In this document: positions 1 to 64,000 of the stretch, one piece after another
Layout: every line of letters starts with the position of its first letter
How positions within the stretch are numbered: position 1 is the first letter of the stretch
Source: a virus
Length of the DNA stretch: 64,000 nucleotides
Strand: one strand, 5' to 3'
IMG/VR virus record: IMGVR_UViG_3300024252_000004
Coordinates: 280,770-344,769 of that record
Notes under the pieces: model-generated
Seen by the model: the letters and a program-made list of their open reading frames with translations, nothing else
Database searches by the model: none
Told to the model about the DNA's origin: nothing
Program-made: the position numbers and the translations under genes

Positions 1-20
1 CAGATAAGTTTCGAGACTCT

Positions 21-668
21 TTGGCTAAGGTATTCGTTAAGACTCCGGAGTTTGTGAGGACACAGTCCGAACTAAGATTAGATGTTCCAGAGAACCCCTT
101 TTTAGAATATGTCAAAAATATTCACGAAAGCTGGATGATGAATGAAAGAAGAGCTGAATTTCTTGAGTTATATGGTGACAAAAGAGCGGCCGACGAATTA
201 AGAGAAGCTACATTAAACTTTGCAGTATTCACTCGTGGTTACAACTCAAACGTAATAGCAGCACGACAAGCGGTTAATATAGCATTAGATAAAGGTATGT
301 CGTTTTGTATGATCAATTACGGAAACCTTATTGATGTGCCAAAGATCTTATTAGAAGTATCGGACAAGATAGATAAAGTTGATACAAGTTTTTACAGTGA
401 CTTGATGATGCCTCCAAGGTGGCAGTATGATTTTTATCCAAGAGATACAGATCATTTGCTTCCGGCATCGAGGTGCTCTATTTTTATTATTGAGAAGATT
501 CCTGGCACAAAATTCAGCGGCCATGTCCCAAAGGACAGCCGGGCCGAAGCAAAGATACCAGAAGTACAAGATTTGGTTGACATTATGGACGAGCTTCCTG
601 CTGAAATTCAGGAGACCATGGCCCTTTACTTACCATTTTTTGCGGCAAGTGAGAGCAAAATTTGCTAA
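21..668 (+). CDS. hypothetical protein (may be 5'-partial; frame stays open to window edge)
   Basis: 215-codon ORF from TTG; no in-frame stop upstream to nt 3; no recognisable motif. Confidence 0.45.
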   Translation: MAKVFVKTPEFVRTQSELRLDVPENPFLEYVKNIHESWMMNERRAEFLELYGDKRAADELREATLNFAVFTRGYNSNVIAARQAVNIALDKGMSFCMINYGNLIDVPKILLEVSDKIDKVDTSFYSDLMMPPRWQYDFYPRDTDHLLPASRCSIFIIEKIPGTKFSGHVPKDSRAEAKIPEVQDLVDIMDELPAEIQETMALYLPFFAASESKIC

Positions 669-690
669 ATTTCTCACAAGATGGTATGAT
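662..690 (+). promoter_or_regulatory. sigma70-like promoter, copy 1 of conserved family
   Basis: TTGCTA(662-667)-N17(AATTTCTCACAAGATGG)-TATGAT(685-690); ~35 nt near-identical to copy at 8435; tRNA pair 874-1029 downstream. Confidence 0.6.
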
Positions 691-751
691 GAAGTGAGCA
701 GCGGCGTTGCCGTTCGGTCGATAAACAAGCAACATTTTAAAGGAGGTTGTT

Positions 752-835
752 ATGACGTACATTACGAATTATGTTATCCAGAGCATTACCCTTGATGTTG
801 CACAGATTCCAGGCAAGAGCCCCGTAAGGGTGTAA
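752..835 (+). CDS. small ORF (27 aa) with near-perfect SD, between promoter and tRNAs
   Basis: AAAGGAGG 738-745 then ATG 752; below 60-aa cutoff of ORF track. Confidence 0.3.
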   Translation: MTYITNYVIQSITLDVAQIPGKSPVRV

Positions 836-844
836 TAAGCTATA

Positions 845-856
845 GTGCTTAAGCAC
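845..856. repeat. 12-bp palindrome GTGCTTAAGCAC upstream of tRNA
   Basis: perfect palindrome; related copy TGCTTAAGCA at 2522-2531, also just upstream of a tRNA. Confidence 0.5.
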
Positions 857-873
857 AATTACAAAAATCTTGT

Positions 874-951
874 CTGGGTGTGGCGCAGTCTGGTCAGCGC
901 TCCTGTTTTGGAAACAGGAGGTCGCAGGTTCAAATCCTGTCACCCAGACCA
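874..951 (+). tRNA. tRNA, anticodon TGG (Pro), CCA encoded
   Basis: acceptor CTGGGTG/CACCCAG, D stem GCGC/GCGC, anticodon stem CCTGT/ACAGG loop TTTGGAA, T-loop TTCAAAT. Confidence 0.7.
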
Positions 952-956
952 TATCT

Positions 957-1029
957 CGGGATATGGTGTAATCTGGTAACACTCATGGTTTGGGACCATG
1001 AATTGCGGGTTCAAATCCTGCTATCCCGA
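957..1029 (+). tRNA. tRNA, anticodon TGG (Pro-like), paralog of 2429
   Basis: acceptor CGGGATA/TATCCCG, anticodon stem CATGG/CCATG loop TTTGGGA, T stem GCGGG/CCTGC. Confidence 0.6.
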
Positions 1030-1049
1030 CCGAAGAATTAAGGGACTTA

Positions 1050-1373
1050 ATGGAAGACTTACTAAAGAAGTACGAGGATGCGAGAAAGGCTCTTGGTGAG
1101 TATTTTGACGCCCCTATCTATCATAACCTAATCACTAATTTTCAAGATCAGTGGACAGATTATGGTGTTCAGCACGACTCAGTTGCTTGGGAATATCAAG
1201 AAGACGAGAGCAGTGAGTGGGATGACGGGGAGTTCATGTATAGCTTTGAGGTCCAAGGAGTTTCCAGATGGCAAAGCAAAGACGGCAAGTATACCTTGTT
1301 CATCGGTAGAGACTGTTGTGGAAACACTGACTGTTATATTTTTCTAAATGAATTAAAGATGGAAGGCGTCTAA
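1050..1373 (+). CDS. hypothetical protein
   Basis: 107-aa ORF, ATG start. Confidence 0.45.
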   Translation: MEDLLKKYEDARKALGEYFDAPIYHNLITNFQDQWTDYGVQHDSVAWEYQEDESSEWDDGEFMYSFEVQGVSRWQSKDGKYTLFIGRDCCGNTDCYIFLNELKMEGV

Positions 1374-1374
1374 C

Positions 1375-1686
1375 ATGGCGGGCTCGGTAATGCCTTTGTT
1401 CGAAGATATGAAGTTTCTTAAAGCGACGAAATATCCGGTGGCAAAAGTTGGTATTATTTATCTTACGGAAAACCGTAGGGGCGGAATAATCTATGCTGCT
1501 GAACGAGATCAATGTTATCTGTACGATATGGGAAAGGGAAAATGGAAAACGGTTATTCCGGGTTCATACCTTCAATGCCCAGGCAATTGGGCTCGTCATC
1601 TTAACGCATTAGAGAAAAGAAAATTTGTTTCATTGATGAACATTCTTAAATTCAAGAATTGGACATACAAGAAAGTTTACAAGTAG
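1375..1686 (+). CDS. hypothetical protein
   Basis: 103-aa ORF abutting previous gene. Confidence 0.4.
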   Translation: MAGSVMPLFEDMKFLKATKYPVAKVGIIYLTENRRGGIIYAAERDQCYLYDMGKGKWKTVIPGSYLQCPGNWARHLNALEKRKFVSLMNILKFKNWTYKKVYK

Positions 1687-1694
1687 AGGTGCTT

Positions 1695-2129
1695 ATGAGC
1701 ATTCAGGACACAGTTAAGGCCCACATGAAAGAGGCCATGTATAGCCGAGATAAACCTCGCCTTACTGCCCTTCGCGGTATCAAGGCTGAGCTTACCAAGG
1801 AGACGAAGATCAAGGGTGTTGAGACTCTTTCTGAGGAAAAGAGTATAAAGATCCTGCGAAGGCTTGCAAAGCAGCGAACAGAATCCGCTACTGTTTATTC
1901 AGATGCGGGAAGAGATGAGCTTGCAGAGCAGGAGCGTTTCGAGCTTGGGATCATCGAAAGTTTTCTCCCCGCCCTGGCAGGTGAGGCAGAAACTCGTGTA
2001 TGGATTCAGGAGGCCATCGATAGTGGGGCGTCTAACATGGGCGCAGTAATGGGGATGGTTATGAAGTCTCATAGAAGTGAGGCTGACGGCAAGCTTGTTC
2101 GCAAGCTTGTGCAGGAAATGCTTAAGTAA
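1695..2129 (+). CDS. YqeY/GatB-domain protein
   Basis: SD GAGGTG then ATG 1695; sequence MSIQDTVKAHMKEAMYSRDKPRLTALRGIKAEL...ADGKLVRKLVQEML matches YqeY (GatB C-terminal-like) family along full length. Confidence 0.75.
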   Translation: MSIQDTVKAHMKEAMYSRDKPRLTALRGIKAELTKETKIKGVETLSEEKSIKILRRLAKQRTESATVYSDAGRDELAEQERFELGIIESFLPALAGEAETRVWIQEAIDSGASNMGAVMGMVMKSHRSEADGKLVRKLVQEMLK

Positions 2130-2160
2130 TAGCTTGCCTCCTTGGATAAGGAGGTGTGTC

Positions 2161-2352
2161 ATGCTTGATGCAAAAACGCAGGAGTTCCTGCGCAAATTGA
2201 AAGAGTTGTGTGCAGAATTTGAGGTAGAGATAGGCGGCTGCGGCTGCTGTGGTTCACCATACTTCACAGTGGGTGAGAAGAGTTACGAGGATCTTTTTAT
2301 TAGCAAAGACGAAAATCGTTGCTATGATAAAGACGGAGAACACAACTTTTAA
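2161..2352 (+). CDS. small Cys-rich hypothetical protein
   Basis: strong SD TAAGGAGGTG 2145-2154 then ATG 2161; GGCGCCGSPYF motif. Confidence 0.5.
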   Translation: MLDAKTQEFLRKLKELCAEFEVEIGGCGCCGSPYFTVGEKSYEDLFISKDENRCYDKDGEHNF

Positions 2353-2428
2353 CGTTACTGAGCAGTTAGAAGCGCCGCGTAGAGCTGGATCAACGGGGAA
2401 CTTTCGAAATGGTGAGAGGCCATTACAT

Positions 2429-2506
2429 CGGGGTATAGCGCAGTCTGGTCAGCGCACCTGCTTTGGGAGCAGGGGGCCGTAGGTTCGAATCCTACTATCC
2501 CGACCA
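2429..2506 (+). tRNA. tRNA, anticodon TGG (Pro-like), CCA encoded
   Basis: acceptor CGGGGTA/TATCCCG (one G-U), anticodon stem CCTGC/GCAGG loop TTTGGGA, T-loop TTCGAAT. Confidence 0.65.
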
Positions 2507-2521
2507 TAAAACTACTTGGAG

Positions 2522-2531
2522 TGCTTAAGCA
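2522..2531. repeat. palindrome TGCTTAAGCA upstream of tRNA
   Basis: second copy of motif seen at 845-856. Confidence 0.4.
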
Positions 2532-2555
2532 TCATGACCGTCGAGAGGGTCTTAT

Positions 2556-2646
2556 AGGACTGTAGCTCAGTTTTTGGTTAGAGCGCTCGCCTGATAAGTG
2601 AGAGGCCACTTGGTATACGTTGGTTCAAATCCAACCAGTCCTACCA
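2556..2646 (+). tRNA. tRNA-Ile(GAT)-like with 16-nt variable region (11-nt insertion)
   Basis: acceptor AGGACTG/CAGTCCT, D arm GCTC..GAGC, anticodon stem CTCGC/GTGAG loop CTGATAA; body matches bacterial tRNA-Ile(GAT) except ACTTGGTATAC inserted before T stem GTTGG/CCAAC. Confidence 0.55.
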
Positions 2647-2658
2647 TAAGGAAATGAA

Positions 2659-2871
2659 ATGCTTACTATTGATCAAGTTAGAAAGCTAAAGCGTGGCGAT
2701 AAGGTTGTGGATACCTACGGAAAGGTTTATGACTTTGGATATATTTCCCAAACGAATGCTGCCGTAGTTTACGATGAAGGCGAATACAATATGCAGGATG
2801 CTTCAGCTTTCAGACTACTTTCTGACAAAGAGGTTTCTGAAAAACCATTCTATAAGCTGAGGATCAAATGA
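2659..2871 (+). CDS. hypothetical protein
   Basis: 70-aa ORF. Confidence 0.4.
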   Translation: MLTIDQVRKLKRGDKVVDTYGKVYDFGYISQTNAAVVYDEGEYNMQDASAFRLLSDKEVSEKPFYKLRIK

Positions 2872-3107
2872 TAAACAAAATCGATTTTAGCAAAATCCCT
2901 AAAGAAGACCTATCTGTTTACGAACTATGGGTTGTGGCAACGTGGTCAGGGAATCCTTATACCGATGATCCTGGGAGTTGGTATATTGAAGATGGTCTGT
3001 ATCTAAAAAAGGAATCCGCCATTCTTGCTGCCTCAGTAAGGGGCGTCCGTAAGGATCAAGTTATGAGTCTGAGCGATTTCATATCGAAATGCAATAGGGG
3101 TTACTAA
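2868..3107 (+). CDS. hypothetical protein
   Basis: 79-aa ORF, overlapping stop/start with neighbours. Confidence 0.4.
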   Translation: MINKIDFSKIPKEDLSVYELWVVATWSGNPYTDDPGSWYIEDGLYLKKESAILAASVRGVRKDQVMSLSDFISKCNRGY

Positions 3108-3304
3108 TGGATTTGTGGCTACATCTGATGGAATGCAGTTACCCGGAGGGTTGCACTTGCGGCACCTCCGCATACAATGCTTTGGCAGAAAAAGTTGCTG
3201 AGCAGCAGTCTCTTATGAGAGAAGCTGCCAAAGCCTTGTCTGACTGGAACAACGGACAAGGGGTGGATGAAGATTTGGAGCTAATAAAGAAGCTTCGAAG
3301 TTAA
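3107..3304 (+). CDS. hypothetical protein
   Basis: 65-aa ORF. Confidence 0.35.
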   Translation: MDLWLHLMECSYPEGCTCGTSAYNALAEKVAEQQSLMREAAKALSDWNNGQGVDEDLELIKKLRS

Positions 3305-3305
3305 A

Positions 3306-3656
3306 ATGGGCTGCCCAAATTGTGGTGGAGAATCATATCTGACGACTTATCGAGCGAGATACCCTCGTGCAGGTAAGAGTCTTTTGGTTAAGTCAAAATG
3401 TATGATGTGTTCATCCTGTAGGACCCGGATAGGTCCTTTCAAATTCTTGACACCAGCGTTGGCAAATGAAAATGATGCTAACGCCGAGATAGAATGGGAA
3501 AGAAAATATAATGAGAAGATGCCTCCAGAATATCCGATGGGTCGTATAAGAAAGATTATGCGAACAGAGGAAGGTAAAAGGCGTGTAGCTGAAGCTTTTG
3601 GAAAAGCTTTGTACAAAGAAGTAGAGAAAACCTCTAAGGAGAGTAAAGATGATTAA
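3306..3656 (+). CDS. zinc-ribbon protein (CPNCG..CMMCSSC)
   Basis: 116-aa ORF with two Cys pairs. Confidence 0.45.
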   Translation: MGCPNCGGESYLTTYRARYPRAGKSLLVKSKCMMCSSCRTRIGPFKFLTPALANENDANAEIEWERKYNEKMPPEYPMGRIRKIMRTEEGKRRVAEAFGKALYKEVEKTSKESKDD

Positions 3657-4020
3657 TCAGAGCGATGTTGTTGAATACCTAAAGAACGTTAGCGTTATTG
3701 AACTTAGAGGTCTTATCGGGACTCTGGAGGATGAGCTTGGAGTTAAGATTCCAGAATACACAGCACCTTCTCAGTACGATCTCGGTTTTGGTGGCGGAGA
3801 GGTAGAGCAGACCGAGTTTACCGTTGTCCTTCAGGGCTTTGAGGGTAAGAAGGTTGCACTGATTAAGGTCGTGCGAGCACTTACAGGTCTCGGTCTAAAG
3901 GATGCAAAGGTCGCGGTAGAGTCCGCTCCTTATGTGATTAAGGAAGGCGTTGATAAGGGCGTAGCAGAAGAGGTTGCCGCTTCTATGAGAGAGGTTGGTG
4001 GCTTGGTAGACATTGTATAA
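3649..4020 (+). CDS. rplL: ribosomal protein bL12 (L7/L12) homolog
   Basis: SD AAGGAGAG then ATG 3649; N-terminal dimerisation/L10-binding region and C-terminal TGLGLKDAKVAVESAP..KEGV align with bacterial RplL. Confidence 0.8.
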   Translation: MINQSDVVEYLKNVSVIELRGLIGTLEDELGVKIPEYTAPSQYDLGFGGGEVEQTEFTVVLQGFEGKKVALIKVVRALTGLGLKDAKVAVESAPYVIKEGVDKGVAEEVAASMREVGGLVDIV

Positions 4021-4208
4021 TGTTGAATGAAGCCATCGCAGAAGCTCTTGACGCGCCTTATAAACAGGCGCGTCAAGAGGGAGCAGAGGAAGAGAGAAAA
4101 AAGATCGCTGACTGGTTGAGAGAAACCAGCAAGCACAGTAAGATAGCAAGTACCTTGCTGCGATTAATGGCTGATGAAATTGAGTCTGGCGATTATGGCA
4201 AGGGTTAA
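4020..4208 (+). CDS. hypothetical protein
   Basis: 62-aa ORF. Confidence 0.35.
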   Translation: MLNEAIAEALDAPYKQARQEGAEEERKKIADWLRETSKHSKIASTLLRLMADEIESGDYGKG

Positions 4209-4214
4209 CAATTT

Positions 4215-4288
4215 TGGAGATTAGTTTAATCGTAAAATAGGTGGCTCTGACCCGCCCGTTACTGGTTCAAATCCAGTATCTCCAGCCA
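4215..4288 (+). tRNA. tRNA, anticodon CTG (Gln), atypical D arm, CCA encoded
   Basis: acceptor TGGAGAT/ATCTCCA perfect, anticodon stem GGTGG/CCGCC loop CTCTGAC, T arm ACTGG-TTCAAAT-CCAGT; D loop lacks GG. Confidence 0.5.
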
Positions 4289-4305
4289 TCATCATAGGTG
4301 ATACA

Positions 4306-4545
4306 ATGAAGATCGATATGGAGATTCTTAAGAGTCGAGTCAAAGGGACAGTAAACTTTTCTTTTTTCAGAGCAGGACAGCTCTGGTATGTATGTGAGGA
4401 CGGGTGGGAATTTCCTATTCCTGTCGAAGATACGGGCAATGCACAGGGAAGCTCTCCCACTTTCTCTGCTCAGATGAAGGGCATTTATATGATGCGCTGG
4501 GTAAAGAAGGCTATGGAAGCAGAACTACAAAGGGATAGTGAGTGA
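4306..4545 (+). CDS. hypothetical protein
   Basis: 79-aa ORF. Confidence 0.4.
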   Translation: MKIDMEILKSRVKGTVNFSFFRAGQLWYVCEDGWEFPIPVEDTGNAQGSSPTFSAQMKGIYMMRWVKKAMEAELQRDSE

Positions 4546-4808
4546 GCATTTTTTCTAAAGTTATTGGCGAGAATATCTTTTTTAAACCAGAATTGTATCC
4601 GAGCGGAAATTGCTATGCTCATTATCCTTTGTCAACAAGGGATGTGAGTATTATATTGGAATATGATACGGGAAGATTTATCTATTACAAAATGAGACCA
4701 AGTGGATATGTTACAGGTGATCATATTTGTGCTGGGAAATTTTCGTCATACCTTTCCGAAAAGGAAAAGAAGTCATTTATTGAAATGTTGGAAAAGATCG
4801 AATCGTAG
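4542..4808 (+). CDS. hypothetical protein
   Basis: 88-aa ORF; 3' end overlaps tRNA start. Confidence 0.4.
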   Translation: MSIFSKVIGENIFFKPELYPSGNCYAHYPLSTRDVSIILEYDTGRFIYYKMRPSGYVTGDHICAGKFSSYLSEKEKKSFIEMLEKIES

Positions 4809-4876
4809 CTCAGTCCGGTAAGAGCACTCGGCTGATACCCGAGGGGTCGGTAGTTCAAATCTACCCGGTTCGACCA
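4799..4876 (+). tRNA. tRNA-Ile(GAT), CCA encoded
   Basis: acceptor CGAATCG/CGGTTCG, D arm GCTC-AGTCCGGTAA-GAGC, anticodon stem CTCGG/CCGAG loop CTGATAC, T-loop TTCAAAT. Confidence 0.7.
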
Positions 4877-4888
4877 TTAAAATGGGAG

Positions 4889-5311
4889 TTGGTTATGTCT
4901 AAACTGTTGAAAAAAAGACCCACTAAGCCAAGGGCACCAACTGAACCAAAAGAAATTTTGTCTTCGTATTCGTCAAAAACAATATACAGTTCATCTATTG
5001 AAGGTAGCGAGATTTTGGAACTCATGAAAGAGTGTAATTGTAGTATTACAGATTTATCTTTTCTCTTTTATGGAGACGACAACTATTCTTGTGACGAGAT
5101 AGAAATAAGTATTAACGCTCCGCTAATGAATAACAAGTATTCTGAGCAGATGGTTGTCTACGAGAGTAAGCTTGAAATCTATCACAAAAAGATGGAAATT
5201 TTCACGGCAAAGCTTTCTCTGTGGAATGAACAGAAGAAGCAAAGAGATGACGAGGCAAAGGCAAAGAAAATTGAAGCTCTTGAGTATAAGCTATCTCAGC
5301 TAAGGAAGTAG
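4889..5311 (+). CDS. hypothetical protein (coiled-coil C-terminus)
   Basis: 140-aa ORF. Confidence 0.45.
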   Translation: MVMSKLLKKRPTKPRAPTEPKEILSSYSSKTIYSSSIEGSEILELMKECNCSITDLSFLFYGDDNYSCDEIEISINAPLMNNKYSEQMVVYESKLEIYHKKMEIFTAKLSLWNEQKKQRDDEAKAKKIEALEYKLSQLRK

Positions 5312-5312
5312 T

Positions 5313-5795
5313 TTGACTCGCCTTAGTGACATACTCGAACGAATATCTGCGAACCCTTACAAGACTATGTCTACTCCGAAGCCCTATGGGAAGTCGGATG
5401 GAGAAAGGCTTGCGGGAGAGTTCTACCTTCAACTTAAGAAGCTTGATTGCATTCGCGGAATTGGATCGGGCATTCTTGAGATCATCGGAACAGATTATGT
5501 TTTGATGGTAAGAGGCACTAAGAGCACAGCAGAGTTGTTTTTTGCCAACAGGGTTTACATCAAACAGGCAAGGAAGCAGTCCCATGAGGAATCAGTAAGT
5601 CTTGATGCAGCCTTTCGTCTCTCTAAAGTGAATGATGAATTCGATGAATTCTTAGCAATTCCACATTTCTTAGATGCTATGGAGGAAATGCCTGAAGAGT
5701 TGCAGGGTTACATCGTAACTAACATTCCGGACTTTGCAGATTATGATGTTTCTGATAGGGTTAGAAAGAATTCTGAGTGGTTGAAAAACGTATAA
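5313..5795 (+). CDS. hypothetical protein
   Basis: 160-aa ORF from TTG; alternative ATG at 5370. Confidence 0.45.
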   Translation: MTRLSDILERISANPYKTMSTPKPYGKSDGERLAGEFYLQLKKLDCIRGIGSGILEIIGTDYVLMVRGTKSTAELFFANRVYIKQARKQSHEESVSLDAAFRLSKVNDEFDEFLAIPHFLDAMEEMPEELQGYIVTNIPDFADYDVSDRVRKNSEWLKNV

Positions 5796-5813
5796 TGCTC
5801 CCATGAGGTGAGC

Positions 5814-6689
5814 ATGAAACCAGTAGTTCTTTTTGATATGGATGGCACATTAACTGAGCCAAGAAAAACAGTAGAAGCTCCGATGCTTCGGGCGTTAGAG
5901 ACGCTGATGCAATACGCTGTAGTAGGCATTGTATCCGGCAGTGATTACGATTACATCTATCAACAGATGGAACTTGATAAAAATGATTTAAAAGATGTTT
6001 TGATTTATCCTTGCAATGGGACAAAGAGATATGTCTATGATCAAGTTAAGAAACGTTGGGAAAATACGTTTTCTGTCGATATGAAAGAGGAGATCGGGGG
6101 CGAGAAGCTTTATAGTTTAATGGAGCTACTTTTAGATTGGCAGCTATTCTATCTTGAATCTGCAAAGAAAAATGGTTTCAAGACGCCCCTTACGGGTTTG
6201 CACTTACAGAACAGAGGCTCCATGATTAACTGGTGCCCAATTGGACGAGGCGCAGATCACGACGAAAGGAAATTGTTTCAGGACTATGATGCAAATACTT
6301 CTTGGCGAGAAGAGACCCTTCCCTTGTTGGAAGATGAAATCGGACTAAGAGTAGAAGGAGTAACAGTTGTCAAAGGCGGATCAACATCATTCGACATCTA
6401 CCCAGACGGATGGGATAAAAGATTTGTCAAAAGATTCCACGAAGGACAAGAACTCTATTTCGTTGGAGATCGATGCGAAAAAGGTGGGAACGATTACGAG
6501 CTTTACGCCGATCTTAAAAGATCCAAAGAAAGTCGCACCTTTGAGCGCAAACAGCTATTCTTTCCCTGGTCTAAAGTCAATCAAGATGAGTGCAAATATC
6601 AAGATTCTTTTAACACCGGATCTCCGGAAGAAACAAGCAGGATCATTGAAGAGGATCTCATCCCGCGTATCGTTAAGGCGCGAGTTTGA
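5814..6689 (+). CDS. phosphomannomutase, eukaryotic-type (HAD-IIB, PMM family)
   Basis: SD GAGGTG then ATG 5814; VLFDMDGTLT motif I, SFDIYPDGWDKRF and GGNDYEL match PMM family; C-terminal ~40 aa extension. Confidence 0.75.
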   Translation: MKPVVLFDMDGTLTEPRKTVEAPMLRALETLMQYAVVGIVSGSDYDYIYQQMELDKNDLKDVLIYPCNGTKRYVYDQVKKRWENTFSVDMKEEIGGEKLYSLMELLLDWQLFYLESAKKNGFKTPLTGLHLQNRGSMINWCPIGRGADHDERKLFQDYDANTSWREETLPLLEDEIGLRVEGVTVVKGGSTSFDIYPDGWDKRFVKRFHEGQELYFVGDRCEKGGNDYELYADLKRSKESRTFERKQLFFPWSKVNQDECKYQDSFNTGSPEETSRIIEEDLIPRIVKARV

Positions 6690-6732
6690 GGAATGTCAAG
6701 ATGAAGTGACAGAGCGCATAGGGTATTTTCAA

Positions 6733-7125
6733 ATGAGCGAGAAAACACTTAAGCCTATTGAACCTATTGATGATATGGTTATGACCATTATCGCTGACCT
6801 TAAGGAACTTGATTGTGTTACAGAGGTAATGGAATCTGGGTGGGAGGTTGGTTATAGGATTCAAGGAACGCCTTTGACTCTTATGGTGGCTCACGATGAC
6901 ATCAAGCCAACATTTCTATTTGTGAGAACAGAAATCTCAGAGGATCTTTTTAACTCATTTTGGGTTGATGACATGAATACAAAAGACCCAAACAAGTTGA
7001 GCCTTTATGTTCCAGTTCGCAAGCTATTCGATTTGGTAGATTTGCCAGAAGAAATGATTGAGTTTTTGGCGGTCAGGATTTCAATGTTTGTTGATGGAGA
7101 TATCTCCGAGCAGCAAGACTTTTAG
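6733..7125 (+). CDS. hypothetical acidic protein
   Basis: ATG 6733 just after PMM stop; same frame open from 6367, alternative start 6586. Confidence 0.4.
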   Translation: MSEKTLKPIEPIDDMVMTIIADLKELDCVTEVMESGWEVGYRIQGTPLTLMVAHDDIKPTFLFVRTEISEDLFNSFWVDDMNTKDPNKLSLYVPVRKLFDLVDLPEEMIEFLAVRISMFVDGDISEQQDF

Positions 7126-7406
7126 TCCTCGTCTTTATCTTCTTTCTTTTCTTTTGGAGCTTCGCCACCAAAGAGCTTTTCCATAAGCTCAGCAAAGTCG
7201 GAGGCATCCTCTGCTTCTTCTGGCATTTCTTCGCCATGACTATGTTCACATATATCAAGCGTAGGCTCATCGGGCATAGGAGATAGTCCCAAAGCAGATG
7301 CAATTTCTGCTGGATCTACTCCTTCTAAAATCAAAATCTCTTGAGCCTCTTTTTTGAAATTAAGGCTGTAGAGGTTTCTGCTTAAACTTACAAGTTTAGT
7401 GTACAT
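7122..7406 (-). CDS. hypothetical protein with acidic Lys/Glu/Asp tail
   Basis: start taken at MYTKLVSL (AGGAGTG 7 nt upstream on minus strand); longer ORF to 7538 overlaps the RF gene start and is likely spurious. Confidence 0.4.
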   Translation of the reverse strand: MYTKLVSLSRNLYSLNFKKEAQEILILEGVDPAEIASALGLSPMPDEPTLDICEHSHGEEMPEEAEDASDFAELMEKLFGGEAPKEKKEDKDED

Positions 7407-7457
7407 AGTACTGTCACTCCTACTAAGATTAAGTATAATAGTAGGACTGGAGGTTCT

Positions 7458-8146
7458 AATGAATTCGATCATATTGGAAATTAAAGCTGCCGAAGGCGGC
7501 ACAGATGCAAAGCTCCTTGTTGATGAACAGTTGGCCATTTATAGGAGATACTGTTCTCGGAGGTCTCTTTGAGTTAGCTCTCTTAGATTCCAGAAGCGGT
7601 TTTATCAGATGCAGAGTCAGCGGCAAAAACGTCAAAAAACATTTTAGGCATGAGCCTGGAGGCCACAGATGGCAAAGGGTTCCTCCGACAGAGAGACGAG
7701 GAAGGGTTCATACTTCTACGATCACTGTCGCTGTCCTACCGGAAGTAACTGAATCTGAAGTTAAGATTAGCGAAAAAGATTTAGAATGGAAAGCCTTTAG
7801 GGGTTCTGGTCCCGGCGGTCAGCATAGAAACAAAACTGATTCTGCTGTGTCGCTTCACCATAAGCCTACTGGAATCAAGATCCGTTCTGAATCTCAAAAG
7901 AGTCAGAAGCAGAATAAGGACACCGCTCTTGCAATATTGAGAGCGAGGTTGCATTCTGAGCAGAGAGAGTCTCAGTCTTTGCGACGCAGTAATATGAGGA
8001 AGAGCCAAGTGGGCTCAGGTATGCGCGCCGACAAAATCAGGACGATCAGGTTGCAGGACGGACAAGTTACGGATCACAACACTGGAAAAAGAATCTCTGC
8101 GAAAAAATATTTGCGCGGAGACTTGGAAGGTCTATTTGAAAAGTAA
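7458..8146 (+). CDS. class I peptide chain release factor, RF1-like (PxT = PPT), lacking domain 1; needs +1 frameshift at 7570 and has an additional +1 frame break at 7499/7501
   Basis: SD GGAGG + ATG 7458; MNSIILEIKAAEGG (frame 0) / TDAKLLVDEQLAIYRRYCSRRSL (frame +1, stops at UGA 7570) / ELALLDSRSGF..GGHRWQRVPPTERRGRVHTS..SGPGGQHRNKTDSA..DKIRTIRLQDGQVTDH (frame +2) align contiguously to RF1. Confidence 0.75.
7559..7573 (+). other. prfB-type programmed +1 ribosomal frameshift site
   Basis: GGAGG-UCU-CUU-UGA-G: SD-like element 3 nt upstream of CUU UGA, same architecture and spacing as E. coli prfB AGGGGG-UAU-CUU-UGA-C. Confidence 0.7.
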
Positions 8147-8336
8147 AGAAGCGATTGCAAAAGTGATGTTTTGGAGAATCGTAATTTCGATTCCGTTAAG
8201 CACGATAGTTACATATTTGTATTACGGTCAACTCTTCAAGGCTATTGGGTTTGTCATCTTGATGAACGTAATGATGACGGCGGCACACTTCGCTTTTGAA
8301 AAGGTTTGGCCTAAGATTTGGAGGAAGCTTGAGTAG
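8136..8336 (+). CDS. small membrane protein
   Basis: 66-aa ORF with two hydrophobic helices. Confidence 0.4.
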   Translation: MKSKEAIAKVMFWRIVISIPLSTIVTYLYYGQLFKAIGFVILMNVMMTAAHFAFEKVWPKIWRKLE

Positions 8337-8434
8337 AAAAGAACACTGCCGGGTTTATTGATCCTGAAATTGCCATCAGACTTGGGGCCAATCGTCAAGG
8401 TTTTGGCGGGAACTGATAAAGTTTAGAGCAAAAT

Positions 8435-8463
8435 TTGCTAAATTTCTCGCAAGATGGTATATA
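8435..8463 (+). promoter_or_regulatory. sigma70-like promoter, family copy 2
   Basis: TTGCTA-N17(AATTTCTCGCAAGATGG)-TATATA; tRNA 8525 follows 62 nt downstream. Confidence 0.6.
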
Positions 8464-8524
8464 TGATTCACGGGATCGAAACGTGCCGACGTAGTTTGGA
8501 TGCCATCTTCGAAAAACAAAATAA

Positions 8525-8617
8525 TGCGGGGTCGACTAGTCTGGCCCATGTCACCAGTCTCATAAGCTGGCTCTGAGTATACCTCAATCGTTGGTTCAAA
8601 TCCAACCCCCGCACCCA
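8525..8617 (+). tRNA. tRNA-like, anticodon CAT on class-II scaffold (19-nt variable arm), CCA encoded
   Basis: acceptor TGCGGGG/CCCCGCA perfect, D stem GAC/GTC, anticodon stem CCAGT/GCTGG loop CTCATAA, variable arm hairpin TGAG-TATAC-CTCA, T arm identical to tRNA 2556. Confidence 0.5.
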
Positions 8618-8629
8618 TAATAGGAAACA

Positions 8630-8866
8630 ATGAGCATCTATAGAGTTCATCACATAGATCTTTTGAATGTTCTGACTTATCTTTCTGCTTTTGATAATAA
8701 TGTACTTGAAAAAATACATTGTGATGGAGAGCAGGGAAGAGTAGTAATCTTTGTAGATCCTAAAGAAATACCCAAAAAAGATCTTGATCTTATTTTGGAT
8801 TGCAATTGCGAAGTGGACGAGGAAGGCTTTTTCATCCTTAAACCCACGATCATTATTGCAAAATAG
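8630..8866 (+). CDS. hypothetical protein
   Basis: 78-aa ORF. Confidence 0.4.
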   Translation: MSIYRVHHIDLLNVLTYLSAFDNNVLEKIHCDGEQGRVVIFVDPKEIPKKDLDLILDCNCEVDEEGFFILKPTIIIAK

Positions 8867-8883
8867 TTATGTTGTTGGTACGT

Positions 8884-8959
8884 GGGGACATGGTGAAACT
8901 GGATATCATGTTAGCCTTCTAAGCTTAAGTTCGGGGTTCGAGTCCCTGTGTCCCTGCCA
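8884..8959 (+). tRNA. tRNA-like, anticodon arm non-canonical (possible pseudo-tRNA)
   Basis: good acceptor GGGGACA/TGTCCCT, T arm CGGGG-TTCGAGT-CCCTG and CCA, but D and anticodon arms do not fold canonically (candidate loop CTTCTAA). Confidence 0.35.
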
Positions 8960-8980
8960 TCATCTTTTTGGAGTTTTCAA

Positions 8981-9253
8981 ATGAAGTTAGAAAAGACTCA
9001 ATTGAAAGCAGGATGGACTGTGGCTCTTAGGCCGGAAGATCCTACGAGATTCCGACTTATCAACCCTGATGGGTTTGGAGTAGCCTTAATTGGCCTCAAA
9101 GGCGAATGGTGGGGCACAAGCTATAATCTGTGGGATTCCCAAGGTGAAGAACATGGATATGAGGCGATAGACCCACCTGACATGCTGAGTGCGGTCAGAA
9201 ATTGTGCAGCACACTGTGGTGCTTTAAAATATGCGAAATGTGAGGAGTTGTAA
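8981..9253 (+). CDS. hypothetical protein
   Basis: ATG 8981 after tRNA end; ORF open from 8948. Confidence 0.4.
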   Translation: MKLEKTQLKAGWTVALRPEDPTRFRLINPDGFGVALIGLKGEWWGTSYNLWDSQGEEHGYEAIDPPDMLSAVRNCAAHCGALKYAKCEEL

Positions 9254-9546
9254 TGGAATGGATTGATATTGCCCACACGATGGGCCAACATAACTTTGAC
9301 GATGTATCGATTTCCACATCGTCAACCACAAGTGTCATGAACCTTTCTAACGGTTGCCTCATGCGAGAGACCACTGTTACTGCACAAGGTAGTGTAACCA
9401 CTTCTCCTATTCACCTTTCCGGCGTCCGCTATGAGAACGGAGTGCTAAGGGCTCTTACCATGAAGGAAATGCTTGGCGACGAAATGGGCGAAATGGCAGA
9501 AAAAATGTCTGGACTTACCGGAATGCTCGGAAAGTTCGGAAAGTAA
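9253..9546 (+). CDS. hypothetical protein
   Basis: 97-aa ORF, ATGA start/stop overlap. Confidence 0.4.
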   Translation: MEWIDIAHTMGQHNFDDVSISTSSTTSVMNLSNGCLMRETTVTAQGSVTTSPIHLSGVRYENGVLRALTMKEMLGDEMGEMAEKMSGLTGMLGKFGK

Positions 9547-9550
9547 TCAT

Positions 9551-9623
9551 AGCTGAGTAGCTCAATCGGTAGAGCAACAGGTTCATATCCTGTAGGTTGT
9601 AGGTTCAAGCCCTATCTCAGCTA
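9551..9623 (+). tRNA. tRNA-Met(CAT)
   Basis: acceptor AGCTGAG/CTCAGCT, D arm GCTC..GAGC, anticodon stem ACAGG/CCTGT loop TTCATAT, T-loop TTCAAGC. Confidence 0.65.
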
Positions 9624-9683
9624 CCGTAAAGTAGAAACATAGTTTGTGTTTCATTTAAACAATCATCAAAGGGGAGAATCATA

Positions 9684-9752
9684 ATGATCACCATCTTCAA
9701 CACTGACCGACGTAGTACGCTCATGTTTAGTTTAAGGACTATTCATGTCTAA
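9684..9752 (+). CDS. putative leader peptide (22 aa)
   Basis: SD AAAGGGGAG + ATG 9684; stop 3 nt before hairpin 9755-9801. Confidence 0.3.
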   Translation: MITIFNTDRRSTLMFSLRTIHV

Positions 9753-9754
9753 GT

Positions 9755-9801
9755 GTGCTCTCTCGGTTAAATAAAGAATTAGCTTTCGCCGGAGAGAGCA
9801 C
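9755..9801 (+). promoter_or_regulatory. 10-bp perfect-stem hairpin (GTGCTCTCTC/GAGAGAGCAC) upstream of gene 9823
   Basis: hairpin between leader ORF stop and SD GGAGG 9812-9816. Confidence 0.45.
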
Positions 9802-9822
9802 GTTCACCCACAGGAGGTTAGC

Positions 9823-10878
9823 GTGTATTACGGTGATGAAAAGAAGAAAGAAATTATGAGAAGCATTCTTCCGTCCAAATGGGCAAAGGGTGCAAGAGAA
9901 GACAAAAGAGATCTCAACAAAAAGGTGCGAAGAACAGCTAAGAATGCTCTTCGTCATATTCGGGATGCAGAAGATTGGGATGACTCAAGCTTTGATTTCT
10001 GGGATGACGGACAGGATGAGCGTAGCTCGATTGTGTGGAACAGACGAGGGGCTGACAAGCTCTCTCACTTCATGCGCTGGGCCGAGCACACTGCCAAGGA
10101 TATTCCCGATGGGGAAAAGATGGGGTACATCAAAGGACTACTTCCCGGTAAGGGAGTAATCTTTGATCACGCTTGTGGTCACCTTGAGCACCTCGATGGC
10201 TTTGATAGCGACACCTATATCTGGAGTTCTTACTGGAGAAGAAGAGATAAGGATGTTCTTAGCAGAGCAGATCTAATTCGTCTTCTTGAGAAGGTTTGTG
10301 AGGTTCGCAAGTTCCACGGTTACCTTAACGATGCAATTAAGAAGCGTCATAAGAAGACTTATTGGCGTCGCGTTCTTCGCATCGAAGAGTACAATCATTA
10401 TAAGACTGCGCGGATTGGTGGCGAAATAGTGAAGGTTAGTCCTCCCGAAGTAAGGGTAAGGTACCATACTGACTCTCAGGATAAGACCATTGCACCTCGT
10501 CAGCTTATGGGTATGTACGACGTTGAGAATTTCGTTGATGATATTATTTGCGTTTCCAAGTGCAAAGAGTGGATTGATAAGTCTGGGTACCGAAGTCGGG
10601 TCAGAAATCCAAACGTAAGATATTCTTGGGAGCAGGGTTCCTACCGGTTTATGGACGGGAAGGTTCCCAATCCTGATTACCATCCCGAATGGATTGAGAC
10701 TGTCAAATACTTCATCGAAGATTTTCTTAAAAATACTCATAAGCTTAAGGGGTTCAGCGTCTTTACTTCGTTCAGAAGAAGAACTTATGATTGGGAGAAC
10801 TCAGATCCGCGCAGGTCTAAATTTGTCTGGAGGACGGACAGAGTTAAGCGTAGCTACGTCTACGATTGGAAACTTTAA
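9823..10878 (+). CDS. hypothetical protein (351 aa)
   Basis: GTG start 6 nt after SD GGAGG; no recognisable domain. Confidence 0.5.
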   Translation: MYYGDEKKKEIMRSILPSKWAKGAREDKRDLNKKVRRTAKNALRHIRDAEDWDDSSFDFWDDGQDERSSIVWNRRGADKLSHFMRWAEHTAKDIPDGEKMGYIKGLLPGKGVIFDHACGHLEHLDGFDSDTYIWSSYWRRRDKDVLSRADLIRLLEKVCEVRKFHGYLNDAIKKRHKKTYWRRVLRIEEYNHYKTARIGGEIVKVSPPEVRVRYHTDSQDKTIAPRQLMGMYDVENFVDDIICVSKCKEWIDKSGYRSRVRNPNVRYSWEQGSYRFMDGKVPNPDYHPEWIETVKYFIEDFLKNTHKLKGFSVFTSFRRRTYDWENSDPRRSKFVWRTDRVKRSYVYDWKL

Positions 10879-10917
10879 TTTGCTTTATCCTTTACTACCC
10901 AGTAGTAAAGGATATAT

Positions 10918-10994
10918 GGCCCCATAGTCTAATTGGATAAGGCACTTGATTACGAATCAAGAAACTGCAAGTTCGAATCTTGCTGGGGCTACCA
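10918..10994 (+). tRNA. tRNA-Arg(ACG), CCA encoded
   Basis: acceptor GGCCCCA/TGGGGCT, anticodon stem CTTGA/TCAAG loop TTACGAA, T arm GCAAG-TTCGAAT-CTTGC. Confidence 0.65.
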
Positions 10995-11011
10995 TTGCAA
11001 ATGAGGGAATA

Positions 11012-11311
11012 ATGAGCATTGAAGATCACGAACTCTTATCACTACCATTCATCAAAAGGGTGTATAATCCTAATGAGAAAGTGGGATATAAGAGGTTCAA
11101 AATAGTTGAAACCAATTATGGTTTTGACTATAAGATCCGAGGAGACATTTGCTCCCCCATTATGCGGTTTCGAAAAAACGGATATAACTTCAAAGGTAGA
11201 AAGGGACCTGTTGATTTCCAAGTTGTATTAGATACTGTCCCTGAAGAATATATTGCGTTTCTCATCTTCTGCCAGGAAGTATTTGATTATGAAGAATCTG
11301 AAAATTGGTAA
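11012..11311 (+). CDS. hypothetical protein
   Basis: ATG 11012 after tRNA; ORF open from 10946. Confidence 0.4.
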   Translation: MSIEDHELLSLPFIKRVYNPNEKVGYKRFKIVETNYGFDYKIRGDICSPIMRFRKNGYNFKGRKGPVDFQVVLDTVPEEYIAFLIFCQEVFDYEESENW

Positions 11312-11324
11312 AGAAATGCTGTAC

Positions 11325-11400
11325 GCACCCATAGTTTAATCGGCCAAAACGCTTCCTTGGTAAGGAAGTAATATGAGTTCAAGTCTCGTTGGGTGCTCCA
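11325..11400 (+). tRNA. tRNA-Thr(GGT), CCA encoded
   Basis: acceptor GCACCCA/TGGGTGC, anticodon stem CTTCC/GGAAG loop TTGGTAA, T-loop TTCAAGT. Confidence 0.65.
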
Positions 11401-11463
11401 TACAGCAAAGTATGGAGAGAAGAATTGTTATTTGAATACGCTGATCTTGAAAATTATAATGAA

Positions 11464-11811
11464 ATGATTTCGGAAATGGGGCAAGAAGAAAGGATAGGCT
11501 TTGAAGACCTGTTCGGTTTTTTTGAAATAGACATAGTAGAACATAGGGATGCTTTGAAAAAAGAACTCACCTATACTGGAAGCGATGTTGTGTATCACAA
11601 CTATGAGGTAAAAGGGACAAACATTATATTTTGCCTGCTTAAGGCAGATTCCGAATCAATGAAGCACGTTTTCAAAAAAATTGAGTTTTTCGAAAAGGGT
11701 CTTCATATTAAGGTAGTTCCATTTGAAATGGTCATTGATCATCTTCCTGAAAATATGTGCGAACATCTCATCATACAGATAGGGAGGCTATTCCGTGAAG
11801 ACAGAATTTGA
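11464..11811 (+). CDS. hypothetical protein
   Basis: first ATG after tRNA; ORF open from 11389 (TTG). Confidence 0.4.
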   Translation: MISEMGQEERIGFEDLFGFFEIDIVEHRDALKKELTYTGSDVVYHNYEVKGTNIIFCLLKADSESMKHVFKKIEFFEKGLHIKVVPFEMVIDHLPENMCEHLIIQIGRLFREDRI

Positions 11812-12127
11812 ACATCTTATGGATGATATAGACAAATCACAGTTCTTCGTTAGAGATTCCATTTACTCTATTGAGCCAATTTGGTACTATGCAGATTTCG
11901 AGATTAAGGCGAAGAATAGGAAATTTAGTAGCTTTGCTTATCTTCTAATGAAGATCGAGCTAACTGGAAATATAACTTGGCTTGTGACTAATAGGCCAAA
12001 TGGTATTTCTTTCAAAAATAATCACGGGCTCAAATCTGTTTCTAAAGAATACGCTATCGATGTCTTGTCGGAAGATGAAAGTGTTCTTTCTAAATTTGCA
12101 GAACTAACTCCCGTTATATTTAAGTGA
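11795..12127 (+). CDS. hypothetical protein
   Basis: 110-aa ORF. Confidence 0.4.
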   Translation: MKTEFEHLMDDIDKSQFFVRDSIYSIEPIWYYADFEIKAKNRKFSSFAYLLMKIELTGNITWLVTNRPNGISFKNNHGLKSVSKEYAIDVLSEDESVLSKFAELTPVIFK

Positions 12128-12130
12128 TCC

Positions 12131-12472
12131 ATGTCTAAAAACTCAAAGCTATACGTAACAGGAAAGACCGAAGACGGCAGACCAATGATTGGTGGCTGGT
12201 TCGCTATGGTGGCGACATATGGTATCCCAATAGATACAGTTATCAGTTATCTGGACGACTCGGGGCACATGCCAGATTGGTTAGAGTTTTACTTTACCGC
12301 CGTTAGTGAGGGATGGAACGCAAAGCGTACCATAGGGAGACTGAGGCAAGCCGTTGCCGACGTTTACGGACCAGAGTTCAGAGAAGGCTGGTCTGAAAGG
12401 TTCGAACCAATTCTAAAAAGATTAGAGGTAGAAAATGAGCGAGAAAGAAAGTGTTCTGGAGACTCTGGCTGA
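12131..12472 (+). CDS. hypothetical protein
   Basis: 113-aa ORF. Confidence 0.45.
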   Translation: MSKNSKLYVTGKTEDGRPMIGGWFAMVATYGIPIDTVISYLDDSGHMPDWLEFYFTAVSEGWNAKRTIGRLRQAVADVYGPEFREGWSERFEPILKRLEVENERERKCSGDSG

Positions 12473-12779
12473 AGAGCTTAGAGCAAATCCCGAAGGAGCT
12501 ATTATGCTTCTTGAGGCAATGACAAATGTTGTGAGGCCATGGGAAAGTTTAAGAAGCGAAGGTCAGTCTGTCATGCACGCATATAGAAGGCTTACCGCGA
12601 TGGGTGTAGAGGTTGCTTTAATCGAAAGCAGCGCACCCACATGGATTCTAACTATTGGAGGCGAACGTTTTACAGGCGGCAAAGTCTTCAATAGAAAGGG
12701 TGCCGAAGTTGAAGCTAAGGCTTTGCTTGATGCAGAGTTAGCAGAGCGAGGTTTTGTTCTCATGGATTCGCAAGCATGA
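12435..12779 (+). CDS. hypothetical protein
   Basis: 114-aa ORF. Confidence 0.45.
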   Translation: MSEKESVLETLAEELRANPEGAIMLLEAMTNVVRPWESLRSEGQSVMHAYRRLTAMGVEVALIESSAPTWILTIGGERFTGGKVFNRKGAEVEAKALLDAELAERGFVLMDSQA

Positions 12780-12812
12780 TAAAAGCCGGGTAATCGGTTT
12801 TAGAAGCGAATT

Positions 12813-12841
12813 TTTCTAAATTTCTCGTAGGATGTTATAGA
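12813..12841 (+). promoter_or_regulatory. sigma70-like promoter, family copy 3
   Basis: TTTCTA-N17(AATTTCTCGTAGGATGT)-TATAGA; tRNA-Tyr 62 nt downstream. Confidence 0.55.
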
Positions 12842-12902
12842 AAAAATAGATACGGTTTTGCTTTTAACCTTCGTCATGCGTAGGATAAAAGCACCGTTTA
12901 AT

Positions 12903-12990
12903 GGGTCGTTATCCCGTAGGGGCAGCGGTGGAGACTGTAAATCTCCTGTCATTATTGACTCGGTTGGTTCGACTCCAGCACGGCCCACCA
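12903..12990 (+). tRNA. tRNA-Tyr(GTA), class II, CCA encoded
   Basis: acceptor GGGTCGT/ACGGCCC, anticodon stem GGAGA/TCTCC loop CTGTAAA, long variable arm, T-loop TTCGACT. Confidence 0.7.
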
Positions 12991-13130
12991 TATTTGTGAA
13001 GCGATACATCGATAAACACTGACCACGGCTACGGGCGGGATGATGAAGGGGCAGTAGCCTGTCCCAAATCGCTCACAAATATACTTTCGGGACAGTCTCT
13101 TGTAGGAAAGATTACGCGCGTGACATCGGT

Positions 13131-13664
13131 TCAATTCCGATCTGTTCCACCACTGAATCGTCCATCACCTGATAGGAAGTGATCAACTTCGTGACAGGTC
13201 GGACAAACAATCTCTAAGTTCTCAATCGAGTTATTCTCTCTATTGCGATCTTTATGATGAACTTGTAGAACTTCAGGATGCTTATCGTATCCGCAATGAG
13301 AGCATATCTGTTCAAGATGCTCTTTTGCAGTTTTGCGATAATCCTTTCGGTTATCAGTATAGTGCGGCGGATGAATTTCTTTTATCCCTCCTATCCTTTG
13401 TGCAATATCTTTGCAATTTCTTGAGCAAAAAACAAATCCGCTTTTAGATGCAGCAATCTTAGAGGCAGACCTGTAAAAGTCTTTATCACAAATAGCACAA
13501 ACACAATTTGGCTTTTGTATCTTCGGATTTTTCTTTCTCCATTCAAAAGAGCATTTGCGATTGCAAAATTTTGCGTTTCCTCTGTTTAATTCTTTAATTT
13601 CTGCATCAAATTGCGTATAACAATTTAAGCAACTTTTCTTAATGGTTCTACCTTTGTAAGACAT
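13131..13664 (-). CDS. HNH homing endonuclease
   Basis: HHKDRNRENNSIENLEIVCPTCH HNH motif plus multiple CxxC pairs; sits between tRNA-Tyr and tRNA-Cys. Confidence 0.75.
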   Translation of the reverse strand: MSYKGRTIKKSCLNCYTQFDAEIKELNRGNAKFCNRKCSFEWRKKNPKIQKPNCVCAICDKDFYRSASKIAASKSGFVFCSRNCKDIAQRIGGIKEIHPPHYTDNRKDYRKTAKEHLEQICSHCGYDKHPEVLQVHHKDRNRENNSIENLEIVCPTCHEVDHFLSGDGRFSGGTDRN

Positions 13665-13685
13665 AATAAATTCCTTTAATTATAT

Positions 13686-13761
13686 GGGGCCTTAGCTCAA
13701 TTGGGAGAGCGCGACATTTGCAATGTCGAGGTCGCGAGTTCGATCCTCGCAGGCTCCACCA
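13686..13761 (+). tRNA. tRNA-Cys(GCA), CCA encoded
   Basis: acceptor GGGGCCT/AGGCTCC, anticodon stem CGACA/TGTCG loop TTTGCAA, T arm GCGAG-TTCGATC-CTCGC. Confidence 0.7.
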
Positions 13762-13821
13762 TGCAAATCAATTATACTCCACCGCAGAGTATAACACATA
13801 ATTAAAGTAAGACTACACATT

Positions 13822-13843
13822 CTCCCTTAGCTCAGTTGGTTAA
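13822..13843 (+). pseudogene. tRNA 5' remnant (acceptor + D arm start CTCCCTTAGCTCAGTTGGTTAA) truncated by HNH gene
   Basis: canonical tRNA 5' end with no matching D-stem 3' strand, anticodon or T arm; overlaps the stop of minus-strand HNH 13840-14325. Confidence 0.45.
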
Positions 13844-14325
13844 TTCCATTTTGGTTTTAACTTATAGTGTTCTTCTCTGTGGCAGTTTGCACACAGCATG
13901 ACGCATTTGTCAAGTTCAGCTTTAATGGTATCCCAGGCATAAGTATTCCCAGAGCCAATGCCGAAATCTTTCTCGTTTGGTTCTAAATGGTGAAAATCAA
14001 ATGCATCAATACATTTGTCATATCCACAATACTCGCACTTTTCTCCTTTATATTCTACGGCTTTAATCTTACACTGCCATCTTCTTTTTTGCACATAGTA
14101 CTTGTTCTTACACTTTTTTGAGCAAAATTTTCCTGAAGATGGCAAGTCACACAAATGCCATGTGCATTCCAAAGCTTTTGACTTTTCTTTATTTTTTGGA
14201 GAAGTTGATAGTCCAAATTTCTTAAGCCAATGACGAACATTTGTTTGCGAGCAAGATAGCTCTTTTGCGATTTCTCTGGTAGAATAATTATTATCAACTA
14301 ATAACTTTAAAGTTTCTAATTCCAT
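13840..14325 (-). CDS. HNH endonuclease with N-terminal HTH
   Basis: FDFHHLEPNEKD...LCANCHREEH HNH motif; N-terminal STREIAKELSCSQTNVRHWLKKFG helix-turn-helix. Confidence 0.75.
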   Translation of the reverse strand: MELETLKLLVDNNYSTREIAKELSCSQTNVRHWLKKFGLSTSPKNKEKSKALECTWHLCDLPSSGKFCSKKCKNKYYVQKRRWQCKIKAVEYKGEKCEYCGYDKCIDAFDFHHLEPNEKDFGIGSGNTYAWDTIKAELDKCVMLCANCHREEHYKLKPKWN

Positions 14326-14331
14326 AGTTCA

Positions 14332-14351
14332 CCTCATGTAATTATATGAGG
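14332..14351 (-). promoter_or_regulatory. hairpin sequestering the RBS of HNH gene 13840-14325
   Basis: on mRNA CCTCAT-ATAATTAC-ATGAGG with SD GAGGTG inside the 3' arm, ATG 6 nt downstream. Confidence 0.45.
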
Positions 14352-14365
14352 TTAATAATAGATGA

Positions 14366-14452
14366 GCTACTGTGGCCGAGCGGTTGAAGGCAGCAGGCTG
14401 TTAACCTGCCTGGGAAACCACATCATAGGTTCAAATCCTATCGGTAGCGCCA
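14366..14452 (+). tRNA. tRNA with tRNA-Ser body (D arm TGGCCGAGCGGTTGAAGGC, long variable arm, G73) but anticodon GTT
   Basis: acceptor GCTACTG/CGGTAGC, anticodon stem GCAGG/CCTGC loop CTGTTAA (one change from Ser GCT loop CTGCTAA), CCA encoded. Confidence 0.5.
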
Positions 14453-14479
14453 AATTTAATAAGAGGCTGAACATGAGCC

Positions 14480-14728
14480 TTGCAGGGAGAGCCAATTATT
14501 AAAGAATCAGATAAGAATAATGGAGTATGCTATCCGGCAACGTCGATCAAAGTGATTCCCCTTGTTGAGGGAATTAGATTGCGGCCGAAGATGTACGGTT
14601 TGACAGAAGATCAGGTATCCAATATGAGTGATCAGATGATCAAAGATTGGTACGAAGATTGTGAAAACGTATGCGAGCATGATTTAGATATTGCGAGAGT
14701 GTCGGACACCTTTGATCCCAGCGGGTAG
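14480..14728 (+). CDS. hypothetical protein; residues 24-45 resemble GyrB/topoisomerase N-terminal motif
   Basis: SIKVIPLVEGIRLRPKMYGLTEDQ resembles [24 protein letters not shown]; the rest of the 82-aa product does not. Confidence 0.35.
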   Translation: MQGEPIIKESDKNNGVCYPATSIKVIPLVEGIRLRPKMYGLTEDQVSNMSDQMIKDWYEDCENVCEHDLDIARVSDTFDPSG

Positions 14729-14978
14729 GGGTCGAGATAACGCGGTCAAGTAGAGTTCCCAAAGGGCTGTTTATGATACGGTCACAATCGAACGACCTAG
14801 AGTTATACCTGATTTGAATTCGGGCAATGGGCTGGCCAATAGTCCTTAGACGTAATCCTGTTGAAGTCGTCGCAGGTCCCACTTGAGGGTTGTTTTGGAC
14901 ATGGGTGCTTAGTGTCAACGGCAAGCACGATTGGCTGTTAACCAATTAGTTTGGGTTCAAATCCCAAAGTACCCGCCA
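14721..14978 (+). ncRNA. ORF-free structured RNA with tRNA-like 3' end (unknown class)
   Basis: no ORF of 60 aa or more; 3' TTGGG-TTCAAAT-CCCAA + AGTACCC-G-CCA; 5' GCGGGTA can pair with TACCCGC. Confidence 0.3.
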
Positions 14979-15003
14979 CAAAGTATCAAAAGGTTTTGTC
15001 ATT

Positions 15004-15288
15004 ATGAAAGAGATTTTTGGACCTTGGGTTAAGGCTGCAAGGTGTTTGGATTGCGACGACGGCTTTAAAAGCAAATGGAGTGCCTGGATTGAAGAAAGTG
15101 ATTTTGATACAGAGGAAGAGATGTTGGGGCAAACTCTCATCTGCCGCTCATGTGGCTCGATATTCAAATGGCAAAAAGCTGTCGGAAGAAAAATCAAAAC
15201 GTATAAAACATCTTGGATTTTTCTTGACAAATTGGTTAAAAGCGAATGGGAATGGCGACACGAAGCTGTTCTGGAAGGAATAAATTGA
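15004..15288 (+). CDS. hypothetical Cys-containing protein
   Basis: 94-aa ORF, CLDCDD..CRSCG. Confidence 0.4.
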   Translation: MKEIFGPWVKAARCLDCDDGFKSKWSAWIEESDFDTEEEMLGQTLICRSCGSIFKWQKAVGRKIKTYKTSWIFLDKLVKSEWEWRHEAVLEGIN

Positions 15289-15704
15289 AAAGAGTTTATG
15301 TTGATATGGACGGAGTCCTTTGTGATTACGTTGCAAAATTTACAGAACTCCGTAACGAAGGAAACAAGTTTCCTCAGCAAAGCTTTGACTTCTTCAGAAG
15401 TATGAAGCCTATGCCATCGGCTCTTGCAGCTATGGGAATACTATCTAAACATTTCGATGTTTGGATTTTGACTAAGCCTTCCTACAAAAACCCTATGTCT
15501 TATACAGAAAAGAGACTTTGGGTTGAGGACCATCTTGGTCTGGATTGGTGTAAGAAGCTGATCCTTTGTCCTGATAAGGGATTGGTTATAGGAGATTATC
15601 TTATTGATGATTTCTTGTGGCCTGAATTTCAAGGTGAACAAGTTCATTTTGGTTCAAATAGATTTCCAAATTGGAGATCGGTAATAGATTATATGCGCCC
15701 GTGA
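15246..15704 (+). CDS. HAD-superfamily 5'(3')-deoxyribonucleotidase-like phosphatase
   Basis: VYVDMDGVLCD motif I (DxDxV); start may be TTG 15284 rather than ATG 15246. Confidence 0.55.
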   Translation: MGMATRSCSGRNKLKRVYVDMDGVLCDYVAKFTELRNEGNKFPQQSFDFFRSMKPMPSALAAMGILSKHFDVWILTKPSYKNPMSYTEKRLWVEDHLGLDWCKKLILCPDKGLVIGDYLIDDFLWPEFQGEQVHFGSNRFPNWRSVIDYMRP

Positions 15705-15785
15705 GCCGAGTGGTTGATGGCCCCAGACTCTTAATCTGGTACAGGTAGTGCTGCAACGTAGGTTCGAATCCTACCGGGCGTACCA
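15695..15785 (+). tRNA. class-II scaffold tRNA with anticodon CTT (Lys codon AAG), A73, CCA encoded
   Basis: acceptor GCGCCCG/CGGGCGT, D arm GCC-GAGTGGTTGAT-GGC, anticodon stem CCAGA/TCTGG loop CTCTTAA, 18-nt variable arm, T-loop TTCGAAT. Confidence 0.5.
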
Positions 15786-15840
15786 TATAAAACGATAACA
15801 TAAATATATGAGCAGTTCATTTTAAATAGCGGAGACTTAG

Positions 15841-16740
15841 ATGTCGATCACTGCCAAGCAGGCTTATCTTTGTGACAGTTGCAAAAAAGTATTTTGGACC
15901 ACAAGAGGTGCAAATAACTGTGCGGCAAGGCACGCAAAAGCTGCTGCCGAAGCGGCAGCTATCACCAAAGAGAGAAAAATTAAAGAAGACAAAAGGCATG
16001 AGCTTCGTAACTCTGTGTCTTCGTTTGAAGAAGTTGCAGATGCATTGGTGGCTTTAGCTGAAGAGCAAGGCTATACTCTGACTTGCAAAATCTTCGGAAA
16101 GATTAGCTCTTGTAGTGTGAGCCATTCGAGGCCGCTTGATTTCGATAGAGCAGATACCTACCTTGGTAAAGATAGGCGAGACTACAATAGACGACTAGCT
16201 TTCTGTGGTCGCATCGTAGGAACATTTGCATCGGAAACTAAAAATGGGCATTCATACTTCTCCGACTGGTTAAGGTCAGCGGCGGTAGGTATTCATACCG
16301 GCACAGGGAGCGGTGGTGGTAACTTCCAATATAGTTTGACCATGTGGGTTGCAGATTTCTCAAAGATTAAAGAAGCCTACTCCTTCGCCTTCCCTTACGA
16401 TGCTGGAATTGCGCAGCACAATGCACTGTACGAACAGGAGCGGCTCAGGCATAGAGAGAAGCACAGACTCAATATTGAATACGAGCAGAACTATCTTCCG
16501 CTAAAACTATCTGCGGATCCTGATTGGCTGTTTTATGATTGCGAAGCAAAGGATCTTAGGGCGCAGGCTGAGGCTTTGATTGAAAAATCAAATGAAATGA
16601 ACGAGAGAGCGAAGACCAGAATGCTTGAGCTTGATGATGAAAGGGCTGCTGAAACTACTCCTTCTTCTGATTTCGATTATGACGAAGAGCTTCTTCTCAA
16701 ATTTGATGCCTTATACGGCTCTAAAGTAAGGATGTGGTGA
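15841..16740 (+). CDS. hypothetical protein (299 aa)
   Basis: ATG start; N-terminal CDSC..C..H zinc-finger-like. Confidence 0.5.
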   Translation: MSITAKQAYLCDSCKKVFWTTRGANNCAARHAKAAAEAAAITKERKIKEDKRHELRNSVSSFEEVADALVALAEEQGYTLTCKIFGKISSCSVSHSRPLDFDRADTYLGKDRRDYNRRLAFCGRIVGTFASETKNGHSYFSDWLRSAAVGIHTGTGSGGGNFQYSLTMWVADFSKIKEAYSFAFPYDAGIAQHNALYEQERLRHREKHRLNIEYEQNYLPLKLSADPDWLFYDCEAKDLRAQAEALIEKSNEMNERAKTRMLELDDERAAETTPSSDFDYDEELLLKFDALYGSKVRMW

Positions 16741-17205
16741 ATGGCCCTATTAGTTTCTCATTATTATAGTTACAGTGATATGGTGCGCCAGATCGAAAAA
16801 AAGCATGGCGTAGATATCAGAGACTATGCCGGAAAGCATAGGCGAAGCCCGGATGAAGATTATCCGACCATTGCATGGGCAAAAAAGCATGGGTATGACC
16901 ACACTGTTCTCGAAGGCAATTTAGAGAGTGACTCTCCTGAAATGAAACTTAGGATTCAGATTAATGAAGAGTACGAGAAGGCTCCTGACGGTGAAGCTGC
17001 TGAGACTACTTATCAAGATTTCTGGCACTATGCCATAAGCGATATTTTCTACGATGTTTCCAACGGATGCGTAAGATATTTTAATCCTTGGGACGCAAAA
17101 AACGAAGCTTCGGAAGAGTGGCAGAAAGAAATTCTGCAAATGTTCATTACGCTTCTCGAAGAGAATGACATTGATGAAGCTATTGAGGTTTACATTGGCT
17201 GGTAG
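16741..17205 (+). CDS. hypothetical protein
   Basis: 154-aa ORF, ATGA overlap with previous. Confidence 0.45.
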   Translation: MALLVSHYYSYSDMVRQIEKKHGVDIRDYAGKHRRSPDEDYPTIAWAKKHGYDHTVLEGNLESDSPEMKLRIQINEEYEKAPDGEAAETTYQDFWHYAISDIFYDVSNGCVRYFNPWDAKNEASEEWQKEILQMFITLLEENDIDEAIEVYIGW

Positions 17206-17425
17206 TCTTATAGGTATGCCGCTTGGTCTAAATGACTGCGAGGGAAATCCAGTTCACTTTGGCGACACTTTATCTTTCGACGAGAAAGAGTGGGGCGGAC
17301 CATGTGAATTTGTGGTTGAATTTATAAACGGGCAGACAAGAGTTTGTGGTGCTGTAAGTGAGATTTCAGTTTTCTGCACTATCGTGAAGAAATGGAATGC
17401 TGATGTCGAAGAATGGAATGATTGA
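17165..17425 (+). CDS. hypothetical protein
   Basis: 86-aa ORF. Confidence 0.35.
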   Translation: MTLMKLLRFTLAGSLIGMPLGLNDCEGNPVHFGDTLSFDEKEWGGPCEFVVEFINGQTRVCGAVSEISVFCTIVKKWNADVEEWND

Positions 17426-17937
17426 TGAAATATACAAACTACGCTTTTGATTTTGGCTACGCTGAGTCAGGAAGCTTCTCCCTGCTAATGATGAAACATC
17501 CTGATGGATTCGTGGATCCGCTTGATGGTATAAGGGATCTCAATAATCTTTTCCAGAAGATTACTGCATCCAAATATGGAATCGGCGAAGACGGAAGAAG
17601 CCTGTTGACTTCTGATACAAAAGAGTGTTGCAGGAAATATCATCCGAATCTGGAAATGAATGTCTGTCCTATCTGTGGCAGCAGATTCACCGCGAAAACA
17701 TTTAAGGATCTCTGCACGGAAGAACTATGGTTCCAGCTATGTCGCGGAACAAATGATAGTTTCGGCGGAGAGGCATGGGAGTTCCTCGAAGAGTCAAAAT
17801 GGGAAGTCATTGGTCCAGAAGGTGGCAAATGGGTCACCGTCAGTAATGCTAGAAATATTCCTGACGGTCAAGGTTTCTACATTAATGTAAAGGGTCTATA
17901 CGACTTCAAATACATTAGGGAGAATATCTATGAGTAA
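17422..17937 (+). CDS. hypothetical protein
   Basis: 171-aa ORF; CPICGSRF. Confidence 0.45.
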   Translation: MMKYTNYAFDFGYAESGSFSLLMMKHPDGFVDPLDGIRDLNNLFQKITASKYGIGEDGRSLLTSDTKECCRKYHPNLEMNVCPICGSRFTAKTFKDLCTEELWFQLCRGTNDSFGGEAWEFLEESKWEVIGPEGGKWVTVSNARNIPDGQGFYINVKGLYDFKYIRENIYE

Positions 17938-18199
17938 CGAAGTAACAGTTGAGAAGTCTTGGACAAATAAACTAATTGGAGCTATGAACATGATTATGAG
18001 CATTTTTGAGAAGGGCATTGATAAGGTTGGAGAATTCTTCATGACTGCGGGTCCCGATCTTGCATCTGTAGATGAACGACTCTTTGGCATTCTTGACAAA
18101 GCAATCGCAGCCGACGAGCGTGTTACCAAGAGCATTGGCGATGCAGTTTTTGGCGAGAAAGATACGAAAGATTCTAAGTCTACTTTGGAGTCTGCGTAA
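17930..18199 (+). CDS. hypothetical protein
   Basis: 89-aa ORF. Confidence 0.4.
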   Translation: MSNEVTVEKSWTNKLIGAMNMIMSIFEKGIDKVGEFFMTAGPDLASVDERLFGILDKAIAADERVTKSIGDAVFGEKDTKDSKSTLESA

Positions 18200-18213
18200 T
18201 ATACAGTTCACAT

Positions 18214-18290
18214 GCCCTATTAGCATAGCGGTCCAATGCTGCGGCCTTTTAAGCCGATGATCCGGGGTTCGAATCCCTGATGGGGTACCA
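18214..18290 (+). tRNA. tRNA-Lys(TTT), CCA encoded
   Basis: acceptor GCCCTAT/ATGGGGT (two G-U), anticodon loop CTTTTAA, T arm CGGGG-TTCGAAT-CCCTG. Confidence 0.6.
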
Positions 18291-18309
18291 TAAGAACATA
18301 GAGGTGACT

Positions 18310-18789
18310 ATGGGACTTGATTATTCTGCATATGTTGTGTACGGAGTACCTGAAACAAAAGAGATGGTACAGCAACGTGTAGTTACCAAATTTATAACAA
18401 TTAATGCTTGTCCAAATCATCCGCCACGAGTAAGGACAACGTCTGTAAAGGGCCCTTACTGTGCAAAGTGCGGAGGTAAGAATACTGGTATTAAGGTTTC
18501 TCGAAAGATAAACCTATCTCTCACTGAGGCTTACGCTACAGAGGAAGACAAGAAGAAAAATGATTGGCTTCATGAAGAGGATAATTTTATCATAGAAACC
18601 AATGGGCCTTGCGGAGGAGATGTATACTTCGGTATAATACTTGCCAATATGGATATTGAACGTTCCGATGGCGCAGAAGTAATTAGGTCCGTTTCAGATG
18701 CAGAAGAGGCAGAACTTATAGCCTTCCTTGATAGGATTGGTTACGAAAACATCGACCTGAAAACATATCTTGTGCCAGCGGTGTGGTAA
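18310..18789 (+). CDS. hypothetical protein
   Basis: SD GAGGTG + ATG 18310 after tRNA. Confidence 0.45.
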   Translation: MGLDYSAYVVYGVPETKEMVQQRVVTKFITINACPNHPPRVRTTSVKGPYCAKCGGKNTGIKVSRKINLSLTEAYATEEDKKKNDWLHEEDNFIIETNGPCGGDVYFGIILANMDIERSDGAEVIRSVSDAEEAELIAFLDRIGYENIDLKTYLVPAVW

Positions 18790-18836
18790 AACGAAGTTCA
18801 TAGCTGAGATAAAAACATATTAAAGTGGAGTAAACA

Positions 18837-19205
18837 TTGGAAGCACTGTTCGCAATTCTATTTCTGATTTGGATTTTCTTTTGTCACACGATTGCAGATT
18901 TCATTTTGCAGACTCGTTGGATGGCAGAGAACAAATCTTCAAGCCTAAAAGCGCTAACAGTTCATATCATTGAGTACACCACTGTAATGTTTGTTGGATT
19001 AATTTTACCATTTGGGCTTGCGAATGCAGCACTTTATGCGGTAATAAATGGTGTGCTACACTTCTTCACTGACTTCATCACTTCACGCCTGAGTAGCTAT
19101 GCCTACAAGAATGAAAAGATGAAACTATTCTGGGGAATAATTGGGTTCGATCAGTTCATTCATATCTCGTGTATGCTTCTGACACTCCTATTCTTCTCCT
19201 TTTGA
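18837..19205 (+). CDS. polytopic membrane protein
   Basis: 122-aa ORF from TTG, 4 predicted TM helices. Confidence 0.4.
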   Translation: MEALFAILFLIWIFFCHTIADFILQTRWMAENKSSSLKALTVHIIEYTTVMFVGLILPFGLANAALYAVINGVLHFFTDFITSRLSSYAYKNEKMKLFWGIIGFDQFIHISCMLLTLLFFSF

Positions 19206-19275
19206 AATAACGGGGCGCTTGCAGCATTCTAGAAAGCTCGCAATACTGTCTGTGAAAACAGGACGCACCGCACCT

Positions 19276-19350
19276 GCTCTATTCGTCTAACGGTCAGGAC
19301 ATCAGGTTCTCAACCTGAAAATAGGAGTTCAATTCTCCTATAGAGTACCA
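19276..19350 (+). tRNA. tRNA-Glu(CTC), CCA encoded
   Basis: acceptor GCTCTAT/ATAGAGT, D arm GTC..GAC, anticodon stem TCAGG/CCTGA loop TTCTCAA, T arm AGGAG-TTCAATT-CTCCT. Confidence 0.6.
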
Positions 19351-19368
19351 AAATATAAAAGGATAAAG

Positions 19369-19767
19369 ATGCTTTACAGCGACAAAGTAATGGAACATAT
19401 TGAAAATCCGCAGAACGTTGGCTCAATGGACAAAGGCGATGTTCAGGTTGGAACAGGGATAGTCGGCGCACCATCTTGTGGTGATGTTATGAAGTTACAA
19501 TTAAAAATCAATGATGATGGTATCATTGAAGACGCTAAATTTAAGACGTTTGGTTGTGGTTCCGCGATTGCCTCAAGTTCGTTAGTGACGACCCTTGTAA
19601 AGGGAATGACTATTGAAGAGGCGGCGGAGATTAAAAACAGTCAAATTGTGGAAGAGCTAAGTCTTCCGCCAATAAAGATTCATTGCTCAGTGTTAGCAGA
19701 GGAAGCAGTGAGGGCTGCAATTGCTGATTACAGACAGAAGCAAAAAAGTAAATCTCTGGAGAAATAA
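19369..19767 (+). CDS. iscU: Fe-S cluster assembly scaffold IscU
   Basis: GAPSCGDVMKLQLK...FKTFGCGSAIASSS...LPPIKIHCSVLAEEA conserved IscU Cys/His ligands and LPPVK motif. Confidence 0.8.
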   Translation: MLYSDKVMEHIENPQNVGSMDKGDVQVGTGIVGAPSCGDVMKLQLKINDDGIIEDAKFKTFGCGSAIASSSLVTTLVKGMTIEEAAEIKNSQIVEELSLPPIKIHCSVLAEEAVRAAIADYRQKQKSKSLEK

Positions 19768-20210
19768 TGAAAAAACTACCTTTGCTGCATCCTGCTTTGG
19801 TTAATCATATGATGGACAGAACTATCAGATCTACAGATGTTGGACCGTCATATGCAGGAGGAAGGTTTTCTCTGTTTGAGATTTGCTTTGATGTCGATTG
19901 GGACTCAAAAGAGGGAGGTTGGATTTTAACTTGTCCCCATGCCTTGTCAAATGTGGAAATACAAGGGTTTCTATCTGAAGCCTACGAGTGCCATCCAGAA
20001 GGATTCTCGGATGAACTTGAAATTGTCTTTTCAGACATGGATAAAGAAGTCGGAAAAATTTTCTTCACAGATGATGGAGAGAAATGGATGCTCGCCGATG
20101 ATTTGATTCACGGGATCGGGATATTTTCCTCTTCTAAGCACAGCAGACCAAGTGGAAAGATCAAAGAATTCACTGACGAAACAGTTATTTATTATACTCC
20201 AGAAGAGTAG
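19767..20210 (+). CDS. hypothetical protein
   Basis: 147-aa ORF, ATGA overlap. Confidence 0.45.
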   Translation: MKKLPLLHPALVNHMMDRTIRSTDVGPSYAGGRFSLFEICFDVDWDSKEGGWILTCPHALSNVEIQGFLSEAYECHPEGFSDELEIVFSDMDKEVGKIFFTDDGEKWMLADDLIHGIGIFSSSKHSRPSGKIKEFTDETVIYYTPEE

Positions 20211-20282
20211 TTTTCGATTCAGTATCATAGTGTTTTTGACGCTTAGATCCGGTATAATATACCTATAGAAAGAGGTAATTTA

Positions 20283-21515
20283 ATGAGTAAGCCAGTAGAT
20301 TTTTTGATTTCATTTGACACCACGGGCAGCATGTATAGTTGTCTGTTGCAGGTGAGACGTAAGGCCGCAGGACTTGTCGAGCTTCTGTTTTCGCAGAACC
20401 CTGATATCCGTATCGGAGTAATTGCTCACGGTGACTATTGTGACACCTCAAGTTCTTACTTGAGCAAGGTTCTTGACCTTACAGAGAATAAGCGTTCTAT
20501 TCTTGAGTTTATCGAAACAGTTGGTAGCACAGGTGGTGGAAGCTTCGCAGAGGCTTATGAGCATGTTTTGTGGCAGGCTCGTGCTCTTACTTGGAGGGCA
20601 GGAAGTGAGCGTGCATTTGTCATGATTGGCGATGCTGTACCTCATAATAAAAGTATCTGGGGAACCAGAGAGGGTGGACACATCGTTAACCCTAAGTCTC
20701 TTGATTGGCAGAATGAAGCAAAGGTTCTGCATCAGGATCTTGGAGTTAAGATTTTCGGAGTCCATGCGTTGGCTTCCGCTCGTAGAGGCAGCGCATACTT
20801 CTGGAAGGATCTAGCAAGTATCACTGGCGGAAAGTACCTGAAGCTTGATCAGTTTGATGAGCTTTCTTACATGTTGAGAGCCATCATGTATAATCAGTCT
20901 GGTCAGGACGAGTTCATGACTCAGTTTGTCAACGAGGTAACGAACGACAGACAGATGACTCAGAACATGGCTGATATCTTTGAAGACATGACAGGTTCTC
21001 GACCTGAGGTCAACAAGGTTTCTATCGGTGGCGGTGGAAGAGGTAGAACGAGAACAAGGACTACGACCAGAACGGTAACAGTCGCGACAACTGTGTCTGC
21101 TTCAGACCTTGCAGCTTACCCTGATGTAAGCTTGGAGCCAGTAGCTCCGGGTAGATTCCAGATGCTTTCAGTCGAAACAAAGTCTCCGATTAGGGACTTC
21201 GTTAGGGACAATGTTGGTGCGACTCTTTTCAAAAAGGGTGCAGGTTACTACCAATTAGGTTCTAAGGCTGTGAAGATCCAGGGATACAAAAGAGTCGTTC
21301 TTGTCAATAGAGAGACGGGCGAGCTTTGGTCTGGAGATACAGCGAGAAAGATGCTTGGACTCCCGTTTGGGAAGGATTTTAAACTTTATCCTAAGAAGGT
21401 AGAGACTCAGAAGTTTCTCAGCGAGTACGATGTATTCGTGCAGAGCACCTCGGTTAACCGAGCACTGCAAGCTGGTGATGTCTTCTTGTACGAAGTTGCC
21501 GAGTTCGTGTCATGA
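20283..21515 (+). CDS. von Willebrand factor A (vWA) domain protein
   Basis: N-terminal ISFDTTGSM MIDAS-like motif and vWA fold; Arg/Thr-rich low-complexity linker; -10 TATAAT 20255 and SD upstream. Confidence 0.6.
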   Translation: MSKPVDFLISFDTTGSMYSCLLQVRRKAAGLVELLFSQNPDIRIGVIAHGDYCDTSSSYLSKVLDLTENKRSILEFIETVGSTGGGSFAEAYEHVLWQARALTWRAGSERAFVMIGDAVPHNKSIWGTREGGHIVNPKSLDWQNEAKVLHQDLGVKIFGVHALASARRGSAYFWKDLASITGGKYLKLDQFDELSYMLRAIMYNQSGQDEFMTQFVNEVTNDRQMTQNMADIFEDMTGSRPEVNKVSIGGGGRGRTRTRTTTRTVTVATTVSASDLAAYPDVSLEPVAPGRFQMLSVETKSPIRDFVRDNVGATLFKKGAGYYQLGSKAVKIQGYKRVVLVNRETGELWSGDTARKMLGLPFGKDFKLYPKKVETQKFLSEYDVFVQSTSVNRALQAGDVFLYEVAEFVS

Positions 21516-21664
21516 ATGGACACGAACATGGTTGCGGAACTCTCATAGGAGCGCCTTGCTCCTGTGGGGAAAATTTTACAAAAGATGAGGGAGAGATTAT
21601 AGCAAGAGGAGTTGTAGTTTTCCTCACAATTATGGTGGTAATACTTTCAGCTTTGGCTATGTCA
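21512..21664 (+). CDS. small Cys/His-rich membrane-anchored ORF (50 aa)
   Basis: ATGA overlap with vWA stop; C-terminal hydrophobic helix. Confidence 0.3.
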
Positions 21665-21690
21665 TAAGTAACTACTGTAATAATTGACTC

Positions 21691-21768
21691 GGGGAATTAG
21701 CTCAATTGGCCAGAGCGGCAGATTCTAGACCTGCGACAGTGTGGGTTCGAGCCCCACATTCCCTACCA
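21691..21768 (+). tRNA. candidate amber-suppressor tRNA, anticodon CTA, tRNA-Trp-like body
   Basis: acceptor GGGGAAT/ATTCCCT, D arm GCTC-AATTGGCCA-GAGC, anticodon loop TTCTAGA on stem GCAGA/CCTGC (A-C mismatch at 31-39), 6-nt variable, T arm GTGGG-TTCGAGC-CCCAC, CCA encoded. Confidence 0.5.
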
Positions 21769-21916
21769 GCATAACTCACTCTAGTCCCGAGGTGAGAACG
21801 CCTTTTGGATATCTCTCAAGTACAGTTTGGAATTAATGTAGACAAAAATGGTTTACCGACAGGAGAGGTGAATTATTTTTTTCGAATAACGTAGTATATA
21901 TCTACGGATAACCTAT

Positions 21917-21993
21917 GCTCTAGTGGTCTAATGGTTAGGATACCGGCCTTTCAAGCCGTGTGATTGCCAGTTCGAATCTGGTCTAGAGTACCA
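21917..21993 (+). tRNA. tRNA-Glu(TTC), CCA encoded
   Basis: acceptor GCTCTAG/CTAGAGT, anticodon loop CTTTCAA, T arm GCCAG-TTCGAAT-CTGGT. Confidence 0.6.
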
Positions 21994-22027
21994 TAATAAG
22001 ATTTCAAATTTACGCCGTTTCTTCAAT

Positions 22028-22126
22028 GGGATAGTTGCTGACAGGTAGGCAGCTACTTATTTGGAAGCGTTCTTAAGGGGCCTGCCTCCTATAGATCGGG
22101 GGGTTCGATTCCCCTACGGAGTACCA
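22028..22126 (+). other. tRNA-like 3' fragment (T arm + acceptor 3' strand + CCA) without a matching 5' acceptor strand
   Basis: GGGGG-TTCGATT-CCCCT then ACGGAGT-A-CCA at 22097-22126; no complementary 5' strand within 100 nt upstream. Confidence 0.3.
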
Positions 22127-22492
22127 CAGACAAGGCAATTAATTGAAAGGAAGTTGGCTTAAAGGCAGCCATCTTTTAAAGAGTGAGGTCCAGACTCCTG
22201 GGAATTATGGCAACAGAACGAATGCTATCAAGAGTAAGTTCTGCGAAAGAGAATGAGAAGCTGTCAGGCTCAAAGTTCTCGGGAGGTATAGCAACTGTGA
22301 GATTGTAAGAACCGTGGAGACTCACGGCGTTTCGGGCGAGCCTCTGTAGTAGCTGTAGAGAGTTGAGAAACTTGCAGTGAATGATGACGCTTAGTAGCCT
22401 CTTTGGCGTTATAGCACACTTTCAATTTTGCCTTAGTCTCCGGTTGATTTATTTTTTTGATATGCGTAAGATGATTACGCAAGGAGTTTGCG

Positions 22493-22585
22493 ATGTTCGC
22501 ACGTAGAGAAATTACAAATTTTCGATTTATTACTGTCTCCCGATTTATGTTTGTCGGTAGAGACGGTGACGTGTGGCATATCTGA
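22493..22585 (+). CDS. small ORF (30 aa) with strong SD in an otherwise ORF-free ~490-nt stretch
   Basis: AAGGAG 22481-22486 then ATG 22493. Confidence 0.3.
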   Translation: MFARREITNFRFITVSRFMFVGRDGDVWHI

Positions 22586-22618
22586 ACTAAAATATTCGGG
22601 TGCCTCACACAAAAATGA

Positions 22619-22694
22619 GGTACCTTAGCAAAGTTGGTCTATGCGCCCGTCTGAAGAACGGGATATTTCGGTTCGATCCCGAGAGGTACCACCA
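22619..22694 (+). tRNA. tRNA, anticodon GAA (Phe-like, G37), CCA encoded
   Basis: acceptor GGTACCT/AGGTACC perfect, anticodon stem CCCGT/ACGGG loop CTGAAGA, T arm TTCGG-TTCGATC-CCGAG. Confidence 0.55.
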
Positions 22695-22748
22695 CTTACA
22701 GTAAACTTTTATAGAAAACCCACAAGGTGTTATAAAAGATTGTTGCGA

Positions 22749-22824
22749 GGCTGGGTAGCTCAGCAGGTAGAGCAGTGGATTGAAAATCCATGTGTCGTCG
22801 GTTCGATCCCGATCCTAGCCACCA
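22749..22824 (+). tRNA. tRNA-Phe(GAA), CCA encoded
   Basis: near-identical architecture to E. coli tRNA-Phe: AGCTCAG..GGTAGAGCA, anticodon loop TTGAAAA, GTGTC variable, T-loop TTCGATC. Confidence 0.75.
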
Positions 22825-22842
22825 TATAAAGCAACGTGCAGG

Positions 22843-23238
22843 ATGAGCACAAAGGCAGAAATGGAATTCACTCTTGAGATATTTCCTCTTCCAGAAGAGA
22901 TAAAGCTATTTGTCGAAGATGGACTTGTTGAGGAAATCGAGAGGTACTACGAAGTTCTTATTGACAAAGATGTAATTAGAGTGTGGTCTCTTAAGAATAC
23001 GGACTACTTCTATTTTATGTCAGGGATTCGGCCGACAAGAACCAACGGGAAAGTCGTTGTTTCAGGTGTCGTCTGTAATTGGGCTGATAGAGAAGGGGCA
23101 CTTATCACCACTAAACACATCTTTGAGGTTGTCCAAGATTTTGACATAATCAAAGTTCTCGTTTCAAGGCCGGATATTTACTTTTCGAATGAAGATATCA
23201 ACAGAGTCTCATTTGTAACCGCATTGGAGTCTAAGTAG
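22843..23238 (+). CDS. hypothetical protein
   Basis: 131-aa ORF. Confidence 0.45.
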   Translation: MSTKAEMEFTLEIFPLPEEIKLFVEDGLVEEIERYYEVLIDKDVIRVWSLKNTDYFYFMSGIRPTRTNGKVVVSGVVCNWADREGALITTKHIFEVVQDFDIIKVLVSRPDIYFSNEDINRVSFVTALESK

Positions 23239-23756
23239 TGAAATACAAAGTAAAGAAAGGTGCGATGAACTCGGGCGGCATTAGTAAACTCATAGAGTTT
23301 GCAGAAACTCTGAACTATACGCCGTGTTCAACTTGGCTCGGATATTACAAAGAAAAGGTATTCTACCTTGGCGATATGAGCAAAGAAGATGTTCCGAAAA
23401 TTCTGCACAGTCTTGCTCCTGCGATCCTCGGAAAGCTATCGGCTCTTGGAGAGCTAAGCGAAGACAATCTTTTTAATCAAATCGTGATTAAGAAGTATGC
23501 CGAAGGAGACGAAGGCAAGCCGCATTTTGATCCAAGAGATATTAAGGGGAAGGTCGTTGCAATTCACTTTGGTGACTTTGAGCTTAGTACGGTAAGGTTT
23601 GATGGCGAAGAAGTAATGGTTGACTCTGGGGATGTCATCATCCGACAGGCAACATCGGGTTACACGATGGGGCCAAAGTACAACGTAAGTGCAGTTGAGG
23701 GCGGCACAAAATATGTCCTCGAATTCCAAACAATCACTAAGGAGAAACCCTCTTGA
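23238..23756 (+). CDS. hypothetical protein
   Basis: 172-aa ORF from GTG overlapping previous stop. Confidence 0.45.
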   Translation: MKYKVKKGAMNSGGISKLIEFAETLNYTPCSTWLGYYKEKVFYLGDMSKEDVPKILHSLAPAILGKLSALGELSEDNLFNQIVIKKYAEGDEGKPHFDPRDIKGKVVAIHFGDFELSTVRFDGEEVMVDSGDVIIRQATSGYTMGPKYNVSAVEGGTKYVLEFQTITKEKPS

Positions 23757-24238
23757 AAACAAGAGTAAATTCTGATATCATAGCAAGAAGAGTTCTTCTC
23801 ATTGGAGGAGACGGTTCCAAGGTTGGCATTTTTCAGACAAGAGATGCCATAAGTAAAGCACAGGAGGCAGGTCTTGACCTGTTGCAGGTCAGCGCAGATC
23901 AGGAAGTTCCCGTGTGTAAGATTGTCGATTATGGCAAGATGCTTTATCTTCTAAAGAAGGGCAAGAAGGCTAAGGGATCAAGGGTTGTTGTGAAGGAAGT
24001 GAAGTTCGGACCTAACACTGGTGATGCTGATATTCAGGTCAGAGTTAAGGCTGCGAACAAATTCCTCTCCAAGGGTAACCACGTCAAGTTTACCGTCAGG
24101 GTGAAGGGTCGTGCAAACGCTCACAGAGACCTTGTCATCGATAAGCTTGCAGAAGTTCTTGAGAAGGTAGAGGGGAAAGTAGAGAAGGCTCCATCCTTCT
24201 CAGGCAACATATGCTCGGCGCTTGTCGTGCCGGAGTAA
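23753..24238 (+). CDS. infC: translation initiation factor IF-3 homolog, UUG start
   Basis: SD AAGGAGA then TTG 23753, no in-frame ATG before conserved NTD; LIGGDGSKVGIF..EAGLDLLQVSADQEVPVCKIVDYGK and KEVKFGPNTGDADIQVRVKAANKFL..RVKGRANAH match IF3 N and C domains. Confidence 0.8.
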   Translation: MKTRVNSDIIARRVLLIGGDGSKVGIFQTRDAISKAQEAGLDLLQVSADQEVPVCKIVDYGKMLYLLKKGKKAKGSRVVVKEVKFGPNTGDADIQVRVKAANKFLSKGNHVKFTVRVKGRANAHRDLVIDKLAEVLEKVEGKVEKAPSFSGNICSALVVPE

Positions 24239-24249
24239 ACTCATAATGT

Positions 24250-24327
24250 ACGTGCCCATGTTCCAAGGCAAGGCGACAGAGATTCCAAATCTCCGTGGGT
24301 GGGGTTCGATACCCCAGGTGCGTGCCA
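24250..24327 (+). tRNA. tRNA-Trp(CCA), CCA encoded
   Basis: acceptor ACGTGCC/GGTGCGT (G-U pairs), anticodon loop TTCCAAA, T arm TGGGG-TTCGATA-CCCCA; D arm atypical. Confidence 0.55.
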
Positions 24328-24328
24328 T

Positions 24329-24646
24329 ATGAGTGGCCTTCATTTGGAAGGATTTGAAGACTTCGTAGATAAAGCATATGCCCTTTGGAACTCTGACAAT
24401 GAGCGCAATGAAAAAGGTGTTTCTGCTTACAGGATCTTCGGGACAACAATTAACATCCACGTAAGCAGGCGTACGGGCACATGGGAATGTACTTTCTCAA
24501 AAACGATATTAGGGGTGAAGGGTAGGGTTAGGGCAGTTTCTTCCGCTTCTATTGATGAGGTGTTTGAAGAGTTGCCAGAAGAGGCGGTAGAGATCCTCGT
24601 CATGAGCCCCTTTCTTTTTGAGAACAGGAGAGAATATGGAAGATAA
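24329..24646 (+). CDS. hypothetical protein
   Basis: ATG 24329 after tRNA; ORF open from 24299. Confidence 0.4.
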   Translation: MSGLHLEGFEDFVDKAYALWNSDNERNEKGVSAYRIFGTTINIHVSRRTGTWECTFSKTILGVKGRVRAVSSASIDEVFEELPEEAVEILVMSPFLFENRREYGR

Positions 24647-24845
24647 ATTTGACAAATTGAGAAGGCTTTGGGCCTCCCTTGTCTTTTCTTTCCTCATTCT
24701 CCTTTTTGTTGGATTCATTGTAACTATGTGTGTCCATCTTTGTAAGTTGATCATGATTACTGCGCCATGGTCGTATTTGTTGATTTCACTATTTCTGGCT
24801 ATTTCAGGAATACTTTATATTTATATGGGGAGGATGGAAGTATGA
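24618..24845 (+). CDS. small membrane protein
   Basis: 75-aa ORF, two TM helices. Confidence 0.35.
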   Translation: MRTGENMEDKFDKLRRLWASLVFSFLILLFVGFIVTMCVHLCKLIMITAPWSYLLISLFLAISGILYIYMGRMEV

Positions 24846-25186
24846 GATTTGGTTTAATGCTATTGGCATGTTTGGCGATTGGTTGCGGCAATAAGAGGGT
24901 CAGTGTCGAATCTGCCCCTGTTATCCCTGAGGTTTGCGGTCCTGAACTGATGATTGGTCACGTACTGTCTGAAGTTTCTGAGTGTGAAAATGTGGTCATT
25001 TATCAGGATATTGACATGGCTGATATTTTCTATGGCGTTTGCGAGTATGGTTCAGATGTCGTGCTTGTAAACGTTGCAATGCCAACAGCGCTTTACCTTT
25101 CGGTTCAGGAGTCTGTTGCGGAAGATGGAGGAGTAGTTCTCTGCTCTGATGACATGTTCACAATCATCGACGTGCCGAATAAATGA
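24842..25186 (+). CDS. putative lipoprotein
   Basis: SD GGGAGGATGGAAG + ATG 24842; MRFGLMLLACLAIGC signal peptide with lipobox. Confidence 0.5.
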   Translation: MRFGLMLLACLAIGCGNKRVSVESAPVIPEVCGPELMIGHVLSEVSECENVVIYQDIDMADIFYGVCEYGSDVVLVNVAMPTALYLSVQESVAEDGGVVLCSDDMFTIIDVPNK

Positions 25187-25224
25187 TTTGAGTTAGCTTA
25201 TGCTACAGAGTATAAGTTAAACAC

Positions 25225-25300
25225 CGGTCCTTAGCTCAGTTGGGAGAGCGCTTGCTTTACACGCAAGGGGTCACAGGTTCGAGCCCTGTAGGACCGACCA
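25225..25300 (+). tRNA. tRNA-Val(TAC), CCA encoded
   Basis: acceptor CGGTCCT/AGGACCG perfect, D arm GCTC-AGTTGGGAG-AGC, anticodon stem CTTGC/GCAAG loop TTTACAC. Confidence 0.75.
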
Positions 25301-25312
25301 TAAAATCCTTAT

Positions 25313-25399
25313 GGCTTTGTGGCGGAATTGGTATACGCAGGGGACTTAAAATCCCCCGGTCATTAGACCTTAAGGGTTCGAGTCCCTTCGGAGCTACCA
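25313..25399 (+). tRNA. tRNA-Leu(TAA), class II, CCA encoded
   Basis: Leu-type D arm TGGCGGAATTGGTATACGC, anticodon stem GGGGA/TCCCC loop CTTAAAA, 15-nt variable arm. Confidence 0.7.
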
Positions 25400-25400
25400 T

Positions 25401-25652
25401 ATGAAAAAATCTGAACTTGCAAAAATCATTAGAGACCTTAACACCGTATCAAACATGGCACAGGCAATTGAAAACAGAGACTCAGTTGTTATGTCTGGAA
25501 AACGAGTTACTCTTGTCAATCCGGAATGGCTGGAAGCTGTTGTCGAAATGTTGTCTATATGTGGAGACAATCTCCTTACTCTTCTTGATGATTCGGATGT
25601 AATATTGGAGAAGGAAGATGTCGCAAAAGTTTCGAGCCCATTGTCAGACTGA
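25401..25652 (+). CDS. hypothetical protein
   Basis: 83-aa ORF starting 2 nt after tRNA. Confidence 0.4.
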   Translation: MKKSELAKIIRDLNTVSNMAQAIENRDSVVMSGKRVTLVNPEWLEAVVEMLSICGDNLLTLLDDSDVILEKEDVAKVSSPLSD

Positions 25653-25869
25653 TAACAATTGGGAAATATGGACTGAAGACGAGGATGGCGTAGCGTCAAA
25701 CGTTGCGGAGTTTCTGGAAGAAGATATGGCTTTGAGAATGGTCGCCCTTCTGAATCTGTTTGAAGGTACTTCTACAAATAGGATTCCGAAAAAGAATCAT
25801 TACGACCTCGCGATAAAGCTTCTCTCCATTGAACTAAGGAAACAAGAAATATTGATGGAGCTTAAGTAA
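25618..25869 (+). CDS. hypothetical protein
   Basis: 83-aa ORF. Confidence 0.4.
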   Translation: MSQKFRAHCQTDNNWEIWTEDEDGVASNVAEFLEEDMALRMVALLNLFEGTSTNRIPKKNHYDLAIKLLSIELRKQEILMELK

Positions 25870-26070
25870 TGGCGGGGTATCACCTAAGAGACATTAAAAA
25901 AGGTGTTCTTGGCGAACCATCGAAAATTAGATTAAGGTCAGTCTAATGGATATATTTATTTTCATCATGTTTGCGGTGGCTCTGCTTATCATCTGCGACC
26001 TACTTTTTGATGTGTGGACTTCTATTGGGTTTTGGATACTGAATAAAATTTTAGGAAAAGACGAGTCTGA

Positions 26071-26517
26071 GTGAACAACATCACTAATGAGGTTGCAATG
26101 AGTTGGAAAACGAAACTGCTTCGAAAGTTCTTCCTTGTGAAGGAGATTAGATCAAGAAAAGGTATGCTGCATTTTGAAAGATGGCGCATCCTGAATGTTT
26201 GGTTGTTCGCTATATACATCCACAAGATTTATCGTAGCGACGAAGACATCCATCAGCATTCGCATCCTTGGATTTTCTTTTCTAAAATTCTCACAGGAGG
26301 TTATATAGAGCAGAGGGGCGGACGCGGCGATCTTATGACCCAAGGCTCATGGACAATCATGAAGCCGAAAGAGTACCACAAGATTACGGTCATCAAACCG
26401 ACGACCTCGTTCGTAATCACTGGCCCGAGGCTACATAAGTGGGGTTACATGACGAGCGAAGGACATGTTGATTCTGTCGCTTATAGAGAAAGAAAAAGAA
26501 AGAACGTGACGCATTAG
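26071..26517 (+). CDS. hypothetical protein
   Basis: 148-aa ORF from GTG; alternative ATG 26098. Confidence 0.4.
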   Translation: MNNITNEVAMSWKTKLLRKFFLVKEIRSRKGMLHFERWRILNVWLFAIYIHKIYRSDEDIHQHSHPWIFFSKILTGGYIEQRGGRGDLMTQGSWTIMKPKEYHKITVIKPTTSFVITGPRLHKWGYMTSEGHVDSVAYRERKRKNVTH

Positions 26518-26706
26518 GATTTGGTCCTAAAAGAGTTGCGAAAATTTTAGAAACAAAGTAGAATAGTTCTACAAGGGAGATAAAACATGCTGAACGCACT
26601 ACTCGATACGCTCGATAGCGACGACGACCTAAGTGACGATCTTAGGTGCGCGGCTACGTTTATCTCATAAATAGAGAATAACGGAGTCGCGTCAAACAAA
26701 ACACGC

Positions 26707-26792
26707 GGCTCCGTGATGGAACTGGTATACATGCTGGCCTTAGAAGTCAGTGCCTTTATGGATTGTGGGTTCGAATCCCACCGGAGCTACCA
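26707..26792 (+). tRNA. tRNA-Leu(TAG), class II, CCA encoded
   Basis: acceptor GGCTCCG/CGGAGCT, D stem ATG/CAT, anticodon stem CTGGC/GTCAG loop CTTAGAA, 14-nt variable arm. Confidence 0.65.
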
Positions 26793-26794
26793 TC

Positions 26795-27016
26795 ATGTCA
26801 TATACAGAACAGGTTCGCAATCTACCAGAAGGAACCCTTTCAAAAGTTCTCCAGTCCGCTCACAGAATTGCTCGTGAGAAATTGGAAGCTGATTGGGGCC
26901 GGAAGGCAGAGTACGCAGCTTATAGAGTTCTGTACTATGATGAGTCTACTTGGCGTCAAGCTTTGGAAGACAATGATATAAGTCTAAGTGGTGGAACGGT
27001 AGACACGCAGCGCTGA
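26795..27016 (+). CDS. hypothetical protein
   Basis: ATG 26795 right after tRNA; ORF open from 26750. Confidence 0.4.
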   Translation: MSYTEQVRNLPEGTLSKVLQSAHRIAREKLEADWGRKAEYAAYRVLYYDESTWRQALEDNDISLSGGTVDTQR

Positions 27017-27064
27017 GTACGTTGTCCGGCAATCCGGGTGAAGGTTCAAATCCTTTCTTAGGCA
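26982..27064 (+). tRNA. tRNA-Leu(GAG), class II, only CC of CCA encoded
   Basis: acceptor GTCTAAG/CTTAGGC, anticodon stem CAGCG/CGTTG loop CTGAGTA, variable-arm hairpin CCGG-CAAT-CCGG, T-loop TTCAAAT. Confidence 0.6.
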
Positions 27065-27120
27065 CCTTAAGAAGTGTTAAGATGAGTTCAATTAATGTTA
27101 ATGAATGAGGAAGTTGTAAA

Positions 27121-27432
27121 ATGAATGCTATGATTTTGTTCGCTTTGGTCTTTGGTTCTATCGCTAACGCTGAGCCAGAAATTGTATTTGAGCCTGTTTG
27201 CGATCGTTTGTTCGCGGAAGACTACCTTGATGACAGAGAGAACTGCGAGACTATCTCGTCAGAAGTCGTCAAGTTGGCGCCAGTCGTTACGATTACCTGC
27301 CACACAGAGGACTCCAAAATCTCCGTATCTGGTATACCGAGCGGCTACTTCAAGCAGAACGAAAAGAATATACTGAGGCAAAATAAGGTTCTCTGTCAGG
27401 ATTCTTGGTTTGCAGTTGTAGAGAGCAAATAG
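27121..27432 (+). CDS. secreted hypothetical protein
   Basis: MNAMILFALVFGSIANA signal peptide. Confidence 0.5.
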   Translation: MNAMILFALVFGSIANAEPEIVFEPVCDRLFAEDYLDDRENCETISSEVVKLAPVVTITCHTEDSKISVSGIPSGYFKQNEKNILRQNKVLCQDSWFAVVESK

Positions 27433-27444
27433 GCTAACGCCTAT

Positions 27445-27531
27445 GCCCAGGTGGCGGAATTGGTAGACGCGCCAGATTAAGGATCTGGTTCCTGAAACGG
27501 AGTGAAGGTTCGATCCCTTTCCTGGGCACCA
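27445..27531 (+). tRNA. tRNA-Leu, class II, anticodon read as AAG (unusual A34), CCA encoded
   Basis: Leu-type D arm TGGCGGAATTGGTAGACGC, anticodon stem CCAGA/TCTGG loop TTAAGGA, long variable arm, T-loop TTCGATC. Confidence 0.5.
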
Positions 27532-27560
27532 TTAAGAAAGATTATAAGAAGGATTAGAAA

Positions 27561-28058
27561 ATGAGTTCCATTAAAGACCTGTTTCCGATTGATGTAGATA
27601 ATGATGGTGCAGTAATTCGTAATAAGATAAACGAACTTCTCATTTCGTTATGTTATACTGAAGATCAGGATATCAAAATCAGATTCTATTCGATGGCGAT
27701 CATGGCTACCTTCAGAGAGTATGAGATTAATGGTCTTGAAGCAGCTTTGAGGCAGCTTGACCAAATGATTGAGAAGCCTGCTCTGAATGACAATTCTGAC
27801 ATAGGATTCCCGGTTAAACTTGAGACAGATGAGAAGTGGCCGGGCATTTGCAAAAACGATTGCCCATTCGACAGAGAGTGCGCAAATGCAGGAAGCGCTG
27901 GAGATTATCGTTCTGAAAGCGGACTGACACCCGACTTTGTTAAAAACGAAGATTCTTCGATTACCTGTCACGGTTGTGGAGATATGGAGGAAGGTATGAG
28001 GCTTTTCGATGACAATGGAAGGCCGACAACTTTTTATAAGCATTATAATCATTGGTAA
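27561..28058 (+). CDS. hypothetical protein
   Basis: 165-aa ORF. Confidence 0.45.
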   Translation: MSSIKDLFPIDVDNDGAVIRNKINELLISLCYTEDQDIKIRFYSMAIMATFREYEINGLEAALRQLDQMIEKPALNDNSDIGFPVKLETDEKWPGICKNDCPFDRECANAGSAGDYRSESGLTPDFVKNEDSSITCHGCGDMEEGMRLFDDNGRPTTFYKHYNHW

Positions 28059-28069
28059 AGACATAAGGA

Positions 28070-28378
28070 GTGAGAGTGAGTGATTCTGTAACGGATTTTA
28101 TATATGGGTGTGAGTTGCCCTGGAGACATAGAGATATGGTTTCCGATTTCGTTATGAACGGGGAGGTTGGTTTCGTATCAACCTATACGTCGCACGAAGA
28201 TATCTTTTGGTTTGGAATAGGATACGCATCAAATTCTAATGGATTTAATGATGCGCCAGAACCTCCAAGTGCAGAGCTTATGAGTGAAGTAGACTCTGCT
28301 TATGAAGAATTGTCAGATGAACTTAAGGAAGCTTTGAATGGTCGGCCAAGAAATTTGGTACACTCATACGCAGCATGA
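28070..28378 (+). CDS. hypothetical protein
   Basis: 102-aa ORF (GTG start). Confidence 0.4.
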   Translation: MRVSDSVTDFIYGCELPWRHRDMVSDFVMNGEVGFVSTYTSHEDIFWFGIGYASNSNGFNDAPEPPSAELMSEVDSAYEELSDELKEALNGRPRNLVHSYAA

Positions 28379-28384
28379 AAATTT

Positions 28385-28461
28385 AGGGTATTAGTTTAGT
28401 TGGTTAAAACACTGGCTTGTCACGCCAGAGATCGCGAGTTCGAGTCTCGTATATCCTGCCA
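28385..28461 (+). tRNA. tRNA-Asp(GTC), CCA encoded
   Basis: acceptor AGGGTAT/ATATCCT, D arm GTTT-AGTTGGTTA-AAAC, anticodon stem CTGGC/GCCAG loop TTGTCAC, T arm GCGAG-TTCGAGT-CTCGT. Confidence 0.7.
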
Positions 28462-28490
28462 TAATATGACTGTAATTTTACGGAGACCTA

Positions 28491-28922
28491 ATGGTTAAAA
28501 CATTCGAAACTGGAGGATACATTTGGATTTATCCAAATGTGGAAATATTGGATAAAGCTTTGAAAAAGCATAATCGGTTGGGCGGTCTTGATACAGGATT
28601 TCTCGCCAATTGCAGACCAGATGTAAGCTTAGCTTATGGCCTTTGGAATGAGAACCTTTACCGATTTGATTGCGAAACGGATCCAGAAGAAAGAATTTAT
28701 AAGTTTCCAGATACAGAAGTTTCTTTTGTAATTCGTATAGGAAGTGATGGCCGACACTATATCACGTCACATAACGGATTAACTTTGGAACAATATGGTG
28801 CAATGCTATTGGGCTATTCAACGAAACGGTATCTGGAAATGACAGAATCTGAATTTGAAAAAGAGATTGAAAGGCGCAACGAGCCTCCCTCTTCTTCTTT
28901 TGAAAACGATTTTCTATTTTAA
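28491..28922 (+). CDS. hypothetical protein
   Basis: 143-aa ORF. Confidence 0.45.
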   Translation: MVKTFETGGYIWIYPNVEILDKALKKHNRLGGLDTGFLANCRPDVSLAYGLWNENLYRFDCETDPEERIYKFPDTEVSFVIRIGSDGRHYITSHNGLTLEQYGAMLLGYSTKRYLEMTESEFEKEIERRNEPPSSSFENDFLF

Positions 28923-28928
28923 AATTAT

Positions 28929-29225
28929 GGGGGTATCAGGTCTGTTTCAGACCGATTCCGGGCGGCCCACACGATCAGTGGGACGGGTGAGAGGATTGCT
29001 CACTGCCCCCGCCAGTTTTGGGAATATATAGGCCAAGGTACAACGGCCGCTTTCAAAGCAGTATTCATGATATCTGCGCAGGAGAATTACCTGCTATTCC
29101 CGCCAGTTAGATTAGTTTTGGGGAGTGGGTGGACTGGTTCGAGTCCAGATAGAAAGGTTATACCCTACCCGCATGGCAAAGGATCGCGCGTCCGACTTTA
29201 GGTTCGAATCCTAAACTCTCCACCA
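28929..29225 (+). ncRNA. ~300-nt ORF-free structured RNA with tRNA-like 3' end and alanine-identity-like G3-U70/A73 (tmRNA-like? class unknown)
   Basis: 5' GGGGG..; 3' TTAGG-TTCGAAT-CCTAA + ACTCTCC-A-CCA; internal second T-arm-like GGACTGG-TTCGAGT-CCAG; no canonical tag reading frame. Confidence 0.3.
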
Positions 29226-29241
29226 TTTAAAAAGGAATTTA

Positions 29242-29508
29242 ATGTTTGTTGTTCACTTCAAATCAGAATCTGGTGACAATTACTACTCAGCTTTCGAAAG
29301 AAAGCCTGACGATTACGAATTGAAAGTTTGGATCATTTATCATTGGCCTGAATCAATTGAAGATGGCGTCTGCTATATTCATGTTAATAGCGTTACAGAG
29401 TGTGAGTTTTATGACGTAGACGAAGGTGATTTGGATCTCAGAGAGTTGCCGTATCCCGACAAAGTGGAGTGGATGTTGCCGTATCCCGACAAAGTGGAGT
29501 GGATGTAA
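29242..29508 (+). CDS. hypothetical protein with duplicated LPYPDKVEWM C-terminus
   Basis: 88-aa ORF; C-terminal 20 aa encoded by tandem repeat 29445-29504. Confidence 0.4.
   Translation: MFVVHFKSESGDNYYSAFERKPDDYELKVWIIYHWPESIEDGVCYIHVNSVTECEFYDVDEGDLDLRELPYPDKVEWMLPYPDKVEWM
29445..29504 (+). repeat. perfect tandem duplication, 2 x 30 bp (GTTGCCGTATCCCGACAAAGTGGAGTGGAT)
   Basis: identical adjacent 30-mers, in frame. Confidence 0.9.
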
Positions 29509-29930
29509 TGTACAAAGTTAACCATGATCATTTTCGATTGAACGCAGAAGAATCTGCTTGTCTTGACAAACAGTTTGAATCACTCATAATTAAGCACGCT
29601 CATTTTATTATGAAGAACGGTTTAAGTCATTTTTTTGTGGTTGCTATTGAGGATAAAGAATTTCGGATAAAGTTTAAGTGGCCAAAGGGTTCCTGGGTTG
29701 ATGCCGACGATGGACGCGGGAAGAGAATAGCTGATGATGCAGTTCCTATTGGGGCGACAATGCAATACAGGGATTATAGAAAAAACGCTTATGATCATGG
29801 TGCTGTTGAAAAATATACCTGCTCTGAGTTTTACAATAAAACAATGATTGATCTGAATGATATCTTTGGTAGGACGTTGAGAGCACAAATGAGGTATCAC
29901 GATCATAAATGCAATTTTTGTGAGTCTTGA
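29508..29930 (+). CDS. hypothetical protein
   Basis: ATG 29508 overlapping previous stop by 1 nt; longer ORF from 29469 crosses previous gene. Confidence 0.4.
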   Translation: MYKVNHDHFRLNAEESACLDKQFESLIIKHAHFIMKNGLSHFFVVAIEDKEFRIKFKWPKGSWVDADDGRGKRIADDAVPIGATMQYRDYRKNAYDHGAVEKYTCSEFYNKTMIDLNDIFGRTLRAQMRYHDHKCNFCES

Positions 29931-29949
29931 ATAGTTAGGTTTGAAATAA

Positions 29950-30026
29950 GGGTGGCGTGGTGTAATTGGCTAACACGCTGGACTGTCTATCCGGAATTTG
30001 GGGTTCAAATCCCCCGTTGCCCGCCA
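29950..30026 (+). tRNA. tRNA, anticodon read as GTC (Asp-like) with U37; uncertain
   Basis: acceptor GGGTGGC/GTTGCCC (three G-U), anticodon stem CTGGA/TCCGG loop CTGTCTA, T arm GGGG-TTCAAAT-CCCC, CCA encoded. Confidence 0.45.
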
Positions 30027-30036
30027 AGGAAATGTT

Positions 30037-30402
30037 ATGAATGTAACGGAAGTTATATCAAAGATATCAGAGTCTAAGTTTTTCGACATCGAAACAACTC
30101 AATATCTGATGATTGTAAACATAAAACGCACACACTTTTATTTTGTTATTGATTATGAATCGTCTCTGTTTTCTCTTTATAACTATGAGCATAATCTTCA
30201 AATTAAAAAACCTGATGGTTCATGGGTTAATTTAAAAGGGGAGCCTATCATCACTCATTGGAGTGTTTTCGACATAACCGAGAAGATGGTAGGAAAATTC
30301 TCTCAAAAATACATCGAGGAATTTGAAGAGTTTGTGATGATAGATCTGCTCTTCATGAGTTCTGAATATAAATTAGAGGAAGCTGAATGGCCAAAGAATT
30401 AA
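30037..30402 (+). CDS. hypothetical protein
   Basis: ATG 30037 after tRNA; ORF open from 29998. Confidence 0.4.
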   Translation: MNVTEVISKISESKFFDIETTQYLMIVNIKRTHFYFVIDYESSLFSLYNYEHNLQIKKPDGSWVNLKGEPIITHWSVFDITEKMVGKFSQKYIEEFEEFVMIDLLFMSSEYKLEEAEWPKN

Positions 30403-30782
30403 ATTCCGAATACAAATACCTAATCCCTTACTTATCTCCCCTTCTTCAGGGTTTTGCAGCCCATTTCCCCCTTGATGAACTTGGCGGTGCAAGACAACTT
30501 GAATCCTTTAAAAAGGTTGAAGATTCGGACGGAGAGTTCGCAATCGCAGTTTCATATTGGATTGAAGGCGGAGATAGCCCGAATATAGAAACGGATTTGT
30601 TTTTGGTCTGTGACGAATCTTATGAGAAGCTTGCCAACTCAATGCTTCAAGATTTTGCCGCCAATAATGAAGAATACTACAAAGTTAAAATAATACACAG
30701 CTACGGGAAAGTTGTTCAATTTGTCCCAAAAGCGGAAAAGATTATACTTGAGAAGGTTAGTTATAACTTTCTTGAAGTGTAA
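30387..30782 (+). CDS. hypothetical protein
   Basis: 131-aa ORF. Confidence 0.45.
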   Translation: MAKELNSEYKYLIPYLSPLLQGFAAHFPLDELGGARQLESFKKVEDSDGEFAIAVSYWIEGGDSPNIETDLFLVCDESYEKLANSMLQDFAANNEEYYKVKIIHSYGKVVQFVPKAEKIILEKVSYNFLEV

Positions 30783-30885
30783 CGTATATCATAGCGCGAG
30801 CCGTAAGCTCATTGATCTTTATAAAAATGCGACCAAGTTAGTATGAGCTATGACGGAAACCTTGGTTTGAGGAACGGTGAATTAG

Positions 30886-31581
30886 TTGAGTGATTTCAAA
30901 ATTTTGATTGGGGATGACTTTTCGGGCATGTCTGCGGAAGAGATCCGTGCATACTATGACGGCATGACCATTGAGCAAAAAGCAGAGCACAAGGCAGAAC
31001 AGGATCGTCGCTGGAAAGAGGAAGCGCGTATTCGAAAGAAAAAGTATGCTGCAAAGCGAGTTGTAATCAACGAATACTACGATTCTTTCAACAAAGTTCT
31101 TACCTTGACTGAGGAAGATAAGCGTCACCTTTTTGAAGGTACCCATCCAAGGTTCAGGTTCAAGTCTGGATATAACAGATATGGTGCAGGTCATAAGTTA
31201 TCCGCAAAACACTTGGATTGGAAATTTCATCCTGACGAAACGTACACAGCGAACGTTACGTTCACGGATGGTCACTCAACGTTCACCGTTACTCTTAGAG
31301 CAGAGGACAATCCTCACAAAGATGCGATTAAGCCGTGGCTAAACATGCCAGACGAAATCAAACCGAAATGGGGTGATGATATCATCCCGAAAGAATATAA
31401 GAGATTCTCGGTCAGCGAACCGGAACACACGACGTATGCACTTTATACGGTGTATGCGAGAGACGAGGATCACCTTCAGGTGCTTCTTGACAATGGAATT
31501 CTTGACGATATGGATTCAGAAGATAGAGAGAGTGGCTATTCTAACGACAAGGTCACATTTAATGAAGATACTAGTTGGTAA
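30886..31581 (+). CDS. hypothetical protein (231 aa)
   Basis: TTG start; no domain recognised. Confidence 0.45.
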   Translation: MSDFKILIGDDFSGMSAEEIRAYYDGMTIEQKAEHKAEQDRRWKEEARIRKKKYAAKRVVINEYYDSFNKVLTLTEEDKRHLFEGTHPRFRFKSGYNRYGAGHKLSAKHLDWKFHPDETYTANVTFTDGHSTFTVTLRAEDNPHKDAIKPWLNMPDEIKPKWGDDIIPKEYKRFSVSEPEHTTYALYTVYARDEDHLQVLLDNGILDDMDSEDRESGYSNDKVTFNEDTSW

Positions 31582-31604
31582 CACACAACAAGGAGTTGTT
31601 TTAG

Positions 31605-32399
31605 ATGAATTTTAGAAATTTTGTTTTGTTCGCGGCGCTTACCAGCGTCATTGGTTGCGCCACTGTAGAGCCAGGTAATGCCGGCGTTGTAGTTGATTGG
31701 GATGGTGTGCAGGAAATTCCACTTCCAGAAGGCTTTCATCAGATCAATGTATTCACTGATACGGTAGTCAATTATCCTGTGAAGATTCAGGTTTATAATG
31801 CGCCAGCAAGTGCTATGTCGAAGGATATGCAGCTTGCAAACACACAAGTTACTGTTAATTATAAAGTAGCAATCGCAGATGCTCCCGGACTCTATCAGTC
31901 CGTTGGTATGATTGATGACGTTGAGGCTGTCCTTATCCGACCCAAGGTTCAGGATACTGTCAAGAAGTACACTGCACAGTACGCTGCGGAACAGCTTATT
32001 GGTGACAGAGAAGCAGTGACTGTTGCTATCAAAGAGGAACTTGTTGCGGAGCTTGCGGAACTCGATATCACAGTAACGGAAGTGTCTCTGACTAACTTCA
32101 ATTTCGCGGAAGAATTCCAGAAAGCGGTTGAGGATAAACAGATTGCTGAGCAGCAGGCAAAGACTGCGATGAATCAGGTAGCAATCGAAGAGGCAGAGGC
32201 AGCGAAGACTGTGGTTAGAGCAGTTGCTGAAGCTGAGTCAACCCTTGCATTGGCACGGGCACAGGCAGAGGCTAACAAGCTGCTTGATCGTTCGCTTACC
32301 GAGAAGGTGATTCGGTACGAGATGGTTAAGAAGTGGGACGGTGTCAACTCCAAGGTTGTATCCGGTAACGGTAGCGGCCTCCTTATCTCAGTAGAGTAA
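31605..32399 (+). CDS. SPFH/Band-7 (prohibitin/HflK-like) lipoprotein
   Basis: signal peptide with lipobox LTSVIGC; SPFH core followed by Ala/Glu-rich coiled coil AEQQAKTA..EEAEAAK..ARAQAEANKLL typical of Band-7 proteins. Confidence 0.65.
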   Translation: MNFRNFVLFAALTSVIGCATVEPGNAGVVVDWDGVQEIPLPEGFHQINVFTDTVVNYPVKIQVYNAPASAMSKDMQLANTQVTVNYKVAIADAPGLYQSVGMIDDVEAVLIRPKVQDTVKKYTAQYAAEQLIGDREAVTVAIKEELVAELAELDITVTEVSLTNFNFAEEFQKAVEDKQIAEQQAKTAMNQVAIEEAEAAKTVVRAVAEAESTLALARAQAEANKLLDRSLTEKVIRYEMVKKWDGVNSKVVSGNGSGLLISVE

Positions 32400-32561
32400 A
32401 ATGGAAGCATTTATAATCTTGGCAACTATAGCTATTTGCCTACTGCTTTTCTTTGACGATTAAAAAATGGAGGCCGTTTATGGCTTGGTATATATGGTTA
32501 ATCATAGCGATATGTTGCCTCATACTAATCTGCAAACGGCCTCCGCACATTTGAGGACCCT

Positions 32562-32798
32562 ATGTCTATTTACGCTGTAATTTTAATTTTGGTTATGATT
32601 GGGCTTATCGCCGCAGGGATTAAATTCCTTCCAGGCTATATTCATAAGATCCAGATGAATGCAAGAAAAGTTGAGCTATTGGATCTTGAGATTGAAAAGA
32701 AAAGAAGCCAGCAGGCGGACGAGGAATTGAATAGTTATCTCAGTGATGACGAGAGAGCCGAAATGCGCCGAAAAGCGGAGCAGGCACAAAGGAGTTAA
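32562..32798 (+). CDS. small single-pass membrane protein (possible NfeD-like SPFH partner)
   Basis: N-terminal TM helix then charged coiled coil; adjacent to SPFH gene. Confidence 0.4.
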   Translation: MSIYAVILILVMIGLIAAGIKFLPGYIHKIQMNARKVELLDLEIEKKRSQQADEELNSYLSDDERAEMRRKAEQAQRS

Positions 32799-32800
32799 AG

Positions 32801-33451
32801 ATGAAAGTAGTATGCATATCAGATACGCACAACAAACATGAACAAATTGAGATACCAGAGTGCGATCTGCTTTTGCATACCGGAGACTTTTCGTCCAGAG
32901 GCTATAAGCACGAGTTTCAAAACTTTGTCAAGTGGCTGGACAAACAGCCTGCAAAGCACAAAGTATTTATATCTGGCAATCACGATTACATTTGCCAAAA
33001 AGAACGAGAGTTTGTTGCGGAATTCGTAGCAGACTACGATGTTCATTACTTGCTTGATAGCTCCGTTGAAATAGAAGGTCTCAAAATCTATGGCAGCCCT
33101 TGGCAGCCTTGGTTTCACAATTGGGCCTTCAACTTCAATAAGAATGATCATGCTCAGGCTATATCAACTTGGGCTAAAATCCCTGATGATACTGATGTAT
33201 TACTTACACATGGGCCACCATACAAGGTCCTTGATAGAGTGGCGAGAGTCATGCATGCTGGAGAAGATCCGAATGTTGGGTGCAAGTTCCTTTTAGGAAG
33301 AGTCATGGAAGTTAAGCCAAAGCTTCATGTTTTCGGACATATCCACGAGGCTTATGGGCAGCTTGAGCACAACGGAACACTTTTCATTAATGCTGCGAGT
33401 TGCACCTTACAATATCAGCCAACTAACTTAGCGACAGTAACGGAGCTATGA
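32801..33451 (+). CDS. calcineurin-like metallophosphoesterase
   Basis: ISDTH..GD..GNHD..THGPP..GHIHE motifs. Confidence 0.7.
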   Translation: MKVVCISDTHNKHEQIEIPECDLLLHTGDFSSRGYKHEFQNFVKWLDKQPAKHKVFISGNHDYICQKEREFVAEFVADYDVHYLLDSSVEIEGLKIYGSPWQPWFHNWAFNFNKNDHAQAISTWAKIPDDTDVLLTHGPPYKVLDRVARVMHAGEDPNVGCKFLLGRVMEVKPKLHVFGHIHEAYGQLEHNGTLFINAASCTLQYQPTNLATVTEL

Positions 33452-33488
33452 TGTTCTTGATCACAATGGTGAAGACGGTTGATGCCTT

Positions 33489-34004
33489 ATGCAGGGGGAG
33501 ATAATGAAGACAAGAACATTTCAAGAGTACCATAAAGAGATTATGTCTCAGAAAAGGTACGGTGAAGATACATTTAAGGATTTCATTGAAACATGTTTTA
33601 AGCATTGTCCTGACCTTTTGGCCATCAGGCTGAGAGGTTGGACTCCAAGCTTCAATGATGGTGATCCTTGCTATCACTCAGAAGATCTAAAAGTTCTTTT
33701 TCGTGACGATGTTTACGGTTTCGATTGGGCAGTTCATTTTCATGAAAAGTACGAAAGTATTTGCGAAGAAATCTTTTTAATAAAAGCGACCCCGTCTCGT
33801 TGGAACGAAAAAGAAATGCACTACGGCGGCATGAGTCGTGAGGATATCGCTGCTCTTGGAGATTGTCCGAAAAAAAGAGTCCTTTACGCTATTCGAAATC
33901 AATTCTATGCGGAACATGCTTATGGCACAGATTATGAGTTGATCATCGATAGGACAGAGGAAGGTACGGATATCGAGTACAGACAGTACGAATGTGGTTA
34001 CTGA
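33489..34004 (+). CDS. hypothetical protein
   Basis: 171-aa ORF; alternative ATG 33504. Confidence 0.45.
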   Translation: MQGEIMKTRTFQEYHKEIMSQKRYGEDTFKDFIETCFKHCPDLLAIRLRGWTPSFNDGDPCYHSEDLKVLFRDDVYGFDWAVHFHEKYESICEEIFLIKATPSRWNEKEMHYGGMSREDIAALGDCPKKRVLYAIRNQFYAEHAYGTDYELIIDRTEEGTDIEYRQYECGY

Positions 34005-34006
34005 TT

Positions 34007-34339
34007 TTACGAGAGAAGGTCTTCTTCGACAATTGATTCTACCATGCATCTAACGTCCCAAAAGAGTGGGGACTTAAACCATTCCCCTCTTTTGACGTAC
34101 GATGAAACAAGTCTCTGATGGCACTCTTTCTCTAATTTGTAAACCTTCTCAGAAGGTAATGAATAGATTTCTATCAGTTCCAATGATTCAGAAGAACCAG
34201 TTTGTAACTGTTTCAGTCGCTTGGCAGGGTTTTTGCTAACACCGATTTTAAGGTCAGTGCCATTACTTATGATGTAAAGGTATGAAGTTTCCATGAGAAC
34301 ACCTAATATTTCGGGTAGGATTGTGAGTGAGGGTATCAT
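34007..34339 (-). CDS. T5orf172/GIY-YIG-like domain protein
   Basis: YLYIISNGTDLKIGVSKNPAKRLKQLQTG matches T5orf172 (MUG113) motif; only other minus-strand gene in this region. Confidence 0.5.
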   Translation of the reverse strand: MIPSLTILPEILGVLMETSYLYIISNGTDLKIGVSKNPAKRLKQLQTGSSESLELIEIYSLPSEKVYKLEKECHQRLVSSYVKRGEWFKSPLFWDVRCMVESIVEEDLLS

Positions 34340-34755
34340 TTATGCAAGAATACGATTCGTTATATGATGAAGCACACGATCTCCTTTGGGGAAATCATTT
34401 TACAAGAGTTCTCCGGAACGGAGCCATGATTGAAGCTGAGCTTCGATGGGGACTACCCGGACCAGAAATAGGAGAAGTCTGCATTGACAAATACGGATGC
34501 GACTCTGAAGATATCTTCTATTGGGCGTCGCAAACTCTTAATGAATCTTACGCTTTGCCTACGCATGTTGAGAAAGCAATTATGGAATCGGATGAATATG
34601 TTTCATTTGCATTGCGTATAGATAAGGTTAATAAAGAAGTCAAAAGCATTCAGAAAGAGAAGGGTGACAAGAAGTTCTATCAGCAATTTCTTAACGATTT
34701 AGAAGACGACCCTGACAATAACAAAGTTATGTTTCATAAAAGCTTAACTAAATAA
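34327..34755 (+). CDS. hypothetical protein
   Basis: 142-aa ORF. Confidence 0.45.
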   Translation: MRVSFMQEYDSLYDEAHDLLWGNHFTRVLRNGAMIEAELRWGLPGPEIGEVCIDKYGCDSEDIFYWASQTLNESYALPTHVEKAIMESDEYVSFALRIDKVNKEVKSIQKEKGDKKFYQQFLNDLEDDPDNNKVMFHKSLTK

Positions 34756-34759
34756 TCTC

Positions 34760-34845
34760 GGCCCCTTGGTGGAATTGGTTTACACAGCAGGTTCAAATTC
34801 TGTGCGCTTATGCGTTTCTCGGTTCGAGTCCGAGAGGGGCTACCA
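34760..34845 (+). tRNA. tRNA-Leu(CAA), class II, CCA encoded
   Basis: Leu-like D arm TGGTGGAATTGGTTTACAC, anticodon stem GCAGG/TCTGT (two G-U) loop TTCAAAT, 16-nt variable arm, T arm CTCGG-TTCGAGT-CCGAG. Confidence 0.55.
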
Positions 34846-34858
34846 AAAGGAAATTAAA

Positions 34859-35221
34859 ATGGGATATTACACTGACTTCTCTCTTGAAATGATTGGTTCT
34901 GAAAATGATATTCGCAAAGTTCATATCGGATTGGAAATGCAAAACTGCAATTGTCCAGATAGTCATGCCGATATCTTTAGCACAATAGCTTCCCTTGAAT
35001 CAGGTGACGCTGTCGGGTGGAAATGGTACAATAGTAAAGATGATATGGTAACATTTTCAAAGCATTTCCCCAATGTTCTATTCGTTTTAGAAGGCGAGGG
35101 AGCAGATAGCGAAGATATGTGGAGACTCTATGTGAGGGGTGGAAGGTTCTTTGTGGTTGAGCCAGAAATTATCTGGCCAGAATTTGACGAATTAGATATA
35201 TCGAAACACCTCGGAGAATAA
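34859..35221 (+). CDS. hypothetical protein
   Basis: ATG 34859 after tRNA; ORF open from 34766. Confidence 0.4.
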   Translation: MGYYTDFSLEMIGSENDIRKVHIGLEMQNCNCPDSHADIFSTIASLESGDAVGWKWYNSKDDMVTFSKHFPNVLFVLEGEGADSEDMWRLYVRGGRFFVVEPEIIWPEFDELDISKHLGE

Positions 35222-35223
35222 AG

Positions 35224-36138
35224 ATGCACCTAACGTCAATAGAACAAATTGACCGAGAGACATTAGAGAAGTTATTCCAAAGAGCGGATTACTGGAAAAG
35301 AATAAGAACACAAAAGCTTACAACAATTAAGCCGCTTCAGGGCCGCTTATTGACAAACCTATTTTATGAGCCATCGACAAGGACTGCATCATCGTTCTTT
35401 GCGGCGGCTTCTTTTCTTGGTGCCTCTGTTAATCAAATTACCAATGTAGCTTTCTCTTCTGTATCAAAAGGCGAAACGTTTGAAGACACCATTCTGACTC
35501 TCGCACAATACTCTGACGGAATTATCTTAAGGCACCCTGAGAAAGGGTACGCAGACTTAGCCGCCAGTGTGTCTCCTGTCCCCATCATTAATGCTGGGGA
35601 TGGCACAGGTGAACACCCTACTCAGACGCTACTTGATTTATATACAATATACTCAGAGCTTGGCAGGATAGATGACTTAGCTGTGGCAATGGTTGGTGAT
35701 CTTAAAAATGGGCGAACAGTTCATAGTTTAACTAAAGCGTTTGCAAAGTACGAAACAGAAACCGATCTTATTTTCATCTCTCCAGAAGAGCTTAAGATGC
35801 CCGAAGAGTATTGCGAAGTCTCTAAGGTTCTTGGGATACAAGAAACAGAAGATATGACTTCCGCAATGGAAAATAATCATATCGATGTACTGTATATGAC
35901 TCGCATACAAAAAGAGCGCTTCAATAATCAAGAAGATTATAAAAGGTATCATGGCTGCTATGAGCTTACGCCAAAAGAAATGAAGCTCATGCCGGACGAA
36001 TCATGTGTCCTTCATCCCTTGCCAAGGGTTGGGGAGATATCGTCAGAGGTTGATCACGACCCAAGGGCTGCATACTTTCGTCAAGTAAAGAATGGTATGT
36101 TCATGAGAATGGCGATATTAGAGGCATTAATTTCTTAA
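35224..36138 (+). CDS. pyrB: aspartate carbamoyltransferase catalytic subunit
   Basis: EPSTRT carbamoyl-phosphate motif, HPTQ, and VLHPLPRVGEI..FRQVKNGMFMRMAILEAL characteristic of ATCase rather than OTCase. Confidence 0.8.
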   Translation: MHLTSIEQIDRETLEKLFQRADYWKRIRTQKLTTIKPLQGRLLTNLFYEPSTRTASSFFAAASFLGASVNQITNVAFSSVSKGETFEDTILTLAQYSDGIILRHPEKGYADLAASVSPVPIINAGDGTGEHPTQTLLDLYTIYSELGRIDDLAVAMVGDLKNGRTVHSLTKAFAKYETETDLIFISPEELKMPEEYCEVSKVLGIQETEDMTSAMENNHIDVLYMTRIQKERFNNQEDYKRYHGCYELTPKEMKLMPDESCVLHPLPRVGEISSEVDHDPRAAYFRQVKNGMFMRMAILEALIS

Positions 36139-36159
36139 TTTCCCACAAGATGGTATGTG
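36131..36159 (+). promoter_or_regulatory. sigma70-like promoter, family copy 4 (overlaps pyrB 3' end)
   Basis: TTTCTT-N17(AATTTCCCACAAGATGG)-TATGTG; gene 36224 downstream. Confidence 0.55.
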
Positions 36160-36223
36160 GAGAAGAACGGTCCCCAAATGGATACCGGATTAAAATCTGG
36201 TGTTTCACAGAATAGGAAGCTAA

Positions 36224-36841
36224 ATGAGTTGTTACGAATGGGAAGAGGGCTCTATCAAAATACCTGTAAGCCATTGGCCTATGATTAAAAAGGCAGTTAG
36301 GGATGCCTATAACAAGCATCAAGAGGCGGAATACATGGCGGCTCTTTCGGTGTATAATCGGGTATGCGCCGCCGGTAAGGGGCGACGCAATTTTGATTTT
36401 CGAGCAGCAGAGCGCAAGCTGAGCTATGAGAATACGGATCGTTACCTTCTTCCCTGGCTAAAATTCAACGCATCTGAGAAACCGTTAAAACCGAAAAAGA
36501 AAGATTTTTCAAAAGCCACAAGCACCTCCACTCTGTACTCATATGACGAAATCGTTATCGGCTTCGATAACAAGACCCGCTGTATTGAGTGGCGCGTCAG
36601 CGAAAACAACCGAGCAGTAGAGCGTGCTCATGGGCACCCTGTCAGCAAAGCGTTCTTTTCGGAATTGAACAGGGTAAACTGGACCTCCAAAACTGGAGGC
36701 GTTTTCGTTGGCAATGATGAGTATAACAGAGAAGACTATAGTGCCGGTGGTGGTGGAAACTATATAACCAAATACTATGGTGGAATCGGAAAACGAGAAG
36801 CTGGTTTTAGTTCAAAACGTTCTTTGTTTAGCGGTTACTAA
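36224..36841 (+). CDS. hypothetical protein (205 aa)
   Basis: ATG start downstream of promoter copy 4. Confidence 0.5.
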   Translation: MSCYEWEEGSIKIPVSHWPMIKKAVRDAYNKHQEAEYMAALSVYNRVCAAGKGRRNFDFRAAERKLSYENTDRYLLPWLKFNASEKPLKPKKKDFSKATSTSTLYSYDEIVIGFDNKTRCIEWRVSENNRAVERAHGHPVSKAFFSELNRVNWTSKTGGVFVGNDEYNREDYSAGGGGNYITKYYGGIGKREAGFSSKRSLFSGY

Positions 36842-36851
36842 AAGGATATTT

Positions 36852-37493
36852 ATGCCAGTTTATTACGGAATTCAAACAATCTTTATACACATTCCTAAAT
36901 GTGCAGGAAGCGGAATGGCTCAAAAGCTATTCGCCCTTAACGAAAGTGGCGATGGGCTGAGTCAAGAGGTCGATAAGCATGAGAGTGCTTATGCTGTTGC
37001 AAATTATCTCAAGTACGATCTGTTCCTTCAGTTTTTCAAATTTGGATTTGTCAGGAACCCTTACGACAGAATGGTGTCGTGGTTCCATTACTACCAGAAA
37101 CTATGGAAAAATCCAGACGAAGAACCATGCAGTCAAGATTGCATTGATCGGTTTCTTGAAATGGATTTTGATACATGGATCAAATCCCTTAAGAGGCATG
37201 AGGAAGGCGGGTGTCGTTCAGAAACTGCATGTCCGTTTCACTTTATCGCCAACCAGTATCAATATTTGATCTGGAGGGATGGAAGAATCTTTGTGGATTT
37301 TGTTGGTAAGGTTGAGAATATCGATGAAGACTGGAGTTATGTTTGCGAAAAGGTTGGCCTTCCTCAAGAGAAGCTGGATGTATCCAATAGATCTGATAGG
37401 GAAGACTATCGAACTTATTACACGGAAGAAACTAAGGCTATTGTCACAGCGCAATATGAAAAAGACTTAGAATATTTTGATTACTCATTCTGA
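36852..37493 (+). CDS. sulfotransferase-family protein (putative)
   Basis: ATG 36852; IFIHIPKCAGSG resembles the 5'-PSB PAPS-binding loop (IPKTGGT) of sulfotransferases. Confidence 0.45.
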   Translation: MPVYYGIQTIFIHIPKCAGSGMAQKLFALNESGDGLSQEVDKHESAYAVANYLKYDLFLQFFKFGFVRNPYDRMVSWFHYYQKLWKNPDEEPCSQDCIDRFLEMDFDTWIKSLKRHEEGGCRSETACPFHFIANQYQYLIWRDGRIFVDFVGKVENIDEDWSYVCEKVGLPQEKLDVSNRSDREDYRTYYTEETKAIVTAQYEKDLEYFDYSF

Positions 37494-37504
37494 GAGGTAA
37501 CATC

Positions 37505-37816
37505 ATGGAAGATACTGTAGGGCATATTCGCCACATCAACTACATGGTCCGCAATTTAGAGCGTGAGTTTGTGTTCTCGGATGGGTCTGGGCCAAAAATT
37601 ATGATCGAAGACTATTGTTCTAAAAATTGGTCTTATGATCCTGATTCGAAAAAAGTGACCATTTCATTTGTGGGGGGATACTGGAATTCTTTTGAAGTGT
37701 TAGATGTGGCAAAAGGATCAGAGGTCACTCTTTTTTCTGTCAAATATGACACTGACACGCACAATTCTTATTTGGCCGTATCTAACCATAAGGAAAGCCA
37801 TGAACAGGTTGACTAA
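37505..37816 (+). CDS. hypothetical protein
   Basis: 103-aa ORF. Confidence 0.4.
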   Translation: MEDTVGHIRHINYMVRNLEREFVFSDGSGPKIMIEDYCSKNWSYDPDSKKVTISFVGGYWNSFEVLDVAKGSEVTLFSVKYDTDTHNSYLAVSNHKESHEQVD

Positions 37817-38501
37817 AACTGTAAAGATTGGCAGAATAGACTTAGAGAAATTGGGTTTAATTCTGTCTCATTTTAGAAATGTAAATTGTAACTCACGAAA
37901 CTCTGCCCTTCCAATGCTTGAAGAGATATTTGATAAGGAATCTGCTGAGGCATTAGCGTACTACATTGAGCCGCCAACTCAGATTAAGAAAGAAGATGTG
38001 CAAAAAACCATTGAGCGAGCATATAATGATGGTGTGTTTTCGCCATACCTTGCCGCCTGTAACATTATTCATATAGATCATATTGGAAATCCGGAACTGT
38101 TTATCGGGATTGCTAAGATAATTATGTGTGCTGTAACTGAAGGTAAAATTACTGAGTTGTTGATATCATTATATGAACTTAGCTTTATTTCGGCCCTATC
38201 ATTAGACACAAGATCATCGATGATTGCTTGGATATTTTCCAACAGAGAACACTTGACTGACGAAGTGTTGAAGATATGCAGATCGCCTTTCTTTTTTCCA
38301 TCCGATGCAAGTGCGATGGTGATCCAGTTAATTAAAATGGAAATGTACGACGAAGCGGTTGAGTTTTCAATCGAGAACGAAGGGGAGCATCTTCGGTACC
38401 TGCTTGCGTCGGAGCTTCCTATTGAATATATGGCTCACTTGATGGACTCACCCGCCAGTGTTATGGAAGTTATTGATGAAAGATTGCAGAACGAAAGCTG
38501 A
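37800..38501 (+). CDS. hypothetical protein
   Basis: ATG 37800 preceded by AGGAAAG; longer ORF from 37704 overlaps previous gene. Confidence 0.4.
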   Translation: MNRLTKTVKIGRIDLEKLGLILSHFRNVNCNSRNSALPMLEEIFDKESAEALAYYIEPPTQIKKEDVQKTIERAYNDGVFSPYLAACNIIHIDHIGNPELFIGIAKIIMCAVTEGKITELLISLYELSFISALSLDTRSSMIAWIFSNREHLTDEVLKICRSPFFFPSDASAMVIQLIKMEMYDEAVEFSIENEGEHLRYLLASELPIEYMAHLMDSPASVMEVIDERLQNES

Positions 38502-38513
38502 ATGCTTCGAAAT

Positions 38514-38542
38514 TTTCTAAAATTCCTGTAGGACGTTATAGG
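38514..38542 (+). promoter_or_regulatory. sigma70-like promoter, family copy 5, flanked by inverted repeat CTTCGAAA/TTTCGAAG
   Basis: TTTCTA-N17(AAATTCCTGTAGGACGT)-TATAGG; gene 38585 downstream. Confidence 0.55.
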
Positions 38543-38584
38543 TTTTCGAAGCGATACTTCAACCCTTAACCAAGGAAATTTAAC

Positions 38585-38827
38585 ATGGGTTTCAATAGAG
38601 TTTCGACCAACAAGCCGTGCGACAAGCACTTCTGTTTTTTCATTCAGGACTTTCGGGAAGGTGATTCCGTTTACGTCATGGTTAATAGGCAGCGCGTCCG
38701 AGGGCGAGTTGTGGCAGTTAACAAGCGTGAGAACGTAGTTCTGTGGGAGGATGGCGATGGTGTTATCAGCCGCTCAGTTCTTGACGAGTTCTCATTCCTC
38801 GGACCTTTCGACAGTGAGTGGGTCTGA
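38585..38827 (+). CDS. hypothetical protein
   Basis: 80-aa ORF 43 nt downstream of promoter copy 5. Confidence 0.45.
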   Translation: MGFNRVSTNKPCDKHFCFFIQDFREGDSVYVMVNRQRVRGRVVAVNKRENVVLWEDGDGVISRSVLDEFSFLGPFDSEWV

Positions 38828-38844
38828 GAACACCAAGGAGATAG

Positions 38845-39090
38845 ATGATAGTTGTCTATGAGAATAGGAAATACTTTTTTCGCGATAAATGGCTTAGCGA
38901 AAGTGGTGCGGAGGTTAGCGATATCCTCTCTAATTTCCTTAGCGAAAAGGCCATGCAGGATGGAGTCGATCCTGGCCTATTTGCGAGCATTGTGACCCCG
39001 GTGCAAACTAGGGTTATCAAGGCAAAACCTAAGCCAAAGAAGGAAAAAAAGAAATCAACTCTTGAAGTCTTGTTTGACCTTAATTGCTGA
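38845..39090 (+). CDS. hypothetical protein (Lys-rich C-terminus)
   Basis: 81-aa ORF. Confidence 0.4.
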   Translation: MIVVYENRKYFFRDKWLSESGAEVSDILSNFLSEKAMQDGVDPGLFASIVTPVQTRVIKAKPKPKKEKKKSTLEVLFDLNC

Positions 39091-39183
39091 TTTCTTATCC
39101 TTATTTTGGATTAGTAAAACAAGTTGAGTATCATTAATTAACGATACTAATATAAAATTGATAAAACTGAAAAAGGAGTTTAA

Positions 39184-39396
39184 ATGAATTCTAACGAGAA
39201 TCGGAGCGAGGTTATCGAGTCTACTCGTAATCTCAAGAACCTTAGTGTGACTGTACGCTCTGGCAGTCTTAGGAAGCAGAGGCTTTCTAACAATGTCTCC
39301 CTTACACGTACCCTCGATGGCGGAGAGTTTAGTACAAGACTTACCATTAGAGAGGCCCGAGCCCTTCGTGATTTCCTGAACGAAACCCTGGACTGA
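39184..39396 (+). CDS. hypothetical protein
   Basis: SD AAAAGGAG + ATG 39184. Confidence 0.45.
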   Translation: MNSNENRSEVIESTRNLKNLSVTVRSGSLRKQRLSNNVSLTRTLDGGEFSTRLTIREARALRDFLNETLD

Positions 39397-39525
39397 ACGA
39401 AAAAACGAAAATCGTGTTACAGGGGCGTAACACACCGAACCTAACAACGCAAAAAATTAAAGTCAAATAGACTTGGCGCAGCATCGGGGGATCCTTCTAC
39501 AAGGTGAACCCGATCTCGCCATACG

Positions 39526-39840
39526 TTGGAGCGTATATTGCCAAGCATTACTATTAGCAAAGAGGCCATTGAAGACATCATGTGGTCATCTGTTGGTCCA
39601 TCCGATAGCGGAGCATTCATCATTGTGCATGAAGGCGAGTGGACGCAGGACGGAAAATGTCAGTATCAGGAGATTATCTTCAAAAACACTGGCGATACTA
39701 AATGCTATTCATTTAACATTTCACGTTCTGGCTCTCCATTTACGTATTGGCATTACGACACAGAGTACATGGAAGAGATGACGTGTACCGAAGTTGAAGA
39801 AGTAGAGATCATTACCAAAATGTGGAGAGCCGTAAAGTAG
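39526..39840 (+). CDS. hypothetical protein
   Basis: 104-aa ORF. Confidence 0.4.
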   Translation: MERILPSITISKEAIEDIMWSSVGPSDSGAFIIVHEGEWTQDGKCQYQEIIFKNTGDTKCYSFNISRSGSPFTYWHYDTEYMEEMTCTEVEEVEIITKMWRAVK

Positions 39841-39858
39841 CCTCCCAAAGAGGATACC

Positions 39859-40554
39859 ATGGATTCCGCGAAATATCCCAGGTCGCTGCATTGGCCGAGT
39901 TCCCCAGGAACTACCTCAGATGACCGTTTCATTACACAGGCACAAGCGCTCGCATTTCTAAATGTCGAGACTGTGCTTACCGAAAAGCTTGACGGTGGAA
40001 ATACTACCATAACGAGAGATGCCTTTTTTGCAAGGTCTCATGGTGGAGAACCAGCTCACCCGTCATTCAATCTTCTACGCACCCTTCATAAGAATTATCT
40101 ATGTAGGGCCATTGATAAAAATATATCAGTATTTGCTGAGTGGTGCTTCGCAGTACACTCAATTAGGTACTCGATGCTTCAAGATTATCTCAACATTATC
40201 GCCGTCAGGAATGATGAAACCGGCGAATGGTGGGATTGGGACGAAGTATGTTTGATGGCTGATCACCTCGGCTTCCCCACTGTACCAGTTCTACTCCGTG
40301 GAACGTTTACAGACATAGGCGCCTTGGAAAAAACTATGACCACGTTCTCTGGCTTGTCGTCTTTGTACGGCCCAACAAGAGAAGGTGTAGTTCTAAGAAA
40401 AGTCAAGGGTGTTGCTGAGATCAAAGACGAGCGTGGTCTTTGCTTAGATGGTCTTGCTAAGTGGGTAAGAGAAGATCATGTTCAAACGGACGAACATTGG
40501 AGCAAGAAGAAAGTTGAAATTCAGCCAACCATATCGGCACTGAGTTTTATGTAA
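39859..40554 (+). CDS. ATP-dependent RNA ligase (RNA_ligase/DRB0094-like family)
   Basis: KYPRSLHWPSSPG..DD N-terminal signature and nucleotidyltransferase motif I TEKLDGGN (KxDG). Confidence 0.6.
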   Translation: MDSAKYPRSLHWPSSPGTTSDDRFITQAQALAFLNVETVLTEKLDGGNTTITRDAFFARSHGGEPAHPSFNLLRTLHKNYLCRAIDKNISVFAEWCFAVHSIRYSMLQDYLNIIAVRNDETGEWWDWDEVCLMADHLGFPTVPVLLRGTFTDIGALEKTMTTFSGLSSLYGPTREGVVLRKVKGVAEIKDERGLCLDGLAKWVREDHVQTDEHWSKKKVEIQPTISALSFM

Positions 40555-40640
40555 TCAGCCTTTTGCTTCGTTCTAAAAATTGCGTATATATCCTAGACAA
40601 GAAAGCTAAATCCTGTAAACCTCCATCAAGGAAGAAATTA

Positions 40641-41561
40641 ATGCTCCGTAGACTATTCAGTATGTTCAGTGGATCCGCTCCTACCATCAAGGCAAGGAAC
40701 GTGACACATAAGTACCTGTCCAACGCTCAGGTGTTGGCCAAGGCAATGGGGGATAAGCTTAGGATTAATCCTTCTGCCACCGCCCCCAAGGGAAAGAATC
40801 TTTTCATCATCGACTTCTATGGCGATAAGATGGCTTCCCGCGCAGAATTTCTTGGAGAGGAGATTTCTTCCTTGATGACCGTTGCAAATCCGGAGACTGA
40901 TGCGGTCCTTATCCGCCTCAATTCTCCTGGTGGAGCCGCACACGCATACGGATATGCGGCTTCTCAGATTGAAAGACTCAGAAAGCGTGGCCTTCATGTC
41001 ACTGTGTCTGTAGATCGCGTAGCCGCTTCCGGTGGTTACTGGATGGCTTGTGTTGCGGATAAGGTTATCGCAGCGCCTTACTCTATCATCGGTTCCATTG
41101 GAGTCGTTGCAGAGTTTCCGAACTTCGCAAAGGTCCTTGAGAATCTCGGAGTTGAGTACAAGCAGTACACTGCTGGTAAGTTTAAGAGAACCGTATCTCC
41201 TTTCACCGAGGCAGATGAAGAGGGTGAGGCAGAGTTTGTTCGATCTCTCAATGAGATTTACGATGACTTCAGAGAGCACGTTATCTCCTTCCGTCCCGAC
41301 GTTGATGCTGACGAGGTAGCTAACGGTAGAACTTGGAATGGAACCAGGGCTCTTGAGATTGGCCTTGTTGATGAGGTTCTTACTTCGGAAGAGTTCATCG
41401 GGCGTGCTTGCACAGAGTTCTCGGCAATTAAGATTGAGTTCATCGGCGAAAGAGATAGTTTGGGCCGCATGATCGGAACTGGCATCGCAACGACTCTGTC
41501 TGACATCATCAGCCTTTCGATTGAGAAGCTGTTTGTCAACATGGGAATGTCGTGGAAGTAG
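40641..41561 (+). CDS. S49-family serine peptidase (SppA-like; candidate prohead protease)
   Basis: ATG 40641 after AAGGAAG; LIRLNSPGGAAHAYGYAASQIERLRKRG..SVDRVAASGGYWMA..KQYTAGKFK ClpP/crotonase-fold S49 signature. Confidence 0.7.
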   Translation: MLRRLFSMFSGSAPTIKARNVTHKYLSNAQVLAKAMGDKLRINPSATAPKGKNLFIIDFYGDKMASRAEFLGEEISSLMTVANPETDAVLIRLNSPGGAAHAYGYAASQIERLRKRGLHVTVSVDRVAASGGYWMACVADKVIAAPYSIIGSIGVVAEFPNFAKVLENLGVEYKQYTAGKFKRTVSPFTEADEEGEAEFVRSLNEIYDDFREHVISFRPDVDADEVANGRTWNGTRALEIGLVDEVLTSEEFIGRACTEFSAIKIEFIGERDSLGRMIGTGIATTLSDIISLSIEKLFVNMGMSWK

Positions 41562-41989
41562 ATAGAATATACAAATACGCCGAACTTCCTCCAGAAAAAG
41601 GAGTAGTTAAGTTCGGCTGGGGAGCTACAGAGGAAATGCCAGAGACAGATTACGTCTTAGGCTATCATTCCCGTTCTAAGTTCGCCACAGAGGAAGAGGT
41701 CAGTCTTTCTCGCAAAGAAGGGACTAATGCAGCCTCCGTGGCTGATTACACAAAGTTTCTGCAAAGCCTTACAGGAAGTACTCCAGAAGCATTCTATGAG
41801 AAATGGGATGGAAAAGAGGATGAGCTTAAGGCTTTTTGGTCAGCAAATTTCAGCAATGCCGATCCCAAACAATATCTATTTGTTTGGAAGCTATCAAGAC
41901 TGTTAGTCACTGGCAAGAAATTCGTAATGTATAGTAGGGGATTTAGGCTGGTGAAAAATGAGACAGGAGACACGCCGACAGAGGTATAA
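41552..41989 (+). CDS. hypothetical protein
   Basis: 145-aa ORF (GTG start). Confidence 0.4.
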   Translation: MEVDRIYKYAELPPEKGVVKFGWGATEEMPETDYVLGYHSRSKFATEEEVSLSRKEGTNAASVADYTKFLQSLTGSTPEAFYEKWDGKEDELKAFWSANFSNADPKQYLFVWKLSRLLVTGKKFVMYSRGFRLVKNETGDTPTEV

Positions 41990-42476
41990 TGGGAAAAAGA
42001 ATGATGCAATTTCTTTACCGCTTAGCATTGTCACGGTCAACTTTGATTTTGATGACAATCTTGCTTTCACAATCAGAACCGCTGCTTGCTATGGTGTGGG
42101 CACTATTTATGTAATAGGCTCCGTACCGGACAGAAGTTTTTTGAACTCTCGCTCCGGCAGTCTGTATGACTACGTTGACATCTACTCTTTCTCTCAGCCG
42201 AGAGACTTTACAGAGTTTGCAAAGAAGAACGGGTATAATATAGTGTCGGCCGAGCTTTCGGATGATTCTGTAAGCCTGTTCGATTACAAATTCGACATGG
42301 ACACGCATACGTGTCTGGTGTTAGGCCATGAAACAACTGGCGTACCCATCGAATGTACCTTGAATGGAGATAATGTTTTCATACCAATGCTCGGAGTAGG
42401 GTTTTGTTTGAATACGTCCCAGACAGGAACAGCAATCATGACAGAGTATGTTCGTCAGTATTTGGAGAGAAAATGA
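41958..42476 (+). CDS. SpoU/TrmH-family RNA 2'-O-methyltransferase (SPOUT)
   Basis: CLVLGHETTGVP..FIPMLG..LNTSQTGTAIM matches SpoU motifs 2 and 3. Confidence 0.6.
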   Translation: MRQETRRQRYNGKKNDAISLPLSIVTVNFDFDDNLAFTIRTAACYGVGTIYVIGSVPDRSFLNSRSGSLYDYVDIYSFSQPRDFTEFAKKNGYNIVSAELSDDSVSLFDYKFDMDTHTCLVLGHETTGVPIECTLNGDNVFIPMLGVGFCLNTSQTGTAIMTEYVRQYLERK

Positions 42477-42666
42477 GGAAGCTTGTTAAGAAGGCGGTGA
42501 AGGTTGTTGTTACACCAGTTGCAACAGCCGCTGTTATGTCACAGTGGGCAATTGTAATTCTTGCCCTTTATGCACAGACAATTCGTCGCAACTATGGATC
42601 TAATAAGGAAGACTAATCTAATAATGAAGTGAGTTATAGTGAACGCTCACTTCACAGGGATTAGTC

Positions 42667-43854
42667 ATGGGAACAGTAGATAGATATACAGATGATTTAA
42701 AAGTAAAGCTCTCGTCAGGAAAGACGTTAACGCTTGATGCGGATACGGTTGCCTTCACAGGTGATGTGTCAATATCAGGTGCGTTAGGCAACACGACAAT
42801 CACTGGTAGTTTGTCAGTATCAAGTACGGCAACATTCAGTGGCTCCATAGTGGCCAATGGCGATATCACAAGAGCCGCTACTTTATCGATCACAGCAACC
42901 GGTGTTTCTTCGGATCTAACGTTAACATCAGGAAGGGACATTAACTTAGTCGGAAACGACGATATTAATGTGACTCCAACAAATGATTACGATTTGACTG
43001 CTGGAGACGAGGTTAATATAACCTCTGGCACCACCTGTGCGGTGATTGCATATTCATCGCTGTCATTGACTGGAGCCTTTGGCCTAACTCAATGTGCGGT
43101 AAATATAAGTTCTTCTGGGCTCTTCCTTTCTGGAACACAAGACTCCACTTATGTGGTGGACCTTTTGAACAGGTCAACGACTGTTGGCTCTGATGTCTTA
43201 ATGGTTAGAACCTTGACAGAGTCTCCATCTTCCTCGACAAGATACGCGACATTTGCTTCCGGTGCTGCTCAGACCACAAGAGGTTTGATCAGGGGAGCAG
43301 CTACCGCAACATCGAGTGCCTTCTATTCGGAAGGAACATCTGGAGACTCCGCAGCGTATGGTATTTCACCAGACAATGTAGAAGTCAATAGTACGGGAGA
43401 CTGCGTATTCGTTTCCGGTTCTGCTGATTATGGTGAGTTCATTGAGTGTGGCGATTTAAGTGAGTGGCCCGTAGAGGTTCCAGAGGGTGACAAATACCTC
43501 GGACTACCAGAGGGCTACATAGTGTATGTAAGGGATAAGGCATTCTACAAAGAAGGCCCAGGGACACCGATGGTGGTATCTCATAGATCAATCATTGTTG
43601 GTAACGAAAGAGTTGACGAAGAATCAGTTGGACAGGTAATGTCCTTCATTGGTCAGGTTCCTGTATTGGTTACAGGAGTTGTCAACTCTGGAGACTTGCT
43701 CATCCCTACAGGAGATTTCTATGCAGAAGCATTCTCTCCTGATAACATTACCTTAGCTCAGTATATGAGAGCAATAGGTACAGCGTGGGAGTCTTCTGAT
43801 AAAGAAGACATGAAGAGGGTCATGTGTTCTGTGGGTGTAAAAAACACTTATTGA
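42667..43854 (+). CDS. tail fiber/tailspike-like structural protein
   Basis: 395 aa, Ser/Thr/Gly-rich beta-repeat region (SISGALGNTTITGSLSVSSTATFSGS..). Confidence 0.5.
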   Translation: MGTVDRYTDDLKVKLSSGKTLTLDADTVAFTGDVSISGALGNTTITGSLSVSSTATFSGSIVANGDITRAATLSITATGVSSDLTLTSGRDINLVGNDDINVTPTNDYDLTAGDEVNITSGTTCAVIAYSSLSLTGAFGLTQCAVNISSSGLFLSGTQDSTYVVDLLNRSTTVGSDVLMVRTLTESPSSSTRYATFASGAAQTTRGLIRGAATATSSAFYSEGTSGDSAAYGISPDNVEVNSTGDCVFVSGSADYGEFIECGDLSEWPVEVPEGDKYLGLPEGYIVYVRDKAFYKEGPGTPMVVSHRSIIVGNERVDEESVGQVMSFIGQVPVLVTGVVNSGDLLIPTGDFYAEAFSPDNITLAQYMRAIGTAWESSDKEDMKRVMCSVGVKNTY

Positions 43855-43868
43855 TAACAAACATATAA

Positions 43869-44135
43869 TTGAAACTTGTTGAGGTAAATATGACCACAGA
43901 AGATAATGTATATACGTGGATTTGTCTGCGTTACGATTCCGTTGGCTTGGTGACTGCTGAGCTTAGATGGGACAATGAAACAGTTGAAACTCTTGGAGGC
44001 TCACACTCAAAGTGGACTCCGGTGAAATTTCATGCACAGAGCAAATGGGGCAATAGCCTGCCGATTCATTGGCATGGTTACGAGATCCCTGAGGCTGTCA
44101 AAATCGATGGAGTCATCGAAGTATCGGAAGACTGA
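43869..44135 (+). CDS. hypothetical protein
   Basis: 88-aa ORF. Confidence 0.4.
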   Translation: MKLVEVNMTTEDNVYTWICLRYDSVGLVTAELRWDNETVETLGGSHSKWTPVKFHAQSKWGNSLPIHWHGYEIPEAVKIDGVIEVSED

Positions 44136-44434
44136 TGACTGACGTAGTAATGTATGATTTACTTGATCAGCCACTGCGTATCGGTGACGAAGTCATTTAT
44201 GCAAATAGTGGCCGCTTATGGAAAGGCAAGCTCCTTTATGTAAGCGGCCTCACTTGCGGATCTTGTCAGATAACAGTTCCAGAACTTGGTGGCAGGGTTG
44301 TAACGTTGCAACTTAGGAAGAGTAGAACTCCTTCTTATATCAGGACCTCTCAGCGTAAGCAGATTGAAACTGGTGAGTTTAAGATTAAGAGTTCAAGGTT
44401 AATTAAGATAGAGAAAGGTTCTGTGAAAGAGTAA
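44135..44434 (+). CDS. hypothetical protein
   Basis: 99-aa ORF. Confidence 0.4.
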   Translation: MTDVVMYDLLDQPLRIGDEVIYANSGRLWKGKLLYVSGLTCGSCQITVPELGGRVVTLQLRKSRTPSYIRTSQRKQIETGEFKIKSSRLIKIEKGSVKE

Positions 44435-44443
44435 TAAAAACTC

Positions 44444-44846
44444 GGGGGCGTTTTGGATTCGACCGGGTAACAGATAGGAATAGTGCAAGCCGATCAAGGT
44501 AACTCAGATCGTTATAAGCGTTACAAAAAACAAACTAGTTGACGACTATTCATTCGTGTACGCAAACGCAGGCAGAGGCTTCGGCGCTCCTGTAGTAGCA
44601 TACGCCTAATTCCGATTTAGGCATGTGGACTCTGTGTTCCATATATCCAAACACAGATAAGTGGTTGAACGCACTGACATAAACATTGTTCAAAAATGGA
44701 GTAGCCCGAAAGGGAGGAGGCGTCTATCATTTGGCGTCAGGGGATAAAATGAATACTTTGCCTATTTAGAGAAATGGGATAAGCTTGTGAACGACTTGAA
44801 ATTGACGTTATGCGACACGAGGGTTCGACTCCCTCCGCCTCCACCA
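44444..44846 (+). ncRNA. ssrA: tmRNA (SsrA), standard one-piece
   Basis: 5' GGGGGCGTTTTGGATTCGACCGGG and 3' GAGGGTTCGACTCCCTCCGCCTCCACCA match tmRNA termini; acceptor GGGGGCG/CGCCTCC with G3-U70 and A73; tag frame GCA AAC GCA GGC AGA GGC TTC GGC GCT CCT GTA GTA GCA TAC GCC TAA (ANAGRGFGAPVVAYA). Confidence 0.85.
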
Positions 44847-44860
44847 TCAAAACTTGCCTG

Positions 44861-44892
44861 CTCCACCTTAATTGCGTATAATTAAGGTGGAG
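44861..44892 (+). promoter_or_regulatory. perfect 13-bp hairpin sequestering the RBS of HNH gene 44900
   Basis: CTCCACCTTAATT-GCGTAT-AATTAAGGTGGAG; SD GGTGGAGG lies in the 3' arm, ATG 8 nt downstream. Confidence 0.55.
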
Positions 44893-44899
44893 GGCAAAT

Positions 44900-45493
44900 A
44901 TGTCACAAATAGAGTTAACTTGCGAAATATGCGGAACTACCTTTAGTAGGGCTAAGAAAGAGTACAATAGATCTCTTAAGCTTGACAGGAGAATGTTCTG
45001 TTCAAGAAGCTGCACAGGAAAAGGTGTTAAGAATAATCTTGGAGACCAATTAGGTATAGGCAGACCTTCTAATTTGAATTCTGGAAATAGACAAGATGAA
45101 TATTCCCCATTTAGATACTTTGTAAAAAAAGCGCGTGAAAGAAAGCACAAGTATGATATAGATGTAGAATATCTTAAAGTCTTATGGGAAATACAAGATG
45201 GTAGGTGTGCATTGAGCGGGCTAAAGATGGTATTGCCAAAGAATGCATCTGTTTGGGAAAAAGATAAAGGCAATCCTTGGAAGCCAAGTCTCGACAGAAC
45301 GGATCCCTCTGTTGGCTATATGAAGGGCAATGTTAGATTTGTTTGCAATATTGGAAACCTTTGCAAAAACATTTGGCCAGACGATACCGTGTACCATTTC
45401 TGCAAAGAGGTAGCGAAGAATATGGCAAAGCCTGTGCGTTGCGGCGGATTAGATTATAAGGAGGCAGAGGATGGGCAAGAAAGAAGCTCTTGA
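44900..45493 (+). CDS. HNH-family homing endonuclease (putative)
   Basis: N-terminal Cys pairs; RCALSGLKM..SLDRTDPSVGYMKGNVRFVCNIGN resembles HNH_3/AP2-type motif; directly follows tmRNA. Confidence 0.5.
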   Translation: MSQIELTCEICGTTFSRAKKEYNRSLKLDRRMFCSRSCTGKGVKNNLGDQLGIGRPSNLNSGNRQDEYSPFRYFVKKARERKHKYDIDVEYLKVLWEIQDGRCALSGLKMVLPKNASVWEKDKGNPWKPSLDRTDPSVGYMKGNVRFVCNIGNLCKNIWPDDTVYHFCKEVAKNMAKPVRCGGLDYKEAEDGQERSS

Positions 45494-45767
45494 AGAGGAA
45501 ATCAAAAGGTTAGAATTAAAACTTGAGAAACTTAAATCTGTTGAAAAGTGGATTAGGCCGCTCTCAGATTATTCTGACGAATAGAAGATAATGGAATTTG
45601 ATTTGCTTTATGGGCAAGCTTTAGAGCATTTAAACGAAATAGAGTCTTCAGGATATGCCGATGATGATGCTGCGCATTATATGTTTAAATCCATGATGGA
45701 TCTGTTATCTCCATTTGATTCTTCAATTTGGGACTATTACAATTCATTAACGTAATAAGGAGAGAAA

Positions 45768-46031
45768 GTGCTAAGTAGAGCTGAGAAACTTGCTAAGCTA
45801 TCTGAATGGATAGAGGCTCGTAAGCAATACTCTAAGGTATGTAACGATGCAATCTCTCTGTTGAAAAAGGACCTTTCGGTAAATTGCGATCATCCAGAGG
45901 ATTTTGTTTCACCATACAGGTGGGAATGGGATGATGGATATGGGAAACAGAAGATGATGGACGGTAAGCGCTGTACCATATGTCTCAAAGTCAAGCGATG
46001 GGATAGTAGCAGTATTTGGAGTGATGAGTGA
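45768..46031 (+). CDS. hypothetical protein
   Basis: 87-aa ORF. Confidence 0.4.
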   Translation: MLSRAEKLAKLSEWIEARKQYSKVCNDAISLLKKDLSVNCDHPEDFVSPYRWEWDDGYGKQKMMDGKRCTICLKVKRWDSSSIWSDE

Positions 46032-46246
46032 TACACGTTTTAACTTTTGATATGACATCTGTGTCTGGAGACGAGCATTCGGCTCATATTGTTCTTAACT
46101 CAAAAGAGGATGCCGAAAAGGTCCAGAGATATCTTATTGAGAACAACGTAGTTAATGGCTCATGTCCTTTTCACAATTTTGATATTTCACCTTATGTTCC
46201 GGAAAAGTCAATGTCATTTGAAGAATGGAAGGAAAGGTGGGGATGA
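46028..46246 (+). CDS. hypothetical protein
   Basis: 72-aa ORF. Confidence 0.35.
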   Translation: MIHVLTFDMTSVSGDEHSAHIVLNSKEDAEKVQRYLIENNVVNGSCPFHNFDISPYVPEKSMSFEEWKERWG

Positions 46247-46419
46247 TCAAACGGTTCATTCTGAAAAAGCTTCTTCCTTTCAGGGAGAGATATTGGGTTA
46301 TTGTGACTTTTGAGGATCACACAACTGATGAGTGGCCTGAGGATGTACGGAAATATCATTACGACAGATGTGCTAAGCTGAGAGAGCAGGAAAGACGAAA
46401 CGAAGGAAGAAAAAAATAA
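46225..46419 (+). CDS. hypothetical protein
   Basis: 64-aa ORF. Confidence 0.35.
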   Translation: MEGKVGMIKRFILKKLLPFRERYWVIVTFEDHTTDEWPEDVRKYHYDRCAKLREQERRNEGRKK

Positions 46420-46421
46420 AA

Positions 46422-46649
46422 ATGCTGGATAGGAGCTTCATTGCAGACGTGGAAAAAGCTGCTTACGAATCTCTTACGAATAATGAGTCGTTCGAGATTA
46501 TGGATGTGAGGATTTTCGAAAAATTCGATAGGATTTATCTATCAAATGACGGAAAGCTTGAATTTGTAATGAATAGTAATGCTCGTTCAAAAAGGCTTGC
46601 GGCGCAAAGGCTATCGATAATTGTGCAGGTTAAATTATATTTAGAATGA
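46422..46649 (+). CDS. hypothetical protein
   Basis: 75-aa ORF. Confidence 0.35.
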   Translation: MLDRSFIADVEKAAYESLTNNESFEIMDVRIFEKFDRIYLSNDGKLEFVMNSNARSKRLAAQRLSIIVQVKLYLE

Positions 46650-46840
46650 TAACATGGAGAAAGGATGATTTGGATATTAGAAGTAGATCTTCCATACGAA
46701 TTCTATTTTGAGAATTACGAAGAGTTGCCATATATTCAGCGAATTCTGCATTTGATTTCTGATGAACTATGTGTGCAGTACATTGGTAAAGACGGAGAAG
46801 AACACGTCGCCGTAATTTATATCGAAGAGGAACTTAAAAG

Positions 46841-47200
46841 ATGAAATATGATTTTGTACCAGTAAAGACCAGAGCCCCTAAGTTGATGTGGGAGATTGTA
46901 GCAGAGTTTATGCACGGAGATGCAGATCACTATTCAAAAGAGAAAGTGAAGTTCGCAGAAGAGGACGACTTTCTTGAGAAGGTAAAGATCTTAAAAGACA
47001 GGTTGGCTTATCGTCAGAAGTTCTGGAACGCAGCGATTGATTCAAACAATGCCTGGGCGGACGAACAAGAGGGTTGGCTGGAAGTGCCATTTGAGTATGG
47101 ATCAGATAGTAGCTGGAGAGCTGACATTGATGGCTTTGAATGTTTCTACTATGATGAAAACGGTGTTAAGTTCAAGGTGGTTTTCAATGAAGAAGGTTGA
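46841..47200 (+). CDS. hypothetical protein
   Basis: 119-aa ORF. Confidence 0.45.
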   Translation: MKYDFVPVKTRAPKLMWEIVAEFMHGDADHYSKEKVKFAEEDDFLEKVKILKDRLAYRQKFWNAAIDSNNAWADEQEGWLEVPFEYGSDSSWRADIDGFECFYYDENGVKFKVVFNEEG

Positions 47201-47408
47201 GCTAAATATTCCTTATGCCCTTAAGGTAAAGGACTATCACGATCTATATGATTACGCTAAGATGTTTAAGAACCTTAGTGTGCTTATAGAAATGGAAGAG
47301 ATCGGATTTGATGGCACTGATTATATCGGCATCGTCTACATAGATAAAGGTTCAGAGTATGAGGCTTTGAGGCGAGAACTCATTGAGGATACGTGGCAAG
47401 TCGTATAG
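47187..47408 (+). CDS. hypothetical protein
   Basis: ATG 47187 overlapping previous stop; longer ORF from 47037 lies inside previous gene. Confidence 0.35.
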   Translation: MKKVELNIPYALKVKDYHDLYDYAKMFKNLSVLIEMEEIGFDGTDYIGIVYIDKGSEYEALRRELIEDTWQVV

Positions 47409-47418
47409 AGAGGTAACA

Positions 47419-47988
47419 ATGAATGAGATAACCATAGCTGGAGCAAGATTCCTCGTCGGAAAATTGCCGGAGCATCTAACCCTTGACAAGGATGAGTTCG
47501 AAAAGCTATGGGAGATTCGTCCGTCACATTTCAATGCGATCAGGATGTTTGACAAAGAAGTCTTTATCCCAAGATGGCAACAAGCCTATGGGAAAAATTA
47601 TTTCTTTTCAAACCAGACAAGCGAAGCGCTGCCGATCACAAAAGAACTTGAGCCGTTTCTGCTATGGGCACAGACATTCAATCCTGCATATAACGGGTTG
47701 CTTCTTAACTGGTACGACTCCGATCTAAAGCACTACATAGGTAGGCATACGGATAGCACCACAGGACTCGTAAAGGGCTCGCATATAATTACCGCATCAC
47801 TTGGTGCAGACAGAGCCTTCCGAATTAGGGAGCGCGGTAAGGGTAAAGGTTTTGAGGACTATATTGTCTCTAACGGTTCTGTAGTTGTCATACCTTGGGA
47901 GACCAACCGCACGCACACGCACGAGGTTCCTTATCATGGGAAGTACTCAGGCAAAAGAATTTCTGTAACAGCAAGGGCATTTGTATGA
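47419..47988 (+). CDS. AlkB-like 2OG-Fe(II) dioxygenase
   Basis: ATG 47419; GRHTD (HxD), LGADRAFRIR, VIPWETNRTHTHEVP second His region, fits AlkB family. Confidence 0.6.
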   Translation: MNEITIAGARFLVGKLPEHLTLDKDEFEKLWEIRPSHFNAIRMFDKEVFIPRWQQAYGKNYFFSNQTSEALPITKELEPFLLWAQTFNPAYNGLLLNWYDSDLKHYIGRHTDSTTGLVKGSHIITASLGADRAFRIRERGKGKGFEDYIVSNGSVVVIPWETNRTHTHEVPYHGKYSGKRISVTARAFV

Positions 47989-48362
47989 GAGATGAACTTC
48001 AGCAAAAAATATATGACAAGTATCCTGAAATGTTTAATAATCGTTATCATACAGAAATTCTATGTGGTGATTGCTGGCTTCCAATTGTAGATGCAGCTTG
48101 CCAAAAAATAAAGAGACGACTTAAGGGTACAGGACACTTTGTAAGGTTTATTTCAATTAGTAGCTTATCGTATCCCCCTTCTCTTGGATTTTTGGGACCA
48201 GCGAGACTAAGATTTACTTGGACTTTGGTAAGAAGAGAATTTTATACACATAATGAACCGAGCAATCAGGGCAAGATTTTGATCGGGGAAGTTAAAGAGA
48301 TTTTATGCATGGCTACACGTTTGTCTTTGCTGATACCAGAGGAGATCATAAATGATCGGTAA
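47985..48362 (+). CDS. hypothetical protein
   Basis: ATGA overlap at 47985; ORF open from 47895. Confidence 0.4.
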   Translation: MRDELQQKIYDKYPEMFNNRYHTEILCGDCWLPIVDAACQKIKRRLKGTGHFVRFISISSLSYPPSLGFLGPARLRFTWTLVRREFYTHNEPSNQGKILIGEVKEILCMATRLSLLIPEEIINDR

Positions 48363-48600
48363 ATTATTCGAGTCTATTAACAAGGTGAGAGAGATTAACT
48401 CGGAGCATTGTTATCACAAGGTTCTCGTGTTTGATGAGGATGGGCATTACGAAACTCTCATGATGACGGAACACGAGTTATCTGTAATTAGACAGCGCTC
48501 AGAGAGGAACCGTGACGAGGAGCTTGTTCCTAAGTGGCATGACAAGGCTTATGTTTCTGCTGTTTTTTCGGTAAAGAGTCTATTCGCCAAAGTTTTCTAA
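48352..48600 (+). CDS. hypothetical protein
   Basis: 82-aa ORF. Confidence 0.4.
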   Translation: MIGKLFESINKVREINSEHCYHKVLVFDEDGHYETLMMTEHELSVIRQRSERNRDEELVPKWHDKAYVSAVFSVKSLFAKVF

Positions 48601-48622
48601 ATTTCCCATAAGATGTTATAGG
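48594..48622 (+). promoter_or_regulatory. sigma70-like promoter, family copy 6, pointing into the 3' end of the minus-strand gene 48640-49566 (antisense)
   Basis: TTTCTA-N17(AATTTCCCATAAGATGT)-TATAGG; no plus-strand ORF or tRNA downstream. Confidence 0.5.
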
Positions 48623-48639
48623 ATGACGTAGCCTTTGTT

Positions 48640-49566
48640 TTACGCGATTGAAGCCCACCAAGCTTCGGCGTCAAAGTTCTCATCTTCATCGGCTAATGGC
48701 AATTCTTCCGAATCATCAGGCGTAGGCGCCTGCTGCTCAATAAGGGAAGCAATTGCCATTTGTGCTGTACCGGTAATGAATTCAAGGTTTGGCAGATAAA
48801 GAGTCTTCATGAACTTCTCGGCAGGAGCTTCAACAGCGAGCCATAGAAGCATAGAGATACCAAAGTCTATTGCGGAGACTGTCAAGCCTCCAATTCCAAG
48901 ACCTGCGAAATATCCCAATACTGTCGGCATCAATAGGAGGATATCTTTAAACCCGTCAAGAAGATTGACGACAAAAGAAATTCCTTCGTCCCACAGTAAG
49001 CTGCCAGATTTTGTAAGTTCTACAACGGTTTTGAGTTCGACTGGAGACTCGGAATACTCTTTAGCTTTGCTCATCATTTTTGCAGGCTGTAGTGTGTCCA
49101 TCCAGTTAAGGCCAACGTCACCAGATTTACCCTGTACTTTTTTGAATTCCTGAAAGCCATAATACACATTCTTAATGGCTATTAAGAAACTGAATAGTGG
49201 AGCAGCTTTGCCGAGCAGAGCCATAGCTCCTGCTTCTTTAACAAAGAAATCCTCTGATGTCATATTCATATTTGACATTACAACCCTAAGCTTCTCAGCA
49301 GAATCTTTAATATCTTCAGGGTCAGCTTCTTTTAGCGCCGCTGCATCTTTAAGGTTTTTTGCAGCTTCAACGAGGTATACTATAGCTTTAGTTTGCACCT
49401 GAGTTTCGTGAGGACGTTCGATCTCATTGAGAACTGCTTTCCACGCCTCAAGGTCTCCGCCAACGATATTTGCAGACTTGATTAGCAAGTGCGTAAGCTC
49501 GTCGGCTTCGCGGTTAAGGTTGGCTTCTTTTAGGATATCAATAAGGTATTTAAGTTCTTTGTCCAC
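48640..49566 (-). CDS. hypothetical protein with C-terminal transmembrane helices
   Basis: 308-aa ORF, the only long minus-strand gene here; C-terminal LLMPTVLGYFAGLGIGGLTVSAIDFGISMLLWLAV hydrophobic segments. Confidence 0.55.
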   Translation of the reverse strand: MDKELKYLIDILKEANLNREADELTHLLIKSANIVGGDLEAWKAVLNEIERPHETQVQTKAIVYLVEAAKNLKDAAALKEADPEDIKDSAEKLRVVMSNMNMTSEDFFVKEAGAMALLGKAAPLFSFLIAIKNVYYGFQEFKKVQGKSGDVGLNWMDTLQPAKMMSKAKEYSESPVELKTVVELTKSGSLLWDEGISFVVNLLDGFKDILLLMPTVLGYFAGLGIGGLTVSAIDFGISMLLWLAVEAPAEKFMKTLYLPNLEFITGTAQMAIASLIEQQAPTPDDSEELPLADEDENFDAEAWWASIA

Positions 49567-49600
49567 TGACTGCTCCTAAGCATAAAGGTTTTATTAGTAA

Positions 49601-50725
49601 ATGAATATAATTCAAGCCAGTAATGCTAACGTAGTAAGGGTTGCGGAGTATTTCCTACCAAAGGAAATTACAAATCAAAACTTAATAATAGCAGGTGGGT
49701 TTGCTACGTGGCTGCTATATTTGCATAAGACCGTAGAAGATTGGGATAAGTTTTTTGCAGACTTAGATGTGAGTCTCATAAATCTTGAGGATAAACGGTT
49801 AAAGGATGAAGCGACAAAAGGTATTGCGAAATTTGGAGATATAGATATCTGGATTCCGGAGAACCATTCTTTAAGAAAGATGAAAATAATCACAAGTCAG
49901 GAGCTTTATCCCTTTGGCCTTAAAGAAAACGCAGGACTTGTGGAGAAAAGTCTTGCTTCCGAGAAATCATTTGAGAAAAGCTTCGGCATTTCCTCTGACC
50001 TTCTGAAGGTTAGCAGATTCGCACACACATATAGGCTTGAGCATACAGTTAAACTTTTAGGAAAAATAGCGGTTCCGTCAGTGTTCGGCTTGTTTGAGCC
50101 AATTGTAATTCCGTATAGAAAGCGAATTAAAATGAGGAATGCTTTTCAGATTATAAGAAGAACCTGTGATTCGTTAGAGGAAGTTTTTTCTACATTTGAT
50201 TTTCACCATACAAGAGCAGCCTACTACAATGGCTTACTACACTTTACAAAAAAAGCTGAGAGGACTTTCGAAGAGAAGACAATCTTTCCGACAAAGAGTT
50301 TCCTTGAGCGACACGATAGCATATCTATTAACTCTGCCTGTAGAGCATTTAAGTATATGGAGAGGTACGGATTTGGCTTCTCAGAAGACTTGGCAGATAA
50401 GATTGCGGACCTGTATCTTCAAGTTGGAATAGCAGAGGATACTGCGGATTATGTTGGCCCTCCAAAATATGCCATCATCAATTTATTCAATGCAACGAAT
50501 CTCACCCCAGAGTATGATCCAGATTATTTAATCTTTTTTTCAGAGATCACTCCAGAAACCTTGAGTAAGGTTAAAGGTATTTATCTTAAAAGATTTCTAA
50601 CATCATTTAAGACATTTTCGAGAATGTCATGCTTTAAAGATGAGTATATAGGTTTGTTGCTATGTTGCGACATGGAAGAAATAAGTAAAGTAATCGAGAG
50701 GCGACTATATGAACAATCCGACTGA
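49601..50725 (+). CDS. hypothetical protein; weak nucleotidyltransferase-like N-terminus
   Basis: 374-aa ORF; IIAGGFATWLLY..DLDVSL..FGDIDIWIPE loosely resembles GS..DxD of pol-beta-type NTases. Confidence 0.45.
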   Translation: MNIIQASNANVVRVAEYFLPKEITNQNLIIAGGFATWLLYLHKTVEDWDKFFADLDVSLINLEDKRLKDEATKGIAKFGDIDIWIPENHSLRKMKIITSQELYPFGLKENAGLVEKSLASEKSFEKSFGISSDLLKVSRFAHTYRLEHTVKLLGKIAVPSVFGLFEPIVIPYRKRIKMRNAFQIIRRTCDSLEEVFSTFDFHHTRAAYYNGLLHFTKKAERTFEEKTIFPTKSFLERHDSISINSACRAFKYMERYGFGFSEDLADKIADLYLQVGIAEDTADYVGPPKYAIINLFNATNLTPEYDPDYLIFFSEITPETLSKVKGIYLKRFLTSFKTFSRMSCFKDEYIGLLLCCDMEEISKVIERRLYEQSD

Positions 50726-51044
50726 ACTAAGAAATTACATTTACTCTGTTGATGACGAAGAAACATTGGTCACTCTCAATGGAATGTTTCGTGACGCTTT
50801 GACTATCATTGATGTAGAGAGGAAGCTTCAGGAGCTAAAAGACAGCCTGTTCGACGGAGCCAGGATGGAGCACATGATGACATTAGCTCCATTTGAAGAC
50901 GAAGAAGAGGTCATTCATATGGCGGTTACAGTCTTGAAGGGTAAGCTCAATGTGATTGAGGAAAGAAAGAAGGAAGAAGTAGCCGCCGAGCCTGAGGAAC
51001 AAAAGCCCGAAGCTGTTCAGGAGGACTCAAAAACCGAGGATTGA
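50709..51044 (+). CDS. acidic hypothetical protein
   Basis: 111-aa ORF, Glu-rich. Confidence 0.4.
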   Translation: MNNPTELRNYIYSVDDEETLVTLNGMFRDALTIIDVERKLQELKDSLFDGARMEHMMTLAPFEDEEEVIHMAVTVLKGKLNVIEERKKEEVAAEPEEQKPEAVQEDSKTED

Positions 51045-51093
51045 TACTAATATCATGAAGCTCATGTGAATACCCAAATCTGGAGACTATCAC

Positions 51094-52044
51094 ATGGATA
51101 GAAAGATTAGAAAATCCCTTTTAGAGGACTTGATCAAAGCTGCTCAAGAGACTGATGATGATGAAGATGTAAGCTCTTTCATGGGCGATTTCCTCCCTTA
51201 TGATGAGGGTCAGTTCGGAAACCATGAAGTCTTTATGGAAGACTTCACCACAAGGTTTAGGCCGAAAGATATCAATCAGGCAATCGCTATGTCTAATAAT
51301 TCCAATTGGATCACGATTCCAGAGGTAGCAAGAAGAAAAGGTTTTCCTCACCTATATGTCCTTGACCCAGGAAAGGCAACTCCTTATGAAAGATACTTTG
51401 GAGTTAAGACTGAGTACGGGTATTTGGACACACCAGCTACAGCGGCGCTCAGAGCAGCAGTGTTCAACCCTGGTAAGGTGCATCGTTTTGAGGCTAACCA
51501 ACCAATGCTTGAGATTCCACCAGATTACTCATCTTTACCATCTGGAACAAAGTTTATGATATTGGATCCGCAGGCTGAGCAGTCTGTGATTGCGAATGCT
51601 TCAAGAATTATGGAAGGTGCGCAAGGGCGACCAGAACATATCAGAAGGGTTAAGATTGACGAAACTGGCGCAGGAGAGTTTACCTCTACTCATGGCGGAG
51701 ACAGACCTAAGTTAACGCCAGGAATGGCAGAGAATGATCCCGAACTTGATTCTAAGCTAAAGCATCTTGACACCGCAATCGATCGTTTCTATAAGGAAGA
51801 TAAGGACGGTGGGATGCAACTTCGAAGGCTGCACTCTACAGTTGCAAGATTGAGACAAATCCTCGATTCGAAAATTGATGGTTTGGTGTCAGAACAAAGG
51901 GATAAGAATAGGGCTTTGAGATTCGAATTCAAGAAAGAAGAGTATGATGATCTAATTAAGCAAGCGCTTCTAAGAATCATTATCGCAGAGCTTACAGGCG
52001 AAGGTTCGCCATTCGAGGGGACAGACCTCGGATTGCTTCAATGA
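51094..52044 (+). CDS. hypothetical protein (316 aa)
   Basis: ATG start; no domain recognised. Confidence 0.5.
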   Translation: MDRKIRKSLLEDLIKAAQETDDDEDVSSFMGDFLPYDEGQFGNHEVFMEDFTTRFRPKDINQAIAMSNNSNWITIPEVARRKGFPHLYVLDPGKATPYERYFGVKTEYGYLDTPATAALRAAVFNPGKVHRFEANQPMLEIPPDYSSLPSGTKFMILDPQAEQSVIANASRIMEGAQGRPEHIRRVKIDETGAGEFTSTHGGDRPKLTPGMAENDPELDSKLKHLDTAIDRFYKEDKDGGMQLRRLHSTVARLRQILDSKIDGLVSEQRDKNRALRFEFKKEEYDDLIKQALLRIIIAELTGEGSPFEGTDLGLLQ

Positions 52045-52385
52045 ACATAGAGTTTGAAAAAGATGAAATGATGATAGTGGATGGTCACAGTAAAACCGTT
52101 GATGGTTATGTTGTAAAGGACTTTCCAGTATTCGGAATAGCTAAATACAAGTTAAAAGACTCGGGAGCCCAGCCTAATTGGCAATGGAGCATTATCCATA
52201 TCCCGTCAGAAGATATCTTTTCGGATATCTTCAGAACCAAGAAGAGTGCGGAGGAATGGCTGGACATTTTCTTGGAGGAAACTCAAGGACCAAAACAAAT
52301 TCTGCTTACGGTCCCTGGTGTAAGATTGATTAGAATTGATTTTGCAGAAGAGATTAGGACAACATTCGCAGAATGGAATAGATAG
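52041..52385 (+). CDS. hypothetical protein
   Basis: 114-aa ORF. Confidence 0.45.
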   Translation: MNIEFEKDEMMIVDGHSKTVDGYVVKDFPVFGIAKYKLKDSGAQPNWQWSIIHIPSEDIFSDIFRTKKSAEEWLDIFLEETQGPKQILLTVPGVRLIRIDFAEEIRTTFAEWNR

Positions 52386-52395
52386 GGACAAATAA

Positions 52396-53100
52396 ATGAA
52401 GAGAGTCGTCATATCCGACATTCACATTGGCAGCCAATATTTTAAGGCGGTTGAGCTTTTGCGTTTTTTAAGTGAAGTCGAATATGATGAGTTAATTTTA
52501 GCAGGGGACATTATTGATTTCATCAAGGTCCCTGAGTTTACTGACCGTGCTTTAGCAATCGCACGCACAGTTGATTACTCAAAGACTATCATTTATGTTG
52601 TTGGAAATCACGATACCCCGCTCAGAGGGTTTATTGGCAAAGAATTCTTCGGCATCAAATTTGTTGACAAATATGAATTTGAAGAAGGCGGAAGAAAGTT
52701 TAGGGTTGAGCATGGGGATGCCTACGATCATCCTATTCTTCAGAACAAAATATTTATGACGCTACTGTCTATCGTTCACGATGCGATTGAAAAGATCACA
52801 GAGTTCGATATAACTACTTGGTGGTCAGATTACAAGATTAAAAAGAGAAAGCTACGACGTATCTGGGATATTTTGAAAAAGAATAAAGACGTTGACGTAT
52901 TTATAATGGGGCATTCGCACCATCCAGAGTTTGTAATTTGGGGACTTCCTGATAAGGATGATATTTCTATCAAGACTTATGTAAACACTGGAGATTGGGT
53001 CTCGCATCAGACCTATGTTGAAATCATTGACGGAATTGTGAGGTTGAAAGATTATGGAGCAGGAAACACTGATATTGGATCGGACGAATTTACCGATTAA
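52396..53100 (+). CDS. metallophosphoesterase (LpxH/calcineurin-like)
   Basis: ISDIHIG..AGDIID..GNHD..EHGD..MGHSHHP..NTGDW motif series. Confidence 0.65.
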   Translation: MKRVVISDIHIGSQYFKAVELLRFLSEVEYDELILAGDIIDFIKVPEFTDRALAIARTVDYSKTIIYVVGNHDTPLRGFIGKEFFGIKFVDKYEFEEGGRKFRVEHGDAYDHPILQNKIFMTLLSIVHDAIEKITEFDITTWWSDYKIKKRKLRRIWDILKKNKDVDVFIMGHSHHPEFVIWGLPDKDDISIKTYVNTGDWVSHQTYVEIIDGIVRLKDYGAGNTDIGSDEFTD

Positions 53101-53743
53101 CGAGTGGCTTAATTACATAGACAGTGAGGGCTGCGGATTAGATTTAGTCATTACCGACCCTCCATATCCATTCGATAACAAAAATGGCTCAGGGAGACAC
53201 TCCTATCATGAAGGTGCCGACCTCATGTATCATAGGATGGACTGGAAGGAACTTCAGAGTGTTTTTGTCAAGATTAAAGATTTAATGAATGATGGTGGAA
53301 GAATCTATGTTTTCTCCAATCGTGATGGATATGAAAAGACGAAACAGCTCATGCTCGATGCAGGCTATCGTTACCTTAATACTATCGTTTGGGATAAAGA
53401 AAGGTTTGGTGGCGGGTATCACTGGAGGAATTCAGTCGAGTACATCCATTATTTCTGCAAGCCAAAGAAGCCAGCAGTCCTTGTCAAAGGTGCTCGCAAT
53501 GTGTTTGAGTATAAGAAGCCTACAAAGAAGTGTGCTATTCCTGAGATTGGTTATGACCCAGCGTCCAATGACTCTCCGAAGCCTCACGAAATATGGAGAG
53601 ACATCATATTGCATGGCGGAGCAGAGGGTGATGTAGTAGCAGACCCATTTGCCGGCTCTGACCCATTGTCAGCAGCACTACTTTTGAACGACGAACTTGC
53701 AGAGAAGGTAAGTAGAGCATATACAAATTCTTTTGATGTTTAA
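53054..53743 (+). CDS. DNA N6-adenine/N4-cytosine methyltransferase (beta class)
   Basis: ITDPPY motif IV upstream of AdoMet motif DPFAGSD; no restriction partner nearby. Confidence 0.75.
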   Translation: MEQETLILDRTNLPINEWLNYIDSEGCGLDLVITDPPYPFDNKNGSGRHSYHEGADLMYHRMDWKELQSVFVKIKDLMNDGGRIYVFSNRDGYEKTKQLMLDAGYRYLNTIVWDKERFGGGYHWRNSVEYIHYFCKPKKPAVLVKGARNVFEYKKPTKKCAIPEIGYDPASNDSPKPHEIWRDIILHGGAEGDVVADPFAGSDPLSAALLLNDELAEKVSRAYTNSFDV

Positions 53744-53809
53744 ATAGTTTTTAATCTACCCGAAACGTAAAAATGGTTGGAACCTTTTATGTTCTATGGA
53801 GATTAAAAC

Positions 53810-55411
53810 ATGGGAAAAGTTGTAAAGATTGGACCTGAAGCAAGAAAAGAAATGCTTCAAGGTGTAGATATTTTAGCAAACGCCGTTAAGGCCACTCTTG
53901 GTCCGCGAGGAAGAAACGTTGCTATCGAAAGGGAATGGGGTCACCCGCTTATTACAAAAGATGGTGTGACTGTAGCTCGACAGATCAGATTGGATGATAG
54001 AATTCAGAACATGGGAGCACAGTTGGTGCGTTCGGTTGCAGCCGCAGCAAATAGCGCGGCAGGAGACGGGACAACAACTGCAACTGTTCTCGCTCAGGCA
54101 ATCTACTCCAAAGGCTTAGTTCTTGTAGACGAAGAGGGACTCAACCCTGTTCTTCTTAGACGCGGCATTGACCTTGCTGTGACAAAACTTTCAAGTAGAC
54201 TGAAGGGCTTATCTGCATCTGTAAGCGATGAAGCAAGCATGAGAAGTGTTGCTGTAATCTCTGCAAATAATGATAAGGTTCTCGGTGCCAAAATCGCAGA
54301 AGCTATCGCGGCAGTTGGTCAGCACGGAGTCATTTCCGTTGAGGAAGCGACTGGAAGATCAACTGAGGTGTTCTACTCGGAAGGTATCAAGCTCGATAAG
54401 GGATGGACCTCTGAGCATTTCGTGACAAATTCTGCAAGATTTACGGCAGAATTTGATGATTGTCTTATATTTCCTTATGATGGGGCGATTTCCAGCATCA
54501 CTGATGTAAGGGAAATTTTTGAGGAATTAGCCGAGCAATCCAAACCCGTTCTTTTGGTTGTAAAGCAGATCACAGATGAAGCTATTGCTCATCTTGTCTA
54601 CAACAAGATTCAGGGAAATATTAGAATCGCGGTAGTTCGTTCTCCTGGGTTTGGTGATTCGAGACGTGCATTCCTCGAAGACCTTGCCATTGTTTCTGGC
54701 GGAAAGATGTTCTGTGATAATGACGGAATCGGTCTTGACGGAGCAACAGTTGCTGATCTTGGGACCGCACGCAGGGTCATCGTAAGCCAGAACAGCACAA
54801 CTATAATTGAAGGTGGGGCAGATCCCAAAGATGTTGAGGCGAGAGCCATTCAGATTAAAGAGCAGCTTACTGCTGGTGGTCAACATGATTATCAGCTTGA
54901 GATTCTAAAAAGCAGACTTGCAAGAATCACTGGCTCGGCAGCGATTTTTAAGGTCGGCGGAAAATCTGAAGCTGAAATGAGAGAGAGAAAGGACAGAGTG
55001 GAAGATGCTATCAACGCTGTACGTTCAGCGCTTGAAGAAGGTGTAGTTCCCGGTGGTGGCTCCGCACTAATTCATGCCCTTCCAGTCCTTGACGAGATTG
55101 AGACAGATGGCCTTCTTCCTGAAGAGGTGGCCGGCATTGGAATTATCAGAGAGGCAGTTAAGGCCCCATTTTATCAGATTCTTGATAACGCCGGAGTCAC
55201 TGGTGCTGATGATTTTGTTGAGCAGATTTTGAATTCTGATGAGCCAAGCGGTTATGATGCTCTTAATCTTGAGTTTGTAACTAACATGTTAGACAATGGG
55301 ATTATGGATCCTTGTAAAGTTGTAAGAAGCTCTTTGGAGCATGCTGCATCAGCCAGTGGAACACTGCTGACGACAGAGGTTGCAATTTACGAAACTGAAA
55401 CGGAGAGATAA
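53810..55411 (+). CDS. groL: chaperonin GroEL (Cpn60)
   Basis: 533 aa; MGKVVKIGPEARKEMLQGVDILANAVKATLGPRGRNV..AGDGTTTATVLAQAI..full-length GroEL similarity. Confidence 0.9.
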   Translation: MGKVVKIGPEARKEMLQGVDILANAVKATLGPRGRNVAIEREWGHPLITKDGVTVARQIRLDDRIQNMGAQLVRSVAAAANSAAGDGTTTATVLAQAIYSKGLVLVDEEGLNPVLLRRGIDLAVTKLSSRLKGLSASVSDEASMRSVAVISANNDKVLGAKIAEAIAAVGQHGVISVEEATGRSTEVFYSEGIKLDKGWTSEHFVTNSARFTAEFDDCLIFPYDGAISSITDVREIFEELAEQSKPVLLVVKQITDEAIAHLVYNKIQGNIRIAVVRSPGFGDSRRAFLEDLAIVSGGKMFCDNDGIGLDGATVADLGTARRVIVSQNSTTIIEGGADPKDVEARAIQIKEQLTAGGQHDYQLEILKSRLARITGSAAIFKVGGKSEAEMRERKDRVEDAINAVRSALEEGVVPGGGSALIHALPVLDEIETDGLLPEEVAGIGIIREAVKAPFYQILDNAGVTGADDFVEQILNSDEPSGYDALNLEFVTNMLDNGIMDPCKVVRSSLEHAASASGTLLTTEVAIYETETER

Positions 55412-55695
55412 TGGATGATTTTTTGCTGGTCAATGCAGGACTCAATCTTCAGAAGTTCGAGAACAATAAGCATTTCTCATTGGAAGAGCACCCTGAGATT
55501 ATGGAAGCACTTAATGTATTTCCAAATGGGGAGATTTGCGGAATTCGACTTGAAGCAATCGAAGAGGTCTTAAACGACACAGAAGTTGACAACATTCGCA
55601 ATGAACTCAAGGCAGCCCCAAAGCATGTAGAGATTAGATCAGCAAGAGATTTCTTAAAGGTCATAGCATACTACATTGATATTGAAGAATATTGA
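55411..55695 (+). CDS. hypothetical protein (not GroES-like)
   Basis: 94-aa ORF overlapping GroEL stop; no mobile-loop/GroES signature. Confidence 0.4.
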   Translation: MDDFLLVNAGLNLQKFENNKHFSLEEHPEIMEALNVFPNGEICGIRLEAIEEVLNDTEVDNIRNELKAAPKHVEIRSARDFLKVIAYYIDIEEY

Positions 55696-55711
55696 CCTTA
55701 GCAAATAGTTC

Positions 55712-55745
55712 AAAAGCCTGATAGCAATTTAGCTGTCGGGCTTTT
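55712..55745 (+). terminator. candidate intrinsic terminator
   Basis: AAAAGCC..(inner stem GATAGC/GCTGTC)..GGCTTTT followed by T-rich tract. Confidence 0.35.
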
Positions 55746-55769
55746 GTCATTTCTAATAATATAGTTTGT

Positions 55770-57344
55770 TTGATTGAGGTGAACGTGCGTAAGCTTGCAG
55801 ACTTAGAAGTTACAGAGAAGACAGATCCTGCTACCGGAAATAAAATCCGTATTAGCACGACTGCTCGTCTTGCGTTGAGAATTATGTTTCCAAAGTTTAC
55901 TGAAGAAAGGAATGCGAGACTAAATGATCGAATGGCATTCATGTTCAGTAATTCAGCAGGCAACGTTGTTCACCGTTTCAAATTAGGGAACAAAGATACC
56001 GGAGCATGGCGCCCAGCGGAACCAGATTCTGGTGAACAGAATAATAGAGAAGTTGCTGAAATTAGGTCAGGCCCAGGCGGAGACTTTTTCTTCATTTCTG
56101 CTATTAGGCAGGGATACATTGATATCTTAACATTACAAGATAATTGGAAGCAGGGAAAGCCTAATCAAGGTGGATCAAAAGGTGCTGGCGCAGGAGCCGG
56201 TGATGGAGATGTATCTTTGGCGAGTCTGAATATCGACATGAGTATATTCGGAGCTACTAATAAAACGAATTTGGACAGAAACAGGAGACATAACATGTCA
56301 GCATTGCGCATTCTTGCAGATTTAGCAAACAAGTTGGACAGTTTTGGTGAGACCAAGGCTGCTGATGAAGTAACCAAGATGATAGAGAAGAGAGCTAGGT
56401 GGCCTTTTGGAAAGGCGGACGAAGAGGAAGAATTTCCTGCTGCCCCTCCAGTCCCTAAGCCTCCTGTGTCTCCACAGTCTTCTCCATTTTTAAGAGGAAC
56501 AATTCCTCCTGCGCCGCCTATGAACCCTGTTGTTACGACCAGTCCGGAAGGTTTCAGCGATGCTCCAGTTGCTGAACCAGCAGAGTCAAGAGTAGTTGGA
56601 AAGCTTGGTCCGATTAGGCCAGACAAAGATCCTTACTCTTACGAATTCCTTCCTTCCGAAGGTGTCTTCAGAGTTTCCAGCTACACTTATGGGCCAGGAG
56701 CGGCCCCTAACCCAAGGGCAGAGAGAGCCGTTGGCGCACATATTACAAGAGAAAATGCAAGAGCTTGGGCTGTATTGTCCGAGTATGTTCCAGAAGGGGA
56801 CAAGTCCCCTTCCGAAGGGAGACATCTTCTCACAGAGTCTACAGGTGATCCTGCAAGAGACTGGAAAGAAGCACAGCTTCAGTTTGCTGGCTGGGTTAAC
56901 TCAGGACACTTTGGTACTGAACTTCAGAAGAAGTTTAGACTTGCAGACCCGGGTATGCCAATGCGTCAGCTTATGGATGCAGAGCTTTCTCCAGAGAGTG
57001 CGGGATTCCTTGTTGAAAGGTTTGAGGCAATGATTGCTGGAAATGTTCTTTCGGATCTAAAAGATCCTGAGACTCTCCTCAGATATGCTCTTGAGCTTCA
57101 GAACTATGCTCATCTTGCTAACAGGGCAAGGGCAGTAGGTCAGCAGTCAATGAGAGAATCTGAGACGGTCATGTCTCCGGGTGGATACCCATCATCATAC
57201 CCATCATCATCAGAGGCTGAAGATTTCACACTGGCATCTATGGACTCAATAGAGGATATAAGAAAGAAGGCATCTGCTAACGTAGATAGGCTTGCAGCAC
57301 TTTTCACAGTCCCAGGTGGAAGCGGTCCTTTCGGAAGGGACTGA
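55770..57344 (+). CDS. hypothetical protein (524 aa; Pro-rich centre, possible virion protein)
   Basis: GTG start; long ORF. Confidence 0.5.
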   Translation: MIEVNVRKLADLEVTEKTDPATGNKIRISTTARLALRIMFPKFTEERNARLNDRMAFMFSNSAGNVVHRFKLGNKDTGAWRPAEPDSGEQNNREVAEIRSGPGGDFFFISAIRQGYIDILTLQDNWKQGKPNQGGSKGAGAGAGDGDVSLASLNIDMSIFGATNKTNLDRNRRHNMSALRILADLANKLDSFGETKAADEVTKMIEKRARWPFGKADEEEEFPAAPPVPKPPVSPQSSPFLRGTIPPAPPMNPVVTTSPEGFSDAPVAEPAESRVVGKLGPIRPDKDPYSYEFLPSEGVFRVSSYTYGPGAAPNPRAERAVGAHITRENARAWAVLSEYVPEGDKSPSEGRHLLTESTGDPARDWKEAQLQFAGWVNSGHFGTELQKKFRLADPGMPMRQLMDAELSPESAGFLVERFEAMIAGNVLSDLKDPETLLRYALELQNYAHLANRARAVGQQSMRESETVMSPGGYPSSYPSSSEAEDFTLASMDSIEDIRKKASANVDRLAALFTVPGGSGPFGRD

Positions 57345-58921
57345 TGGAGAAAAAGACGCCGGGGTTTTCATTAGATGATTTAGTTCCATCTGAAGAAGCT
57401 GCGTCAGGCATGCACGTTCCTGTAGGGGAGATGATGTTTGCAATCCCGAATAAAGCAGATGATGAAGAGATTGAGGAGGAAGGTATGGAAAAGGAAGCCT
57501 TAGGCTTGACCAGTATGCCTCAATCTTTATATGGCGGCGAAGTTCTTGACCTGCCAGGAAGTCCTCAGCCTTCTGGACTCAGCAGAGAACAGGGCGAGGA
57601 TGAAGAGACTGAATTTTTTGGAGCTAAAGAGGAGGGCGTAGATCTTCCTCCAGAACATTACAAAACTCAGAAGAAACAGGGAATCTCAGAAGATGATGAA
57701 ACAGATGAAGAATTCTTTGACTTCTTATTTACTAACAAAAGTCACAACTTCCTGAGAGAGGAATCAAACATGAGACACTTAATTGAGAAATTAGCCGAAG
57801 GGTTAGATAAGGTTGGAGAAAAGGACGCAGCACTTGTTGCATTGGCACTTACCGACGATAGAATAAACTATTCGGAGTCTGTAAAACCTCCTGCACCTGA
57901 TAATTCTGCCCCTGATTCGAGAAAAGATGAAATCTATAAAAAATTAGTATATGATTTTGGGATGATTACAGATTGGCTTTATCGCCCAGACGGTGAATTT
58001 ACACCCAACAAATTAGAGAAAATGTGGGAAATGCTCAAGCAGCGCAAGCCTGCGCTGAGTGATGACAGAAAAGCGGAATTTATGAGTCTTGCAAAAGAGT
58101 GGGGGATGCAAGATCGTTATGGGGAAAGTTCTGCGGAAGAAGTTTCGACCGGCGAAGGAGTGCTTGCAAAGCCAGCAGAGCAGCCGTCTGGCGGAGTAAC
58201 TCCGGTAGCTAAGCCAAGATCCGGCTGGGAAGGTTACTTCGCAAATGGTGGACCAAAAGGCATGAAAGCCGCCTGGGAAGCATGGGTGGCAGCCAACCCT
58301 AATCAGGGATATGATGCGTCTTTCTTGTCATGGGTTAAGTGGTACAGGAAGCAGGTTACAGATAGAACCATTCCGTCTGGAGGTAATGTAGATGCTGTTC
58401 TTAGACTATTAGGAGGGGCTGCTCCCGCAGCGCCAGCCGCAAAAACAGATGAGGCAGCTAAGCCTGCTGAGGATACTGAGCCACCTATTGCAGAAGAGGG
58501 TAAGCCTCCAAGAGAGGCAATGGAAGAATACTTCAGAGCTATTTCTTCTAAGACAAGAGAAGCGAGAATCGCAGGTCCGTTAAGACTAAGAAACGCAAGA
58601 GTCAGAAGAAGAATCAGAAGACTCGGAGATCCAGCAGCGGCAGTAGAAGCTGTTCTCTCTTTCAGAGGCGGAGGCGATGTTGAGAAGGGTCTTGCGCTTT
58701 ATGATAGTTATGATCAGACACAGACACCTGAAGGAACAGAAGAGCGCGGTGGCAAAACCGTATCAACCTACAAGATGTCTGAGTTCCAAAACAAGGCAGT
58801 CAGTGATATCCTTACTCTGAAAGTAAGGGATTATAGAGCTGGCAGAGGACGTACCAGAAGAAGCGTGGCTTTTGAGGACAGACAAGATCAGCTTCTAAAG
58901 ATGGCAGCAGAAAATTCCTAA
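57344..58921 (+). CDS. hypothetical protein (525 aa; acidic N-terminus, Ala/Pro-rich linker)
   Basis: ATGA overlap with previous gene. Confidence 0.5.
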   Translation: MEKKTPGFSLDDLVPSEEAASGMHVPVGEMMFAIPNKADDEEIEEEGMEKEALGLTSMPQSLYGGEVLDLPGSPQPSGLSREQGEDEETEFFGAKEEGVDLPPEHYKTQKKQGISEDDETDEEFFDFLFTNKSHNFLREESNMRHLIEKLAEGLDKVGEKDAALVALALTDDRINYSESVKPPAPDNSAPDSRKDEIYKKLVYDFGMITDWLYRPDGEFTPNKLEKMWEMLKQRKPALSDDRKAEFMSLAKEWGMQDRYGESSAEEVSTGEGVLAKPAEQPSGGVTPVAKPRSGWEGYFANGGPKGMKAAWEAWVAANPNQGYDASFLSWVKWYRKQVTDRTIPSGGNVDAVLRLLGGAAPAAPAAKTDEAAKPAEDTEPPIAEEGKPPREAMEEYFRAISSKTREARIAGPLRLRNARVRRRIRRLGDPAAAVEAVLSFRGGGDVEKGLALYDSYDQTQTPEGTEERGGKTVSTYKMSEFQNKAVSDILTLKVRDYRAGRGRTRRSVAFEDRQDQLLKMAAENS

Positions 58922-58942
58922 GCCAATTTAGAATGGAGCAGA

Positions 58943-58972
58943 AACAAGGAGGGCTTAGCCTTCCTTGTTTGC
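58943..58972 (+). terminator. candidate intrinsic terminator
   Basis: AACAAGGAGG-GCTTAG-CCTTCCTTGTT then TTGCG. Confidence 0.45.
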
Positions 58973-58985
58973 GTTAGAGCATATT

Positions 58986-59014
58986 TTTCCAAATTTCCCA
59001 CAGGGTGGTATAAG
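58986..59014 (+). promoter_or_regulatory. sigma70-like promoter, family copy 7, upstream of purA
   Basis: TTTCCA-N17(AATTTCCCACAGGGTGG)-TATAAG. Confidence 0.55.
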
Positions 59015-59087
59015 GGAGCATGTCCGTAGCTCTTAGTAGTTGCCTTGTATTCGCTTCGGTACTATTATCGCTCATGGAGGAATTTAC

Positions 59088-60098
59088 ATGTTGTTATCCG
59101 CAGATGTTGTAGTGGGGCTCGCTTGGGGCGATGAAGCAAAAGGAAAGATCACCTCAGCCTTGGCAGCTACAGGGCAGTACGACGCCGTGGCTCGCTGGGC
59201 CGGAGGCAATAACGCAGGCCATACGGTCTACGTCAATGGCGAAAAATACAAAACACACCTTGTTCCAAGCGGCGTATTCCACGGAATGCTTTCCATCGTT
59301 GGTCCCGGCTGTGTATTGCATCCAGAAGAATTTGAAAAAGAATTGGCTTACCTCGCAGGACACGGATTCGATACCTCTCTTGTGAAGGTATCTCCGAATT
59401 GCCACATTGTTCAAGACGAGCATATTGAGTTTGACAAGCAGAACCTTGCAAAGAAGCTTGGCACAACCTCAAAAGGTATTGCACCGAGTTACGCAGCTAA
59501 GGCGGCAAGAACAGGTCTTCTTGCCAAAGACTATTACGAAGGCAGTGACATCCTATGGGACGGTCAGCTTAGCGGTGTATTATTGTGTGAAGGAGCGCAG
59601 GGGGCTTGGTTAGATATTGATCACGGGAATTATCCCTATGTGACCTCAAGCATTACACTTGCCTATGGAGCTTGCAGTATAGGCTTCGCACCACAGCTCA
59701 TTAAGAGCATCTGGGGCGCTGCCAAAATTTATGACACAAGAAGCGGAGAAGATCCTATTTTTCCTGCGTCACTACTTGATGACCCTATGCTGTCAAAGGT
59801 TGGGGAAATTGGGGCCGAATATGGTGTGACCACAGGGCGCAGAAGAAAGGTAAATTGGCTTGATGTTGATATGCTGATTAAGTCTATCAATTTGACTGGA
59901 TGCACACACGTTGTTGTTAGCAAATGTGATGTATTGGAAGAGGCCGGAGTTTACAGGATGTATTGTAGAGGGATTCAGAACGAGCTTTCTGAGTTCGAAA
60001 GCATTACCGATATGACCGGAGTGCTGGAGACTCTTCTTAGAAAGAATTGTTCCCTTCTCAAGAGAGTGATCTTTTCCTCTTCACCGGAGAATATATGA
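59088..60098 (+). CDS. purA: adenylosuccinate synthetase
   Basis: SD GGAGG + ATG 59088; VVVGLAWGDEAKGK P-loop and GGNNAGHTV motif. Confidence 0.85.
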   Translation: MLLSADVVVGLAWGDEAKGKITSALAATGQYDAVARWAGGNNAGHTVYVNGEKYKTHLVPSGVFHGMLSIVGPGCVLHPEEFEKELAYLAGHGFDTSLVKVSPNCHIVQDEHIEFDKQNLAKKLGTTSKGIAPSYAAKAARTGLLAKDYYEGSDILWDGQLSGVLLCEGAQGAWLDIDHGNYPYVTSSITLAYGACSIGFAPQLIKSIWGAAKIYDTRSGEDPIFPASLLDDPMLSKVGEIGAEYGVTTGRRRKVNWLDVDMLIKSINLTGCTHVVVSKCDVLEEAGVYRMYCRGIQNELSEFESITDMTGVLETLLRKNCSLLKRVIFSSSPENI

Positions 60099-60931
60099 GT
60101 AAAAGAAGTATGTTGATATATCATGCCAATTGCCCTGACGGCTTTGGCGCGGCATATGCATTTTGGAAAAAATACGGATATGGTATTGATTACTGTGCAG
60201 TAAAGCATGGTGATCCGATACCGGATGATATTGACGACAGAGATATCTGGATAGTAGATTTCTGTTTTAAGTTTCCAGAAATGGATGAAGTGATTGAAAG
60301 AGCTAAGAGCGTGGTCGTTATCGATCACCACATTACGGCTATGGAATCGATGGAGGGCGTTACTCGTCCGAATCTTGAAACCATATTTAAAATGGATAAC
60401 TCAGGCGCGGTGTTGGCATGGAAATACCTTTTCCCTGACGAAGACGTTCCAAAGATTCTTCAGTACATTGAAGATAGAGATATTCATAAGTGGGAGCTAG
60501 AGGGTGCCGAAGCACTTTTGGCTAATCTTGATTCTAATGAAAAGAATCTTGAAATCTGGGATGATTTTGCTCAAGACATTGAGACCTCAAGAGGTTTGAT
60601 GAATCAGATTAAGGGCGGAAGAATTCTTCTTGATTACAAAAAGGAGATCAGTGATTCCATTAAGAGAGGCATGTATTACATGACTATCCGAGGAATTGAG
60701 TTCCCTGTCATTAACACCGCAGTGATATTCCGTGGAGACATCCTTTCGGAGATTGCTGATAGTACAGATTTTGGCGTAGCGGCTGCTTATAATTTTGACG
60801 GAAAGCATTATGTCTTCTCGTTAAGGTCGAGAGGCGAAGTCGATGTTGCTAAGATTGCGGAATCGTTCCCCGGTGGTGGCGGGCACAAAGGAGCCGCAGG
60901 GTTTTCGGTCCTTACTATGGAGGACCTTTAG
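60095..60931 (+). CDS. DHH/DHHA1 phosphoesterase (NrnA-like oligoribonuclease/pAp phosphatase family)
   Basis: ATG 60095 overlaps purA stop (ATGA); VVIDHH DHH motif and GGGGHKGAAG DHHA1 motif. Confidence 0.7.
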   Translation: MSKRSMLIYHANCPDGFGAAYAFWKKYGYGIDYCAVKHGDPIPDDIDDRDIWIVDFCFKFPEMDEVIERAKSVVVIDHHITAMESMEGVTRPNLETIFKMDNSGAVLAWKYLFPDEDVPKILQYIEDRDIHKWELEGAEALLANLDSNEKNLEIWDDFAQDIETSRGLMNQIKGGRILLDYKKEISDSIKRGMYYMTIRGIEFPVINTAVIFRGDILSEIADSTDFGVAAAYNFDGKHYVFSLRSRGEVDVAKIAESFPGGGGHKGAAGFSVLTMEDL

Positions 60932-60965
60932 CTCTTCACAATACCCGGAGTGAAAAATTTAATAT

Positions 60966-61712
60966 ATGGAGATAAACAAGAGAACACCTCAAAGTATTCT
61001 TGAAGAGTTAGCGAATTACAAAGATGCGACAATGTGGAATTTTATCAAATGCTTTTCTAAATTATCCCTTGGCAAAGAGGAGATAAGAAGTTGCTATACA
61101 ACTTATTACCACATTGGCGGAGAAGAGAATAATTCGTTAAGTTTTCGAAAAATCATTGAGAAGATGGGGCCAGGGTCAGGAGGAAGTTTTATTAAACTTT
61201 GTTTCACAGTTTACCCTGAGTTATTAGACGAGGTTTTTAGCGACGATCTTGATGACGGAATTATTGGGGCATACGGAATTAATTGGATCCGACTGCTGCT
61301 CGCGCAAAGTGGTTATGTCAGAACGATAAATATATACGATAAGTTGACTGACAGTTCTGACCCATACCTTTATCTGTTCGCGTTGGAGGTATGTTCGATT
61401 GATAAATTAAAAGAACATAAAAGTCACGAGTCAAAGAAGGCACGAAAAATTGTGTTCAGTAGACTTGGTCCTGTGGAATGTTTGAACGATATGCTTCAGG
61501 ACGGTACGAAAGATATACGGGCGCTCGGGGTCAGATTCGCCCCGATGCATTGCGAAATGTTTAACGAAATGAGTGAGGAGGCGGCTTTACAAATTTGCAA
61601 CAATTTGCTAAAAAAAGGTGATGACGAACTAATCGTCATGTTAATGGGAAACAAAAACAACAAGAGCAATGCCTTTTCTGGTTTGCTTAATTTTAGAATA
61701 GAAGAGATGTAA
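60966..61712 (+). CDS. hypothetical protein
   Basis: 248-aa ORF. Confidence 0.5.
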   Translation: MEINKRTPQSILEELANYKDATMWNFIKCFSKLSLGKEEIRSCYTTYYHIGGEENNSLSFRKIIEKMGPGSGGSFIKLCFTVYPELLDEVFSDDLDDGIIGAYGINWIRLLLAQSGYVRTINIYDKLTDSSDPYLYLFALEVCSIDKLKEHKSHESKKARKIVFSRLGPVECLNDMLQDGTKDIRALGVRFAPMHCEMFNEMSEEAALQICNNLLKKGDDELIVMLMGNKNNKSNAFSGLLNFRIEEM

Positions 61713-61714
61713 TT

Positions 61715-61900
61715 ATGGCATACGACAAATCACATTACGGTCCGAAACTCAAAGTCAAAGTCACCAATAGTATTGGTGGCAGAGTAGATTATCACGAAGG
61801 TCTTACTAAATTTGATATTGATTGGATTAAATCTAATCCCAACCTCCAAGTAGAGGTTCTCGAAGTAAGAAATGGAAGACGTAGGCAGCTTAAGAGATGA
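61715..61900 (+). CDS. hypothetical protein
   Basis: 61-aa ORF. Confidence 0.35.
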   Translation: MAYDKSHYGPKLKVKVTNSIGGRVDYHEGLTKFDIDWIKSNPNLQVEVLEVRNGRRRQLKR

Positions 61901-62484
61901 ACAAAGGGAGAGTTATATTTGTGCTCTCCCTTCTTGTTACGTTTCTGGTGGGGTTCAAAACAATGACTCCAGCTTATAACAAACTATCAGATGTGTCGTT
62001 TACTGTTCACGATGTGTGGGCCAATACAAGTGTTCCATTGGGAACGAGGTACATATATCATGGGCAGGATTCGGCGCTTTCTGATAAAGAAGTTGAGAGG
62101 GTGATTAAGAAGACGGAAATAGCTATCCAACATTACTCCAAAGAAAAGGGCTATCCAATGGAGCAATGCAGAACAATCGACACCTTAGAGATTTATTATG
62201 TGAGGCAGGATGAGTTGAACAAAAGAGGAAGATTTCCTATTTTTATGAATGAAAACCTTAGCCCCAATGATGTTGTGTGGGGAGTTTACGATCCTGTAAG
62301 CCAAAGCCCTCATTACGCTGTTTTGATGATATCGAATCCAGGCGGAACCAAGACTGAAGAGACTCAAGCGCATGAGTTGTATCACTATTGGTATGACAGA
62401 TTTTGTTGGGAGCGGCATCACCCTGGAGATCCAGAGTCTGCTGCCCTTGAATTTGAAACCTTTTATGAATTAAACTATATGTGA
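61897..62484 (+). CDS. secreted/membrane-anchored hypothetical protein
   Basis: N-terminal hydrophobic signal-anchor VIFVLSLLVTFLVGF. Confidence 0.45.
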   Translation: MNKGRVIFVLSLLVTFLVGFKTMTPAYNKLSDVSFTVHDVWANTSVPLGTRYIYHGQDSALSDKEVERVIKKTEIAIQHYSKEKGYPMEQCRTIDTLEIYYVRQDELNKRGRFPIFMNENLSPNDVVWGVYDPVSQSPHYAVLMISNPGGTKTEETQAHELYHYWYDRFCWERHHPGDPESAALEFETFYELNYM

Positions 62485-62490
62485 GTTAAG

Positions 62491-63534
62491 ATGAAATTAA
62501 GAAGAGCTTTAGCATTTGATGACGTGCTTCTTGTTCCAAGAAAATCAGAGATACCTTCCAGGCTTGCCGTTGATCCTTCAGTAGACGTTGGTGGAATCAA
62601 ATTAGGCATTCCCCTTATTTCCTCTCCAATGGATACTGTAACAGAAGGACTTATGGCAAAACAACTTGGGCTGCTTGGCGGTCTGGGGATAATTCATAGG
62701 TACTGTTCTGTTAGTGAACAAATTGCTCACTTAAGAATACCAATTGCTGCCGGAGTATATGGAGGCTTTGCAATCGGAGTTGGAGCAGAAGCGGAAGAAA
62801 GATTCTCCATGATTCTGGAAGAATATGGCAGCAGCCTTGATGTTGTATGCATTGACATTGCGAATGGCCATAGCACGCTTATGGAGAGGACCATTAAGAA
62901 AGTTAGAGATATGGCTCCAGATATTTCAATCATGGCAGGAAATGTTGCTACCAGAGACGGATACAGGTTTCTCGCAGATCTCGGAGTAAATTCTGTCAGG
63001 GTAGGTATCGGCGGAGGAAGCATCTGCAAAACGCGAATTCAGACAGGGTTCGGCGTTCCTACATTTTCTTCTCTTCTTTGGGCCGCAGACGCTAAAGAGT
63101 CTGGTAAATACGAGGCGTCCATCATTGCAGATGGAGGCATTAGGCACCCCGGAGATTTAGCTAAAAGCATTGCGGCCGGCGCAGATGCTGTTATCTGTGG
63201 TAGCATCTTTGCTGGGAGCAAAGAAGCCCCTGGTGATGTAATCACATGGACAGATGGCATTGCCTATAAGAAATACAGGGGAATGGCATCGGAAGAGATT
63301 CAGGTAGAGAAGAGGGGCGGAATGAAGCCGGGAACCTGCGCAGAAGGAACGTCTACTCTTGTTAGATATGAAGGCTCCATGAAGAGAGTCACTGAGGAGT
63401 TTGAGGGCGGAATTAGGTCCGCCTTAACTTACAACGGTTCTTGGGATATTCCACATTTCCAGGTGACCGCAGAATTTATTGAGATTACAGATTCTGGATT
63501 AAGAGAGTCTCACTCTCACGGAACAAGGAAATAA
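62491..63534 (+). CDS. GMP reductase-like IMPDH/GMPR-family enzyme (no CBS domains)
   Basis: 347 aa, same length as GuaC; FDDVLLVP, IDIANGHS, catalytic loop GIGGGSICKTR, ADGGIRHPGDLAKSIAAGADAV. Confidence 0.7.
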   Translation: MKLRRALAFDDVLLVPRKSEIPSRLAVDPSVDVGGIKLGIPLISSPMDTVTEGLMAKQLGLLGGLGIIHRYCSVSEQIAHLRIPIAAGVYGGFAIGVGAEAEERFSMILEEYGSSLDVVCIDIANGHSTLMERTIKKVRDMAPDISIMAGNVATRDGYRFLADLGVNSVRVGIGGGSICKTRIQTGFGVPTFSSLLWAADAKESGKYEASIIADGGIRHPGDLAKSIAAGADAVICGSIFAGSKEAPGDVITWTDGIAYKKYRGMASEEIQVEKRGGMKPGTCAEGTSTLVRYEGSMKRVTEEFEGGIRSALTYNGSWDIPHFQVTAEFIEITDSGLRESHSHGTRK

Positions 63535-63535
63535 T

Positions 63536-63865
63536 ATGAGCGAAGATAAAAAGTTACCATCAGTAGAAGAGGTGCTGGAAGAGTTTAGAGTTCTTAAGGG
63601 AAGGATTGGAGGTATTCAGAAATATCTGGCAGGGCTCCATGCTGAGGAAGAAGGCAGGGCTGGCAGTGTCGAGTCAGAGGAGCCTGAGGAGACTTATATT
63701 ACATATAGTAGAGCCGAAGAGGTGCTCCACATAACCCAAATGATTACAGAACAGTTAAAAATTATGCACAACTTCTCTGATCACGAAATACAAATGGATG
63801 TTTCAAAAACTTCCGCCCGAGTGATCAAGGTACACAGCCGAATCTTAGACCACCTAGAGAAATAA
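63536..63865 (+). CDS. hypothetical protein
   Basis: 109-aa ORF. Confidence 0.45.
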   Translation: MSEDKKLPSVEEVLEEFRVLKGRIGGIQKYLAGLHAEEEGRAGSVESEEPEETYITYSRAEEVLHITQMITEQLKIMHNFSDHEIQMDVSKTSARVIKVHSRILDHLEK

Positions 63866-64000
63866 TTTTTCTAAGCTACTCGTAGGAGGTTATAGGAGGT
63901 CGTGCAGGAAATGCGTCTTCATCCCCCTACTCACAAAGGAGTTATATAGCTTATGGCAACAATTAAAAGTACACTTGATTCATTACTATCTATGCCGAAT

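Follow-up and report, generated by a model that had tools for sequence, protein, structure and literature searches.

Initiation factor IF3 discriminates among start codons, and it has been demonstrated in Escherichia coli that AUG, GUG and UUG are the codons that this factor accepts as canonical (PMC5499595; likewise PMC9723500). An mRNA starting with UUG is barely affected by a 10-fold excess of IF3 in E. coli (PMC5499595), reporter expression from UUG in this organism lies 6-8 times below that from AUG (PMC3592434), and for cyaA the expression obtained from UUG, GUG and AUG has been reported to follow a ratio of 1:2:6 (PMC5499595). Autoregulation of the type known from bacterial infC, on the other hand, goes with a start codon from among those rejected by IF3 (AUU, AUC, AUA, CUG and similar) and with the gene context thrS-infC-rpmI-rplT. 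An excess of IF3 is harmful in that leaderless translation and re-initiation are inhibited and growth of phage M13 is blocked (PMC2268962). In E. coli, overexpressed IF3 markedly lowers re-initiation, an inhibition that the authors tie to re-initiation lacking a Shine-Dalgarno (SD) sequence (PMC2268962), and it has been shown that in reporters where an SD is present re-initiation and de novo initiation contribute about equal shares (PMC3592434). With regard to fidelity, residue R25 of E. coli IF3 contacts the elbow of the initiator tRNA, and an R25A variant fails to restore start-codon fidelity (PMC9723500). IF3 genes have also been documented in huge phages (Al-Shayeb et al. 2020, PMC7162821), and in the literature searched no discussion was found of start-codon use or translational coupling of phage IF3. 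Here, an IF3 gene that initiates at UUG is described within a 64-kb stretch of viral DNA, the whole of which is referred to as the window, and its initiation region is compared with those of its relatives and of bacterial infC.

Genomic setting of the IF3 gene

The window carries 31 tRNA genes, one of them with anticodon CUA, and a tmRNA gene, all on the plus strand (ARAGORN), together with many short open reading frames (ORFs) that lack known families. Among its recognisable genes are those for a chaperonin, an RNA ligase, an S49 peptidase and an SPFH protein, as well as genes for GMP-reductase/IMPDH-like and adenylosuccinate-synthetase-like proteins and an RF1-like release factor, and genes for capsid, portal or terminase proteins were not detected within the window. 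The IF3 encoded here recurs with 99% identity on marine contigs in JGI data, the longest of which reach 395 kb, and with 70% identity on a 406-kb contig, and the source is likely a huge phage of a marine huge-phage-like clade. Its best bacterial matches reach only 37-46% identity and are drawn from mixed phyla, so that no host was identified from them.

The IF3 gene closes a run of three genes on the plus strand, directly 5' of which lie two tRNA-Phe genes (22619..22824, plus strand; ARAGORN and Rfam tRNA model). The first ORF of the run (22861..23238, 125 aa from the ATG at 22861) has no Pfam match, and its TAG stop overlaps the GTG start of the second gene, a putative oxygenase, by a single base. 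On the other side, a tRNA-Trp gene (24250..24327, plus strand) begins 12 nt past the IF3 stop, being detected by ARAGORN and having no match to the Rfam tRNA model at E<=1, and the downstream ORF near this tRNA is again without a Pfam match. The thrS-infC-rpmI-rplT context is therefore absent, its place being taken by tRNA-Phe and the oxygenase gene upstream and by tRNA-Trp and the Pfam-less ORF downstream.

Reading frame and start codon of IF3

The IF3 coding sequence (23753..24238, plus strand) specifies 161 aa between a UUG start and a TAA stop at 24236-24238. The initial annotation, made from the nucleotide sequence without database searches, had described the product as a full-length IF3 with N and C domains, and both domains are indeed recovered above their Pfam gathering scores: residues 5-73 match IF3_N (PF05198) with 80.1 bits (cut-off 26.9), and residues 78-160 match IF3_C (PF00707) with 72.9 bits (cut-off 34.8). 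The ORF also matches PHROG 9787, the phage IF3 family annotated as 'translation initiation factor', and the protein can be aligned with E. coli IF3 (PDB 8jsg; E 7e-31) and with a Thermus IF3 structure.

It had further been claimed that no in-frame AUG precedes the N-terminal domain, that UUG 23753 is the sole start and that AAGGAGA stands 7 nt ahead of it, and each of these statements agrees with the reanalysis. An in-frame TAA at 23738-23740 (plus strand), four codons 5' of the UUG, blocks the IF3 frame, and no start is therefore possible further upstream. From this TAA to the conserved domain, the UUG at 23753..23755 (plus strand) is the only ATG, GTG or TTG codon, and it alone precedes the conserved Arg-Val-Asn (RVN) motif of IF3, the next in-frame ATG being codon 63 (23939), well within the N domain. 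The SD sequence AAGGAGA occupies 23739..23745 (plus strand) and lies within the final Lys-Glu codons of the upstream cistron. UUG 23753 is accordingly confirmed as the start of IF3, and the observation was correct as originally put.

It is hardly credible that this start has been mis-assigned and that IF3 is made from a downstream near-cognate codon or as a frameshift fusion with the oxygenase. While ATC and ATA codons are present at IF3 residues 9-10, initiation at these residues would lose the conserved RVN motif, the Pfam IF3_N match already runs from residue 5, and the SD spacing suits UUG 23753. An oxygenase-IF3 frameshift fusion was rejected on account of the in-frame TAA, together with a junction that is non-conserved and non-slippery.

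The upstream oxygenase cistron

The cistron that precedes IF3 (23238..23756, plus strand, 172 aa, GTG start) has no Pfam or PHROG match in its window copy, and a PDB sequence-profile search returned marginal matches only. A full-library HMMER search nevertheless collected 60 relatives, some of which touch Pfam 2OG-FeII_Oxy_2 and _3. When modelled with AlphaFold2 on a 50-sequence alignment the protein reached a pLDDT of 94.9 (47.8 with a 2-sequence alignment), and the top Foldseek matches of the model were PBCV-1 prolyl hydroxylase, ALKBH8, ALKBH5 and AlkB (probability 1.0, TM ~0.7). By its predicted double-stranded beta-helix fold, the product is thus placed in the 2OG-Fe(II) oxygenase superfamily. 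The HxD...H iron triad is incomplete in the window copy, in which H96 and D98 are present and the distal His is replaced by Tyr148; across the family the distal position is His in 41/50 and Tyr in 6/50 sequences, and the N-terminus is conserved as V/L-K-Y.

The pairing of this gene with IF3, including a 4-nt overlap between the two, is kept down to 31-36% oxygenase identity, and downstream of a still more distant homologue of the oxygenase (L142) stands an unrelated gene starting with ATG. Oxygenase alignments proved too divergent to serve as scan queries.

Conservation of the UUG start

Ten lineages were compared, namely the window and nine relatives (L001, L007, L009, L011, L012, L137, L139, L140 and L143), in which IF3 is 58-70% identical to that of the window, with the exception of L137 and L140 at ~40%. 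Close relatives in IMG/VR were found neither by protein patterns nor by a junction DNA pattern, and a scan of JGI metagenomes yielded no new oxygenase-IF3 lineage beyond L009.

TTG occupies the homologous IF3 start position in 10/10 lineages, and neither ATG nor GTG is seen there in any of them. This constancy is set in a background of saturated synonymous sites, given that among 68 columns with identical amino acids in six lineages only eight retain the same codon, three of these eight lying within codons 1-7. The first T of the TTG doubles as the wobble base of the codon preceding the stop of the upstream gene, a four-fold degenerate codon (TCT Ser or GTT Val), and ATG or GTG could therefore be reached by a change that is silent upstream. 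The start of the oxygenase cistron serves as an internal control and does vary, three lineages having ATG, four TTG and the window GTG, and the other genes nearby start with ATG in nearly all cases. In L137 an in-frame ATG lies six codons 3' of the TTG and is possibly its true start.

As a codon, UUG is by itself unremarkable, since TTG begins ~10% of ORFs in the window and 39/331 ORFs in related phage loci (as called by a crude caller); it is its conservation that surpasses chance. The notion that the non-AUG start is a selected feature of this gene is thus upheld, in view of its invariance in 10 lineages while the oxygenase start drifts and of the enrichment of UUG/GUG starts among phage IF3 genes described below.

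Anatomy of the oxygenase-IF3 junction

The UGA stop of the upstream cistron (23754..23756, plus strand) overlaps the IF3 start as UUGA (23753-23756), and this 4-nt overlap is found on the same strand in 10/10 lineages, all of which also keep an SD-like GGAG/GAGG core. The TTG/TGA overlap with the ORF at 23238..23756 and the presence of TTG in every relative had been absent from the initial annotation. Features described for coupled cistrons are present here, in that there is an NUGA overlap and the initiation region lies in the upstream coding sequence and is masked by predicted structure.

This structure is a predicted hairpin of 6 bp, CUCUUG-AAAA-CAAGAG (23750..23765, plus strand), obtained by RNAalifold and by single-sequence folding, which carries the UUG in its 5' arm and pairs it with IF3 codons 3-5. 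In six lineages its predicted dG ranges from -5.4 to -6.5 kcal/mol and the predicted pairing probability of the start codon from 0.94 to 0.99. Across the eight closest lineages all 48/48 cells of the stem are paired, the four substitutions observed each converting a Watson-Crick pair to G.U, and loop lengths of 4 to 7 nt reflect the insertion of one codon; two-sided compensatory covariation was not seen among these eight lineages. The 3' arm doubles as coding sequence for the conserved Arg-Val. By chance ~0.6 such hairpins would be expected among 107 gene starts, and the one that was found is that of the IF3 junction. A different stem, again enclosing the UUG, is predicted in L140, and no hairpin is predicted in L137. 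If the hairpin is itself under selection, the UUG may be passively locked, because its first U is paired to the initial A of an Arg codon (AGA), so that replacing U by A would call for a compensating change of AGA to UGA.

An Rfam search of the junction returned no known RNA family. A promoter candidate inside the 5' end of IF3 (TTGAAA-17-TATCAT) was discarded, being unconserved in relatives, and the promoter/terminator scan was uninformative. Phage IF3 genes with non-AUG starts also show, as a trend in an uncontrolled comparison, higher predicted start-codon pairing than those with AUG.

Start codons of IF3 genes in bacteria and phages

In order to place the UUG start in a wider frame, the candidate start with the best SD match was determined for 80 bacterial infC loci. 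ATA (27), ATT (25) and ATC (11) account for 63/80, the remaining best-SD starts including six ATG (plus two without an SD), two TTG and two CTG. Phage IF3 genes from IMG/VR, cultured jumbo phages and the present clade, from which host-like sequences had been removed, were clustered at 50% identity, and the resulting 22 clusters comprise 11 with ATG, seven with TTG, one with GTG, one with ATA and two that are mixed. TTG is enriched in this set when compared with background ORFs (7/22 clusters versus 39/331; p=0.011), whereas starts of the AUU class are found in 1/22 phage clusters as opposed to 63/80 bacterial loci (p=1.6e-10), figures that come from a heuristic start caller and modest cluster numbers. 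These counts suggest that UUG/GUG starts are enriched in phage IF3 genes and that the AUU class is nearly absent from them.

Proposed regulation of phage IF3

The anatomy of the junction, its conservation and its contrast with bacterial infC are evident from the comparisons above. On balance, and with modest confidence, the junction is best read as a low-output, translationally coupled and IF3-insensitive initiation region. That the junction is coupled, gives little product and does not respond to IF3 we infer from sequence comparison, and together these properties would amount to the following course of events. IF3, the closing cistron of an oxygenase-IF3 module that is conserved in the clade, would have its output held low and tied to translation of the oxygenase cistron. 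On reaching the end of the oxygenase gene, a ribosome would open the hairpin and would either re-initiate at the UUG or free the site for a new 30S subunit, the yield being limited by the UUG and by local structure. Because UUG is weak but accepted by IF3, output would be limited yet remain unrepressed by either host or phage IF3, and the use of UUG rather than AUU would be sensible for a phage because host IF3 would throttle an AUU start from the outset. From the available comparisons it seems that AUG is avoided in the IF3 genes of phages as well as of bacteria, although phages may rely on a weak canonical codon, here locked into a coupled junction, that would escape repression by host IF3. 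As a counterpoint to coupling, the SD is strong and well spaced, and independent initiation could dominate, with coupling being minor.

The initial annotation had proposed that the feedback loop of bacterial infC was retained or converged on in the phage, so that the UUG would make the IF3 mRNA a target of IF3 discrimination and lead to self-repression. This proposal can draw on a non-AUG start that is conserved in the clade, enriched in phage IF3 and parallel to the near-universal non-AUG starts of bacterial infC, and also on the fact that most of what is known about IF3 discrimination comes from E. coli, the bacterial IF3 matches having pointed to no particular host here. However, the classical loop is not expected where the start is among the three codons canonical for IF3, whereas the bacterial AUU class is rejected; the start at this locus is UUG and thus lies outside the rejected class. 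The comparison with bacterial infC also goes against it, considering that AUU, AUA or AUC is used in 63/80 bacterial loci and UUG in 2/80, and that the AUU class occurs in 1/22 phage clusters, and self-repression through the start codon is thus regarded as improbable. Feedback might alternatively act by a route other than the codon, if ribosomes terminating at the UGA re-initiate at the UUG and excess IF3 destabilises the complexes formed, a scheme to which a minor probability is given. The UUGA overlap in 10/10 lineages and the reduction of re-initiation upon IF3 overexpression in E. coli (PMC2268962) would fit such IF3-sensitive re-initiation, but that inhibition was attributed to the absence of an SD, while a strong SD is present at the phage junction, and with an SD the contribution of re-initiation is similar to that of de novo initiation (PMC3592434).

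A further alternative is that the UUG has no regulatory meaning and is an ordinary minority start that persists by inheritance or is frozen by overlapping constraints. The share of ORFs in this genome that begin with TTG (~10%), the constraints that the stop codon, the SD and the Arg-Val codons impose on the junction, and the chance expectation of ~0.6 hairpins of such size per 107 starts all speak in its favour. Nevertheless, an upstream-silent ATG or GTG is never seen in 10 lineages despite saturated synonymous sites, the start of the adjacent oxygenase gene does vary, and unrelated clusters of phage IF3 also show an excess of TTG, for which reasons an uninformative UUG is held to be rather improbable.

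If confirmed, this arrangement would provide a testable rule for the expression of viral translation factors against host homeostatic circuits, and it would single out the conserved oxygenase-IF3 pair as a candidate for translation takeover. It would also advise caution in annotation, since a "non-AUG start at infC" would not be interchangeable with "IF3 autoregulation".

Fidelity residues and possible takeover of host initiation

The initial annotation had also raised the idea that the phage uses its IF3 to bias start-codon fidelity. The E. coli N-domain residues R25, Q33 and R66, which contact the initiator-tRNA elbow and support fidelity, are replaced in the window IF3 by Leu15, Lys23 and Lys56, respectively. 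At the R25 position Arg is found in 74/80 bacteria and 23/40 other phage IF3s as compared with 0/10 in this clade, in which the position is Leu. The loss of Arg25 is one hint that the phage factor may alter start-codon fidelity, and across phage IF3s no link was found between this loss and a non-AUG start.

A more far-reaching scheme, which is judged decidedly improbable, would see the oxygenase-IF3 module as a phage takeover of host initiation. IF3 made from an unpoliced codon would swell the IF3 pool, shut off the AUU-started infC of the host by means of the host's own loop, replace host IF3 with a variant lacking Arg25 and so alter the start sites used in infection, and the co-translated oxygenase might act on a component of the translation machinery (tRNA, rRNA, a ribosomal protein or IF3).

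Comparison with known systems

The closest functional parallel is infC of E. coli, with which the phage gene shares the avoidance of AUG in an IF3 gene, an SD ahead of the start and a start that adjoins the preceding stop, infC beginning 3 nt after the thrS stop (PMC3592434) and the phage gene overlapping its neighbour by 4 nt. The two differ in that the phage start is UUG, which IF3 accepts, whereas that of E. coli belongs to the AUU class, which IF3 rejects, and in that there is no thrS upstream and no rpmI-rplT downstream, an oxygenase-fold gene and tRNAs being found instead.

By family, and probably by genome type, the gene resembles the IF3 genes of jumbo and huge phages (GAP32, CBB, XbC2, Atu_ph07, Phosso and Vibrio phage 2.275.O), which likewise encode a two-domain IF3 in a very large genome rich in tRNA and translation genes. 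Among these, non-AUG starts of IF3 are known as GTG in Atu_ph07 and Phosso and as TTG in Vibrio phage 2.275.O. Unlike the present gene, however, the known jumbo-phage IF3 genes are neighboured by ClpS or ClpX rather than by an oxygenase gene, and identity to them is only 33-44%.

With respect to the junction, the 4-nt overlap, the SD inside the upstream cistron and the predicted structure over the start are shared with coupling of the AUGA type, as described for M13 gene V-VII and for termination-reinitiation (PMC6728339, PMC2268962). In the phage the overlap is UUGA, with a U that is invariant in the clade. A phylogenetically conserved UUG on a dosage-sensitive gene is also known from gammaproteobacterial cyaA, in which it limits expression; the present case differs in the gene concerned, in its phage context and in the joining of the UUG with a stop-start overlap and a hairpin. 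In conclusion, IF3 genes in phages and UUG as a canonical start were already known, and the novelty lies in the UUGA junction with its conservation, in the pairing of IF3 with an oxygenase gene and in the way start codons of IF3 genes differ between phages and bacteria.

The oxygenase-IF3 gene pair

The IF3 gene of the window (23753-24238, plus strand, UUG start) is preceded by a cistron at 23238-23756 whose UGA stop codon overlaps the IF3 start as UUGA, and this gene pair is kept across 10 lineages. Structural modelling assigns the product of the upstream cistron to the 2OG-Fe(II) oxygenase fold, like AlkB, ALKBH5/8 and prolyl hydroxylase. The HxD motif is retained, and the distal iron-binding histidine is replaced by a tyrosine (Tyr148) in the window copy; among relatives, this position holds His in 41 of 50 sequences and Tyr in 6 of 50. 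The ORF directly upstream of the oxygenase cistron ends at a TAG codon (23236-23238).

The C-terminal tail of the oxygenase is modelled at low confidence (pLDDT 59 at its final residues), and it is within its last codons (23741-23756) that the Shine-Dalgarno sequence of IF3 is found, read as AAG GAG and coding Lys-Glu. Seven of the eight closest lineages share a C at the third position of the penultimate codon, while the encoded amino acid is variable. Judged from these sequences, the tail looks to be shaped more by the needs of IF3 initiation than by those of the oxygenase protein.

tRNA, tmRNA and split genes in the window

Several further translation-related genes were predicted in the window. 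A tRNA with a CUA anticodon (21691-21768), labelled 'Pyl' by ARAGORN, is of the amber suppressor type, and read-through or recoding of TAG is a possibility suggested by its anticodon. ARAGORN also reports a tRNA-Trp at 24250-24327, beginning 12 nt past the IF3 stop codon; this gene, which may be atypical, was not recovered by the Rfam tRNA model at E<=1. A tmRNA with the predicted tag peptide DDYSFVYANAGRGFGAPVVAYA lies at 44444-44846, on the same strand as all other features. The tRNA-Met(CAU) at 8525-8617 (93 nt) has the acceptor stem GCGGGG...CCCCGCA and the anticodon loop CUCAUAA, both of which we take to be initiator-like by reference to E. coli tRNA-fMet; its anticodon stem is devoid of the three G-C pairs and a long insertion is present. 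The other tRNA-Met, at 9551-9625, resembles tRNAs of the elongator or Ile2 type.

An RF1-like release factor carrying PPT and GGQ motifs is encoded in two overlapping frames (7399-7572 and 7505-8146), and its N-terminal domain is seemingly missing. A frameshift, a sequencing error or decay into a pseudogene could account for the split. In loci L140 and L141, too, a release factor is encoded close to the oxygenase-IF3 pair. An adenylosuccinate-synthetase-like gene (59088-60931) is likewise apparently split, into overlapping ORFs at 59088-60098 and 60095-60931.

Comparison with bacterial IF3

UUG and GUG starts are enriched among the phage IF3 genes compared (loci L013-L056), in which AUU, AUA or AUC is nearly absent, whereas by heuristic start calling one of the latter codons is the candidate with the best Shine-Dalgarno sequence in about 79% of the scanned bacterial infC loci (L057-L136). 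No paper describing this contrast was found. Two IF3 genes on viral contigs possess no ATG, GTG or TTG ahead of the conserved domain: that of L023 (a 618-kb IMG/VR contig; start near 1956), where CTG preceded by AGGAG is the sole candidate, and that of L034 (a 168-kb viral contig; near 1977-1983), where ATA and ATT are the only ones. No others among the phage genes qualify by sequence as candidates for non-canonical starts of the bacterial kind.

The protein itself can also be compared with its bacterial counterparts. Leu15 of the window IF3 (23795-23797) corresponds to Arg25 of E. coli IF3, which contacts the initiator-tRNA elbow and is required for start-codon fidelity; arginine occupies this position in 74 of 80 bacterial IF3s, in 23 of the 40 IF3s from other phages, and in none of the ten members of this clade (the window and nine related lineages with a UUG start).

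Follow-up and report, generated by a model that had tools for sequence, protein, structure and literature searches.

The region 28929-29225 of the window (the window being the whole 64-kb stretch of DNA that was analysed) probably holds three independent genes, designated E1, E2 and E3, for non-decoding, tRNA-shaped stable RNAs lying in the tRNA array of a jumbo phage, and the third of these resembles the tRNA-like domain (TLD) of tmRNA. The window comes from a jumbo phage that is uncultured and carries a long tRNA array. The proteins flanking the region are found without change on metagenome contigs, the longest of 414,644 nt, all 31 tRNAs that ARAGORN calls in the window are on the + strand, and the phage has a full tmRNA of 403 nt (44444-44846). 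Other genes in the window encode aspartate carbamoyltransferase, adenylosuccinate synthetase, IMP dehydrogenase, GroEL, a 2OG-Fe(II) oxygenase, an RNA ligase and a SpoU-type methyltransferase. A promoter and terminator scan found nothing near the region that exceeds background.

Diverged lineages with DNA were reached by searches with the neighbouring proteins and are referred to as L012 (neighbour protein 76% and Band_7 protein 78% identical) and L017 (Band_7 protein 71% identical). P0002 has a neighbour protein that is 84% identical. L013 and L014 (Band_7 69%) carry no elements of the kind described below. Eleven contigs with the neighbouring proteins belong to the same phage and differ by at most one SNP in the region, and are therefore uninformative for covariation. 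No DNA relative of the region was found among GenBank phages, the 143-aa neighbour had no relative in the IMG/VR search, and the exact E1 or E3 motifs had no IMG/VR match. A pattern scan of metagenomes gave two matches, both in coding DNA and attributable to chance. The features of the region are as follows.

28929-29014, + strand: E1, an 86-nt tRNA-like gene with homologs at L012:2084-2166 and L017:2493-2579 that show compensatory changes
28929-28935 and 29004-29010, + strand: E1 acceptor, GGGGGUA/UGCCCCC
28939-28953, + strand: E1 D hairpin
28954-28960, + strand: E1 linker GAUUCCG, conserved
about 28963-28985, + strand: E1 variable hairpin
28987-29003, + strand: E1 T arm, GUGAG-AGGAUUG-CUCAC
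29011 and 29012-29014, + strand: E1 3' end, G73 and CCA
29015-29019, + strand: 5-nt spacer GUUUU between E1 and E2, which puts U at -1 of E2
29020-29105, + strand: E2, an 86-nt paralog of E1, acceptor GGGAAUA/UAUUCCC
within E2, + strand: D arm GGCC-AAGGUACAAC-GGCC and linker GCUUUCA
29058-29077, + strand: E2 hairpin
29078-29094, + strand: E2 T arm, GCAGG-AGAAUUA-CCUGC
29102 and 29103-29105, + strand: E2 3' end, G73 and CCA
29106-29119, + strand: 14-nt spacer GUUAGAUUAGUUUU between E2 and E3
29120-29225, + strand: E3, a 106-nt tRNA-like gene with a homolog at L012:2717-2823, 86% identical
within E3, + strand: acceptor GGGGAGU/ACUCUCC, followed by A73 (29222) and CCA (29223-29225)
29127-29170, + strand: inserted 5' domain of E3, 44 nt, as folded, containing a T-loop-like hairpin and an A-rich stretch
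29134-29148, + strand: E3 internal hairpin CUGG-UUCGAGU-CCAG, identical in L012
29171-29197, + strand: E3 single strand GCAUGGCAAA, hairpin GGAU-CGCGC-GUCC (29181-29193) and GACU
29198-29214, + strand: E3 T arm, UUAGG-UUCGAAU-CCUAA, its T loop canonical

Three modules or one 300-nt RNA

An earlier note on this DNA had read the region as a single structured RNA of about 300 nt, closed by pairing of GGGGG at its 5' end with CUCUCC at its 3' end, and possibly either a tmRNA, divergent or in two pieces, or a tRNA carrying a very large insertion. The strings quoted there are all present, with GGGGGTA at 28929 and GGGGAGT at 29120, and both the 3' end TTAGG-TTCGAAT-CCTAA-ACTCTCC-A-CCA (29198-29225) and a second T-arm-like element CTGG-TTCGAGT-CCAG (29134-29148) are borne out. 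The proposed closing helix is not, since GGGGGTA and ACTCTCC (29215-29221) pair at only five of seven positions and then run into two mismatches, whereas each module pairs seven of seven with a partner of its own: GGGGGTA with TGCCCCC at 29004-29010, then G-CCA; GGGAATA (29020) with TATTCCC (29095-29101), then G-CCA; and GGGGAGT (29120) with the 3' ACTCTCC, G3·U70 included. The G3·U70 and A73 noticed at the 3' end are thus real, but the partner strand is GGGGAGT at 29120 and not the GGGGG at 28929.

In every module a 5-bp stem bearing a 7-nt loop abuts the 3' acceptor strand on its 5' side. A mechanical scan for such an arrangement (7-bp acceptor with G·U allowed, 5/7/5 hairpin and N-CCA, in a total of 68-120 nt) returned 31 distinct sites on the + strand, comprising 27 called tRNAs, E1, E2, E3 and one site near 13100. 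The - strand has a single such site, and 60 dinucleotide shuffles average 0.5 (at most 2). The tRNA-like signal is well beyond chance, yet there are three signals rather than one. Perfect 7-bp stems and an intact CCA are found in all the window modules and in the L012 and L017 copies, and U stands at -1 in every copy from the window and the relatives; for E2, where the spacer supplies this U, a link to the preference of RNase P may be supposed.

Some observations do speak for one large RNA, as in the free minimum-energy fold of the 300 nt some of the 5' G run is paired to the 3' end, and ARAGORN, run at -ps80 with introns allowed, draws a 'tRNA-SeC' at 29021-29225 with a 115-nt intron. At its default thresholds, however, ARAGORN is negative, also in intron mode, and there is no group I intron match at E≤10, so that there is no support for a tRNA holding an intron or a large insertion. 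The fold of the whole 300 nt is no better than those of shuffled sequences (z = -0.57), hence there is no thermodynamic case for one large structure. The comparison with tmRNA models that the earlier note had suggested was run with all those of Rfam 15 on 28850-29300 and gave no match at E≤10, the permuted or two-piece model RF04321 and any older clade-specific permuted models of that release included, which speaks against a two-piece or permuted tmRNA; the models of Rfam 15 include the mitochondrial family RF02544. The same note had seen no canonical tag frame, and ARAGORN indeed finds neither a tmRNA nor a tag in the region. A further argument comes from the relatives. L012 has its E1 homolog (2084-2166) upstream of a 141-aa gene, between this gene and tRNA-Asp, and its E3 homolog (2717-2823) downstream of that gene, whereas in the window both E1 and E3 are past it; E2 is missing from L012 and the gap is taken by a different structured stretch. 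The 10 kb covered of L017 contain a single E1/E2-type element (2493-2579) and no E3. E1 and E3 are independent units because a protein gene parts them in L012, and arrangements that separate or omit modules exclude one RNA spanning all three, a reading to which we therefore assign only a very slight probability.

That the region encodes small proteins is more improbable still, to the point of being negligible. It contains no open reading frame of 60 aa or more, as had been stated, and the longest one touching it is of 58 aa. Frames of 58, 44, 30 and 29 aa can be drawn, but the first begins inside the upstream gene in another frame, the substitutions between relatives preserve base pairs and are not codon-like, and the modules are rearranged in L012.

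The E1/E2 family

E1, E2 and their homologs make up a family of four members from three phage lineages. The acceptor has 7 bp, with G1-C72, G2-C71 and A7-U66 invariant, and is followed by UCA (UAUA in E2) and a 4-bp D stem. Then comes a 7-nt single-stranded linker (GAUUCCG, GAAUCCG, GCAUCCG or GCUUUCA, consensus G-N-W-U-Y-C-R), a variable hairpin and a T arm whose loops (AGGAUUG, AGAAUUG, AGAAUUG and AGAAUUA) conform to AGRAUUR, which is invariant together with G73 and CCA. In E1 and E2 the acceptor has G-C at 3-70, without a G·U. A MAFFT alignment of the four members has 96.9% of its cells paired, and when the partners are slid by 1-3 columns as a control, just 33-56% are paired. Both sides have changed in 8 of the 16 pairs, the acceptor, D and T stems all showing compensatory change. 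The hairpin loops, on the other hand, are of 7, 4, 7 and 3 nt and unrelated (ACGAUCA, UGCG, GUUGGUA and CAU), and judged from the aligned sequences the family is without anything like a conserved anticodon. No more can be said than that the parts under selection are the acceptor end with G73, the D stem, the linker and the unusual T loop, the hairpin being exempt.

These elements escape the usual tools. ARAGORN misses E1 and E2, in intron mode likewise at default thresholds, and neither matches the Rfam tRNA model even at E≤10. A covariance model built from the family (R1) matches nothing beyond its four training sequences in the DNA searched, and 19 matches of an E1-family pattern in 185,579 prokaryotic genomes are attributable to chance, R1 confirming none. 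A pseudoknot between UCC of the E1 linker and GGA of its T loop was considered and dropped, as the pairing is broken in L012 and L017. The T loop could form a T-loop motif in which A54·U58 replaces U54·A58 and position 56 is a purine. An attractive interpretation, suggested by G73 and by a hairpin that abuts the T arm, is that E1 and E2 would be tRNA-Ser lacking the anticodon arm. E2 differs from E1 in having no counterpart at the same place in L012, and in one contig variant C29099A breaks its G3-C70 pair.

E3, element X and the tRNA-like domain of tmRNA

The acceptor of E3 consists of G1-C72, G2-C71, G3·U70, G4-C69, A5-U68, G6-C67 and U7-A66. Its inserted domain is closed by a helix of 29127-29132 with 29165-29170 (positions 8-13/46-51), in which L012 has A-U for G-C at 10-49 and A-U for G·U at 12-47. 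This domain holds 15 of the 18 differences between E3 and its L012 homolog. E3 is more conserved than its surroundings, with 86% identity between window and L012 as compared with 78% for tRNA-Asp and 68-80% for the neighbouring genes. The single strand CAUGGCAAAGGA is invariant between the two, while the loop of the 4-bp hairpin is CGCGC in the window and UUGCGC in L012, and a population variant, C29185U, falls inside it. With a hairpin loop of 5-6 nt, an anticodon arm of 5 bp and 7 nt cannot be drawn, and the only 44 nt between acceptor strand and linker hold no mRNA-like domain, resume codon or tag ORF. E3 thus has a TLD-like layout, without anticodon arm or tag and with a short helix and a GAC-like triplet before the T stem. 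In 28850-29300 it has no tmRNA model match at E≤10 (the curated threshold being 47 bits), and its only match of tRNA type is to tRNA-Sec, with 14 bits where the gathering threshold is 47. Only one sequenced ortholog of E3 exists and its acceptor is identical, so the conservation of G3·U70 rests on a paralog, element X, which lies elsewhere in the window.

13089-13152, + strand: X, a 64-nt candidate TLD-only tmRNA-like element, GGGACAG...CUGUUCC-A-CCA with G3·U70, located by model matches

E3 and X have G3·U70 and A73 in common despite differing in other acceptor pairs. They also share the motif AAAG-N2-5-GCGCGT-N0-3-GAY, which occurs in the window only in these two (0.05 expected by chance) and stands just 5' of the T stem in both. 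A pattern derived from the GCGCGU/GAY module found nine IMG/VR loci. Three of these are acceptor pieces of permuted tmRNAs that ARAGORN detects (L022, L028 and L030), and another three (L025, L027 and L029) are elements of only 58-61 nt in phage tRNA arrays, which ARAGORN misses. These minis read GGGCAGG-(11-14 nt)-AUCG CGCG UGAU-GUGGG UUCGAUU CCCAC-CCUGUCC-A-CCA, with G3·U70, and L027 has a compensatory change from A5-U68 to U5-A68. The Rfam tmRNA model aligns to them from its position 1 to 374, the whole middle being deleted, and gives 19.6-28.2 bits (E 1e-6 to 2e-8), which is below the gathering score of 47 bits.

A covariance model of the three minis (R2) has X as its best match in the window (13089-13152, 36.8 bits, E 2.6e-7) and gives E3 14.3 bits. 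The Rfam tmRNA model matches X over the same positions 1-374 at 20.8 bits (E 5e-7), and end to end it gives 20.8 bits for X, 19.6-28.2 and 23.7 bits for the minis and 34.7 bits for the element of phage DS6A. The last is the TLD-only tmRNA listed on the tmRNA Website as tmID 11587 and was located at JN698994 28478-28560. Because this model matches X and DS6A alike, end to end, X is a TLD-only tmRNA-like gene when judged as the accepted case, DS6A, is judged. A 105-nt form of X (13048-13152) was replaced by the 64-nt form that R2 and Rfam tmRNA both choose. R3, a model made from the E3 core without its insertion, gives 29.7-34.5 bits to the minis and 24.4 bits to X, values that overlap those of ordinary tRNAs (up to 34.4 and 26.7). 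RNAalifold on E3, its L012 homolog and X produced an artefact of the alignment, pairing the two palindromic UUCGA regions. E3 would hence be described as TLD-like in architecture and identity elements, with homology to the TLD plausible, and its 44-nt insertion may be the cause of its non-detection by the tmRNA model.

The closest precedent is DS6A, whose sequence is hardly more than a TLD (PMC4131195; PMC11915505). Like E3 it is phage-encoded and has a G3·U70/A73 acceptor, a canonical T arm and neither anticodon arm nor tag frame, and E3 shares with it the identity set and the order of hairpin, GAY and T arm. In contrast to DS6A, E3 is 106 nt long with a 44-nt domain right after the 5' acceptor strand, has no recognisable analogue of the D loop UGGNNUCGAC and is not detected by the tmRNA model; CCA is encoded in E3 where DS6A has ACTA. 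E1 and E2 differ from DS6A in having G73 and no G·U. Where DS6A is treated in PMC4131195 (citing Mao et al. 2009) and PMC11915505, a TLD molecule of this kind, chargeable or not, is described as strongly inhibiting the tmRNA of E. coli, perhaps through SmpB titration. Plastid and mitochondrial tmRNAs without CDS have also been reported (PMC11915505). These organellar forms (jakobid and oomycete mitochondria; about 65 nt in plastids) are like E3 in being a TLD without a tag frame, and a tag-less role with SmpB has been proposed for them (PMC11915505; PMC3590771), but they are organellar and their gene is often permuted.

The standard tmRNA (RF00023, represented by the phage's own copy) has alanine identity and a T arm as E3 does, and an anticodon-free mode of entry would be common to both, whereas E3 is of about 100 rather than 350-400 nt and has no mRNA-like domain, tag ORF or pseudoknots. 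T4 species 1 and 2 (rnaC and rnaD) are likewise stable non-tRNA RNAs in a phage tRNA cluster, and rnaC ends in a canonical T arm, CCGGG-UUCGAAU-CCCGG, and an acceptor-like strand; however, they are of 119-139 nt, encode no CCA, lack G3·U70 and have no detectable sequence similarity to the modules. With canonical tRNAs the modules share the 7/5 acceptor-T architecture, the encoded CCA and the place in a tRNA array, but E1, E2 and E3 have no conserved anticodon arm, and in E1 and E2 the T loop is not UUCRANY and a 7-nt linker replaces nucleotide 26. The first four acceptor pairs of E. coli tRNA-Ala, G1-C72, G2-C71, G3·U70 and G4-C69, are those of E3, while the phage's own tRNA-Ala at 13686 (GGGGCCU/AGGCUCC) differs from E3 at 4-69, which is a G·U.

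Possible roles and competing explanations

In the reading we favour, E1, E2 and E3 would be co-transcribed with the neighbouring tRNAs of the array, RNase P would cut their 5' ends next to the U at -1, and their 3' ends would be trimmed to CCA. An RCCA end is a contact of bacterial RNase P. E3 and X would then be charged with alanine by AlaRS, which is expected for E3 because it has the complete AlaRS acceptor-stem identity set and a canonical T arm. A minihelix of acceptor and T arm with G3·U70 and A73 suffices for AlaRS. Lacking both an anticodon arm and a tag reading frame, E3 would act like the lone tRNA-like domain of tmRNA, binding AlaRS, EF-Tu and SmpB, and for want of an anticodon and a tag frame both E3 and X would act only through factors of the acceptor-T half. 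E3 could compete with the host tmRNA, for which DS6A is the precedent, or carry out a tag-less rescue, and is probably an alanine-accepting, tag-less RNA of tmRNA-TLD type, a description taken from its sequence features. E1 and E2 would be a second kind of tRNA-body mimic, with G73 and the T loop AGRAUUR. No AlaRS gene was seen in the 64-kb window and no SmpB domain among 40 window ORFs scanned. From the RNA ligase and SpoU methylase encoded nearby it is clear that the phage invests in tRNA maintenance, which fits a decoy and an adaptor role alike and proves neither. As a separate observation, a TLD-type role for E3 has against it that the phage already possesses a full tmRNA.

The same features must be weighed against three other explanations. 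Were the modules real decoding tRNAs of aberrant shape, E1 would read with GAU and E2 with CAU (UUCAUGA) or UCA (UUUCAAA). Among the tRNAs called in the window there is none for Ser, Gly, Cys or His, E1 and E2 can each be drawn with a 7-nt loop, and relatives do contain non-canonical tRNAs that ARAGORN misses, such as L018:15730-15803, in which the CCA anticodon loop is good and the T loop odd. Nevertheless, decoding is unlikely because the loops of orthologs are not conserved, being unrelated among E1 and its L012 and L017 orthologs (7, 4 and 7 nt). The E1 loop, moreover, has C33 and C37 in place of U33 and a purine at 37, nucleotide 26 has given way to the 7-nt linker, the E3 loop is of only 5-6 nt and E1 and E2 have no Rfam tRNA match at E≤10. 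Functionless, decaying tRNA pseudogenes are less probable again. They would account for the failure of tRNA finders to recognise any of E1, E2 and E3, for the missing E2 counterpart in L012 and for the broken E2 acceptor pair on one contig. They would not, however, keep 8 of 16 pairs by changes on both sides across three lineages of the E1/E2 family, conserve E3 beyond a neighbouring bona fide tRNA and coding DNA, or retain perfect 7-bp stems and an intact CCA in all copies. Compensatory change and high conservation all but exclude decay for E1 and E3, whereas for E2 it is possible.

Somewhat less improbable than either, though still doubtful, is that the elements are punctuation for processing, that is, RNase P or 3'-end sites that part or stabilise the flanking mRNAs, the excised RNAs having no role. 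The region lies 6 nt past a stop codon (28922) and 16 nt ahead of a start codon (29242), the conserved acceptor, T arm and RCCA are what RNase P reads, and the variable hairpins hold no conserved information. But three elements stand in tandem where one would do, punctuation needs neither the linkers (G-N-W-U-Y-C-R and CAUGGCAAAGGA) nor an invariant non-canonical T loop, and two paralogs with otherwise different stems keep G3·U70. Three independent genes for non-decoding, tRNA-shaped RNAs thus remain the reading we prefer.

A phage TLD-only tmRNA (DS6A) and stable non-tRNA RNAs in a phage tRNA cluster (T4 rnaC and rnaD) were already known. What is new is E3 as a long, insertion-bearing form with alanine identity, its presence alongside a mini form (X) and a complete tmRNA in one genome, and the E1/E2 family with its non-canonical T loop. 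A bolder joint interpretation, which we put forward only tentatively, is that E1 and E2 represent an undescribed class of phage-encoded, anticodon-less tRNA-body mimics, whose T loop is 'flipped' (A54...U58, with a purine at 56) and whose conserved 7-nt linker stands at the site of nucleotide 26, that E3 is a long TLD-only tmRNA, and that together with X and the tmRNA they form aminoacylatable decoys or adaptors. Such a set might, on the same tentative footing, serve not in decoding but to reprogramme host ribosome rescue or to absorb tRNA-directed host defences. If E3 and X are indeed alanine-charged, tag-less TLDs, tampering with trans-translation would extend beyond DS6A and take more than one structural form, and there would be a direct handle on the effect of SmpB and tmRNA on infection. 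The E1/E2 family would add to the natural tRNA mimics a new one whose elbow is non-canonical, useful for finding which tRNA-binding factors need the acceptor-T half alone. Huge phages carry many tRNAs and sometimes a tmRNA, and their annotation ends at the calls of tRNA finders. Here, in a 64-kb window, four tRNA-shaped genes that compensatory evolution maintains go unseen by ARAGORN and, at curated thresholds, by Rfam, and the tRNA counts given for phage genomes are underestimates.

The tmRNA, element X and unusual tRNAs of the window

The full-length tmRNA at 44444-44846 scores 81 bits, with a low alignment accuracy (0.49) through the middle, and its predicted tag, DDYSFVYANAGRGFGAPVVAYA, is unusually long. 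Clustered near it are three protein genes that together look like a toolkit for tRNA repair and modification:

39859-40551, RNA ligase (PF09414)
41958-42473, SpoU methyltransferase
47383-47985, 2OG-Fe(II) oxygenase

A fourth element of the window that is uncalled by the tRNA finder lies in the region 13048-13152 and is termed X. Its 64-nt form (13089-13152) is a tmRNA-like gene consisting only of the tRNA-like domain (TLD), and 5' of this form is a segment capable of forming a separate hairpin:

13048-13065, GGGGCAG-UAGC-CUGUCCC

Alternatively, this segment can pair into a 105-nt long form of X, the energies of the two being nearly equal (−27.3 vs −28.1 kcal/mol).

Four tRNAs of the window have class II bodies, that is, long variable arms, and yet carry anticodons for Ile, Met, Asn, and Lys:

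2556-2646, anticodon GAU (Ile)
8525-8617, anticodon CAU (Met)
14366-14452, anticodon GUU (Asn)
15695-15785, anticodon CUU (Lys)

The one with the Asn anticodon combines G73 with a Ser-like D arm, while that with the Lys anticodon combines A73 with a Leu-like D arm. All four are possible mis-sense or recoding tRNAs, and they recall the allo-tRNAs (PMC5389517). The array also includes a tRNA of the amber-suppressor type (21691-21768, anticodon CUA), which ARAGORN labels 'Pyl'. Directly 3' of E3, the last of three tandem tRNA-shaped genes (E1 to E3), an 88-aa ORF contains a perfect internal 30-nt tandem duplication (29446-29505), such that the C-terminus of its product has LPYPDKVEWM twice.

tRNA-like stretches in related phages

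In the related phage contig L012, a structured stretch (2627-2715) is flanked by a 141-aa gene on one side and by E3 on the other. Its 5' end (..CA-UCA-GG) resembles that of E1, GAAAGCA/UGCUUUU make up an acceptor-like stem and GAUUCCG is present, but T arm and CCA are missing. The stretch could be a relative of E1 and its paralog E2, either degenerate or of a different kind. The contig of a more distant phage, L018, contains a 74-nt tRNA-like gene (15730-15803) that lacks a D stem and has a T loop of GGCAGCA, although its anticodon loop is a good one (CUCCAAA; CCA, Trp), as well as a Ser-like class II tRNA (13490-13576) with the loop CUAGAAA; ARAGORN calls neither of them.

Small tRNA-like elements elsewhere

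Salmonella jumbo phage 7t3 has an unannotated 58-nt mini tRNA-like element after tRNA-Glu (MK773491 6116-6173, equivalent to L031:1494-1551), in which the acceptor stem is A/U (AUAUAG/CUAUAU), without G·U, and the 3' end is A-CCA. The same match is present in four related jumbo phages. A candidate for a very small tmRNA is a 107-nt tRNA-like element on an IMG/VR contig (L024:12087-12193, minus strand; GGAAGAG...CUCUUCC-A-CCA, A3-U70). GGCGCG takes part in a long-range helix of this element, and an internal frame of it ends in GCG-UAA. A mini TLD lies in the tRNA array of a different IMG/VR contig, which also has a near-threshold match to manA RNA (L025:151-351, minus strand; 52.8 vs 55.2 bits).

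Follow-up and report, generated by a model that had tools for sequence, protein, structure and literature searches.

A phage tmRNA gene with a clade-specific tag and a linked nuclease-like gene suggests homing at the T-arm

tmRNA is among the most conserved bacterial RNAs, and structure strongly constrains its T-loop. Mollicute ssrA tags ending in AFA are reportedly degraded by Lon and not by ClpXP, a finding credited to Gur and Sauer in 2008. A Lon-ssrA pair is known from Mesoplasma florum (PMC10695633). Phages encode tmRNAs as well, among them huge phages (Al-Shayeb et al. 2020, PMC7162821) and mycobacteriophages (PMC11915505), and phage DS6A, as cited in PMC11915505, makes a tmRNA-like RNA that lacks a coding region and inhibits host tmRNA. 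[quoted passage not shown] Two phage homing systems are also close to the locus described here. In cyanophage S-PM2, F-CphI and the psbA intron engage in collaborative homing (PMC6083498), and the tRNA gene cluster of T4 harbors SegB, a free-standing homing endonuclease of the GIY-YIG family (PMC2330249).

The DNA that we analyzed is a 64-kb stretch of a viral record (the window). Its assignment to a phage is based on PHROG matches, homing endonuclease genes, a tRNA array and similarity to huge-phage RNA ligases; no capsid or terminase genes were seen in the DNA examined. The original prediction placed a tmRNA gene with canonical ends in this stretch, followed by an HNH endonuclease gene. ARAGORN calls a tmRNA at exactly the predicted coordinates (Table 1), and Rfam model RF00023 returns the identical interval, aligned to model positions 1-374 with 81.2 bits (E = 6.6e-30) against a gathering score of 47 bits. 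Both programs report a full-length tmRNA, and the covariance model accepts the fold. The ends read GGGGGCG...CGCCTCC-ACCA, with G3.U70, a discriminator A and an encoded CCA, and the tRNA-Ala-like domain has a 7-bp acceptor stem and a T-arm whose loop fits TTCGAnT.

Table 1. Features of the tmRNA locus, in window coordinates.
Feature	Position	Strand	Basis
tmRNA gene, standard one-piece form, 403 nt, CCA encoded	44444..44846	+	ARAGORN, RF00023, covariation
Pseudoknot PK1, CGATC/GATCG and GTAAC/GTTAC, just 5' of the resume codon	44491..44524	+	Pairing, covariation
Tag frame, GAC...GCC TAA, reading DDYSFVYANAGRGFGAPVVAYA and a stop	44541..44609	+	ARAGORN coding part 98-166
Helix 5 hairpin, GCCTAA/TTAGGC, stop codon inside	44604..44622	+	Pairing
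Pseudoknot-rich body: PK2, PK3-like element, PK4, last hairpin	44632..44778	+	Pairing, covariation
T-arm GAGGG-TTCGACT-CCCTC, acceptor 3' strand, ACCA	44819..44846	+	Sequence
Intergenic hairpin, -25.5 kcal/mol	44854..44897	+	Fold z-score -5.4
Free-standing HNH/EndoVII-like endonuclease gene, 197 aa	44900..45493	+	PHROG matches

We assessed covariation in a set of eight related phage tmRNAs. Among the aligned cells, 88.5% are paired, compared with 39-48% in slid controls, and 13 pairs are compensatory. Across the eight, compensatory changes back the acceptor stem, T-arm, PK1, PK2 and PK4. Pairing is complete (100%) in the acceptor stem and T-arm of the eight relatives and in both stems of PK1; stem 1 of this pseudoknot occurs as CGATC/GATCG, CGCCT/AGGCG, CGTCC/GGACG, CGTTC/GAACG and CGATT/AATCG. 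Helix 5 keeps six of six pairs in each of five long-tag lineages. Every helix proposed for the body (PK2, PK3-like element, PK4 and last hairpin) is fully paired in the window, and compensatory changes occur in PK2 stem 1, both PK4 stems and the last hairpin in five relatives (L011, L054, L055, L056 and L057). The PK3-like element is weaker in distant relatives, and the Rfam alignment of the PK2-PK4 region has low posterior probability. A tmRNA gene of standard structure exists at this locus and is conserved in related phages.

A validated H2/T-arm pattern recovered 27 loci. The lineage that this motif defines was met only in metagenome and viral contigs, and a host search found no copy of the motif in representative prokaryote genomes. 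The tmRNA had no blastn match among GenBank phages, its 5' 20-mer retrieved only unrelated, mostly permuted tmRNAs from IMG/VR, and two patterns built from the relatives had zero matches in that database. Additionally, an approximate E. coli SmpB query found no SmpB-like ORF in the 64-kb window.

The tag frame had been predicted correctly, including its VVAYA-TAA end, but its start had been placed at GCA AAC. ARAGORN and the alignment with relatives place the resume codon seven codons upstream, at a GAC: UAGUU-GAC in the window aligns with UAAUU-GCA in the relatives, with the resume codon following UA[AG]UU. The tag does not end in the [LV]AA type common among tmRNAs, which is a frequent trait and no strict defining feature. 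The DDYSFVYA...AYA frame is kept in five lineages (the window, L011, L054, L055 and L056), with many synonymous changes between tmRNAs that are 65-80% identical to that of the window. Three of the four tag substitutions between the window and L011 fall at third codon positions, and the peptide is under purifying selection across the five lineages. Sister lineages encode tags ADVRLAA or AEYKLAA, and those of L012, L013 and L057 end in LAA. A validated pattern for the DDYSFVYA...AYA motif had 0 matches in 185,579 representative prokaryote genomes and none in IMG/VR; judged by these searches, the tag is specific to the phage clade.

The nuclease-like reading frame starts 53 nt past the end of the tmRNA. 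Its product is predicted to carry an N-terminal Cys4 zinc finger of the MYM/FCS type (E = 8.5e-4) and a C-terminal core with the pattern SLDR[IT]D...GNV...N..K. PHROG matches to phrog_3322 "endonuclease" (E = 1.4e-19), phrog_1035 "endonuclease VII" (E = 1.8e-12) and phrog_3118 "HNH endonuclease" (E = 1.6e-10) bear out the predicted endonuclease gene, with the proviso that PHROG family names are annotations and not assays. The HNH part of the prediction fared less well. Neither Pfam nor NCBIfam matches the protein or 46 members of its family, which has 26,599 cluster representatives in an exhaustive search and no Pfam model. Within the family, S130, D132, R133, Y140 and N144 are invariant and N153 is nearly so. 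The protein lacks the canonical Asp-His...Asn...Asn/His catalytic motif: Asp-Arg replaces the Asp-His of HNH and EndoVII enzymes, and the arginine is present in 46 of 46 sampled members. Because there is no Pfam match and the catalytic histidine is replaced by arginine, the label "HNH" expresses superfamily-level resemblance only. PDB sequence searches gave weak matches to the Cas9 HNH domain and PacI (E = 0.2-0.7), with PacI the best among solved nucleases, and an AlphaFold2 model (mean pLDDT 56, pTM 0.30) is confident only in the N-terminal zinc finger. Elsewhere in the window, two ORFs on the minus strand (13131-13664 and 13840-14325) match Pfam HNH or HNH_3.

These features raise the possibility, which we consider unlikely, that a functional tmRNA is merely linked to a protein that is not, or is no longer, a mobile nuclease but a domesticated DNA- or RNA-binding protein, such as a regulator or host-takeover factor. 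The uniform loss of the histidine and the missing Pfam HNH match would suit such a protein, as would weaker PHROG matches to "Srd anti-sigma factor" (E = 1.3e-5) and "decoy of host sigma70" (E = 6.6e-4) and the persistence of tmRNA synteny down to 47% identity. However, the strongest PHROG matches are to endonuclease families, and active beta-beta-alpha-metal variants that do without a histidine general base may exist. PacI, the best-matching solved nuclease, would be one. Moreover, the gene has the marks of selfish homing, and not those of a conserved accessory factor, in its presence and absence among syntenic genomes, its decayed remnant, its duplicated-target flanks and its co-occurrence with T-loop introns.

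Those marks come from comparing relatives. Close homologues of the nuclease-like gene (47-100% identity) occur at eight distinct loci (the window, L011, L012, L013/L014, L018, L019, L020 and L021). At each of the eight loci recovered, the gene comes immediately after a tmRNA 3' end or, in L018, after the shared hairpin. Genes around the pair vary by lineage; the constant neighbor is the tmRNA. A shared syntenic context comprises an S49 peptidase, a SpoU methylase, a 395-aa protein and the tmRNA. The nuclease-like gene is present in the window, L011, L012, L013, L019, L020 and L021 and absent from the syntenic loci L055 and L057, as it is from L031 and L040 when these are compared with L019. 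The nuclease family is linked to the tmRNA, and the locus is polymorphic.

The allele states are varied. In the window, the nuclease-like gene stands alone beside a canonical, uninterrupted T-loop, and this loop (44824-44830) is homologous to the sites that carry introns or nuclease cassettes in relatives. L055 and L057 have neither element, and their T-arm segment is consensus. L012 and L013 combine an ORF-less intron at T-loop position 2 with the nuclease-like gene; the differences between L012 and L057 are the intron and a block that contains this gene and one further ORF, and the spliced T-arms are identical. L056 has a related position-2 intron, the hairpin and a 12-codon remnant of the nuclease-like gene (MSKIEVICETYT, then a stop), and a LAGLIDADG intron occupies position 7 in L054. 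In L019 and L021, duplicated tmRNA 3' ends of 14 and 16 nt flank the cassette, and L019 differs from L031 and L040 by an insertion of about 603 nt at the T-loop. T-stem base pair 2 is A:U in the window and L011 and C:G in L055 and L057. The original suggestion that this locus is a homing target is well supported by the presence/absence polymorphism, T-loop introns, duplicated 3' ends and decayed copy seen in these relatives.

No displaced remnant of the tmRNA 3' end follows the nuclease-like gene in the window, L011, L012 or L013. One candidate near 45460 (GGAGGCAGAGG) was rejected as a Shine-Dalgarno-like string on the wrong strand. We found no nuclease-free allele of the window's closest lineage, the nearest being L055, which is about 70% identical across the tmRNA. 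As queries, the 99-aa upstream protein gave a single near-identical match and the 395-aa neighbor retrieved no related loci from IMG/VR.

The T-loop introns belong to the relatives and not to the window. A 255-nt group I intron splits the loop of L012 and L013 between the equivalents of 44824 and 44825, and L056 has an intron of the same family; the LAGLIDADG intron of L054 lies between the equivalents of 44829 and 44830. The introns follow group I rules, with the -1 U pairing with G in P1 and a terminal G. In L012 and L013 the junctions read GGGU-AGGU...GCCCG...AUUG-UCGACU, and excision restores a 7-nt T-loop. A 7-nt loop is likewise restored in L054, with its -1 U and terminal G, and in L056, where the resulting loop is the non-canonical UGAAAAU. 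Elements that interrupt helicase, DNA polymerase, terminase and tape-measure genes of GenBank phages share 66-75% identity with the position-2 intron. In this intron family, pairing reaches 98.7% across P7, P7.1, P8, P9 and P9.1, 19 of 30 pairs show compensatory changes, and none of 500 shuffles scored as high; P7 occurs as GCAUA/UAUGC, GCGUA/UACGC and the classic GACUA/UAGUC, and P3-P6 were judged by eye. The Rfam model Intron_gpI (RF00028) gave no match to the T-loop intron even at E <= 10. The same library reported nothing at GenBank phage loci with annotated Intron_gpI, so the model overlooks this subtype, and we identified the intron by homology and covariation.

Taken together, these patterns suggest that a selfish mobile nuclease gene and self-splicing introns have repeatedly invaded the tmRNA gene. 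We think it fairly probable that the phage tmRNA is functional with a clade-specific tag, that its T-arm DNA is a homing hotspot and that translation of the adjacent homing-type endonuclease is gated. Counting against homing, the window has a canonical T-loop beside the nuclease-like gene and no duplicated tmRNA 3' end. We also rejected an integrase-type island, since each inserted block spans only about 0.6 kb and has the nuclease ORF as its sole cargo.

The canonical window T-loop would also fit an ordinary free-standing homing endonuclease that targets another nearby sequence, the T-loop introns being independent invaders. L020, which has the nuclease-like gene and a consensus T-arm, points the same way. 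The intron family also inhabits many protein-coding genes, and PMC2988022 and PMC2790892 describe free-standing homing endonucleases as often cutting at distances of up to several hundred bp from the point of insertion. We nonetheless hold such a target to be distinctly improbable. The insertion junctions in L019 and L021 lie within the T-loop or the 3' acceptor strand, which they duplicate, and the tmRNA is the sole constant neighbor while flanking genes differ between lineages. Furthermore, the GCGGGTTCGA segment is disrupted or non-consensus in seven of the eight alleles that bear the gene or its remnant and have a visible T-arm, whereas it is consensus in L055 and L057. Least probable of all is that the tmRNA-like gene does not serve productive tagging and instead interferes with host trans-translation, as a decoy or an inhibitor, or is simply an attP-like recombination or integration target: the DS6A precedent, the common use of tmRNA 3' ends as integration sites (PMC11915505) and the failure to find SmpB in the window are outweighed by a full-length gene in which the tag frame, the resume-codon context, helix 5 and the pseudoknots are all intact, by purifying selection on the tag in five lineages and by the lack of an integrase among flanking genes called on related loci.

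The intergenic hairpin bears on how the nuclease-like gene is expressed. In the predicted fold, its 3' arm sequesters the Shine-Dalgarno sequence GGAGG (44889-44893) of this gene, and Shine-Dalgarno-sequestering hairpins lie 5' of every homologue examined. The hairpin also contains a promoter-like site with 10 of 12 consensus matches (-35 TTGCCT at 44854-44859, -10 TATAAT at 44877-44882), placed in the loop. Translation of the endonuclease is probably gated, with the ribosome-binding site hidden on read-through transcripts, and transcripts from the promoter-like site inside the hairpin would yield an open endonuclease mRNA.

For the favored reading of homing at the T-arm, we infer cleavage, its target site, immunity, the fate of the tag and regulation from the comparisons above. 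The source is a huge marine phage of about 414 kb that encodes its own standard tmRNA. RNase P and 3' trimming would release this RNA from a polycistronic transcript, G3.U70 would direct its charging with alanine, and together with host SmpB it would enter stalled ribosomes and append (A)DDYSFVYANAGRGFGAPVVAYA. Because the tag ends in AYA and not in the LAA recognized by ClpX, the fate of rescued proteins probably differs from the one that a host tag would bring. The gene 53 nt downstream would be a free-standing homing-type endonuclease, its close family found only beside tmRNA genes, and would most likely cut T-arm/T-loop DNA of tmRNA genes that lack the element. Repair of the break would then copy the element in, along with the adjacent tmRNA 3' end. 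Escape from cutting could come from a T-loop intron, as in collaborative homing, from an altered T-loop or, as in the window, from changed T-stem pairs.

A bolder version, which we regard as somewhat doubtful, is that the HNH-like protein is a homing endonuclease specific for tmRNA T-arm DNA, that immunity explains the ORF-less subsite-2 intron, the odd T-loops of relatives (GGCAGCG, GGCAGAA and UGAAAAU) and the T-stem changes alike, and that the tag is a phage-private mark directing rescued proteins to a fate other than host ClpXP. A candidate for handling tagged proteins would be the SohB-like S49 protease conserved 3 kb upstream. If the T-arm specificity and the immunity alleles are real, a collaborative homing arms race would be seen here for the first time in a non-coding RNA gene.

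In one phage clade, three kinds of element contend for one T-loop spot, namely a free-standing nuclease cassette and two group I introns that are unrelated to each other. The contested loop is a natural experiment on how selfish elements use an invariant RNA-gene sequence and on what T-loop variation tmRNA tolerates. A defined natural target would also give a handle on the specificity of a large nuclease family that lacks a Pfam model. No representative host tag resembles the conserved non-LAA tag, and LAA tags persist in sister phages; phage retuning of the fate of rescued proteins is therefore testable.

Like the tmRNAs of huge phages and mycobacteriophages, that of the window is a one-piece RNA that ARAGORN and Rfam detect in a large genome with many tRNA and translation genes. 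Unlike them, it is tied to a mobile nuclease gene, and its DDYSFVYA...AYA tag family had no match in the representative prokaryote genomes or in IMG/VR. The tag resembles the Mollicute ssrA tags in being long (>20 residues) and in ending Ala-aromatic-Ala rather than Leu-Ala-Ala, a likeness of length and end between peptides with no sequence relationship.

The introns of the relatives use the same subsites as those of bacterial tmRNAs, namely 2 (L012, L013, L056) and 7 (L054, with a LAGLIDADG ORF), but they sit in phage genomes, and the window has none. The subsite-2 family is otherwise found in protein-coding genes of Firmicute and crAss-like phages, and its partner nuclease lies outside the intron. 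As with F-CphI and psbA, L012 and L013 have a conserved gene split by an ORF-less intron and, directly 3', a free-standing nuclease gene, and L057 has neither intron nor nuclease gene. In contrast to that system, the putative target is a non-coding RNA gene, alleles with the nuclease alone, such as the window, are common, and a DRxD motif takes the place of DHDH...R...N (DHHRN). SegB is likewise a free-standing homing gene among phage RNA genes, and the nuclease-like gene, similarly, would favor the adjacent RNA-gene region in mixed infections; it belongs to another nuclease family and is linked specifically to the tmRNA 3' end, which is duplicated or replaced in some alleles.

ARAGORN calls a single tmRNA in the window, with the tag DDYSFVYANAGRGFGAPVVAYA followed by a stop, and Rfam model RF00023 matches the same interval across its entire length (81.2 bits, E 6.6e-30; gathering score 47). 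These calls and the sequence itself agree with the original prediction in both coordinates and end motifs. The acceptor stem is GGGGGCG/CGCCTCC with a G3·U70 pair, the T-arm reads GAGGG-TTCGACT-CCCTC, the discriminator is A, and CCA is encoded in the gene. Seven related tmRNAs from syntenic loci (L011, L012, L013, L054, L055, L056 and L057) are 65-80% identical to it. In an alignment of four sequences, pairing reaches 88.5% over a structure made up of the acceptor stem, T-arm, PK1 (both stems), helix 5 and portions of PK2 and PK3, compared with 39-48% in slid controls, with compensatory changes in 13 pairs; RNAalifold scores 21 of 66 as compensatory. When all eight sequences are compared, every proposed helix is fully paired in the window, and compensatory series run through PK1 stem 1 (CGATC/GATCG, CGCCT/AGGCG, CGTCC/GGACG, CGTTC/GAACG), PK2 stem 1 (CTGTGT/ACACAG, CTAAGT/ACTTAG, CTTAAC/GTTAAG), PK4 stem 1 (GGCGTC/GGCGTC, GGCGTT/AACGTC, ATCGTT/GGCGAT), PK4 stem 2 (TCATTT/AAATGA, CTCAAT/ATTGAG, TTCGTT/AACGAA) and the last hairpin. 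The PK3-like element is less well supported among distant relatives. Judged from sequence, the description as a canonical one-piece tmRNA is justified, and the gene is virtually certain to be real. It adds a new member to a known class, the phage tmRNAs. No SmpB was seen within the 64-kb window.

The frame first proposed for the tag is correct, but its start at GCA AAC is not: the ARAGORN call and the alignment with relatives (UAGUU|GAC in the window, UAAUU|GCA in the others) set the resume codon at a GAC seven codons upstream. One tag family is encoded in five lineages (DDYSFVYANAGRGFGAPVVAYA in the window, DDYSFVYANAGRSFGAPVVAYA in L011, DDYSFVYAAGLGHFAPTVAYA in L054, DDYSFVYAAGLGNFAPTVAYA in L055 and DDYSFVYAAALGSFAPSAIAYA in L056). 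The DDYSFVYA start and AYA end are invariant, codons differ synonymously (TAT/TAC, GTG/GTA/GTT, GCA/GCT, CCT/CCA), and of the four substitutions that separate L011 from the window, three are at third codon positions. A peptide that is translated and under selection shows this pattern. Sister lineages with the same gene neighbourhood have short, ordinary tags (ADVRLAA in L012 and L057, AEYKLAA in L013). A degenerate pattern, TT-DDY.FVYA-(18-40 nt)-AYA-stop, which as a control matches the window and all five lineages, found nothing in IMG/VR or among 185,579 genomes representing bacterial and archaeal species. The H2/T-arm motif of the window's tmRNA lineage occurs on 27 marine metagenome and viral contigs (L022-L048; common motif AAGCTTGTGRAYGAC...), with tags ending in LAA (ANNN[LTN]HFEQRLAA, ANNNTHFEAVALAA, ANNNDNYEYALAA), and in none of the 185,579 representative prokaryote genomes; the lineage therefore appears to be phage-carried. 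Because neither pattern nor motif is matched in those genomes, the window's tag is, to judge by these searches, copied from no sampled host tag. Its conserved non-LAA end is unusual. Terminal LAA is reportedly read by ClpX, and mollicute tags ending in AFA are said to be Lon substrates; by analogy, the AYA end might alter the fate of a tagged protein, a suggestion we make tentatively.

Several tmRNA genes among the related loci (L019, L030, L033, L044 and L056) have non-canonical T-loops (GGCAGCG, GGCAGAA or, once spliced, UGAAAAU) together with acceptor ends that are still intact; neither ARAGORN nor Rfam detects these genes. The tmRNAs of L031 and L040 are unusually long, ~490 nt, with the extra sequence in the pseudoknot region; the ARAGORN tag for this type is implausible, and by eye we read ANNNYFYNSVALAA.

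The original prediction placed an HNH endonuclease gene directly downstream. As a superfamily-level resemblance this holds, since the 197-aa product matches the PHROG families 'endonuclease' (1.4e-19), 'endonuclease VII' (1.8e-12) and 'HNH endonuclease' (1.6e-10). We use "HNH" for this resemblance and not for membership, because the protein has no Pfam or NCBIfam match, an Arg replaces the general-base His, solved HNH domains (Cas9, PacI) match weakly (E 0.2-0.7), and the AlphaFold model is poor (pLDDT 56). An exhaustive profile search places 26,599 cluster representatives in the family at E<=1e-3 and 564 at E<=1e-30; 0 of 46 sampled members match a Pfam nuclease model. At its N-terminus the protein has a Cys4 zinc finger (MYM/FCS/eL24 type, E 8.5e-4). 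The C-terminal core, G-x-C-[AP]-x-[ST]-G ... S-L-D-R-[IT]-D ... G-Y ... G-N-V ... N..K, with invariant S130, D132, R133, Y140 and N144, can be aligned with the HNH/EndoVII pattern CxxCG...DH...N...N. Its Asp-Arg pair may indicate non-standard or lost catalysis.

The 53-nt spacer between the two genes forms a strong hairpin (-25.5 kcal/mol, z -5.4) that has an equivalent in every lineage and holds the nuclease gene's GGAGG within its 3' arm. It also contains a promoter-like TTGCCT-17-TATAAT (10/12) whose -10 element spans the loop; such matches are no more frequent across the region than in shuffled sequence. For T4 I-TevI, RNA that reads through from upstream is not translated, and open mRNA arises from a promoter within the hairpin. 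Expression here may be gated in the same way, with silent read-through RNA and open mRNA from the promoter-like site.

Many contigs, the longest of 413,986 bp, carry the identical nuclease protein. Close homologues (47-100% identity) occupy eight distinct loci, the window included, and all eight lie directly 3' of a tmRNA gene (window, L011, L012, L013/L014, L018, L019, L020, L021; for L018 only the common hairpin is on the contig). The gene surroundings of the pair vary by lineage, and the constant neighbour is the tmRNA. Searching with the 395-aa upstream protein yielded four further syntenic lineages (L054-L057). Read from sequence, the clade shows all the stages expected for a homing element. 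L057 (tag ADVRLAA) and L055 (long tag) have neither intron nor HNH gene; the window, L011, L020 and L021 have the HNH gene only; L012 and L013 combine it with a 255-nt intron that lacks an ORF and separates T-loop nucleotides 1 and 2. L056 has a related intron, from one family with that of L012 and L013 and at the identical site, the hairpin and just 12 HNH codons (MSKIEVICETYT, then a stop). L054 has a ~680-nt insertion between T-loop nucleotides 6 and 7 with a LAGLIDADG ORF (Pfam 30.4 bits). In L019 and L021 the HNH cassette sits between duplicated tmRNA 3' ends. The L019 duplication is a 14-nt repeat, CCCGCCACCTCCAC, and its HNH stop is followed by TTATGGAGTTCATG|TCCCGCC..., an L054-type intron 3' end plus 3' exon; that of L021 is a 16-nt repeat, ACTCCCATCGCCTCCA, with CCA kept in the second copy only. 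Compared with HNH-less L031 and L040, L019 has a ~603-nt insertion starting at the T-stem/T-loop junction, with flanks 92% and 69% identical. L012 and L057 differ by the intron and a block with the HNH gene and one further ORF, and the L057 T-arm is identical to that of L012 after splicing. No HNH-less allele was found in the window's closest lineage. The nuclease gene is probably a tmRNA-linked mobile element, and the suggestion that this is a homing locus is well supported by the invariable tmRNA linkage, presence and absence in syntenic relatives, the remnant and the duplicated 3' ends.

Homology and covariation identify the insertion in L012, L013 and L056 as a group I intron. A U closes the 5' exon and pairs in P1 with G11 of GCCCG, the final intron nucleotide is G, and excision restores GGGUUCGACUCCC. 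Rfam returns no match to the intron; nor does this library detect the Intron_gpI annotated in phage phiCD211. Against GenBank phages, blastn returned 58 records that match up to 90% of the intron at 66-75% identity, within split genes and beside endonuclease ORFs: a RecD-like helicase of Bacillus phage PJN02 (annotated 'mobile intron protein'), DNA polymerase of Alicyclobacillus phage MMB025, an 'intron-encoded endonuclease' of crAss-like cr6_1, terminase of Staphylococcus phage IMEP5, and tape-measure genes. In a ten-sequence alignment P7, P7.1, P8, P9 and P9.1 are 98.7% paired, with 19 of 30 pairs compensatory (values reached by 0 of 500 shuffles). Besides the classic GACUA/UAGUC, P7 takes the forms GCAUA/UAUGC and GCGUA/UACGC. 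Bacterial tmRNA T-loop group I introns use four subsites, of which subsite 7 is common and subsite 2 is recorded only in Anaerolineae and one Myxococcota genome; a few contain LAGLIDADG genes (PMC11915505). In the literature searched we found no report of tmRNA T-loop introns in phages, and none of a tmRNA-linked free-standing nuclease gene.

The assignment to a phage is judged from PHROG matches, from the tRNA genes and homing endonuclease genes of the array, and from an RNA ligase similar to those of published huge phages (460-735 kb), not from structural genes. The tRNA array is likewise home to homing-type genes, two canonical HNH genes flanking a tRNA-Ala on the opposite strand. Four long non-class-II tRNAs may carry insertions or small introns. 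Taken together, an amber-suppressor tRNA and a short class-I release-factor-like protein in this array have the look of a toolkit for stop codons, or of another factor for ribosome rescue. Wholesale recoding is not evident, since 16 of the 91 long reading frames on the plus strand (stop-to-stop, >=100 aa) are still closed by TAG. The module upstream of the tmRNA is conserved in L011-L013 and L054-L057, and L012 and L057 have glutamine synthetase and class II aminoacyl-tRNA synthetase genes just before the tmRNA. An adenylosuccinate-synthetase homologue with a PurZ-type best PHROG may belong to a Z-base pathway.

Features of the window and of related loci
Locus	Position	Strand	Feature	Detail
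Window	874-34845	+	31 tRNA genes	ARAGORN; over 34 kb, small ORFs between
Window	1659-2129		YqeY-like protein	
Window	2556-2646	+	tRNA-Ile	91 nt
Window	7505-8146		Release-factor-like protein	213 aa; Pfam RF-1 3.3e-30, PCRF end
Window	8525-8617	+	tRNA-Met	93 nt
Window	13131-13664	-	HNH endonuclease	Pfam HNH/HNH_3; PHROG E 8e-21
Window	13686-13761	+	tRNA-Ala	
Window	13840-14325	-	HNH endonuclease	Pfam HNH/HNH_3; PHROG E 8e-31
Window	14366-14452	+	tRNA-Asn	87 nt
Window	15695-15785	+	tRNA-Lys	91 nt
Window	21691-21768	+	Amber-suppressor tRNA	anticodon CUA; ARAGORN label 'Pyl'
Window	39859-42476		Upstream module	RNA ligase (PF09414), SohB-like S49 peptidase with S49_N, 145-aa protein, SpoU-type RNA 2'-O-methylase
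Window	44444-44846	+	tmRNA	
Window	44541	+	Resume codon	GAC
Window	44900-45493		HNH-like ORF	
Window	49601-50725		Gad2-like (anti-Gabija) protein	
Window	53810-55411		GroEL homologue	
Window	59040-60098		Adenylosuccinate-synthetase homologue	best PHROG PurZ-type '2-aminooxy adenylosuccinate synthetase'
L019	69-81		Non-canonical T-loop	
L031	3793-4282		Long tmRNA	
L054	7666-8332		Subsite-7 intron	LAGLIDADG ORF 7818-8234, antisense to tmRNA gene

Together, the nuclease gene and its relatives point towards a homing system directed against the T-arm of tmRNA genes. The nuclease would recognise T-arm DNA, break repair would carry its gene into recipients along with the tmRNA 3' end beside it, and alleles would be resistant if they had an intron or if their T-loop or T-stem pairs had changed. 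The T-arm GCGGGTTCGA is present in HNH-less L055 and L057 and most of L022-L048. Among the others, the T-stem is GAGGG in the window and GACGG in L011, with compensating 3' strand changes; the T-loop is GGCAGCG in L019 and UGAAAAU in spliced L056; and an intron interrupts the T-arms of L012 and L013. HNH-positive L020, with the consensus T-arm, is the exception. These differences are circumstantial support for resistant alleles, a lead and not a test, because the lineages are not independent samples. The window itself has no intron, odd loop or duplicated 3' end, a point against the model as regards its own immunity. We regard the T-arm as a candidate cleavage target, with our judgement evenly balanced. 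Such a system would be a new form of free-standing or collaborative homing. T4 SegB provides a precedent for a homing gene within an RNA-gene cluster (PMC2330249). In collaborative homing by F-CphI and the psbA intron (PMC6083498), alleles that lack the intron are cut at its insertion site by a free-standing nuclease; the intron shields the genome that carries it, and nuclease and intron spread jointly. The same arrangement is seen when L012 and L013 are set against L057.
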